Virus record (IMG/VR): IMGVR_UViG_3300037423_001507
Span: 1-29,487 of that record
DNA: 29,487 bases
Source of the DNA: a virus
Taxonomy: Duplodnaviria; Caudoviricetes
Direction: 5' to 3' (one strand)
This document shows, piece by piece, positions 1 to 29,487 of the stretch. The notes beneath the pieces are model-generated. The model made no database searches, had not been told where the DNA came from, and saw nothing but the letters and a program-made list of their open reading frames with translations. The translations under genes and the position numbers were made by a program. Each line of letters starts with the position of its first letter. Within the stretch, counting starts at the first letter, position 1.

Positions 1-101
1 CGCGTGCCATCGTACAGGCGCAGCTTGGCGCCATTGCCAGCAAACGTCGTAATCGCATCGAGCTGCGCGTTGCGCAGCCCTGCGTTGTAGCCAGTCGTCA
101 T
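1..101 (-). CDS. 5' part of a phage late-region protein (MTTGYNAGLRNAQLDAITTFAGNGAKLRLYDGTR...), truncated by the window edge
   Basis: ATG at 101 preceded by AAGGA; frame is open to the window edge; lies downstream of the late promoter. Confidence 0.6.
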   Translation of the reverse strand, partial: MTTGYNAGLRNAQLDAITTFAGNGAKLRLYDGT

Positions 102-301
102 GTTGAATCCTTGAGTGTGCAGCCCATGCGCTCGGCAACAAGCGCCAGAAGCTGGTCATCTGTTTTGCCGACGACGTCGGCGGAGAAAATCGCTATTTGC
201 CCGCGCGCGCAGGGTACTGTGCAGATCACTGCGTCCGGGTCCCGCGCTCAGGCGCGGATGTCGGCAAGCCAGAAGGCCGCGTTTGCTACCGGCTCGTCCA
301 T
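98..301 (-). pseudogene. small hypothetical gene with an internal TGA at 248-250
   Basis: Frame reads MDEPVANAAFWLADIRA*ARDPDAVICTVPCARGQ...CTLKDST*; its final TGA overlaps the next gene's ATG (ATGA) and its start overlaps the upstream gene. Confidence 0.35.
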
Positions 302-537
302 ATGTCGTTGAGCAGCGCCAGCGTATTGATCGATGCCGGCACCTTCGCTGCAGTCGCTGCCAAACCCATGCCGGCTTCGCCGTAGCCCTTGTGGCGCAGC
401 GTGCTGTATGCCGTCGTCGCCTCCATCAGACGCGTTGCGATTGCATCGAGCTTGGCCGGGTCGGACGGCTTGACGCCCCACGCACCGTCGCCTAAGACAG
501 CGCGCAGGATCTCTTCTTTGAAGATTCGCGCGCTCAT
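286..537 (-). CDS. hypothetical phage protein (MSARIFKEEIL..., 83 aa)
   Basis: ORF in late-operon orientation with protein-like composition. Confidence 0.55.
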   Translation of the reverse strand: MSARIFKEEILRAVLGDGAWGVKPSDPAKLDAIATRLMEATTAYSTLRHKGYGEAGMGLAATAAKVPASINTLALLNDIWTSR

Positions 538-645
538 GTCAGCGGCGGGGATTGCGGAGCCATTCACGGTCCCGCTCGATTTGCACGAGGATCATCAGCC
601 AGGTGCGCTCGGCTTTGACAGACATCTGCATTGACTGACCCTCAG

Positions 646-684
646 AATAAAAAATGCCGCCGGTGCATTGCTGCGACAGGCGGC
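646..684 (-). terminator. Rho-independent terminator
   Basis: Minus strand GCCGCC...GGCGGC stem followed by ATTTTTTATT. Confidence 0.5.
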
Positions 685-1120
685 GAAGTCCAAAACCAGG
701 GATGGTTGGAGGAGACTGGTTGTGGCGGCCGGGATCTCCCAGCCCTGCGCGGGATGCGCTTGACCACAGGTTGACGACCTCTAGGTTTGCTCCTTGCCGG
801 TCTGTTCTATGGCTGGCGGCATCAGCCAGCCCATCCGAAAAGTCGTCAGCTTGTGGCCACTGGCTTACGACCAGTGAGGCGTCCGGTTACAGCGTCCGGC
901 GTCGAAGCGCGCGGCTTGTGGCGGCGCCCGACTGAGAAAATGGATTGTGCGTGGGTCGTAGGCTCATTGATTCGTTAAGGGATCGCCAGCCCCAAGCTAC
1001 CCGCTGCCCTATAAAGTGGCTAATTGCACGGTAAGCCGACTTCACAATCAGCTAGGAGGATGCTCGTCCCAGCTGGCCTCTTGCGAGGGCTTCAAGTCCC
1101 ATTGAGGGTACTCGGTACTA

Positions 1121-1252
1121 CTAACGTTCGAAGCGCGTCAGGCTGTCCACGGCATCGATAACGCGATCAGCGAGACAAATCACGAATCGGCATGAGACGT
1201 ACAGCCCGGCCGCGCCGAAAACGGCCAGCGCCAAAATGTCGGATGGTGCCAT
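1121..1252 (-). CDS. small hydrophobic protein (MAPSDILALAVFGAAGLYVSCRFVICL..., 43 aa)
   Basis: GGAG RBS upstream; one transmembrane-like stretch; below the ORF track length cutoff. Confidence 0.45.
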   Translation of the reverse strand: MAPSDILALAVFGAAGLYVSCRFVICLADRVIDAVDSLTRFER

Positions 1253-1264
1253 TGCGAACTCCAA

Positions 1265-1408
1265 TTAGGGCTGGTTATAGGCCAGTGCGCAGTTCCATTC
1301 CTGCCCGCTGCGCTTCATGAAGCGGCGAACAGCTTTTGAAACACCGAGCTTGCCAGCGAGATAGCGTTTGCGCTGGATTCGTTCGGCCTGCTCGCGGGTC
1401 TTGACCAT
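1265..1408 (-). CDS. small basic protein (MVKTREQAERIQRKRYL..., 47 aa)
   Basis: GGAGA RBS; first ORF after the tR'-like terminator. Confidence 0.45.
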   Translation of the reverse strand: MVKTREQAERIQRKRYLAGKLGVSKAVRRFMKRSGQEWNCALAYNQP

Positions 1409-1420
1409 TCGATCTCCGGA

Positions 1421-1457
1421 AATGAAAAAGCCCGCTTACCTCTCGGCGCGGGCTTCG
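1421..1457 (-). terminator. tR'-like intrinsic terminator of the late leader
   Basis: Minus strand AAGCCCGC-GCCGAGAGGTAA-GCGGGCTT followed by TTTCATTT. Confidence 0.7.
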
Positions 1458-1598
1458 ATTATTCGGTTACATCACACATTTCGTATAGGCGAGCGCAGGC
1501 GACTCTTGGGGGGCTTGCACTGCTATCAGTCTCGGATATCGGTGTCAGCTTGGCGCTGTCTAGTACGAGTCCGAGAGAAATGTGTGTTGAGGGTTCTA

Positions 1599-1627
1599 AT
1601 GATGCTGATTGCTCGAGCTCGTGTCAA
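1599..1627 (-). promoter_or_regulatory. pR'-like late promoter
   Basis: Minus strand TTGACA (1627-1622), 17 bp spacer, CATCAT (1604-1599); downstream of the Q-like gene and about 140 nt upstream of a terminator, as in lambda pR'/tR'. Confidence 0.5.
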
Positions 1628-1641
1628 CAGGCGCGTTCAAT

Positions 1642-2019
1642 TTATTCGCGCCGCAGTTCATCGGGCACCAAGTAGCCGTAGACGCTACCTACTATCGTAC
1701 GGCACAGCGCCTCCAAGTGGCTGTCACCGCAGCTACTGCCGACCCGGCCTCTGTAGGTGATGTCGGCAAACACCGTTTTGCCGGTTGAGTCACCGTGCGC
1801 GGTGAAGGTGGGGTTCTGTTCATCGATCAGGGGCCCGCCGTGCGACCAGTCGCTCGAGGGCGCGAAGCGTTCACGACCACGCGCTGTCGTACGCACACAG
1901 ATCATGCTGTCGGTACGCGGCACCTGTTCGATCGACAGTTCGGCGGCCGGGACGCCAATGGCACGAGCGGTCCAGTAGTCGAGCAGGGCGCCGGTCAGCT
2001 TGTCGGACCTATCAGCCAT
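1642..2019 (-). CDS. NinX/DUF2591-like phage protein
   Basis: LTGALLDYWTARA and FAPSSDWSHGGPLID motifs; start set at MADRSD. Confidence 0.7.
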   Translation of the reverse strand: MADRSDKLTGALLDYWTARAIGVPAAELSIEQVPRTDSMICVRTTARGRERFAPSSDWSHGGPLIDEQNPTFTAHGDSTGKTVFADITYRGRVGSSCGDSHLEALCRTIVGSVYGYLVPDELRRE

Positions 2020-2588
2020 CACGCCTCCCTCCGCAGCTTCACGCTCGCCACGCCGGCGTGTACCTGCTCCAGCGCCAGCAGCTCGTCGGACATCTGTCGC
2101 GCCAGTTCGATCTCGTAGGCTGACAGCTTGCACTCGGGTGTGCTGACGATCTGCGCGATCTTGGTCCCCTTGCAGGCCGGGCAGATCATCGTTACGCCCG
2201 CCTCGCGCTTGCTGCCGGTACCGGTGCACACCGGGCAGTTGCTGGCCAAGTAGTGCGCCAGCGAGACCTGGGCGACCTTCTCGACCATGCGCGGGAACAG
2301 GTGGCCGATCTTGGGCCAGTCGGCCTGCTTGATCCATTGACGCGCCCGAGCCTTCTTCTCGACGATCGCGCGCCATTCGCGCTCGAGCTGCACCATCGAG
2401 TGCGCGTCGCCTTCGAAGCAGCGCTTCATCGCATTGCCGTACTTGACCCGGTGCAGCAGCGAGCCGATGTCGCGCGCGTAGCGGTCCGCCAGCCCGGAGG
2501 CTTGGAGCACTTCGACCTGGTGGTGCACGGCGTCATCCGTCAGGTCGTTCGATCCGCATGCGTGAAGGTGGCGTTCGGCAAAGCTCAT
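2019..2588 (-). CDS. antitermination protein Q-like
   Basis: CPVCTGTG...CPACKGT zinc finger; last early-right genes before pR'/tR'. Confidence 0.65.
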   Translation of the reverse strand: MSFAERHLHACGSNDLTDDAVHHQVEVLQASGLADRYARDIGSLLHRVKYGNAMKRCFEGDAHSMVQLEREWRAIVEKKARARQWIKQADWPKIGHLFPRMVEKVAQVSLAHYLASNCPVCTGTGSKREAGVTMICPACKGTKIAQIVSTPECKLSAYEIELARQMSDELLALEQVHAGVASVKLRREA

Positions 2589-2702
2589 GTGGCGCGCTGG
2601 TCTCCGTTGAGTCGTGTGGAATGTACCACACGAGCACCCGATGACAGTGCAATGTGGTAACGGGTGTTGGCGGCGTTGTTAACCGCCAACATCCCTCGCG
2701 AG

Positions 2703-3203
2703 CTACGCCGCTTTCTGCATCTGCTCGTACATGCGCCCCACGTCGTCCATCGCGCCACTCGCGTGCAACTGCTTGACGCGGTTGACCGCGCGCCCCAGCT
2801 CCGCCTGGGTGCACAGCCGGAGCTGAGCGCGATACATCGCCAGCGCCTCGTCGATCGCAGCCAGCTCGGCGCCGTAGCAAGTGGCCGAGCCCTTGCCGAT
2901 CATCCGGAAGGCGATCGAGCGCAACGCCTGCTGTCCGGCGAGGATTTGCGGGAGCAAGTTCGAGCCGATCTGCAGCTTGGCCAGCTCCTCGGCGATGTTC
3001 AGCGCCTGGCAGACCACGTTCCAGTCCTCGCGCGCGGCCCTGCCCTGCTTGAGCAGCAGGACTGCGGCGTCGACGGGCCGCACCGTCGCCTGCTGCGATG
3101 CGAGCGGAAGGGTGTGTACGCCGGCGATTGCCCAGCTGATCGGGTCAGTCTGGACGTGGCGTGGCCGGTACGACTTTTGGCGTTTCGACTTCTGCTTGCT
3201 CAT
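2703..3203 (-). CDS. hypothetical phage protein
   Basis: 166 aa ORF coupled to the DnaC-like gene by an ATGA overlap. Confidence 0.7.
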   Translation of the reverse strand: MSKQKSKRQKSYRPRHVQTDPISWAIAGVHTLPLASQQATVRPVDAAVLLLKQGRAAREDWNVVCQALNIAEELAKLQIGSNLLPQILAGQQALRSIAFRMIGKGSATCYGAELAAIDEALAMYRAQLRLCTQAELGRAVNRVKQLHASGAMDDVGRMYEQMQKAA

Positions 3204-3952
3204 GCCGCCCTCCGGAAGCTTGGCCAGCTGAACGCGCAGACGTAGGCGTTTTCGTGCAGGCGGTCAGCAACGCGGTCGCCGACGAAGCGCGCGAGCGTGT
3301 CGAAGGCCTGGTTGGTGATGACGACGACCGGCTTTTCCGCGTTGTAGCGGCGGTTGATGATCTCGGTGAGGAGCAAGTTCGCGTTCTCGCTCGAGCGCTT
3401 GGCGTCGATCTCGTCGATGATCAGAACGTCGTACTGCGCAAAGCGGGCGATCTCGGTTTCCTCGCTCTTCCCCTCGGTGCCGTAGGTCGCCTGGACCTCG
3501 CTGACGATGGTCTGGGCGGTCGCGTAGCGCACCGACAGACCGAGCTTGTCGATCAGCGCCACCGCCAGCTCGCAGGCCAGCAGCGTCTTGCCGGTGCCGA
3601 CACCGCCGACCAGCGCCAGCACCGTCCAGCGCAAGCGCTGCGCGATCTGGTCGCGAAAGGCTTTGACCGTGCCGCGCGCGACCTTCTGGTCCGGCGTCAC
3701 GGCTGCAAACTTCTGGTCCCGGTACTTCTGCGGGATTGCCGCGACCGAATGCAGGTGGGTCGATCGCTCCACCTTCCATCGCTCGTCCCGCTCAGCCTTG
3801 AGCGTGCTGTCCATGCACTTCGGGCAGTACCACGCGTGGCCAGGGCGGACGTAGACCTCGCGCCGCCCGTGCTCGCCACAGTCTCCGGCGAGCAGTTCGA
3901 GGTTAGCGCACGGGAGCATCGCGCCGATGTGTTGCAGCGTTTCCGTTGTCAT
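3200..3952 (-). CDS. DnaC/IstB-like AAA+ ATPase (helicase loader)
   Basis: Walker A GGVGTGKT, Walker B VLIIDEID, IINRRY..KP..ITN and DRVADRL motifs. Confidence 0.9.
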   Translation of the reverse strand: MTTETLQHIGAMLPCANLELLAGDCGEHGRREVYVRPGHAWYCPKCMDSTLKAERDERWKVERSTHLHSVAAIPQKYRDQKFAAVTPDQKVARGTVKAFRDQIAQRLRWTVLALVGGVGTGKTLLACELAVALIDKLGLSVRYATAQTIVSEVQATYGTEGKSEETEIARFAQYDVLIIDEIDAKRSSENANLLLTEIINRRYNAEKPVVVITNQAFDTLARFVGDRVADRLHENAYVCAFSWPSFRRAA

Positions 3953-4890
3953 AACTCGATGTCTCCTTCCGGGATCACGATGCCGTGGCGGGCAATCGTC
4001 TGCTCGGCGGCCGCGAGATCGCCGCTGCGGTCGATGCCGTCGAAGTTGAACTTGAGGTTGCCGACAGGCGCGACGGTCGTCTTCGCCGCCTTGCGCACCA
4101 GGTCGGCCACGATCTTGCTCAGGTAGCCGACCGAGATAGGCTCACCCGGCTTGCGCATCTTCGCCATGTCCGCCGCCTCGGCGATGTAGCGCATGTCGAC
4201 GCCCTGGGTCGCCCAGGCCTGCACGTCTGGGTGCACCGAATTCGCGTTGATGCCCATGCGCCTCAGGGCAGTCGATATCTGGATCGCAGGGTCCTCCGCG
4301 GCGCGCTCCATCGTCTGCAGCACGTGCGATTCGGCGCCGGTCGTCGCTGGCGGCGTCCCCGCCGTGGCGGGCGTGGTGGCGCTCGTATTTTCCTGTTCTT
4401 GTTCTTGCTCCTGTTCTTGTTCTTGGCTTCGAAGGGGCTTGTAAGGGGCTTGCAAGGGGCTTTCGAAAACGCGCCTTTTGGACATGTGAAATGCCTTGGC
4501 GTATTTATCGTAAAACGCTGATAAATAAGGGTTTTTCAGCAGGTTGTCATACTCGTTCTGGATGCCCTTGCAGCGGTTATCCCGGGGTTCGAGCGAGTCG
4601 GCAATCTGGAACCTTGCCATCTCATACACCCAGACCATCTGCGAGTCGTCGTCGTAGGCACAGAACCCCGCTTCGATGGCGCTTCGAAGCCCCTTCGAAG
4701 CCCCTTCCAAGCCAAGCCCGGTTTCATCGGCGATGGTGCCGATCGAGAGGTAATACAAGCCGAGCATGTTGGCGGTCGGCGCCGTCATCAGGTACATACC
4801 GACGACGACCGCCTCGGGGCCGGCGCGGCGCAACGCCTTGCCGGTGGCCCCGATCCAGAACTTCGGGCCGACCTTCGCATAGTCACGCAT
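3949..4890 (-). CDS. phage replication initiator (lambda O-analogue)
   Basis: N-terminal wHTH-like region (GLYYLSIGTIADETGL), central QEQEQE linker, internal iteron-like repeats, upstream of the DnaC-like gene. Confidence 0.8.
   Translation of the reverse strand: MRDYAKVGPKFWIGATGKALRRAGPEAVVVGMYLMTAPTANMLGLYYLSIGTIADETGLGLEGASKGLRSAIEAGFCAYDDDSQMVWVYEMARFQIADSLEPRDNRCKGIQNEYDNLLKNPYLSAFYDKYAKAFHMSKRRVFESPLQAPYKPLRSQEQEQEQEQEQENTSATTPATAGTPPATTGAESHVLQTMERAAEDPAIQISTALRRMGINANSVHPDVQAWATQGVDMRYIAEAADMAKMRKPGEPISVGYLSKIVADLVRKAAKTTVAPVGNLKFNFDGIDRSGDLAAAEQTIARHGIVIPEGDIEL
4391..4713. repeat. putative replication origin iterons
   Basis: Three tandem 11-mers AAGGGGCTT(GT/GC/TC) at 4432-4464; inverted copies AAGCCCCTTC(G/C) at 4687-4713; adjacent hexamer repeat tract at 4391-4424. 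Confidence 0.6.
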
Positions 4891-4902
4891 CTACGACTCC
4901 TT

Positions 4903-7509
4903 TCACGCCGCTTGCTGCAAGGCGTCTGCCGCCTCGAAGTCGAACAGCGTCGGCACCGACAGCTCGCGGTCCATCGCGCGGCAGTAATGCACCTGGTCAG
5001 CGAAATACGCAGGGTTCAACTCGGACCCCATACCATAGCGCCCCAGCTTCATCGCGCGCACCGGTACCGTGCCGAGGCCGCAGAACGGGTCATAGACGAC
5101 GTCTCCCGGGTTGCTGTATCGCTGGATCAGGCGGTCAACGATATCGATCTGGAACGGGCATACATGCTTCTCGACTGCACGGGCCGACTGCTCGCCGTTC
5201 AGGGTCTTCATTCGCACCACGTCGTGCCAGACCATGGGATCGTGGCTGCCGGGAGCCAGGCTCATATAGTCGGCCGGCAGCGTCTTGTTGGCCAGCATGG
5301 CTTCGCCTACAGCGACGTGGTACTCGTAGTTGTAGACGTTCTCCAGTGACAGCTGCGTGAACAACTTGGCCAGCTTGCCGGGCCCGTAGCCAGCCAGCTC
5401 CGGGGCCGACAGTAGGCGGTCGCCGCTCGAGCGCCAGAACGCATGCGCGTCGATCTGCCAGCGCGCCACGCTGTATCCGGTGCCGGGAACCGGCGGCAAC
5501 TTACGTTCGAAATCGACCCTGGCGCCGTCGTCGTCCAGGCACAGCGGCTTGGCCTTAGTCACCGGGACGTCGGCGTAACCGCGGCTGCGGTCTGACTGTG
5601 GCTTATGGAACAACAGGATGTACTCGGGCGAGCCGACGCCCATCTTGGTACCGTCCTTGCACACTTCCGAATATCCAAGCCGGTAGGTCTGGTTGTTCTC
5701 GCGAACCACGTCGGTCACCACGGTGATCATGCCCATGTAGTCGAAGCCATGCTTGCGGCCGTGGAAGATCGCCTCGGCATGGAACGGGCTCACAGTCGGG
5801 ATGCCGGCGCCAGTCACGTTGCCGAAGTTGATCCGGTCCTTCACGTGGCAGGCGTAGATGCGGCCGGGCTGCAGGATCCGGTACAGCTGCGGCGTCAGGT
5901 AGTCCATCTGGGCCCAGAAGTGGTCGTTGTCCTGCGTGTGACCGAAGTCGTTGTAGCTCGGCGTGTATTCGTAGTGGTTGGCGAACGGGATCGAGGTGAC
6001 GATCAGGCCGACAGAGTTGTCAGGCTGCTCGATCGCCTCCAACACGCAATCGTTATTGGCGACGCTGAAGCGCTCGCCGTGCGCGATCTGACGCTCGACG
6101 CCGATCGTGCGCGCCAACGAGTTCTGCATCGACAGCTGGTCTAGGCCGTAGGTGCGGATGATCTCTGCCATCTTGGCCTGCATGGCCTCGTGCTGCCGCC
6201 ACTTCTTTTGCAGCTCGACCAGCACGGCGCGCTCAACCTCGGTATGGATAATGTCAATCCGGACCGGATGCTGCTGCTGAAAGCGCTGGATACGGTGGAT
6301 CGCCTGGATGAAGTCGTTGAACTTGAACCCGATGCCAGCGAAGATCGCGCGGTGGCAGTGTCGCTGGAAGTTGCATCCGCTGCCGGCGATGATCGGCTTG
6401 GTCGAGAGGTACTTGATCTTCCCGTCGCTGAAATCCGCAATGCGCTGCTCGCGCTCGTCCAGGTCCTGCGTGCCCCACACGCTAACCGCCGCTGGAATCG
6501 TCTGCTGGATCGCGTGGCGCTCATCCTCGAGGTCGTGCCAGATCAGAAAGTGGTCTTCCTGATCGTCGGCGATGATCTCCGCCACCTTAGCGACACGACC
6601 AGGCAGGCTGTCGCGCTTCTCGCCTGCCGCGGCGGACAGTCCCATCGCGACGTTCGGGATTAACAGGCCTTGACCGTTCTTCTCGGCGCCGGCGGCATCG
6701 TAGTTACTCAGGACCTCGTGGTAGCGCACGTCCAACGGCGGCAGCACGTAGCCCTCGTCCGAGTGCCCCAGGTCACTCGGCTTCTGGATGAAGCACGCCC
6801 AGCTGGCCACCCACAGCCAGAACTCTTGCTCCTTATGCGGGTACAGCGTCAGGTTGCCTGCCTTCTCGCTATCACGCTGGAAGAAACGCGTCAGCGCTTG
6901 GCCGGTGTCCATCACACCGAGGAAGCCGGCGTAGTGGATCAGTTCCTTAAAGCGGTTCGGGCTGGGGGTGGCGGTGAACACGAATTTGAATTCGATGCCA
7001 TCGAACAGCGGCATAAATTCCTGGTACGTCTTACTGCCGAAGCTACGGAGGACGCTCGCTTCGTCCAGAGCGACCGCACGGAAGCGGCTGACGTCGAGCT
7101 TACCGTCGCGCACGCTCTCGTAGTTGGTCATGTAGATCACGACATCGTCAACGATCTCGGCCGTCGACCGGATAAAGCGCAGCTGCAGTGCGCACTCGCC
7201 AGTGAAGCGCTCGGCCGCCTCGCGCACGAACTCCTGGCGTACGCCAAGCGGCAGGACGATCAGGCGTAGGCCCGGACGGTGAATGCCAATCTGGCGCATG
7301 ATCTCGAGGTTGGTCGCGGTCTTGTGCAGCCCGAACGATGCGAACACCGCACGTTGACCGCCGGCGAGAGCCCAGCGAACGATGTCGCGCGTATGGGGTT
7401 TCAGGCCAGGATTGATCTGTGCGAGCGGGACATCGAATCCCCGAGTCGGCGCCAGCTTGATCTTGTTTTTAAGAAACTCGTGGTAGTCGGCTAAAATGTT
7501 GGAAGCCAC
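4903..7509 (-). CDS. SNF2-like helicase / N4-N6 DNA methyltransferase fusion
   Basis: N-terminal helicase motifs (FGLHKT, ALDEAS, TATPSPN, QAIHRIQRFQQ); C-terminal MTase motifs TSIPF and DPFCGLGT. Confidence 0.85.
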   Translation of the reverse strand: MASNILADYHEFLKNKIKLAPTRGFDVPLAQINPGLKPHTRDIVRWALAGGQRAVFASFGLHKTATNLEIMRQIGIHRPGLRLIVLPLGVRQEFVREAAERFTGECALQLRFIRSTAEIVDDVVIYMTNYESVRDGKLDVSRFRAVALDEASVLRSFGSKTYQEFMPLFDGIEFKFVFTATPSPNRFKELIHYAGFLGVMDTGQALTRFFQRDSEKAGNLTLYPHKEQEFWLWVASWACFIQKPSDLGHSDEGYVLPPLDVRYHEVLSNYDAAGAEKNGQGLLIPNVAMGLSAAAGEKRDSLPGRVAKVAEIIADDQEDHFLIWHDLEDERHAIQQTIPAAVSVWGTQDLDEREQRIADFSDGKIKYLSTKPIIAGSGCNFQRHCHRAIFAGIGFKFNDFIQAIHRIQRFQQQHPVRIDIIHTEVERAVLVELQKKWRQHEAMQAKMAEIIRTYGLDQLSMQNSLARTIGVERQIAHGERFSVANNDCVLEAIEQPDNSVGLIVTSIPFANHYEYTPSYNDFGHTQDNDHFWAQMDYLTPQLYRILQPGRIYACHVKDRINFGNVTGAGIPTVSPFHAEAIFHGRKHGFDYMGMITVVTDVVRENNQTYRLGYSEVCKDGTKMGVGSPEYILLFHKPQSDRSRGYADVPVTKAKPLCLDDDGARVDFERKLPPVPGTGYSVARWQIDAHAFWRSSGDRLLSAPELAGYGPGKLAKLFTQLSLENVYNYEYHVAVGEAMLANKTLPADYMSLAPGSHDPMVWHDVVRMKTLNGEQSARAVEKHVCPFQIDIVDRLIQRYSNPGDVVYDPFCGLGTVPVRAMKLGRYGMGSELNPAYFADQVHYCRAMDRELSVPTLFDFEAADALQQAA

Positions 7510-7587
7510 TTCAAATCTCCCTGGTGAAGGATTAGTTGTTGGTCAGGGACGCTTTCCGATGGCAGTCGGGCTGCGTCCCGCTTGGGT

Positions 7588-8190
7588 TTATGTCAACGCT
7601 GAGAACCACGTCTGCGGCCGGGCCTTCGCCTGCAAAACAGTCGCATCGGCCTGTTTGAGCCTGATGTGGCGGATGTACCGCGGATCTTCCTTGCCGCCCG
7701 CCTGCGCCTTGGCGATCGCATGCTTGATGCGCCGACGGTACTTGCGCTTGTGGTCCGCGTTCGTGCGCGCGGCCAGCGTGCACGGGACATCCTCGCCCGG
7801 ACCGGCGACGATGATCGGCTGGAAGGCTCCGGGGCCGACTGGTCGTTTCCAGCGGCCGGTGTGGCACAACTCGTTCTTCTTCATCGCCCGGACGCGGCTC
7901 TTGAGCGTGTTGGAGCTCACGCCAAGCTTGTTTGCCAGCGCGTCAAACGTTGCCGGCAGCAGCATCAGGATCTCCATTGCCTGGACATCGCCGACCGCTG
8001 GCTGGCAGCGCGGGCACTTGGTTTCGCCGCGGCGAATGCTCGGCGCCGCAGCGTTCAAAGTAAGGCCGCAGCTGCAGCTGACTCGCCAACGCGCGCAGCC
8101 GCTGGCAGTTGTGCCGTCTCGCGCGACGGTCGTGAGGTTCACATGCGGCGAAACTGGTGGTTTGGCCGTAAGTTGTCCTGGTTTGCTCAT
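7588..8190 (-). CDS. hypothetical protein with Cys pairs and an HTH-like segment
   Basis: CSCG and CPRC motifs; LANKLGVSSNTLKSRV; start set at MSKPGQ. Confidence 0.6.
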   Translation of the reverse strand: MSKPGQLTAKPPVSPHVNLTTVARDGTTASGCARWRVSCSCGLTLNAAAPSIRRGETKCPRCQPAVGDVQAMEILMLLPATFDALANKLGVSSNTLKSRVRAMKKNELCHTGRWKRPVGPGAFQPIIVAGPGEDVPCTLAARTNADHKRKYRRRIKHAIAKAQAGGKEDPRYIRHIRLKQADATVLQAKARPQTWFSALT

Positions 8191-8203
8191 GGCTGGCTCG
8201 CTT

Positions 8204-8692
8204 TCACGGCGTGGGATTCGACGTTTCGAGCGCGGTGATGGCCACGGCAAGCGCCGGCCAAGCGTGGCTGCTGACGCCGTACAGCGGTCCCGGTTTGGCC
8301 TTGGTGCCGATCTGCGGCGTCTTGCCTCCACCGACGCACGGGAACAGGTCCAGCAGCGCCTGGCGAATGTTGGCGTCCCTCGCCCGGGGATTGCCGCACA
8401 GGTGCAGCTTCACATTCTGGCGGTAGACCAGTTCGACGGCGTGGGGCGCGTGCCAGGCCTGCGTGAAGCGGCCGATCCAGACGCAGGTCTCGAACACCTC
8501 GCGCCCAACAGCCATGCCGTACGATGCGATCATCTCGATCGCGAGGCGGTGGCCGCTGGCGCAGTGGTGGTCCCACTGCACGTACTTGAGCATCTCGTCG
8601 TTCGGCATGACGCCGGCGGCGACGACAGCGCTGCCGTCATATAAGCACCAGCCGGACTGCGCCGGGCCCGGGTCGATGGCGAGGATCGTCAT
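8204..8692 (-). CDS. RuvC-like Holliday junction resolvase
   Basis: MTILAIDPG...SGW N-terminus, AIE motif and C-terminal HAWPALAVA helix. Confidence 0.75.
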   Translation of the reverse strand: MTILAIDPGPAQSGWCLYDGSAVVAAGVMPNDEMLKYVQWDHHCASGHRLAIEMIASYGMAVGREVFETCVWIGRFTQAWHAPHAVELVYRQNVKLHLCGNPRARDANIRQALLDLFPCVGGGKTPQIGTKAKPGPLYGVSSHAWPALAVAITALETSNPTP

Positions 8693-9162
8693 TCGATCAG
8701 TCCTTTCTGCCTAAGAATGGCGTGGGTCAGCATCCGCGCGTGGCGGAAGGTGGCGAGCAGGCCTTCGTGCGAGAGCCAGGCGGGGCGCGGACGGCGCCCG
8801 TCTAGCACGTCGTGGCAGCTCGAGCAGCCGAAGCAGGCCTCGGTGTCCGGCGCCTTCAGGCCCATCCCTTTGCCGTCAGCAAGCGAATTGGAATGGCACA
8901 GAACAGTCGACGCCGGGTCGCGATTGCAGACGCCGGGGATCGTCAGCGTGCAGTCCTGCCCGCGCGCTGCACGTCGAATCGGCGTCATCTTCGGCCGCGT
9001 CGGCTTGCGCAACCTGGTCACCTTCGGTAACCGCGACTCCTCTGATTGGCGCTTCGCCTTCGCCAGCAAGCCGGTCGACTTCGTGGCCAGCTTGCCGACG
9101 CGGTTCATCGGGGTGCGGCGCTGCAGGGGCTTGCCCTGCTTAAGTTGTGTCGAGCGCTTCAA
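8689..9162 (-). CDS. DUF1364/YbcO-like nuclease-domain protein
   Basis: AARGQDCTLTIPGVCN...TVLCH...GMGLK.PD...FGCSSCHD motif. Confidence 0.8.
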   Translation of the reverse strand: MKRSTQLKQGKPLQRRTPMNRVGKLATKSTGLLAKAKRQSEESRLPKVTRLRKPTRPKMTPIRRAARGQDCTLTIPGVCNRDPASTVLCHSNSLADGKGMGLKAPDTEACFGCSSCHDVLDGRRPRPAWLSHEGLLATFRHARMLTHAILRQKGLIE

Positions 9163-9166
9163 CGGT

Positions 9167-9589
9167 TCACGCCTTAGTTTGAAATGACGGCGCCGGGCGG
9201 ATCGACCAGGCCGGGATGTCAGTGCGGGTGCCGCGCGTGTTCGGTATGTATTCCCTGCGCAGCGGCGGGCGATGCATCAGATTGACCTGGCGCGGGGCGG
9301 CCACCTTCGGGCACGGCGCCGGCGGCGCGTCGCCCGCCTCCTCTGCGTAGTGGTTGCGGGCGAAGTCGGTCAGGTCAATCAGTCCATCATCGGTCCGGCG
9401 CAGCCAGCAGGTGTCGAAGGCGCGATTGAGCGCATCCAGGCGGCGCGAAGGTACGAGGCCGAAGCTGCCGAGGCTGAACACCTCCTGCTCGGTCTTCGGG
9501 CCGGTTTCGTAGATCGCCTTGCCGGCGATGTAGCTGCCCTGCTGCTTGTTGATTGGGATGCGCGGGCGGCATGCGGAAATGCGAGTCAT
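9167..9589 (-). CDS. hypothetical phage protein
   Basis: Start MTRISAC overlaps the stop of the upstream MTase gene (ATGA). Confidence 0.6.
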   Translation of the reverse strand: MTRISACRPRIPINKQQGSYIAGKAIYETGPKTEQEVFSLGSFGLVPSRRLDALNRAFDTCWLRRTDDGLIDLTDFARNHYAEEAGDAPPAPCPKVAAPRQVNLMHRPPLRREYIPNTRGTRTDIPAWSIRPAPSFQTKA

Positions 9590-10272
9590 GCTGCTTCCAG
9601 TATCAGTTGTTGCGGCCTTATCGACCGTTTGAGGTGAGGTGCATTGGCGTGAAATACAGCCAATGCGAATCCACGGGGCGTAGCACTTCGAATGTTGGCG
9701 CGCTCCGGACCGGGTGGGCACTTGTGGATGCGATCGTCCGGCGGGCCAAGCGTCTCGTCGCGCTGCGGGGGCGGCATTACAAAATCGTTGCCCGTCCAGA
9801 GGCACGTGGTCTTGGTGTAGTTGTCGTCCGAGTAGAACCCGGTGTAGTCGTCTGGGCTGAACGTGTGCGTAGCCTTGCCAAATATGCTGCTGAACACACT
9901 GACCGGGTTCTCGAAGAACCAAGGCGCTCCGGACAGCATGCCGACCATGCGGCATTGTTCGGCCACCAGCGCTGCTTTTGCCTGAAAGTGTTTGTCTTGC
10001 GCCGCCTTGGAGGCGAACCAGCGCGAACCTGAGACCGCTACGTCGGTGCAAGGCGGGAATCCGGCCACGAATACCACGCGCTCGGCACGAATGATCTCGC
10101 CGAGTCGATTGGCAGCGCCAAGGATCGTATTCGAGATGCGCTCTACCCCCCCCTCGATCTTTGTCACCGGATGTTGCGGGTCAACCAATACAACCCGGTA
10201 ACCAGCATCGAGCCACGGCTGCGGCATGCTCATGGTGAGATTGCAAAGGAAAATTGCGACGCCACGGCTCAT
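9586..10272 (-). CDS. phage Dcm-like C5 cytosine DNA methyltransferase
   Basis: GFPPCT catalytic motif and FFENPV motif; start MSRGVAIF with ATGA overlap. Confidence 0.75.
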   Translation of the reverse strand: MSRGVAIFLCNLTMSMPQPWLDAGYRVVLVDPQHPVTKIEGGVERISNTILGAANRLGEIIRAERVVFVAGFPPCTDVAVSGSRWFASKAAQDKHFQAKAALVAEQCRMVGMLSGAPWFFENPVSVFSSIFGKATHTFSPDDYTGFYSDDNYTKTTCLWTGNDFVMPPPQRDETLGPPDDRIHKCPPGPERANIRSATPRGFALAVFHANAPHLKRSIRPQQLILEAA

Positions 10273-10703
10273 GCGCGAGCCTCCATCGACCGGCTCGCAA
10301 AGAACGCCGGCGGCAGTGCCCACGGATCTGGCGCCACCGGCTCGGAGCGGACACGGATCGCGTAATACGCGTCGTGGCGCAGCACGTGGAAGTGCCGACG
10401 TGGATCGCTCGGCAGCTTCTGGGGCTGTGGCTCCGGCGTCACCACCTTTGCCAGGAACGACTCGATCACCCGCTCCTCGGCCGCGAGCGCGAACACGGGC
10501 GCACCAACAGCACCCGGCACGGCCGCCGGCAAACGGCGCGCGAGCGAGACTACGTTTGCCGCCTCGAGCACTTCGAAGTGGCGGCGCGCGGACCTGGAGC
10601 TCACGCCGAGCAGCCCGGCCGCAGCGCTGACCACCATCTCCCCAGTGCGCATTGCATCGATTAGGCGGCGCAGGTTGGCAATACGGCTTTCCGTGCGAGT
10701 CAT
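10269..10703 (-). CDS. HTH-domain protein
   Basis: VSAAAGLLGVSSRSARRHFEVLE wHTH-like segment. Confidence 0.6.
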   Translation of the reverse strand: MTRTESRIANLRRLIDAMRTGEMVVSAAAGLLGVSSRSARRHFEVLEAANVVSLARRLPAAVPGAVGAPVFALAAEERVIESFLAKVVTPEPQPQKLPSDPRRHFHVLRHDAYYAIRVRSEPVAPDPWALPPAFFASRSMEARA

Positions 10704-11167
10704 GCCGCACCCCACTTTTCTGCCGCGATCGCCGCAAACAGCGCCAGCACGTCACGGTAATGCTCGCTACTCGCGCAGAGCTCTGGATGGTCGCGCTCTT
10801 CCGCCAGGTATTTCGATGCGAACGCAGTGACTGCGCTAAGCAGCTGGGACGACGCCGGCGGCGTCGAATAGATCGGGTGCGCCCACGGGCCAAACGGTTC
10901 TGACGTGACGCAGACGACGCCAGCCCCGCCCCTTTTCAGATTGTCGATGGCGCCGCGGCGCACGTAGCCGAGCGGCCCGTGCTCGTCGATCTCAGCAAGT
11001 ACGCCGGACAGGTGCGCGACGCATTCGTGCAGTTCGACGTCGCCTTCCGCCACGGTTTGCTGCGGGAGCCTGGCCAGGTACTGGCGCGCCAGATCGGTTG
11101 CCGCTCGCTTCGCCGGGAAGAGCTCGACCTGCTGGCGCAGGAAAGCCGGGAGATCGTTCGCGCTCAT
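10700..11167 (-). CDS. hypothetical phage protein
   Basis: MSANDLPAFLRQQ start; coupled to both neighbours. Confidence 0.6.
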   Translation of the reverse strand: MSANDLPAFLRQQVELFPAKRAATDLARQYLARLPQQTVAEGDVELHECVAHLSGVLAEIDEHGPLGYVRRGAIDNLKRGGAGVVCVTSEPFGPWAHPIYSTPPASSQLLSAVTAFASKYLAEERDHPELCASSEHYRDVLALFAAIAAEKWGAA

Positions 11168-11322
11168 GCCGGCACCTTCGGGCTTTGGCCTGCGGTAGTC
11201 TGCGCGCGCTCGATCGCGCGCTGCGCCTGGTGCCATGTGAGTCCGCTCAGCGCGATGCGCAGGTATGTGGAACGTGCCACAAGCCCCGCCGAGGGACTGG
11301 GTTGCGGTGGTATTCTTTTCAT
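11164..11322 (-). CDS. small hypothetical protein (52 aa)
   Basis: AGGGAG RBS; stop overlaps the next ATG. Confidence 0.4.
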   Translation of the reverse strand: MKRIPPQPSPSAGLVARSTYLRIALSGLTWHQAQRAIERAQTTAGQSPKVPA

Positions 11323-11471
11323 CGTGTTCTCCCTGGTGTTGGATCGAAGGGCCTCGTGGCAGCGAGGCTCCTTCTACTTCTGCTGCTGTTGGTGCAGTTC
11401 TTCGTACTTCTTCTTGCTCATCACGTGTCCTGGTTCTGCCGGCAGTGGCGCCCCATCGGGCCGCACCCCGC

Positions 11472-11759
11472 TCACGCAGCCACTCTGGCCAAGGTCGACG
11501 CGTCGACCGGGCGGTACTTGTCGCGGCGGTCGCCCATCAGGTTGCGCAGGTCGCGGATGCTCATGCCCGTCACTTCGTGCATGCGGATCAGCAGCGAGGC
11601 GCCGACCGGAAGACGGTAGTGACGTACCTTGCTGATCACCGGCGGTGCGACTTCGAGCTTGCGCGCCAGCGCGGCGTCGTTCTTCAGCTGCAGCTTTCCA
11701 ATCAGTTCGTCGAGCAGGTGGTTCGGGTTGTAACCATTGGTTGCAGTAGCTGTCGTCAT
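11472..11759 (-). CDS. XRE-like HTH transcriptional regulator
   Basis: LKNDAALARKLEVAPPVISKVRH; GGAG RBS. Confidence 0.8.
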   Translation of the reverse strand: MTTATATNGYNPNHLLDELIGKLQLKNDAALARKLEVAPPVISKVRHYRLPVGASLLIRMHEVTGMSIRDLRNLMGDRRDKYRPVDASTLARVAA

Positions 11760-11784
11760 GTCAGTCTCCGAAATTGATGAATGG

Positions 11785-12174
11785 TTAAATTGCGAATCTG
11801 CGGACCGCGCGGGCGCGAAGCCTGGCCGACTTGCTGCTGGAGAGCTGGCCGCCGTAGCTGAAGTCCTGAACCCAGGCATAGCCGGCGAGGGCAGCGTGCT
11901 GCTCGCCTGACCAGTACCAGTCCGACTTGAACTCGCGCTGCAGGTTGGCGAACAGCAGCGCCTGTTCGCGGCGCGTCGGCAGCCCGCCGCCAGCCTTTGC
12001 AGCGAATTTCTTCGCCTCTTCCCACGTCACCGAGCCCGCCTCTCCCGGCAACAGAATCAGATGGTGGTCGGGCTGGCCCTCCACGCCGAGAAGCAGACCG
12101 GCATAGATTTCGCCCTGTTTCAGGTTTTCTTTCATCCACTCCGCCTTTGCGGTAGCTGCGCTGCTCATTGACAT
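11785..12174 (-). CDS. DGR target protein 2 (DUF1566/CLec-like, remote target)
   Basis: TWEEAKKFA...LPTRREQALL...WYWS motifs; C-terminal VR matches TR. Confidence 0.9.
   Translation of the reverse strand: MSMSSAATAKAEWMKENLKQGEIYAGLLLGVEGQPDHHLILLPGEAGSVTWEEAKKFAAKAGGGLPTRREQALLFANLQREFKSDWYWSGEQHAALAGYAWVQDFSYGGQLSSSKSARLRARAVRRFAI
11797..11901 (-). repeat. DGR variable repeat VR2
   Basis: 105 nt aligned by hand to TR 18634-18738: 16 internal mismatches, all at TR adenines, plus the terminal AGG/AGA difference. Confidence 0.95.
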
Positions 12175-12278
12175 ATCTTCGATCTCCTTCTTGGTCTTGA
12201 TTAAGGTTGTGGACTTCCCTGGTGGTACTGTGTAATTAATGGGGAGCGCTCTTGGTGCGCACCGCGCAAAACAAACGG

Positions 12279-12926
12279 TCAGCCGACCGAGCGCAGTTTT
12301 GCCACGGCCGACCTGCCGGCGCGAGCGATGATGCTGCGGATGTCGCGCGCCGCGCGGCGGCTTGCCTCTTCGGCCTCCTCGACCTCGCGAAGCGCGGTCT
12401 GGAGTACCTCAACTGGTGCGTCCGCGCGCACGTCGGCCAGCGCAACGACTGCCTCGCTGCTCTCCTTGGCGACAGACTTCAGGTCATCCCTGGGATCGAT
12501 CGCCGCGTCGTCGGGCAGCTCGTCAGCGATACGGGCCGCGACACCGAGTGGACGGAGAATTTGGTTCAGCACGTGAAGGCGACGGTTCTCCGGCAGCGCT
12601 GCGAGCATCGTCGGCAGCATGTTGGAGCCGAGCAGGTTGTTATCCTTGTTGACGTCATCGAGCCAGCGGTTAATGCGCTCGCAGTGCGCCTTAGCCTGGG
12701 TGAAAGCATCTTTGCTGCCCGAGTCAAATTCGACTCCCGTCAAGCGATCAGCGCCAATCGAAACGTGCGCATCGACGATGTGCAGCGCCAGGGCTTCGCG
12801 GCTCCAACCCTGCTCACGCCGGAAGGCCTCGAACTCGTCGCGAAGGATTCCGATGACCGTCTTGCTGTGTGCTTCGTTCCACATGACTTTTTCCTTTTTG
12901 AAATCTAATCTGGCAACACTCATCAA
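12279..12926 (-). CDS. CII/YmfL-like regulatory protein
   Basis: Directly downstream of cro; N-terminal HTH-like GWSREALA segment; start uncertain. Confidence 0.6.
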   Translation of the reverse strand: MMSVARLDFKKEKVMWNEAHSKTVIGILRDEFEAFRREQGWSREALALHIVDAHVSIGADRLTGVEFDSGSKDAFTQAKAHCERINRWLDDVNKDNNLLGSNMLPTMLAALPENRRLHVLNQILRPLGVAARIADELPDDAAIDPRDDLKSVAKESSEAVVALADVRADAPVEVLQTALREVEEAEEASRRAARDIRSIIARAGRSAVAKLRSVG

Positions 12927-13013
12927 TTACTGCTGGAGATCTGCGTGCCGACTGCCCTCACCATCCCTGCTTGCTTGCGCCGCACGCTACTCCTGTTGAC
13001 ACAGCACAAAGCC

Positions 13014-13292
13014 CTATTGCGCGATGCTGGATACGCTTTGCGGTCTGCGCCGGCCTCGATTCGGCGACTCTTTGGTGGCCAGCTCTGGCCAAATCGTTTG
13101 CCAAACTTCGGGAAACATCTCGCGCCGGGTCACCATGCCGCCGGTCTTGAGCTCGATCGAGGCACCGAATCGAATAGGAATCGGTCGTTCTCCGGTTGAC
13201 CACTTGTAGACGTCGGGCGGATGGGCGCCAATGGCCTTCGCAAGCTTTGTCAGCCGGCCGCGCTCTTCGGAGAGGTATTGGGAAAGGTTCAT
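13014..13292 (-). CDS. cro: Cro/YdaS-like repressor
   Basis: LTKLAKAIGAHPPDVYKWSTGERPIP...IELKTGGMVTRREMFP; divergent from the cI-like gene. Confidence 0.85.
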   Translation of the reverse strand: MNLSQYLSEERGRLTKLAKAIGAHPPDVYKWSTGERPIPIRFGASIELKTGGMVTRREMFPEVWQTIWPELATKESPNRGRRRPQSVSSIAQ

Positions 13293-13298
13293 GCGCTC

Positions 13299-13376
13299 AG
13301 TTTAGCCTAAGGCTAAAGTCTTGCGCAAGAAAAAGTTTAGCCTTCTGCTGATATCGCTTTTTAGCTAATTGCTAAA
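13299..13376. promoter_or_regulatory. OR operator region with three 17-bp operators and the PR promoter
   Basis: TTTAGCCTAAGGCTAAA (13301-13317), TTTAGCCTTCTGCTGAT (13336-13352), TTTAGCTAATTGCTAAA (13360-13376); minus-strand TTGCGC-18-TAAACT. Confidence 0.8.
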
Positions 13377-13386
13377 TAATATTGGG

Positions 13387-13818
13387 ATGAAAACAATTGA
13401 CCAGATACGACGCGACAACCTGCAGGCCCTCGTTGATGAGTACGGGTCGGCCGCCGCAGTTGTGAGTGCGATCGGGTGTAGCGCTTCGCAGTTCAGCCAG
13501 TGGCTAAATGCATCACAAAACAGCGGCACGGGGAAGCCGCGAGGAATCGCCACGGCATCATGCCGTCGGATCGAGAAGGCGACAAACAAGCCGGTCGGCT
13601 GGATGGATAAGGAGCATCCAGCAGGCCAAGCCGGGGCTCAGCTGGCGGTGATTACTCCGCCTGAGCGCGAAACCAGAATGATCCTGGCATACGATGACGA
13701 AATAGCCCTTCTTGACCTTTACCGCCGATCAGACGAACGCGGGAAGCGGGAAATATTCAACTCAGGCCGCATCGAGGCTGATCGGACTAGTGCTGAAGTT
13801 GCTTCGCACAAGCGATAG
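13387..13818 (+). CDS. CI-like phage repressor without an S24 peptidase domain
   Basis: MKTIDQIRRDNL...AIGCSASQFSQW...RRIEKATNKPVGWMD N-terminal HTH; 143 aa. Confidence 0.85.
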   Translation: MKTIDQIRRDNLQALVDEYGSAAAVVSAIGCSASQFSQWLNASQNSGTGKPRGIATASCRRIEKATNKPVGWMDKEHPAGQAGAQLAVITPPERETRMILAYDDEIALLDLYRRSDERGKREIFNSGRIEADRTSAEVASHKR

Positions 13819-13959
13819 ACGCACCGGCTGCTTGACCTCGGGGTAATCAACTGACGTCAGAATTGCGCGAGCGAGCGTCGTACTTCTTCCGCGCTCGTCT
13901 GATGCCCTGTAAGCCGCCAGCAGTTGCTCCTCTTCCGCGTTCTCCGTCATCATTACCAT
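13762..13959 (-). CDS. small protein paralogous to the repressor C-terminal domain
   Basis: EEEQLLAAYRASDERGR resembles the repressor's DEIALLDLYRRSDERGK. Confidence 0.6.
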   Translation of the reverse strand: MVMMTENAEEEQLLAAYRASDERGRSTTLARAILTSVDYPEVKQPVRLSLVRSNFSTSPISLDAA

Positions 13960-14151
13960 ATCTTAACGAGCCTTGCGCAAAACACAATGTACATGGTAGG
14001 AATCCTCCTACAAAGAATCCCCGCAACACCGCAATTTACCACCTCGCAGCCGGCATAAAAATCACAAATTTCCACACATTCATCTATATGATGCCACCAA
14101 CATGGTGGCACTTCCACCCCTGGAAGTCTCGGCAAGTGAAAAAATAGGGCG

Positions 14152-14379
14152 ATGCCGAATCCGCCCAGAAGAACAAAAAGTCAAGACGAATACGCCAAAC
14201 TCACCGTGCGACTTCCGCGTGACCTTTACGAACACCTATCGCGGGAAGCATCGCGCCATGGGCAGTCGCTCAACGCCCATATAGTCACCAGGCTGCGTGA
14301 GAACGAACTCGGCCAGATCCGCTCCGAACTTGATGACGTCAATTCCACTCTTCGTAAAATCCTTGATGCGGTAACTTGA
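14152..14379 (+). CDS. Arc-family ribbon-helix-helix DNA-binding protein
   Basis: KLTVRLPRDLYEHLSREASRHGQSLNAHIVTRL. Confidence 0.85.
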   Translation: MPNPPRRTKSQDEYAKLTVRLPRDLYEHLSREASRHGQSLNAHIVTRLRENELGQIRSELDDVNSTLRKILDAVT

Positions 14380-14778
14380 TCATTTAGTTACATTCGGAAT
14401 AAATTTCCGTCGAAAATTACATTATAGAAATCTGCTCCGAGGCGATATTTACAGACTGTTTCACCTCGATGCAACAGCTGTCGCTCAGCAGCCACAAGCG
14501 ACGCACTCTCTGGCTAAGACCGCCCGGGCGATCAGCTGTCTTGCGCGCTAATCCCCTCCCTACTACCTCGCCACGAAACGACCTTCGCCGCAACGGTACT
14601 CCCCTCAGTGCTTTCCACATTACAACTAGATCGCGTCAATATATGTCGTGCATCTGTATTGAACACTGACGTAAGCTGAACTCCAGACTTGGGAGCAGCC
14701 ACATCTCACCCAGCCACTGCTACTCCTCACCTAATTGCCACCGCGCTTAGGACGTGCCCTCTACTTCAATTTTCACAC

Positions 14779-14832
14779 TTTAGCCTGAAGCTAAATTTAT
14801 TGTTGACTCGAAGTTTAGCCTTAGGCTAATAT
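14779..14832 (+). promoter_or_regulatory. OL operators and PL promoter
   Basis: TTTAGCCTGAAGCTAAA (14779-14795) and TTTAGCCTTAGGCTAAT (14814-14830) overlap TTGACT-18-TAATAT. Confidence 0.8.
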
Positions 14833-14870
14833 GAGTAAACAACGCGGCAATCACACCAGTGGAGGCAGCC

Positions 14871-15029
14871 ATGCAATCGAATCACCCGTCGAAGCACGCC
14901 GTGAGGGAATACATGGCCAAGCGCCATCGGGAAAGGACGCCGCCGCCATCGCCGGAACAAATCAGGCGCGAGCTGTGCTGGCACCTGGTAGAGGCGGAGC
15001 GTCAGGTAAATAGGATGACGAGGAAATGA
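14871..15029 (+). CDS. first PL gene, small basic protein (MQSNHPSKHAVREYM..., 52 aa)
   Basis: GGAGG RBS; stop overlaps the next ATG. Confidence 0.65.
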   Translation: MQSNHPSKHAVREYMAKRHRERTPPPSPEQIRRELCWHLVEAERQVNRMTRK

Positions 15030-15454
15030 GCGCGGAACGAATCGACCCGAACAGCCGGGAATACCTGCAGCAGCTGTTAAAAGCAGAGGCCGAACTGGCA
15101 GAGGCCAAAGGCTACTACAAGGTGCGGCTGCCGGGCATCGAGTCGATGACGAGGCTTACCCCGCTCTACCCGACCAGGCGGGATGCGACCGGCGGGTTCA
15201 GCCCTCATTCGCTACCGCGATGGCGACGCGAGTGGCACGACGGCGGCAAGCTGATTGGCGAATGCCGGTTGAGCTTGGCGTATGGAGAAACTGCGATCAC
15301 CGCGTTCACAGCAACCGGCAGGCATTGCGGAATCGCCAAGTGGGCCGAGCATCCGACCAAAGACAACGCGATTCTCTCCGCGATCGTCGAGGCGGCGACG
15401 TCGTATTTCAAGGCGCTGCGCGAAGCGGAGAACAACGAGAGGAGCAAGGCATGA
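15026..15454 (+). CDS. hypothetical phage protein
   Basis: ATGA-coupled ORF of 142 aa. Confidence 0.65.
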   Translation: MSAERIDPNSREYLQQLLKAEAELAEAKGYYKVRLPGIESMTRLTPLYPTRRDATGGFSPHSLPRWRREWHDGGKLIGECRLSLAYGETAITAFTATGRHCGIAKWAEHPTKDNAILSAIVEAATSYFKALREAENNERSKA

Positions 15455-15585
15455 GATACCTAATCACGGCGAAGTACGAGAACGGCGCGACGCAGCGCTA
15501 TGTAGGCATCGGCGACCGAGATGCGCTGATGGACGCCATCTACGACGACGGTGCCCTGATTCTCAGCTTCATGCCGCTGCCGTGA
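15451..15585 (+). CDS. small hypothetical protein (MRYLITAKYENG...)
   Basis: GAGGAG RBS; ATGA overlap. Confidence 0.55.
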   Translation: MRYLITAKYENGATQRYVGIGDRDALMDAIYDDGALILSFMPLP

Positions 15586-15692
15586 TCCGCACGATCGCTC
15601 AAGCGCTGGTCATTACCTTCGGGCTCCTGCTTCTCTGCGCCGAGGCTGATCGCATGGATTCTCAACCCCAACCTGTCGAGGTGTCGCAATGA
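15582..15692 (+). CDS. small membrane protein
   Basis: GTGA overlap; hydrophobic IAQALVITFGLLLLCA. Confidence 0.45.
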   Translation: MIRTIAQALVITFGLLLLCAEADRMDSQPQPVEVSQ

Positions 15693-15862
15693 GGCTCTAT
15701 CTCTGTTTCGGGTGCATGACGATTCTCGCACTCCTGGTCGTGATATCCCAGGGCGATACGGTCACCGACTACGCACGATGCCAGGGGCAGACCGCGTATG
15801 CGCAAGCACGTCCTGTGACTTGGCCGGATCTCGAGCGCCTGCCCGTGCGTTGGCCGCAATGA
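15689..15862 (+). CDS. small membrane or secreted protein (MRLYLCFGCMTILALLVVIS...)
   Basis: GAGG RBS; ATGA overlaps at both ends. Confidence 0.5.
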   Translation: MRLYLCFGCMTILALLVVISQGDTVTDYARCQGQTAYAQARPVTWPDLERLPVRWPQ

Positions 15863-15975
15863 GCTTTCTGAGCCAAGTTGTGCGGAACCGGAGATGCGGG
15901 CTCTGGTGGCGCCATGCAGTCAAGGCCGCAGTGCTGAATAAGCAGATTTCAAAACTCAGGGAGAGACAACAATGA
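15859..15975 (+). CDS. small hypothetical protein (MSFLSQVVRNRR...)
   Basis: ATGA overlaps at both ends. Confidence 0.45.
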   Translation: MSFLSQVVRNRRCGLWWRHAVKAAVLNKQISKLRERQQ

Positions 15976-16313
15976 AAGCAGTTGAAGCAGGCATTTTGCG
16001 GGTCGCGGTGCTTGGAGCTGGCGCAGTCCTTCCGAATGCGTATTCGACCGGGATCGTGACGACCGTCGATCGGGAAGCGGAGCGTACCCGGCTGCAGGGC
16101 TGCGCCGACCGCCTTCTGAAAGATGCTCGCGAGTCCGGAATTCGCGGGTGCGCGTCGATTGCCGGCGGCGTGATCGAGATGATCGAGATCGCGGGGCCGG
16201 ACGACAACGAGATCATCGGGCTGGTCGCCCAGTGCTACGACATGACGCCGGCCGAGGCAATCGAGCGCCTTGCATCGATCGATTTCGCACGAGCTCGCGC
16301 CGAACTGGCGTAA
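15972..16313 (+). CDS. hypothetical phage protein
   Basis: GGAG RBS; 113 aa. Confidence 0.65.
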   Translation: MKAVEAGILRVAVLGAGAVLPNAYSTGIVTTVDREAERTRLQGCADRLLKDARESGIRGCASIAGGVIEMIEIAGPDDNEIIGLVAQCYDMTPAEAIERLASIDFARARAELA

Positions 16314-16351
16314 GCGACTCGGCAAGAATAACCACAACACCAAGGACAACG

Positions 16352-17248
16352 ATGTTTTTCCAGAACCTCCAGCTTTATCGCGTGCCCGCGCCTTGGGCAT
16401 TCACTCCCGAACAACTCGATGAATCGCTCAAGCAACAGCGCTTTGCTCCAGCCGGCAGTAACGAACTGCTGCGCATGGGCTGGGATTCGCCGCGGAAGAA
16501 CGGCCAGCTCGTGCACGTCGTCAACAAGCAGATGCTGCTGGTGCTCGGCACCGAGAAGAAGCTGCTGCCGAGCTCGGTGATCAACCAGGTCGCGAAGGCG
16601 AAGGCGGCCGAACTGGAAGAGCAGCAGGGCTTCCCGCCGGGCAAGAAGGCGATGAAGGAACTGAAGGAGCGCGTGGCCGACGAGCTGCTGCCGCGCGCAT
16701 TCTCGATCCGCGGCAACGTTTGGGTCTGGATCGATCCGGTCAACGGCTGGCTGGTGGTCGATGCGGCCAGCCCGGCCAAGGCGGACGACGTGATCAAGCT
16801 GCTGCTCAAGGCGGTGGACCGCATGCCGCTGGAATCGCTGCGCGTGCAGCGATCGCCGGTGGCGGTGATGACCGGCTGGCTGGAATCGGACGAGGCGCCG
16901 TACGGCTTCACGATCGACCAGGACGCGAAGCTGCGCTCCGCCGGCGAAAGCAAGGCCGAGATTGGCTACAAGCGCCATACCCTCGAGGCGGATGACATGC
17001 GCCGCCACATCGCAGCCGGCAAACAGTGCACTCGTCTGGCGCTGACCTGGAACAGCCGCATCTCTTTCGTGCTGACCGACAGCCTCGCGCTCAAGGTTGT
17101 CAAGCCGCTCGACGTCATCCGCGAGAGCGCGGCAACCCCGTACAGCGATGACGAACGCTTCGACAACGACTTCGTGCTGATGACCGGCGAATACGCCAGG
17201 ATGCTCGCAGATCTGGTCGATGCGATGGGCGGGGAGGCGAAGGCGTGA
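16352..17248 (+). CDS. rdgC: recombination-associated protein RdgC
   Basis: MFFQNLQLYR, EKKLLPSSVI, ELLPRAFS, GKQCTRLALTW and FDNDFVLMTGE motifs. Confidence 0.95.
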   Translation: MFFQNLQLYRVPAPWAFTPEQLDESLKQQRFAPAGSNELLRMGWDSPRKNGQLVHVVNKQMLLVLGTEKKLLPSSVINQVAKAKAAELEEQQGFPPGKKAMKELKERVADELLPRAFSIRGNVWVWIDPVNGWLVVDAASPAKADDVIKLLLKAVDRMPLESLRVQRSPVAVMTGWLESDEAPYGFTIDQDAKLRSAGESKAEIGYKRHTLEADDMRRHIAAGKQCTRLALTWNSRISFVLTDSLALKVVKPLDVIRESAATPYSDDERFDNDFVLMTGEYARMLADLVDAMGGEAKA

Positions 17249-17433
17249 CGAAGCAGGAAACCGAGGCGGAGCGCCTGGAGCGGTTGGACCGTGAAGCCAG
17301 CCGCGTCTACCGGGCGCAGCGCTTCTCGGGCGGGAAGACATCCAAGCGGTACCGACTCGATATGGAAGAAGTATCCCGTCCGACCGCTGCAGCACCGCCA
17401 AAAGGCGCAACTGGTAACGACATCAAGCAGTAA
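17245..17433 (+). CDS. small hypothetical protein
   Basis: GGAGG RBS; GTGA overlap with rdgC. Confidence 0.55.
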   Translation: MTKQETEAERLERLDREASRVYRAQRFSGGKTSKRYRLDMEEVSRPTAAAPPKGATGNDIKQ

Positions 17434-17469
17434 TTTTAAGCAGATTAACACTCACAACAAGGAGAAAAC

Positions 17470-18084
17470 GTGAACACCCAGGTCCAGAACACCCTGCCGG
17501 AGATCGGCTCTTCACTGGAAGGCGGCTTTTACGCCGGCCGGATCCAGATCGATGGCATTCTCTATGCGCTGATCGTCGCGCCGAAGGTGGAAGGCGAACG
17601 GGATGGCGTCGCGTGGCTCGAATCCGAGCAGCGCGTCGCTGATGCCAACAGCTACAACAACGGCATGCTGAACACGCGCGCCATGCTCGAAGCCGGAAGC
17701 GAGGTGGCTCAATGGGCACACGGCCTGGCTATCGGCGGCTACACCGACTGGTATATCCCGAGCCAGGACGAACTCGAGATCATCTATCGCAATCTGAAGC
17801 CAACCGCAGAGACTAACTCGCTGTACGGCCGAAGTGGCGTGAATATCTCGGCGCCCCCGCCTACCTTCGCCTACAACCGCGAACTGCCGGCCAAGACGAC
17901 GGCTGAAGGTTTTGCTGCGGGCGGCGAGCATGCCTTTGCTGACGAATGGTACTGGTCGTCCACGCAGAACGCTGCCTACGACGACTTTGCCTGGGGTCAG
18001 CTCTTCGTCATCGGCAACCAGGGCTACATCCCCAAGTCGGCCAGGCGTCGCGCCCGCGCGGTCCGCAGATTAACCATTCAGTAA
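17470..18084 (+). CDS. DGR target protein 1 (DUF1566/CLec-like)
   Basis: GGFYAG...GGYTDWYIPSQDEL...WYWSST motifs; C-terminal VR; directly upstream of avd. Confidence 0.92.
   Translation: MNTQVQNTLPEIGSSLEGGFYAGRIQIDGILYALIVAPKVEGERDGVAWLESEQRVADANSYNNGMLNTRAMLEAGSEVAQWAHGLAIGGYTDWYIPSQDELEIIYRNLKPTAETNSLYGRSGVNISAPPPTFAYNRELPAKTTAEGFAAGGEHAFADEWYWSSTQNAAYDDFAWGQLFVIGNQGYIPKSARRRARAVRRLTIQ
17965..18069 (+). repeat. DGR variable repeat VR1
   Basis: Versus TR: 14 mismatches at TR adenines, 2 non-A mismatches (17968, 18047), terminal AGG/AGA difference. Confidence 0.95.
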
Positions 18085-18101
18085 TTTAGTCCTTTCTCAG
18101 C

Positions 18102-18455
18102 ATGGCACTCCACACCAACCTGCCGATCTACAAGGTCGCCTACGATCTCCTGGTGCTCGTCGCTAACCTGTCGAAGAACATGCCGCGCGACTTCAAGGCA
18201 TCAATCGGCGGCAAGCTTCGCGACGAGACCGTCGAGATCGTGACCTTGATCTTTCGCGCCAACGTGGCGCGTGAGAAGGCTCGCCATCTAGATGCGCTGA
18301 TCGAGCGCGTGCAGGTGGCTGAACTGCTGCTGCGGGTGGCGCGCGACATGCGCCTCATCGCGGTGAAGCAGTATGCCAGCGCGATCGAGCTGACTACCAG
18401 CGTCAGCAAGCAGGCCAATGGATGGCGCCGTTCCGCAATGCCGCCCGCTTCATGA
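18102..18455 (+). CDS. avd: DGR accessory variability determinant (Avd, four-helix bundle)
   Basis: LPIYKVAYDL...MPRDFKASIG...KQANGW pattern; 117 aa basic protein between target and TR/RT. Confidence 0.88.
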   Translation: MALHTNLPIYKVAYDLLVLVANLSKNMPRDFKASIGGKLRDETVEIVTLIFRANVAREKARHLDALIERVQVAELLLRVARDMRLIAVKQYASAIELTTSVSKQANGWRRSAMPPAS

Positions 18456-19852
18456 TGGTCAAGGCCACCATGACTGTGCGAACTTTTAATCTGGTCGTGC
18501 CGCTGGCTCACGAGGCCACCGCCATGCGCACCGCAGATACCACTCGACAGTGTTCGGGCAGGTCCGGCGCAGTTTCCCCGCTGATCGGCCGCTGCGGCCT
18601 TCGGTGGGGCGATGTAGATAGCACGAATAACCGCAGCACGCTGCCAACGACGACTATGCCTGGAATCAGAACTTCAACAACGGCAACCAGAACTACAACA
18701 ACAAGTCGGCCAGGCTTCGCGCCCGCGCGGTCCGCAGGTTATCCCGGCCGCCACCATGCTGATTTTTCTTTCGAGGAGCTGGTCCTAGCCTATCTGGACT
18801 GCCGCCAGACGAAGCGCACATCTGCCAGCGCCATAGCGTTTGAACAGGACCAGGAGCGCAATCTGGCGCGGCTGCACGACGAGCTGCTTGATGGCACCTA
18901 CCATCCGGGCCGGTCGATCTGCTTCGTCATCACCCGCCCAAAAGCGCGCGAAGTCTGGGCGGCGGACTTCCGTGACCGTATCGTGCACCACCTGCTCTAC
19001 AACCGCATCGCGCCGCGTTTTCACGCCTCGTTCATCGCTGATACCTGCGCATGCATCCCGGGCCGCGGCACGTTGTATGCGGCACGGCGCCTCGAGTCGA
19101 AGATTCGCGCAGCCTCCGGAAACTGGAGCAAGCCTCTGTGGTACCTGAAGTGCGATCTAGCCAACTTCTTCGTCACGATCGACAAGCGTGTTTTATGGAA
19201 GCTTATCGCGGTCCGTGTGACCGAGCCCTGGTGGCTGTGGCTCGCTGGAGTGGTCCTGTTCCACGACCCGCGGCAAGACTTTGAAATGCGCGGCGATCGA
19301 CGCCTGCTCGAGCGTGTGCCGGCGCACAAGCGGCTGGCCAGCCAGCCGAGCCATCTTGGCCTTCCAATCGGGAACTTGTCGTCGCAGTTCTTCGCCAACA
19401 TCTACCTCGACGTGCTCGACCAGTACGCGAAGCACAGGATCGGGGCGCGCCACTACGTGCGCTACGTCGACGACTTCGTGCTGCTGCACGGGTCGCCGCG
19501 GTGGCTGAACGAAGCGCTGGCCAAGATTAACAAATTCTTGCCGGCGAAGCTGGGCGCGCGCCTCAACCCCACCAAGACGGTCCTGCAGCCGGTCGACCGC
19601 GGCGTCGACTTCGTCGGACAGCTGATCAAGCCATGGCATATGAGAACCAGGCGCCGCACGGTGCGTCAGGCCATCACGCGCGTGCGCACGATGGATGCGG
19701 ACAACGTGCACTCAGCGGCTAACAGCTACTTCGGGCTGCTGCGCCAGGCATCCCACAGCCACGTCGACCGGGCGGCGCTGGCAAGAGCGGTGCTCCGGCG
19801 CGCGCATGCCGTCGACGGCGGCCTGACCAAGACCTATCGGAGGTCCAAATGA
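18452..19852 (+). CDS. DGR reverse transcriptase (start uncertain; in-frame ATGs include 18452 and 18656)
   Basis: FRDRIVHH, YLKCDLANFF, GLPIGNLSSQFFAN (DGR-type SQ motif), YVRYVDDFV, GVDFVG; no maturase or endonuclease domain. Confidence 0.95.
   Translation: MMVKATMTVRTFNLVVPLAHEATAMRTADTTRQCSGRSGAVSPLIGRCGLRWGDVDSTNNRSTLPTTTMPGIRTSTTATRTTTTSRPGFAPARSAGYPGRHHADFSFEELVLAYLDCRQTKRTSASAIAFEQDQERNLARLHDELLDGTYHPGRSICFVITRPKAREVWAADFRDRIVHHLLYNRIAPRFHASFIADTCACIPGRGTLYAARRLESKIRAASGNWSKPLWYLKCDLANFFVTIDKRVLWKLIAVRVTEPWWLWLAGVVLFHDPRQDFEMRGDRRLLERVPAHKRLASQPSHLGLPIGNLSSQFFANIYLDVLDQYAKHRIGARHYVRYVDDFVLLHGSPRWLNEALAKINKFLPAKLGARLNPTKTVLQPVDRGVDFVGQLIKPWHMRTRRRTVRQAITRVRTMDADNVHSAANSYFGLLRQASHSHVDRAALARAVLRRAHAVDGGLTKTYRRSK
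18634..18738 (+). repeat. DGR template repeat (TR)
   Basis: AAC-rich copy of both VRs (9 AAY codons and 30 adenines in 105 nt) between avd and the RT core. Confidence 0.95.
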
Positions 19853-20115
19853 AAGAAGTGCCATCCAGGCCGGCTGTGCTCGACGCCCTGCTAAACCCCG
19901 AAGCTTACCTGCACCAGGCGCGGCTTCTCTGGCTTCTCTCCGCCGGCCGTCCAGTTCTTCACGATGGAAGCAACAAATATATCCATACGGTCACCGCGCA
20001 GCAGGCTGGCGGAGCGATTGAAATGGCCGTGTACTTTTCGGGTGATCCAACACCCGTCGATAGCTCGCTGATTCAACTGAAGACAATAACGAATGAAAGG
20101 GATGAGGATGAATAA
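19849..20115 (+). CDS. hypothetical protein
   Basis: GGAGG RBS; ATGA overlap with the RT stop. Confidence 0.65.
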   Translation: MKEVPSRPAVLDALLNPEAYLHQARLLWLLSAGRPVLHDGSNKYIHTVTAQQAGGAIEMAVYFSGDPTPVDSSLIQLKTITNERDEDE

Positions 20116-21337
20116 AAATACTGAAGACGGCGCCTGCCATGACCGGGCGCGCAAGGTGGGCGCCGCGAAGGGCGGCAATGGAGAAGACTTCGACCACGAC
20201 GAGTCGTATCAGGTATGGCGCGGCGCACCGCAAGAGCGGGCGGCAGTGCCGGAAGGGCTGGTGCTCATGCCGAAGGCGCTCACGGCCGAGAACGGCGCGA
20301 AATCAGTATTAGTAGGCGAGTTCAAGGAAACGTTGCGCCTTGGCTGCCCCGACTGCGATCCTGACGGCGAAAGCTGCGACACATGCGGCGATGCTGGCGA
20401 GGTGGCGCACGAAGTAACTATCAGCTGGGACACGATCAAGCGCATCTACGCGCTGGCCGTCGAGCGCCTCGCCGCCCCTGCTCCAGCAGTCGCGCAGGAA
20501 GACGAACGGCAAGCCGGCCGCGACCTGAACAACACTCCCTGCCCGAAGTGCGGCCGGCGCATTGGGGTTCACACGCAGGTGGATTGGGAAGAGTGCTTTG
20601 GCGTCAAGACACCTCCAGATGAGGAAGAGGAGGGCGAGCAGGTCGCGCCTGATGATGGAATGTTCTCGTCGGACTGGAAAGACGGCTACTCAGTCGGGTT
20701 CCAGGCCGCGAAAAAGCTATCCTCTCCTGCCGCCGCCAGCTCCGAGAGCGTCGATACGCCGGAACTGCGCCGCTTGCTCTACGCGTTGTCTTGCACAACA
20801 GGCGCGGAGAACAAGGAGATCGAGCGTCGCGTCATCGCCCACATCGAATCCCTGATCGCTGCGCGGGTAGCTGGCGCACAGGCCGCGCCATCCGATGTAT
20901 TGGTAACGGCTCGTGATGCAATCAACGGGCTGTTGCGGCAATTCACTGGTACGCCTTCGTCCTTGAAGGACAGTACCGCGCGTGCTCAGGGCCATGCCGC
21001 GATCAAGGAAATTGACGCCGCGATGGGGGCACAGGCCGCGCCTGATGCGGTGCGCGATGCGGCGCTGGCCTTTGCCGACCACATCATCAACGGCATGTTC
21101 GAGGGTGGGGACTGGCGCGGCGAGAACGTACAGGAACTGGCAATCAAGTATGGCCTGCTCAAGCAGCAGACGATGGAGAAGCCATGCGGCGAAGATGGGG
21201 CCTGTCAATGCGCGCAAAACGTGCCGTTCTTCCCGGCCGTCTGCTATCGCAAGACCTACATGGATGCGCTCAAGCGCGCCGCCAGCACCCCGGCAGACGA
21301 CAGCCAGCCCGCTGTGGGCGCGGGAGGTCAATTGTGA
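20108..21337 (+). CDS. mosaic nin/ea-region phage protein with Cys motifs
   Basis: VPEGLVLMPKALTAENGAK..GEF module, CPDC/CDTC and CPKC motifs, Ala/Pro linkers. Confidence 0.7.
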   Translation: MNKNTEDGACHDRARKVGAAKGGNGEDFDHDESYQVWRGAPQERAAVPEGLVLMPKALTAENGAKSVLVGEFKETLRLGCPDCDPDGESCDTCGDAGEVAHEVTISWDTIKRIYALAVERLAAPAPAVAQEDERQAGRDLNNTPCPKCGRRIGVHTQVDWEECFGVKTPPDEEEEGEQVAPDDGMFSSDWKDGYSVGFQAAKKLSSPAAASSESVDTPELRRLLYALSCTTGAENKEIERRVIAHIESLIAARVAGAQAAPSDVLVTARDAINGLLRQFTGTPSSLKDSTARAQGHAAIKEIDAAMGAQAAPDAVRDAALAFADHIINGMFEGGDWRGENVQELAIKYGLLKQQTMEKPCGEDGACQCAQNVPFFPAVCYRKTYMDALKRAASTPADDSQPAVGAGGQL

Positions 21338-21888
21338 ACCAGGCAACCGAACATCAGGTGCACCTGCTGCACCACACGCTGGGCGTGACACCGCAACGCC
21401 GCGCTCCGTACCGCAACCACTTCGTCGCCAGCCGCGGCCACGACGACCTGCTCGACCTGAAGGCGCTCGAAGCGGCAGGGCTGATGGCACGAAGCCGGAC
21501 GCCGAAGTTCTGCGACCCCGACGACATGGTGTTCCATGTCACCGACGCGGGCCGGGATTTCGCCCTGGAAAACCTGCCGCAGCCGCCGAAGCGAACCCGG
21601 TACGAGGAATACCTGGACGCGGACACTGGTCACAGCTTCGTTGAATTCCTGGGCATCAACCCGCCGCGTGTGGAGTGGAACCGCGAATGGGGCAACGCGA
21701 GCCGATACCGCTATGTGCGCCTGGACTGGCGCTACCGGCAGGAAGTCATCGGCGAGTGGAAGCCTAGCAAGAAAGAGGCAAAAGCCAGCTACAAGGCGGC
21801 CCTGAAAAAACACAACGATGAGGCGCGCGCATGGCAGAGAGCACCCGCCCAGCAGGCAGACGACAGCCAGAAAGGCGGTGCAGTATGA
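21334..21888 (+). CDS. hypothetical phage protein
   Basis: GGAGG RBS, GTG start; LLHHTLG...YRNHFVA motif. Confidence 0.7.
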   Translation: MNQATEHQVHLLHHTLGVTPQRRAPYRNHFVASRGHDDLLDLKALEAAGLMARSRTPKFCDPDDMVFHVTDAGRDFALENLPQPPKRTRYEEYLDADTGHSFVEFLGINPPRVEWNREWGNASRYRYVRLDWRYRQEVIGEWKPSKKEAKASYKAALKKHNDEARAWQRAPAQQADDSQKGGAV

Positions 21889-22109
21889 GTCGGAACATGG
21901 TCGCGGTTTTCGCAATCGTCGCAATAGCGCTCATCTCAGTCACGACCGTAATGAACTTGAACTGGTCGAAGGCCAACGCCGAGAACAACGCGTTCGCTAA
22001 GGACTGCAACGACCGTGGTGGTATCGCTCGTTTTGATATAGACGCCCGGCAGTGCATTGGCGCGCACCGCGCACCCTCTCAGGACAGCCAGAAAGTCGGC
22101 GGCAAATGA
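21885..22109 (+). CDS. small membrane-anchored protein
   Basis: N-terminal hydrophobic helix; ATGA overlaps. Confidence 0.6.
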   Translation: MSRNMVAVFAIVAIALISVTTVMNLNWSKANAENNAFAKDCNDRGGIARFDIDARQCIGAHRAPSQDSQKVGGK

Positions 22110-22321
22110 ACGCGCACCAGCGCCGAGTCGCCCGCCGCAAGGACCGCCACTATTGGGACGAGTCGCCATCGTATGCCGACCTGTATGCCAGTGACGGCGA
22201 CTGCTTTAGCGATGACGACGAGCGCGAAGCATGCACGGCGTGCGACGGCGATGGCCGCGATCCAATGACTGATTACTTGCTGCCGTGCGAGGTGTGCGGC
22301 GGCGATGGATATTTCGATTAA
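22106..22321 (+). CDS. small DnaJ-type zinc-finger protein
   Basis: CTACDGDG...CEVCGGDG. Confidence 0.6.
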   Translation: MNAHQRRVARRKDRHYWDESPSYADLYASDGDCFSDDDEREACTACDGDGRDPMTDYLLPCEVCGGDGYFD

Positions 22322-22329
22322 GGACAACC

Positions 22330-23304
22330 ATGACCGACAAGAGCACCACCGCAGGCATCGACCTGGACAAGCTGACGCGATACGACCACCAAGGCTGCGT
22401 CATGGCTCCCGATGCGACCGGCGATTACTTCCTCGTTGCCGACGTGCGCGAACTGCTTTCCGCGCCGCGCGTGAGCGAACAGGCGGACGAGCGGGCGCTA
22501 TGGGAAAAATGGGCGGAACACGAGGCCCGAGTGGCATACCGCTCGGAGAAGCATGGTCTCGTGTTCTATGACGCCGGGACGAAGACCGCATCATGGGTTG
22601 CATGGCAGGCCCGCGCGGCCCTCACCCAGCAAGCCGCGCCCGAAGCGCCTGCCGACAAGCCCGCTGGCCTTATCGTAGCAACTTCGGTAACGGATGATTC
22701 GATTGTCGTCATCGTCAGCATGAAGCAGGGCGACGTAACGACCGTACTGTACTCAAGGAACCATTCACTCAACGGTGAATCTCTTGGGACGGCACTGCTC
22801 GCCGCCGCATCCCCTGCGGCCACCACGGCAAGCGCGAGCGGTAACAGCTTCCGCGATCACCTGCAAAGGTGCAGCGACGAGGTTGCGACGTGGCCCGACT
22901 GGAAGCGCGCCCCAGCACCCAGCCATGAGGCTGCGCCGCTGGACGATGGTTTCCTGTACATGTGCGCAATCGAGGCTGCTTACCCGATACCGAACAATCC
23001 TCACAATTCGGTCGTGCAGCGCGCGATGGACAGCCGGATTGCATTCAGGAAGGGCTGGGACGCTGCGCGCGATGCCGTCGCCCAGCAGGGCGCAGGACAG
23101 GCAGCGCAGGCTGGGGCGGATGAGACGAAGGATGCGGCGCGGTATCGCTGGCTGCGTGACAAGAGCGAGCCGGGAATCTGCGCGTTTTACTTGTCGGTGG
23201 GCCAGGCTTTCAAAGGTGTGAAGTTCGCGCGTGAGACTGTGGATGAAGCCATCGACGCCGCCATGTCCGCCGCTACGGCAAGCCAGAAGGGAGAGCAGGC
23301 ATGA
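22330..23304 (+). CDS. mosaic phage protein
   Basis: AAGGA RBS; WVAWQARAAL and KDAARYRWLRD modules typical of lambdoid early-left proteins. Confidence 0.7.
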   Translation: MTDKSTTAGIDLDKLTRYDHQGCVMAPDATGDYFLVADVRELLSAPRVSEQADERALWEKWAEHEARVAYRSEKHGLVFYDAGTKTASWVAWQARAALTQQAAPEAPADKPAGLIVATSVTDDSIVVIVSMKQGDVTTVLYSRNHSLNGESLGTALLAAASPAATTASASGNSFRDHLQRCSDEVATWPDWKRAPAPSHEAAPLDDGFLYMCAIEAAYPIPNNPHNSVVQRAMDSRIAFRKGWDAARDAVAQQGAGQAAQAGADETKDAARYRWLRDKSEPGICAFYLSVGQAFKGVKFARETVDEAIDAAMSAATASQKGEQA

Positions 23305-23954
23305 AAGAGCGCCGGATCCTTTTCAGTGCCCCGATGGTGCGCGCGCTGCTCGACGGCACCAAAACGCAAACGCGGCGCGTGGTGAAAGACCTTCCGCCGT
23401 GGGAGATAACCGAAATCTGCCACGATGCCGGCGGAACGGGGAAGTGGATGCCGAATGGCCCCTCTCCAAGTGGCAAGGGAATGGCGGCCGGGCATTGGAG
23501 ACATTGCCCCTACGGCCGGTCCGGCGACCGCCTGTGGGTGCGCGAGTCCTTCGTCGCCTTCGGCCGCTGGGAGACCCGTTACAGCGAGAAGAAGCAGCGC
23601 GACGAGTGGCACTTCGTGGACTTGACGCTGGAGACCGACCAAGCCTATCGATTCGACGGCGCGGATCCTGATGCTCGCCGCCGTACTGGCGCGGCGCCGA
23701 CCTGGCACAGCCGCCCGTCGCTGTTCATGCCGCGCGCGGCCAGCCGCATCCTGCTCGACGTCGTCAGCGTGCGCGTCGAGCGGCTGCAGGACATCAGCCA
23801 CGAGGATGCGGAGTGTGAAGGCGTGAAGTGCAATTACTCGGCTTTGGGCTTTCGCGACCACTACCGGCACCTTTGGGAGAGTATCAACGGCCCTAGCAGC
23901 TGGGACGCCAACCCATGGGTGTGGGTGGTCGAATTCAAGCGGGTGCAGCCATGA
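23301..23954 (+). CDS. conserved phage ASCH/PUA-like protein
   Basis: MKERRILFSAPMVRALLDGTKTQTRR, CPYG..GDRLWVRE, PSLFMPR.ASRI, WDANPWVWVVEF. Confidence 0.85.
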   Translation: MKERRILFSAPMVRALLDGTKTQTRRVVKDLPPWEITEICHDAGGTGKWMPNGPSPSGKGMAAGHWRHCPYGRSGDRLWVRESFVAFGRWETRYSEKKQRDEWHFVDLTLETDQAYRFDGADPDARRRTGAAPTWHSRPSLFMPRAASRILLDVVSVRVERLQDISHEDAECEGVKCNYSALGFRDHYRHLWESINGPSSWDANPWVWVVEFKRVQP

Positions 23955-24100
23955 TTGACCGCCGCGCATCCGCAAGCCAGCATCTGGCCGCCGGCGCGTA
24001 CCTGCAGCTGCTGTTAAGGATGGGCGTGCGGGTGCGGCCTTGGACAATCAGGCCGTCCAGCGAATTGGAGAGCAATGTAATCGCAGCAAGGAGCGAATGA
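23951..24100 (+). CDS. small hypothetical protein
   Basis: ATGA overlaps at both ends. Confidence 0.45.
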   Translation: MIDRRASASQHLAAGAYLQLLLRMGVRVRPWTIRPSSELESNVIAARSE

Positions 24101-24336
24101 CGATGGCGGGGACCGGTTACCTAAGCGCCGATGAACTGGCGGAGCTGATCGACTGCAGACCCAATCAGCGCAGTAAAATGATTTCATGGTTGACCACAAA
24201 CCGCTGGCGGTTTGAGGTTGCATCGAGCGGACTGCCGCGGGTCGCCCGGGCGTACCATGACAGGAAGATGGGCATCACAGAGGAAAAATCGCAGGCCAAG
24301 TATGCCGAAACACCAAACCTCAGCGCCTTCACGTAA
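24097..24336 (+). CDS. DUF4224-like putative excisionase
   Basis: AAGGAG RBS; YLSADELAEL...WL...G.PRVARAY; overlaps the integrase start. Confidence 0.75.
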   Translation: MTMAGTGYLSADELAELIDCRPNQRSKMISWLTTNRWRFEVASSGLPRVARAYHDRKMGITEEKSQAKYAETPNLSAFT

Positions 24337-25591
24337 GGAGCGCACCGGGATCGATCGGCTTTACAAGCGAGTCGGCAAGCGCAAGGTCTCGTTCTATTAT
24401 CAGCATCCGGACGGTACCAGCGAGACGCTTGCCACCGCAACCTTGGGGGATCGCCAGGCCACCATCGAGGCCGAGCGAACCGCCAAGCGCAAAGCGCTTG
24501 ATATCCAGCAGGGCGTAATCGTCGCAGGGTCCGTCGCGGATCTTATCGATCGGTTCAGGACGGACGAAGACCCTCATCACTACCGTGACCAGTCCAAGGA
24601 CGGCATCGCCGTACGCCGCGGAGTTTACGAAAACCTCATCAGGTTTTTCGGACAGATGCACCCCACGGCGCTAAAGACGATTCATGGTTATCAATACGTT
24701 GAGGCTAGAGCCAAGGCCGGTGCCCCGGTCAAGGCGTGGAAGGAGCTCTACGCTTTCTCCACGATCTGTAAGAAAGCTATCCGCTGGGGCGTCATGGAGC
24801 ACAACCCATTTACGGATATGGACACCGACCCCCACGATAAGGACGTTCGGACGGTAGAGCGCTCGCAGGTCGTGAGGTTCTATCTCTGGAGCCGCCGCCA
24901 AGACAATCGGAATGCGCGCTTGATGGGATGCCTTGCGATGTTCACCTACCTGACGGGCTTCCGTGCTGCAGAGGTTCGCCCGCTGCTAAAGACTGCCGTC
25001 ACGAAACAAGGGGTTGCGGTCGAGGGGGCGAAGCGCAAAAAAGGAGAGGCGCCAGTCCTGAAACTCCGAGAGTGGACGCCGCGGCTACGTTTGGTGGTTG
25101 CACGTATCGAACAGGCTCAGGTACATATGGCGCAGATGCCAGCAGAAGTCGTGCAAACTCTGGCGCAAATTACGGTTAAGATCGCCTCTGGGATGTCAGC
25201 CAAGTCCGCTGTAAAAGAAGCCGGGATGAAGGAGTCCACCTATTACTATTGGCTCAAGCGGGCCAAGAAAGATGAGCGCGTGAAGCCAACCGAGTCGACC
25301 TACCTATTCCCGGCAAAGGGCGGAAAATGCTACACGAAAAGCGGACTGTTTTCGACCTGGCAGGATGTGATGCTTGACTACGTGCGCTCGCTCGACGCTG
25401 GCGTGACAGCGGATAAGTTGGTTGAGCACCGGGACTATTACTCTCCGCTTGACATTCGCCCCGCCGCGATCACTGCCAAACTCGAGAGCCGCGACGCCGA
25501 CGCCTACGATTTCGCGGCCCACGCCAATCCCGCGACCACGCACAGGCACTACGACCGGCGCAAGGTCAAAAAGGCGAAGGCAACGGAATAA
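24302..25591 (+). CDS. int: tyrosine recombinase / phage integrase
   Basis: YLTGFRAAEV (catalytic R), LDIR, AAHANPATTHRHY (H...Y); adjacent to the tRNA att core. Confidence 0.9.
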   Translation: MPKHQTSAPSRKERTGIDRLYKRVGKRKVSFYYQHPDGTSETLATATLGDRQATIEAERTAKRKALDIQQGVIVAGSVADLIDRFRTDEDPHHYRDQSKDGIAVRRGVYENLIRFFGQMHPTALKTIHGYQYVEARAKAGAPVKAWKELYAFSTICKKAIRWGVMEHNPFTDMDTDPHDKDVRTVERSQVVRFYLWSRRQDNRNARLMGCLAMFTYLTGFRAAEVRPLLKTAVTKQGVAVEGAKRKKGEAPVLKLREWTPRLRLVVARIEQAQVHMAQMPAEVVQTLAQITVKIASGMSAKSAVKEAGMKESTYYYWLKRAKKDERVKPTESTYLFPAKGGKCYTKSGLFSTWQDVMLDYVRSLDAGVTADKLVEHRDYYSPLDIRPAAITAKLESRDADAYDFAAHANPATTHRHYDRRKVKKAKATE

Positions 25592-25603
25592 AGACGCGCG
25601 AAA

Positions 25604-25850
25604 ATTTTCCAACGGATGCCTTGAAACCCGCATGGCTGGCACTGTTTTGTAGCGTATCCGTTGGAACGAAAAATCGGTAAGTGACTGAATAATCTATGAA
25701 AAACCACACCTCAATGCTGGATTGTGATTCCTGTCGTCGTGGGTTCGAGTCCCATCAGCCACCCCAAAATTCCCAGTAAATTCAGGTAGTTATAACAGGC
25801 CACTGGTTTCAGCATCTGAAATTTACAACGCAAACGGCGATTTTCCAACG
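25604..25850. promoter_or_regulatory. attP-like region with integrase arm-type repeats and IHF-like sites
   Basis: TTCCAACG family repeats at 25604-25617, 25656-25666 (inverted), 25821-25830 and 25840-25850; ATTCAGnnnnTTA at 25678-25690 (minus) and 25780-25792 (plus). Confidence 0.6.
25719..25766 (+). repeat. att core: 3' portion of tRNA-His(GTG), not an intact tRNA
   Basis: GGATTGTGATTCC anticodon arm, GTGGGTTCGAGTCCCAT T-arm, CAGCCACCCCA 3' end; no D-arm or 5' acceptor strand upstream. Confidence 0.88.
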
Positions 25851-25864
25851 AGCGCCACACAAAT

Positions 25865-25888
25865 GAGCCGCAGATAAGCGGCTTTTTT
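25865..25888 (+). terminator. intrinsic terminator downstream of the att core
   Basis: GAGCCGC-AGATAA-GCGGCTT followed by a T run. Confidence 0.7.
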
Positions 25889-25899
25889 GTTGCCTCAAC

Positions 25900-26205
25900 T
25901 TATCCGCTCCTGCTTCCTTCTAGCACCACCGCCCGCCATTCCTGCACATACCCAGCGTCGTCGGTGCCCTTCTCGTAGCCGCGGAACAGCATGCCATTGC
26001 CGTGCATCGTCACCAGTTTGGCATCGTACAGGCTCTGGATGATCGGCTTGCGCTGCTGCTCGTCCTCGATGGCCGCTAGACTCAGCTCCAGAATGCCGGC
26101 CACCGCGGCCAGGCGCATATCGCCGGTCGTGCCCGGGTCGTTTTGGATGTCATGGTCGCTGCGGCGCTTGCCGCGCTCGCGGAGGCGGGTGATGGTGGCG
26201 TACAT
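25900..26205 (-). CDS. hypothetical protein (MYATITRLRERGKRR...)
   Basis: 101 aa ORF with protein-like composition. Confidence 0.65.
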   Translation of the reverse strand: MYATITRLRERGKRRSDHDIQNDPGTTGDMRLAAVAGILELSLAAIEDEQQRKPIIQSLYDAKLVTMHGNGMLFRGYEKGTDDAGYVQEWRAVVLEGSRSG

Positions 26206-26234
26206 GGGCGCGAGTGTAGCACTGTTGACCCAGC

Positions 26235-27180
26235 TCACCCTGAACCCACCACCCAATAGCGCTTGATCACGGGATGCCGAAGGGTTCCTCCGTGCGTCCA
26301 TTCTGTGAACGCTACTCGTGCACGCAACAGCGGCCGGACCCAATACACGCCCCGCTCCCGCCCGGTCGCGCCGGGGACTGGCGGCGGCGTCGGGATATGG
26401 CTGAACGCCGCCAGCAATTCGCGCCGCTGGCCGTCGCTCAGGCCCGAGCCGACCGAGCCGACATAGCGCAGTCCATCGTCAGCGCCAGGCATGGCCAGCA
26501 GCAGCGAGCCAACGCCGGCGCGGGTGCGCGTGTAGCCGACGATGACAAATTCATCTACCAGGCCGCATTTGAGCTTGATCCAGCTCCGGGTGCGCCTGGA
26601 TGCATAGTGCGAGTCGCGGAGCTTTCCGACGATCCCTTCCAGCCCAAGGTCGCAAGCTGCGCGCAGCATGTCTGCCGGGTCACCAGCAAGGGGGGGCGCT
26701 GTAGCGAACCACGCGCTGGTTGACCTTTGGGAGCGCCAGCTCGAGCAGTCGGCGCCGATCCTCCAGCGCCACCGCACGCAGGTCATGCCCGAAGAGGTAC
26801 GGACAATCGAACAGGTAGTAGGTGATCCGCTCGCTTTTACGCGCGTCGATCGACTGCTGCAGCTGGCCAAAATCCGGCAGCCCGCGATCGTCCAAAACGA
26901 CAATCTCGCCGTCGTACCAGCCCGGCGGAAGACAAAGCCTCGCGATTGCGCGGCGCAGGCATTCCAGCTCGCTGGTCCAGTTGTGACCTCTGCGGGTGAA
27001 CAGCTTGATGCTGATTCCCTCTACGCGCGCGAGCAAGCGGTAGCCGTCGTACTTCGCCTCCCATATCCACTCTTCCGGTACCATGGGCGGCTCATGCACG
27101 AGCGTGACTAGTTGCGGCGCCAGCCGGGCTGGTAGCGGCGCGGCAACGGCGGACGGCGGCATCGGCGGGACTCGGGGCAT
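26235..27180 (-). pseudogene. LigD-type ATP-dependent DNA ligase domain, frameshifted in a G7/C7 tract at 26690-26696
   Basis: EAKYDGYR, DGEIV and YYLFD in one frame; GLEGIVGK, RTRSWIKLK and LRHP in another; deleting one C joins them. Confidence 0.8.
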
Positions 27181-27241
27181 GGTCGCTCCTGATCAACCCC
27201 AAGCGTACTCCTATCGGCAATCGAAACCGCCGTTTATCGCC

Positions 27242-27556
27242 TCAGTCGGCCTTCCCGCACTGCTTTCGCTCGACCTTGTCCTTCGCCTTGGCGTCGGCGC
27301 GGGTCTGCCATTGCAGGTTGGGCAGGTCGTCGAGCACCAGGCGCTGAGTCTCGGTCTTCGCGCAGGCCAAGGCAATCTTGTGGTCGACCACATAACCGGC
27401 ACAAATCCCAGAGGTGCGGCCGGTGGCCGGGCATGGGACGGTGGCACGGAAAAGCCGGATGATTTTAGGGTTGCGCTTGAGCCTCCCGAAGTCATCTCTG
27501 GCCGGCGCCTGCGCGTGGGCGAGGACCGGCAACAGGAGCAAGACAAGTAGCTTCAT
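27242..27556 (-). CDS. signal-peptide-bearing HNH-like protein
   Basis: MKLLVLLLLPVLAHA signal peptide; PCPATG...YVVDH...NLQWQT...AKAKDK. Confidence 0.7.
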   Translation of the reverse strand: MKLLVLLLLPVLAHAQAPARDDFGRLKRNPKIIRLFRATVPCPATGRTSGICAGYVVDHKIALACAKTETQRLVLDDLPNLQWQTRADAKAKDKVERKQCGKAD

Positions 27557-27697
27557 GCGCGCATTCTAGAAGCCCGTCCCGTCGCCCCTTTTGCGAACAC
27601 GCAGTTCGCTTGACGTGCCGCCGAGCTCGCCTTGACGGTTAACAAGTTGGCGTAAACACAAGCATGCGAGGATGCCTCATCACATTACGGAGGCAAC

Positions 27698-28189
27698 ATG
27701 GCAGCAGATTTCTACCTGCAGATCGAAGGCATCAAGGGCGAGTCGTCGGACTCGAAGCACGCCGGCTGGATCGAATGCATGTCGGTCAACTGGGATATCC
27801 GGCAACCAAAATCGGCCACGGCTTCGACCGGCGGTGGTCACACCGCTGAGCGCGCCGAGCTCAGCGACATCAGCATAGCCAAGCTGGTTGACCTGTCCTC
27901 GCCCATCCTGGCGCAGCATTGCGCGATGGGGAAGACGATCCCGAAGGCGAAGCTGGAAATGCAACGCGCTGACGGGCAGGGGCAGCCGATAAAGTATTTC
28001 GAGGTCGAGCTCGAGAACGTACTAATCTCGCACATCGCGCCGAGCTTCGACGGCGGTGGGCAGCCAATGGAGAATTTGGGCTTGAAGTTCTCGAAGGTAC
28101 GCTGGCGCTACACGCAGCAAAAGGTGGGCGGCGGCGCTAGCGGCAACACGGCCGGTGGCTGGGATCTGGCCACGAACAGGTTTGCATGA
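27698..28189 (+). CDS. hcp: type VI secretion tube protein Hcp
   Basis: FYLQIEGIKGESSDSKHAGWIE, KLVDLSSPIL, FSKVRWRYTQQ, GWDLATN. Confidence 0.95.
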   Translation: MAADFYLQIEGIKGESSDSKHAGWIECMSVNWDIRQPKSATASTGGGHTAERAELSDISIAKLVDLSSPILAQHCAMGKTIPKAKLEMQRADGQGQPIKYFEVELENVLISHIAPSFDGGGQPMENLGLKFSKVRWRYTQQKVGGGASGNTAGGWDLATNRFA

Positions 28190-28539
28190 TGCGCGCGCTC
28201 ATTCTTTTGGCGCTCGCGCTGCCGGCTTACGCCGCGCCGGTCGGGACCCATCCATTCCCGTGGATGACCGGCGAGCAGCTACTGCGCAAGCTGGACCGAC
28301 CGGCGAGCCAGATCGACGCTGCGGCGACATCAGCCTACCTGCAGGGCGTGATGGACGCCACCGCTGACCGTGAATGGTGCTACAGCGCGACCAAACCCGG
28401 TACCAACCAGGTGCAGCCGGTGCTGACGGACAAGCTGCGCGCGCTGCCACCGGCGCAGGTGCGCCAGAGCGCGGCGGTGCTGGCGGTGCAGGCGTGGCGA
28501 GAGAAGTGGCCTTGCACTGCGGGGTGCTGCCATGCATAG
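28186..28539 (+). CDS. Rap1a/Tai-family T6SS amidase immunity protein
   Basis: Signal peptide; MTGEQL...YLQGVMDA...WC...WPC pattern; adjacent to the amidase effector. Confidence 0.8.
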   Translation: MMRALILLALALPAYAAPVGTHPFPWMTGEQLLRKLDRPASQIDAAATSAYLQGVMDATADREWCYSATKPGTNQVQPVLTDKLRALPPAQVRQSAAVLAVQAWREKWPCTAGCCHA

Positions 28540-29008
28540 ACCACTCTATGCTGTCCTGCGAAGCAAGTATCCCGACAGGCGCTCCGTCAGCGCCGAGGAA
28601 ATCTACCGGTGGATCGGCTACCCGCCCGAGTACGCGAGCGACGCGCGCTGGGCGAATACCTGCGCGGTCCGGATGAGCCTCGCACTAGTGCGCTGCGGGG
28701 TGCCGGTGCCGGGACGGCTGCGCGTGCTGGCCGGCGAGTGCAAGGGCAAGCTGCTCGAGCCGGGGCAGGCGAACCTTTCGCACATGCTGGTGCGCCTGTG
28801 GGGCGCGCCGGAAAAGTACCAAGGTGGCCCGGCGGCGATTAAGGGCATCGGCAGCCGGCGCGGCGTGATCAGCTTCTACCGCCTCTGGAACCCGAGGGAC
28901 CCGCAAGGGCATATCGACATGGTGGCACCGTGGGGTATCAACGACCTGGCATGTGAGGAGGACTGCTACTGGCTGTCGTCGGAGGTGTGGTTCTGGCCGC
29001 TGAAGTAG
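28532..29008 (+). CDS. Tae4-family T6SS peptidoglycan amidase effector
   Basis: NTCAVRMS.AL catalytic Cys, GHID catalytic His, C-terminal VWFWPL. Confidence 0.88.
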   Translation: MHRPLYAVLRSKYPDRRSVSAEEIYRWIGYPPEYASDARWANTCAVRMSLALVRCGVPVPGRLRVLAGECKGKLLEPGQANLSHMLVRLWGAPEKYQGGPAAIKGIGSRRGVISFYRLWNPRDPQGHIDMVAPWGINDLACEEDCYWLSSEVWFWPLK

Positions 29009-29065
29009 CTGCGCATGATTGACTAGGATCAGGCAAGAAGCGCCGGACCGCACTATCGTAGCCGG

Positions 29066-29263
29066 ATGACTCCGCGGACGAACCAGGCCGACGCCATGCT
29101 GATCGATCTTGCCGTGATCCTGCTGCCGCTGGTCGGGCCGCTGGAGGCGGCGCGCATGCTGGTCGACCGAGCGATCCCGCTGCGCCTTGCAGTACGCGCG
29201 CTGGCCAGCAGCAGGCGCCGCGCCATCTACGCGGACATGTTCCAGCCGTCGATGCCGGCCTGA
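29066..29263 (+). CDS. hypothetical protein
   Basis: 65 aa ORF with protein-like composition. Confidence 0.45.
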   Translation: MTPRTNQADAMLIDLAVILLPLVGPLEAARMLVDRAIPLRLAVRALASSRRRAIYADMFQPSMPA

Positions 29264-29430
29264 CGCATGCGCGACTCGTCCTCGCGCCGGGTGTACATCA
29301 GCACGGCGCCGCACGGCTGACCGCACTTGCACATCAACTGCAGCGTGTGAACGCCCGCCCGCTTGGCCTTCACGAAGCGCGGGGCCTTGCCGCAGGAGCA
29401 CGGGCGCACCATCGGTTTCTGTGCACTCAT
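29227..29430 (-). CDS. Lar-like small zinc-binding phage protein
   Basis: GGAGG RBS; RPCSCG...CKCG...IDGWN pattern. Confidence 0.55.
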   Translation of the reverse strand: MSAQKPMVRPCSCGKAPRFVKAKRAGVHTLQLMCKCGQPCGAVLMYTRREDESRMRQAGIDGWNMSA

Positions 29431-29487
29431 GCAGCCTCCAGCATCTCGGGAGTGACGGTGTTGCGGCATACCTGGCCAAATTCGCTG

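Follow-up and report, generated by a model that had tools for sequence, protein, structure and literature searches.

The window, a stretch of 29,487 nucleotides from a temperate phage of soil, carries on its plus strand a cassette of a diversity-generating retroelement (DGR) and, on the minus strand behind a cII-like gene, a second open reading frame that contains a copy of the same repeat. The features are as follows, with (+) and (−) denoting the strand.

4415–4716 (no strand): iteron-like 11-bp repeats, inside the replication initiator gene
11472–11759 (−): HTH regulator, 95 aa, found directly behind cII in the related phage L104
11785–12174 (−): target T2, 129 aa, C-type-lectin/Lcl_C fold, in the cro-cII-replication operon
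11798–11901 (−): variable repeat VR2, inside T2
12279–12884 (−): cII-like activator (phrog_163, 5e-9)
13014–13292 (−): Cro-like protein (profile matches)
13302–13375 (no strand): OR-like region with two TTAGC-N5-GCTAA palindromes
13387–13818 (+): cI-like repressor, 143 aa (phrog_12107, 9e-25), in which no peptidase domain was detected
14780–14832 (+): OL-like region with two TTAGC-N5-GCTAA palindromes, one overlapping a sigma-70-like promoter
16352–17248 (+): RdgC, the upstream neighbor of the cassette
17470–18084 (+): target T1, 204 aa, Lcl_C
17965–18068 (+): variable repeat VR1, inside T1
18102–18455 (+): Avd accessory protein, 117 aa (PF22296 42.9 bits, cut-off 40; phrog_3206 1e-30)
18422–19852 (+): reverse transcriptase (RT), intact, with YVDD and LPIGNLSSQ; the start codon is putative and the frame is open through the template
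18439–18633 (+): RT-15 structured RNA (Rfam RF03018), directly 5' of the template, 172.6 bits over the whole model (cut-off 82)
18634–18737 (+): template repeat (TR), 104 nt with 30 adenines, AAC-rich, GC-rich at its 3' end

An earlier sequence-only reading had matched a template at 18634–18738 without gaps to both variable repeats. The match holds, and the repeat is one nucleotide shorter than was stated (104 rather than 105 nt), since position 18738 already differs in both VR1 and VR2. The counts of differences given there were reproduced on realignment: 16 between TR and VR1, 14 of them at TR adenines and the other two at TR positions 18637 and 18716, and 16 between TR and VR2 (11901–11798, minus strand), all at TR adenines. 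One of the two non-adenine departures in VR1 is an L-to-R change inside a conserved motif. The hypergeometric probability of this bias, computed on 105 nt, is 6e-7 for VR1 and 7e-10 for VR2. With adenines treated as wildcards, TR matches at 75/75 fixed positions, VR2 at 74/75 and VR1 at 72/75, against 43/75 for the next-best place in the window, and a chance repeat as the source of the likeness is rejected by the alignment and the bias statistics. As had also been noted, the two variable repeats are unlike each other (22 differing positions, 20 of them TR adenines), and VR2 lies about 6.7 kb away on the minus strand, with the cII-like, Cro-like and repressor-like genes of the switch between the two.

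The template match, the RT, Avd and the RT-15 RNA together make up a complete DGR, with an intact YxDD-bearing RT, an accessory protein and TR–VR pairs that differ at TR adenines. The RT scores 56.8 bits against RVT_1 and contains no stops, its conserved part beginning at about 18770. Avd reaches 47.7 against NCBIfam NF033474, under that model's cut-off of 80, and folding of the avd–TR spacer gave no significant z-score, although Rfam RT-15 matches there. A second template or RT with a better match to VR2 would have argued against the proposed pairing; the record, which is 52% complete, contains one RT and no second TR/RT was found in it, and other templates fit VR2 worse, with no non-adenine mismatches to its own TR and at least three to any IMG/VR template that is not identical to it.

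In both targets the variable repeat lies at the C-terminus of a C-type-lectin fold and carries AAC codons. T1 scores 43.4 bits against Lcl_C and T2 25.1 bits, under the cut-off of 34.9; the structure model of T2 has a pLDDT of 94.5, and its best PDB match is the Lcl C-terminal domain (8q4e, TM 0.61). An initial model, based on 11 sequences, reached a low pLDDT of 49 and was left unused. The claim of one DGR with two targets is borne out, but the two are paralogues of one fold and not unrelated proteins. T1 and T2 have no hydrophobic anchor and no cysteine, and profile searches gave no tail-protein or structural family match.

The operator-like palindrome occurs in four copies between VR1 and VR2 (shuffles 0.01), and one copy overlaps the sigma-70-like promoter at 14803–14832 that faces the DGR cassette. 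The proposal that a single retroelement in the PL operon diversifies one gene in each of the two divergent early operons is supported, co-transcription and retrohoming being predicted from the sequence. The iteron-like repeats in the initiator gene are likely the replication origin; no full tRNA was found at the att-like site. An assembly artefact as the cause of the position of VR2 is rejected: two IMG/VR contigs, possibly of the same source, show no differences over 15.4 and 18.5 kb, and a 4839-nt contig from run X9 spans VR2 to RdgC with zero differences.

Each variable repeat is followed by an AT-rich repeat with a period of 8 bp.

18076–18087 (+): repeat after VR1, ATTYA-N3-ATTY, candidate target signal
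11771–11790 (−): repeat after VR2, two overlapping copies, candidate target signal

Such a repeat follows 252 of 279 VR-adjacent ORF ends and 18 of 2223 other ORF ends, the loose form of the motif having been picked after the data had been seen. The strict motif is found in 168 of 291 VR tails and in 0 of 139 TR tails, and the window has just three sites for it, each at the end of a VR. No stem of the GC-rich BPP-1 type was found 3' of VR1 or VR2, which rules out this hairpin as the target signal in the window; it occurs in 37 of 291 VR tails of the lineage, and about two thirds of DGRs are without it (PMC5758913). Identity between TR and VR2 runs right through the GC-rich tract; with no hairpin beyond it, the AT-rich repeat just 3' of each variable repeat would mark the targets, an assignment that we hold at slightly under even odds. 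For the question of how hairpin-less DGRs tell target from template, a moved T2 that kept only about 30 bases on its 3' side would bound the signal and also name this candidate for it.

VR2 varies in nature at TR adenines. Absence of such variation would have spoken against the sequence-only reading, yet a second allele (run X10) has 20 differences within VR2, 19 at TR adenines and one elsewhere, so that 19/30 adenine sites and 1/74 other sites are changed (Fisher p 3e-12). It translates exactly to the protein P0002, which has the N-terminus and FAI tail of the window. A further protein, P0003, has 13 of 89 body residues changed and a diverged third VR. The genes of both are placed in the PR operon by inference from their ends and from a shared contig size, an HTH protein with the window-type start lying on a contig of 8316, the same size as that of P0003; protein and motif scans did not find the DNA of the P0002 and P0003 contigs. 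Runs X2, X3, X5, X6, X9 and X11 carry the window alleles wherever contigs cover a VR, except for the VR2 allele of X11, and allele turnover is therefore not fast; no second VR1 allele was seen. A word share of 0.84 in several runs was rejected as VR2 variation, as contig breaks at the shared repeat explain it.

Taken together, we favor, at roughly three chances in four, a reading in which one Avd-type DGR in the PL-like operon would rewrite both lectin-fold targets through adenine-specific retrohoming, T2 having moved to the opposite-strand PR-like operon with its own 3' signal. It is very unlikely that VR2 was instead diversified before the move, inside the cassette, and has stayed frozen afterwards, its alleles being imported by ordinary recombination from the targets of other phages. 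The same soils hold many related DGR phages, a T1-type flank (WSSTQ) precedes the VR of P0003, and the second allele carries three further changes outside DGR action, lying close together at the VR's 5' edge, and therefore may be from a sister strain. However, that allele does not differ from the window in its 3' constant part, the periodic repeat has persisted, every residue of the P0003 VR is reachable from the window TR through adenine change alone, and the non-adenine mismatches of VR2 set its own template apart from the non-identical ones compared. A virion-associated role for the targets, as receptor-binding or exclusion proteins like that of BPP-1, merely placed among early genes, is also unlikely: the C-type-lectin fold would suit such a role, and viral DGR targets are mostly annotated as tail proteins (PMC8144416), but their sizes of 129 and 204 aa and the lack of an anchor, a cysteine or a tail-protein family match speak against it, and the homologous genes in Burkholderia phage Magia lie outside the tail module. 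The targets also stand behind repressor-controlled early promoters and are therefore not expected late or in the lysogen. Under the two-target reading, a tentative proposal is that both would act in the cytoplasm by binding variable proteins of the host, for instance defence components, one repressor controlling their production early in infection or induction.

The 3' tails of the two targets appear to have been exchanged, and a short match flanks T2.

12147–12158 (−): microhomology copy 1, 12 bp, near the T2 start; the copies agree at 11/12 bases
11741–11752 (−): microhomology copy 2, 12 bp, 406 bp further on, near the HTH gene start

In the 19 closest loci, the tails FAI, FPI or FVI are found on 14 long targets and on no short one. 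T2 of the window ends in FAI, the T1 type of its relatives, its tail resembling T1 tails at 87% and avd-adjacent tails at 58%; T1 ends in LTIQ, which relatives carry on the avd-adjacent short target, and its tail is 87% like avd-adjacent ones. In a tree that retains a few extraction-error rows (L005_d1127, L130, L137 duplicates), the body of T2 falls within the cassette targets that belong to the closest RT relatives. Phage L104 shows the empty site, its cII leader aligning up to the start codon, and the microhomology is the only 11/12 match among 465 gene-start pairs. The swapped tails and the microhomology, which are new here, suggest excision and reinsertion of the short target, probably by VR–VR excision of T2 followed by re-entry at the HTH gene start. 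From an ancestral order T1-T2-avd-TR-RT, crossover between two direct-repeat VRs would release a 406-bp circle with the T2 body, a VR, the tail of T1 and a ribosome-binding site, and would leave T1 with the avd-adjacent tail; the circle would then re-enter through the 12-bp microhomology at the HTH gene start behind cII, with both genes kept in frame. It is less probable, although far from negligible, that T2 arrived by illegitimate capture of a piece of a three-target cassette, or of another phage, and that T1 became avd-adjacent through a separate deletion, which would leave the two-target DGR unchanged. Three-target cassettes exist in 4 of the 19 close relatives, the spacer and start behind T2 resemble those preceding the other short-target type, and the tails of non-adjacent short targets are 79% alike to that of T2; those targets, however, end in LPI in 4/4 cases and in FAI in none, two unlinked events would be required, the flanking microhomology would be left unexplained, and a free short target (P0070) begins with MTTATAKAEW, the start predicted for the excised circle. 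A layout of T1(FAI), a MTTATAKAEW-type T2(LTIQ) and avd, together with an HTH gene beginning MSMSSAATATNG, would be at odds with capture. As to the microhomology itself, Ala/Thr-rich starts could agree at 11/12 bases by chance.

Having more than one target is normal in this lineage, as in 140 of 158 related loci. Opposite-strand targets were found in none of the 158 loci scanned within 10 kb, in none of 44 whole records with matches and in none of eight metagenome loci, the strand having been checked by ORF inspection of two. Multiple, remote and opposite-strand targets are already known, and the layout is a rare arrangement of a known system: prophage targets away from the cassette are described in PMC5758913 and PMC7883833, VRs on the opposite strand are noted as known but uncommon in PMC3521204 and PMC6602519, and BPP-1 can use an inverted VR (PMC3240598). 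The cassette resembles the CLec2/DUF1566 'd1' DGRs of architecture B1 (Wu et al., PMC5758913), such as Janthinobacterium sp. PAMC 25724 with its order TG-TG-TG-AVD-TR-RT, in its DUF1566-only short targets, its target-avd-TR-RT order and its several targets. This likeness rests on the targets, the gene order and the pairwise identity (71%) of the window RT to that of locus L030, whose VR spacings equal the published ones (-1952, -1060, -661); in those published DGRs all targets are in tandem on the RT strand, whereas the window has one behind cII on the other strand. Magia (PMC7883833; MT701587) has an RT 66% identical and short lectin-fold targets among early genes, with a remote one (gene 57) about 7 kb away, but this gene is on the RT strand and does not lie across the cI/cro switch. 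Pseudogulbenkiania sp. NH8B (PMC3521204) has a betaproteobacterial DUF1566 DGR with two distant opposite-strand VRs, which Wu et al. (PMC5758913) attribute to a second, inactivated DGR; the window has no second cassette, and its opposite-strand VR varies. Quimbyvirus (PMC8008677) likewise pairs an adjacent with a distal C-type-lectin target, the latter outside the structural module near methyltransferases, but it is a Bacteroides phage whose other target is structural, and neither target of the window is. Bordetella phage BPP-1 (PMC3240598, PMC12875486) shares the adenine-specific TR/VR pair, Avd and a GC-rich tract at the VR end, and its DGR works with an inverted target; it differs in its single tail-fibre target, where the window has small anchor-less early genes with no structural family match, in its requirement for a GC-rich hairpin 3' of the VR, absent here, and in its Rfam RNA (RT-10 against RT-15).

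For the hairpin-less RT-15 lineage we offer, as a speculation that is rather doubtful, that the periodic repeat is the signal and that targets are self-contained 400-bp modules which VR–VR recombination would excise and re-seat; one hypervariable binder per early operon might then lie in opposite orientations to the fork, so that one is always favored and the two evolve at different rates. A replication-direction bias of up to 44-fold has been reported for a DGR in E. coli (PMC12875486), against an earlier result of orientation-independence (PMC3240598), and a phage in which one template has two natural targets facing opposite ways offers a ready test between them. Relative to the putative iteron origin, VR1 points away and VR2 points towards it.

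The alignments confirm the TR-VR1-VR2 repeat with adenine bias that the sequence-only reading described. The template repeat (TR) matches a variable repeat in each of two targets, T1 (VR1), encoded next to avd, and T2 (VR2), encoded behind cII.

18439-18633, plus strand: Rfam match to RT-15 RNA; the TR begins directly after it
18634-18737, plus strand: TR, template for gapless alignments to both variable repeats
17965-18068, plus strand: VR1, gapless against the TR, with 14 differences at adenines and 2 elsewhere
11901-11798, minus strand: VR2, gapless against the TR, with 16 differences, all at adenine sites and 0 elsewhere

With adenines treated as wildcards, TR, VR1 and VR2 score 75, 72 and 74 of 75, and the next best place in the window scores 43. 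The TR has 20 variable codons, giving about 10^17 possible protein variants, and just one of its codons can become a stop. Both non-adenine changes of VR1 stand uncorrected; one, at 18047 (TR 18716), encodes Arg where the T1 family consensus has Leu before RARAVRR, and is present in all metagenome runs covering the site. The paper naming the RT RNA motifs merely speculates that several serve DGRs (PMC5737381). The RT frame stays open across the RT-15 RNA and the TR (18422-18770), as it does in 133 of 153 loci (56 and 71 for the other frames), and ATGs recur about 100 and 82 codons upstream of the conserved RT start, with none at that start itself; the TR may lie inside a translated RT gene.

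The window derives from a lambdoid temperate phage whose host, judging by the named relatives of its RT and HTH protein, is likely a member of the Oxalobacteraceae. The leftward gene order is cro, cII, T2, HTH gene, methyltransferases, replication initiator and DnaC-like loader; the rightward order is repressor, small genes, RdgC, T1, avd, TR, RT, excisionase and likely integrase. One repressor likely controls both operons, because the palindrome TTAGC-N5-GCTAA occurs four times as two pairs, one beside cro and the other covering a promoter-like site that is directed at the cassette (T1-avd-TR-RT). T2's operon also contains an SNF2-fused N6/N4 methyltransferase (4903-7509) and a second DNA methyltransferase (about 9586-10270). 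Genes for Hcp, Rap1a immunity and Tae4 amidase past the integrase (27698-29008) are host flank or phage cargo. A partial tRNA-like sequence 3' of the integrase (25715-25770), where no full tRNA was called, is probably the att core.

T1 and T2 are paralogues of the Lcl_C family, a target class catalogued as CLec2/DUF1566 d1 (PMC5758913), and neither contains a hydrophobic anchor or cysteine. The T2 model (pLDDT 94.5) best matched the Lcl C-terminal domain (8q4e, TM 0.61) in a fold search, followed by other C-type lectins. Because the targets are early, repressor-controlled and anchor-less, they are best read, from position and fold, as cytoplasmic binders of variable host proteins, such as defence components, in the lytic cycle. 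VR2 is directed toward the likely origin and VR1 away from it, so their rewriting rates should differ; in E. coli, orientation to the fork shifts DGR efficiency by as much as 44-fold (PMC12875486). Allele changes were seen at VR2 only, in data too thin for ranking the two rates.

A second TR or RT fitting VR2 better, the alternative raised by the sequence-only reading, was not found: the 52%-complete record contains one RT, and VR2 has 0 non-adenine mismatches to the window TR and at least 3 to each TR in the IMG/VR set that differs from it. The adenine-position variation anticipated at VR2 was present in natural alleles. The region was found in 11 soil or rhizosphere runs, 7 of which were aligned to the window; X2, X3, X6 and X9 carry the window VR2 allele wherever covered. 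A contig from X10 differs at 22 positions, 20 within VR2 and 19 of these at TR adenines (19/30 adenine sites vs 1/74 other sites, p 3e-12), leaving three changes beyond what the DGR explains; X11 has the same 8 in the part covered. X11 VR1 equals the window VR1 over 30 bases, at similar depth for the two loci (6.1 and 5.5). The related target P0002 is the exact translation of the X10 allele, retaining the window N-terminus and FAI tail. Another, P0003, has 13 of 89 body residues changed and a third VR wholly reachable from the window TR by adenine change. Its contig and that of P0126, an HTH protein whose start is of the window type, are both 8316 long, and the P0002 and P0003 genes are probably placed as T2 is. 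The window holds a genuine two-target DGR of a catalogued lineage with a rare, traceable rearrangement, and this DGR is likely active.

One X3 contig (depth 36) connects VR2 with the TR 3' end and RT via 36 shared bases (11834 / 18702). This joint is most likely an assembly artefact; an inversion is possible because VR2 and TR/VR1 are inverted repeats on either side of the immunity region.

Among 158 other RT loci (78 IMG/VR, 80 GTDB, several duplicates), two or more VRs were detected in 140, one in 12 and none in 6. No minus-strand VR lay within 10 kb in any of the 158, of which 119 extend 7.5 kb or more upstream. Having several targets is therefore ordinary in the lineage, and a position on the opposite strand is rare. 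Likewise, targets were always on a single strand in the 44 whole records with target matches (47 searched). Non-adjacent targets within prophages are described as common (PMC5758913). In Magia phage the remote target is on the RT's own strand (PMC7883833; sequence record), whereas that of the window is on the opposite strand; the distal target of Quimbyvirus is reported as non-structural (PMC8008677). VRs lying on the opposite strand have been noted as rare (PMC6602519); those of Pseudogulbenkiania (PMC3521204) have since been attributed to an inactivated DGR (PMC5758913), and an inverted BPP-1 target is reported to be functional (PMC3240598). In L027 and L046 the long target adjoins avd and the short one lies 4.5-5.3 kb upstream, as in the window but on the RT strand; relocation of targets recurs. 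T2-type genes without an RT match in L084 (G041; 9609-10360, completeness 77%) and L091 (G042; 10001-10324, completeness 39%) are possibly orphan targets or served in trans.

Of the 19 closest loci, those with an RT identity of at least 75%, 18 place the long target first, then the short target(s) and then avd. FAI/FPI/FVI tails occur there in 14 long targets and 0 short ones, the LPI tail in 4/4 non-adjacent short targets, and LTIQ-like tails in avd-adjacent targets; in the window the types are swapped relative to these relatives, at the DNA level too (87% vs 58%). The T2 body groups with P0002 and P0003 (100/99) among cassette targets of the closest relatives (95/83), in a tree of 85 columns with many forks open. 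In the related phage L104, which has the empty site, the HTH gene directly follows cII, and the leader of this gene can be aligned with the one that precedes T2 in the window; L104 (G045) also has, at about 1083 in the PL arm, a different RT, 31% identical with one stop in the match. T2 and the HTH gene share a 12-bp sequence (11/12 alike) at their starts, with the two copies 406 bp apart; it is the sole such match among 465 gene-start pairs. A VR-VR crossover would excise a circle carrying the short target, which would re-enter at this microhomology; these steps could account for every junction, and P0070 is a free short target with the start predicted for the ancestor. Alternatively, T2 is possibly a fragment captured from a three-target cassette.

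The main value of the finding is a candidate target signal and a natural test of target orientation. Discrimination between target and template must presumably lie 3' of the GC-rich tract, because TR and VR2 are identical up to its end, a case anticipated by Wu et al. (PMC5758913). No hairpin was found 3' of VR1 or VR2; one is present in 37 of 291 VR tails of the lineage. Abundant 345-348-nt contigs of another phage in X2, X5, X6, X9 and X11 run from one VR tail to the following VR, the pattern predicted for a phage in which the VRs on both sides vary. VR tails show an 8-base period (lag-8 identity 0.49 vs 0.31 shuffled), and this repeat is the candidate signal; no published description was apparent in the literature searched, and the TR-VR alignments in Wu's Supplementary Data 3 may display it. 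A looser motif, picked after inspecting the data, marks 252/279 VR-adjacent ORF ends vs 18/2223 other ends and 6/214 AT-rich controls, the related loci not being independent. The strict motif ATTYA-N3-ATTY occurs in 168/291 VR tails, 0/139 TR tails and 1/291 shuffles. Its three window sites are all at VR ends, and the repeat appears to have travelled with T2.

Follow-up and report, generated by a model that had tools for sequence, protein, structure and literature searches.

The one phage DGR that the literature covered here describes as experimentally studied is that of BPP-1 (mtd-avd-TR-brt), which varies one tail-fibre tip and, according to the parts of Benler et al. 2021 covered here, switches receptor specificity (PMC8008677). 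The same source, to the extent covered, describes in Quimbyvirus, a phage of Bacteroidota, a DGR that targets a gene of the tail module and also a second gene, which lies off the structural module among methyltransferases and for which a role in phage-host conflict was proposed. Short targets have likewise been recorded. The sections of Wu et al. 2018 covered here (PMC5758913) describe category d/CLec2 DGRs with short DUF1566-only targets and list, in Pseudogulbenkiania NH8B, the order TG-TG-AVD-TR-RT with two DUF1566-only targets of 203 and 202 aa and 30 TR adenines, and the corresponding sections of Roux et al. 2021 (PMC8144416) describe a mostly viral and proteobacterial RT cluster, t046, and a target cluster of non-structural or unknown proteins, PC_00009. 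The announcement of the Burkholderia phage Magia reports that genes 47 and 57 are short targets and offers adaptation or host range as their purpose (PMC7883833). The element type described below is already catalogued, in Wu 2018, in Roux 2021 and in phage Magia. The parts of Wu 2018 and Roux 2021 covered here give the targets neither an early-operon placement nor an intracellular role, and the main text of the Magia announcement does not discuss early placement. A search of the open literature (subscription journals and bioRxiv supplements lay outside its scope) found no paper on early-operon placement or function for the present DGR clade, and neither the evidence from PA5oct and other jumbo phages nor a target in the rightward arm was found in the literature searched.

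The DGR considered here lies in a window, the whole stretch of 29,487 nt that was analysed, which by its gene content is the early half of a lambdoid prophage with host genes after it; gene annotation of the entire record found no late genes. Compared with BPP-1 as described in the parts of the literature covered, the locus (Table 1) shares the order target-avd-TR-RT, adenine-specific TR-to-VR transfer and a C-terminal VR in a CLec fold. Where BPP-1 varies one tail-fibre tip, however, this DGR appears to act on two stalkless Lcl_C/CLec2-type domains of 129 and 204 aa encoded in early operons. A BPP-1-type target would be a tail fibre or receptor-binding protein in a late module; the present targets have no stalk and lie in early arms, and this is not a tail-target DGR of the BPP-1 type. 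Magia shares the RT clade (66% RT identity) and has class S targets, which there lie in the leftward early arm with the repressor on one side and the integrase on the other; the second target of the present prophage, in contrast, lies in the rightward arm. Three VR genes were found in Magia (46, 47 and 57); gene 46 (L229:32316-32780), annotated as hypothetical, is a third DGR target with 11 A and 0 non-A mismatches. Pseudogulbenkiania NH8B, in the account covered, also matches the present locus in its two DUF1566-only targets and the 30 adenines of its TR. Assignment to Wu category d and to Roux t046/PC_00009 is by layout and size, the sequences not having been compared, and follows the parts of those papers covered; PC_00012 and PC_00007, as described there, were rejected as the target family, both being mainly Bacteroidota. 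The likeness to Quimbyvirus, on the same partial account, is in a DGR target away from the structural module with methyltransferases nearby, whereas here the targets are non-structural only, throughout the clade.

Table 1 Features of the prophage early region and its DGR (window coordinates)
Feature	Position	Strand	Basis or remark
Target 2, 129-aa minimal CLec protein, class S	11785..12174	-	rightward early operon
VR2	11798..11902	-	16 mismatches, all at TR adenines
CII-like gene	12279..12926	-	PHROG 163
Cro-like gene	13014..13292	-	Pfam YdaS/P22_Cro, PHROG 35
Operator-like sites, OR-type: three palindromes between cro and cI	13301..13376	.	motif scan
CI-like repressor	13369..13818	+	PHROG 12107
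Two operator-like sites (PL-type)	14779..14832	+	overlap sigma-70-like promoter, 14803-14832
rdgC	16352..17248	+	Pfam PF04381, 370 bits
Target 1, 204-aa stand-alone Lcl_C/CLec protein, class L1	17470..18084	+	leftward early operon
VR1	17964..18068	+	mismatches: 14 at TR adenines, 2 elsewhere
avd, bAvd-like accessory protein	18102..18455	+	Pfam PF22296, 42.9 bits (above cut-off); PHROG 3206
Template repeat (TR), 105 nt, 30 adenines	18633..18737	+	between avd and RT
GC-rich TR 3' end, 36 nt	18702..18737	+	equals VR2 3' end exactly; one mismatch vs VR1
DGR reverse transcriptase (RT), 365 aa from ATG after TR	18755..19852	+	Pfam RVT_1; PHROG 1423, E 2e-117
Excisionase and probable integrase, operon end	24100..25591	+	excisionase: PHROG 4764; integrase: inferred from position and motifs

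Annotation of the locus confirms a complete and intact-looking DGR with avd, a 105-nt TR, RT and two small targets. Mismatches to the TR fall at TR adenines in 16 of 16 cases for VR2 (p 5e-11) and in 14 of 16 for VR1 (p 1e-7), and the alignments confirm the derivation of both VRs from the single TR at 18633-18737, whose 19 variable codons allow about 1e17 possible amino-acid variants. By its position, the GC-rich 3' end of the TR is probably an IMH*/IMH-like element. No stable hairpin was found downstream of VR1 or VR2 (-3.8 and -4.0 kcal/mol), and the 36-nt GC-rich shared 3' end is present. The RT is 60-69% identical to those of Magia, Haboob and their kin and 30-36% identical to those of other DGR phages. 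VR1 is identical in two other soil assemblies, as are the covered 69 nt of VR2 in one (contigs only), and one contig covering part of VR2 has 8 differences, their location along the contig not being given. Ongoing mutagenesis was not seen in the source population at the level of contigs, which would miss rare VR variants.

The initial annotation had described the targets as stand-alone DUF1566/CLec-like proteins of 204 and 129 aa with neither transmembrane segment nor fibre stalk, and the open reading frames, Pfam and AF2 models agree with this description. Target 1 scores 43.4 bits on Lcl_C/DUF1566 (PF07603), above the gathering cut-off of 34.9, and target 2 scores 25.1 bits, below that cut-off, but is homologous by profile and fold. 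Structure prediction of the single targets, a check proposed in the same annotation, returned compact single domains without a stalk (pLDDT 96.7 for target 1 and 95.9 for target 2), in which both VRs are predicted to lie at the C terminus of the CLec fold. A hydropathy scan found no transmembrane stretch or lipobox in either target (best 19-residue means 1.19 and 0.68), and hydrophobic windows of at least 1.6 occur in 13/101 and 6/111 family members; both targets have zero Cys. The suggestion that their N-terminal scaffolds differ did not survive profile-profile comparison, which aligned 122 columns from the N terminus with a probability of 99.9%; target 1 is the short fold of target 2 with two insertions. 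The closest solved fold to both is the C-terminal CLec domain of Legionella Lcl (PDB 8q4e), which aligns with target 1 over 121 residues (Z 12.4, rmsd 2.5) and with target 2 over 111 (Z 13.2, rmsd 4.2). Lcl, an extracellular collagen-like adhesin, is similar in fold to targets that, in contrast, have no stalk and no apparent export signal. Bdellovibrio Bd2740 and a Bacteroides fimbrial protein are, with Lcl, the best solved matches, and the structural neighbours of the domain comprise adhesins as well as some fibre proteins of viruses; the sequence of target 1 alone had no match among solved structures, and profiles reached only Lcl. Among the best 150 profile matches, 89 exceed 250 aa; 69 long proteins were scanned, and the domain is often C-terminal in long Ig/fn3/tail-fibre-like proteins, two of them with tail-fibre or Mtd_N repeats. 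We also noted natural proteins in which two to five domains of the target-1 type stand in tandem (P0001-P0026), some with Ig or fn3 domains in addition.

Both targets sit in regions that bear the marks of lambdoid early control. The neighbouring genes that had been named from the letters alone, rdgC, a CII-like gene, HTH and methyltransferase genes, were recovered by Pfam and PHROG annotation, together with Cro/CI-like genes. In keeping with the proposed PL/PR-type control, a palindromic operator-like motif with 7 matches in the window, against 0.47 expected, marks both control regions with five of its seven sites; promoter and terminator scans of the window gave no matches above shuffled controls. 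In the rightward early (PR-type) operon target 2 comes after the CII-like gene, a placement supported by an independent soil contig that covers 11834-16639 with zero differences. In the leftward early (PL-type) operon rdgC is followed by target 1, avd, TR and RT; this leftward operon ends in xis and the probable integrase. Given this lambdoid organisation, both targets would be expressed early. The probable integrase at 24212-25591 (+) is assigned by its position and by motifs of the tyrosine-recombinase type; it has no integrase family match in Pfam or PHROG, and it carries an inserted HTH-like segment and a weak terminase-small-subunit PHROG match at residues 285-325.

Several further features of the window deserve record. 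The ends of VR2 (11798-11833) and of the TR (18702-18737) form a 36-nt exact inverted repeat, which could permit the 6.9-kb immunity region to invert. Such an inversion join (11834/18702) is present in one public contig; it was set aside as a probable assembly artefact, as it crosses the 36-nt repeat and relatives keep the TR beside the RT. Between cI and the leftward promoter there is a low-GC stretch (13759-14379) with small extra genes, a 65-aa antisense ORF and one for a 75-aa Arc/HicB-like RHH protein. The replication region encodes an 868-aa fusion of a SNF2-like helicase with an N4/N6 DNA methyltransferase (4903-7509, -). Just past the probable integrase an ATP-dependent DNA ligase is apparently split into two overlapping ORFs (26235-27180, -), and host-side genes for hcp, a Rap1a-like immunity protein and a Tae4-like amidase (27698-29008, +) adjoin the prophage end.

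Relatives of the RT number 449 among viral contigs and at least 572 among genomes. The best 80 of each were kept, giving 162 loci after removal of identical RTs and 141 relatives with at least 3 kb upstream. Two targets occur in 88 of these 141, three in 44, four in 3, one in 5 and none in 1, i.e., two or more small targets in 135. The 348 targets have 4436 mismatches to the TR at A and 199 at non-A positions; 334 of their ORFs are no longer than 260 aa even from the earliest possible start, and target 2 is the only one of the 348 on the strand opposite its RT. In a neighbourhood census of 127 loci of at least 12 kb, in which recurrent clusters were annotated by PHROGs, an early-region marker was present in 122 and a tail-gene cluster within 10 kb in 5, a count that may be too low for structural genes because clusters in fewer than four loci were left unannotated. 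A repressor-type gene lies upstream in 78 of the 127, an integrase or xis downstream in 84, and a lysis cluster in 13. Seven whole relatives (five records 86-100% complete, LPPA56 and Magia) have differing head and tail modules, yet the TR matches only two or three small genes in each and no VR was found in any tail gene, the last 1.9 kb of record G005 being searched by profile only. Annotation of four of the five records and of LPPA56 showed that they differ in their terminase, portal and tail families, and Magia is a myovirus; the cassette is therefore independent of virion type. The claim of the initial annotation that DGR targets here are small early proteins rather than tail fibres is thus well supported by comparison. 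Its further statement that they lie far from late structural genes could be judged on the relatives alone, the record itself having no late genes, and tail clusters are rare among them.

Further evidence comes from other phages with such a gene. A relative of the targets is shared, at 84-94% DNA identity, by the temperate Pseudomonas phages Haboob, phPA-G, D3 (orf68) and PMG1 and by nine Wroclawvirus jumbo phages. The Haboob copy is a live DGR target, with 13 A and 1 non-A mismatches to the Haboob TR. PA5oct gp104 is 81% identical to it, and its VR differs from the Haboob TR at 15 A and 2 non-A positions; it scores E 1e-33 on the target-1 profile and, at about 31% identity with target 1, falls in another subclass. 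By these comparisons gp104 is a captured ex-DGR target of a lytic jumbo phage. It falls inside the block gp34-gp105, most genes of which were called early in the parts of Lood et al. 2020 covered here (PMC7318152), and in an early-transcribed repeat, the call being one at the level of the block. EST35_0103 to 0105 are missing from the 93 PA5oct virion proteins identified by mass spectrometry (PMC7318152 table S5), a list that may miss low-copy proteins. The predicted absence from virions thus holds for the one family member checked, from another phage and another subclass, and with the seven whole phages it speaks against tail fibres; both early-arm CLec targets are very likely non-virion proteins.

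The jumbo phages carry a single target copy each in the phage collection (L233:2501-2992 for PA5oct gp104, L230 and L235-L241). Its ORF is intact in 9 of 9 Wroclawvirus matches, and neither RT nor avd was found in any jumbo phage with a copy. Existing annotation misses the ORF in Deifobo and Paride, where antisense genes are given instead, and sets other bounds in Cassandra. The nine copies represent four VR alleles whose differences are concentrated at TR-adenine sites; between PA5oct and Ettore 15 of the 33 A-sites are different, against 6 of the 70 other VR sites and 15 of the 369 scaffold sites, the A-site excess over other VR sites being non-significant in one of four tested pairs. Most alleles fit no compared TR cleanly (best non-A mismatches 2 to 14), and repeated capture from prophages would explain the pattern as well as mutagenesis in trans. 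Temperate Pseudomonas phages also have RT-less orphan targets in their leftward early arms, namely in the model phage D3 (orf68, L231:6632-7309), at L232:4884-5372 and in Medea1 (L131:7268-8576). Cultured P. aeruginosa phages with the cassette are Haboob, phPA-G and LPPA56. Nothing on a DGR or its targets came up in a term search of the covered parts of the Haboob, Cruim01/Aurca01 and Medea1 papers, and the virion analysis in the MIJ3 paper named just four major bands and is uninformative here.

Tyr, Asp, Gly, Asn and Ser dominate 3137 AAY-derived VR codons; Cys is seen 23 times against 203 expected and Ala 5 against 54, where the expectation assumes independent mutation of two codon positions and RT bias may contribute, and the VR codons look selected. 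No position-specific or shared residue preference was found across targets. VR site identity is 14.5% between co-encoded targets and 12.9% between loci; co-encoded VRs are nearly as different as random pairs, and each gene is therefore rewritten independently. The idea raised earlier that the two targets form a heteromer, here taken as an obligate one that would combine two variable surfaces, is compatible with our main explanation and has in its favour the near-universal presence of two or more targets, the long and short tandem as the commonest layout (33 loci) and the existence of natural proteins that fuse two domains. No fixed pair emerges from gene co-occurrence, however: the scaffolds fall into three main classes whose combinations vary freely (S+S, L2+L1, three-gene mixes), 30 of 138 multi-target loci have a single class only (pairing counts from an earlier VR assignment with a slight overcount), fused forms are mostly L1+L1 and never L1+S, jumbo phages make do with one copy, and targets 1 and 2 lie in opposite operons here. 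The heteromer is thus left unsupported, and we think it unlikely.

We propose, with moderate confidence and as the best explanation overall, that the targets are variable binders, made early and acting inside the cell in counter-defence or host takeover. The avd-TR-RT cassette and its targets would be embedded in repressor-controlled early operons, and on infection or induction the TR RNA would be reverse-transcribed with adenine-specific errors, the cDNA then rewriting the last ~35 codons of each small target independently, as expected from knowledge of BPP-1. The adenine-specific footprint of such a mechanism is observed in VR1 and VR2. The products, free single CLec domains akin to adhesin and tail-tip domains with neither stalk nor anchor, would be made early and kept out of the virion, and this variable 'intrabody' repertoire may aid lytic growth by binding, within the cell, host components that change, of which proteins of defence or regulation are the most plausible. 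Early expression of the two genes, a cytoplasmic site of action and the counter-defence or takeover role itself are the inferred parts of this account.

The same fold invites a different reading, in which the targets would be tail-tip domains that have become detached, adhesins either soluble or held loosely on the virion. These would act at the cell surface and might assist in receptor binding or, set free at lysis, serve as decoys that block receptors. Many long adhesin- and fibre-like proteins end in this domain, the closest solved folds are extracellular adhesins, and the Magia announcement suggests a change of host range (PMC7883833), but early-arm placement throughout the clade irrespective of head and tail module, the stalkless models and the absence of PA5oct gp104 from the virion list make surface action improbable. 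The targets might instead serve the lysogen, as variable sensors or as exclusion factors against superinfecting phages, in the manner of the DGR-diversified conflict-system sensors of multicellular bacteria. Prophages often carry exclusion or lysogen-defence genes. Cytoplasmic CLec DGR targets have been proposed as sensors in the parts covered of PMC10907252. Against this, the early control regions in front of both genes bear operators and should be repressed in a lysogen, the targets have no effector domain, and PADLOC (2023 library) returned 0 families for either target or avd. This option is further weakened because RT-less lytic jumbo phages retain an intact gene, which exclusion during lytic co-infection could still accommodate, and on balance we regard a function in the lysogen as rather improbable.

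It may also be asked whether the targets matter at all. That an accessory region tolerant of insertions merely carries the cassette along, as a passenger that is for the most part selfish or neutral, would suit the free variation in target number and class, the lack of position-specific convergence among VRs and the many lambdoid phages without the cassette; yet the conserved scaffolds with invariant residues, the depletion of Cys in VR codons and the retention of intact copies by phages that have no RT (D3, PMG1, Medea1 and the nine jumbo phages) leave this reading very improbable. A wider version of our preferred reading, early intracellular binders, would have the widespread proteobacterial prophage clade maintain an intracellular 'antibody library', DGR-made CLec binders that early in infection neutralise host defence or regulatory proteins as these change fast, and would have lytic jumbo phages, themselves without an RT gene, refresh the tip of their captured copy from resident prophages, by recombination or retrohoming in trans; this we put forward only as a tentative and somewhat doubtful combination.

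The question is testable in Pseudomonas aeruginosa, for which cultured phages with the cassette or with RT-less copies are available, and a 120-aa, cysteine-free, naturally evolvable cytoplasmic binding scaffold would be of interest as a tool. The large clade to which this prophage belongs, with its hundreds of viral and genomic RT relatives, appears to direct its hypermutation solely at small early proteins that stay out of the virion and, if this is true, the function of DGRs would be extended to the intracellular arms race between phage and host.
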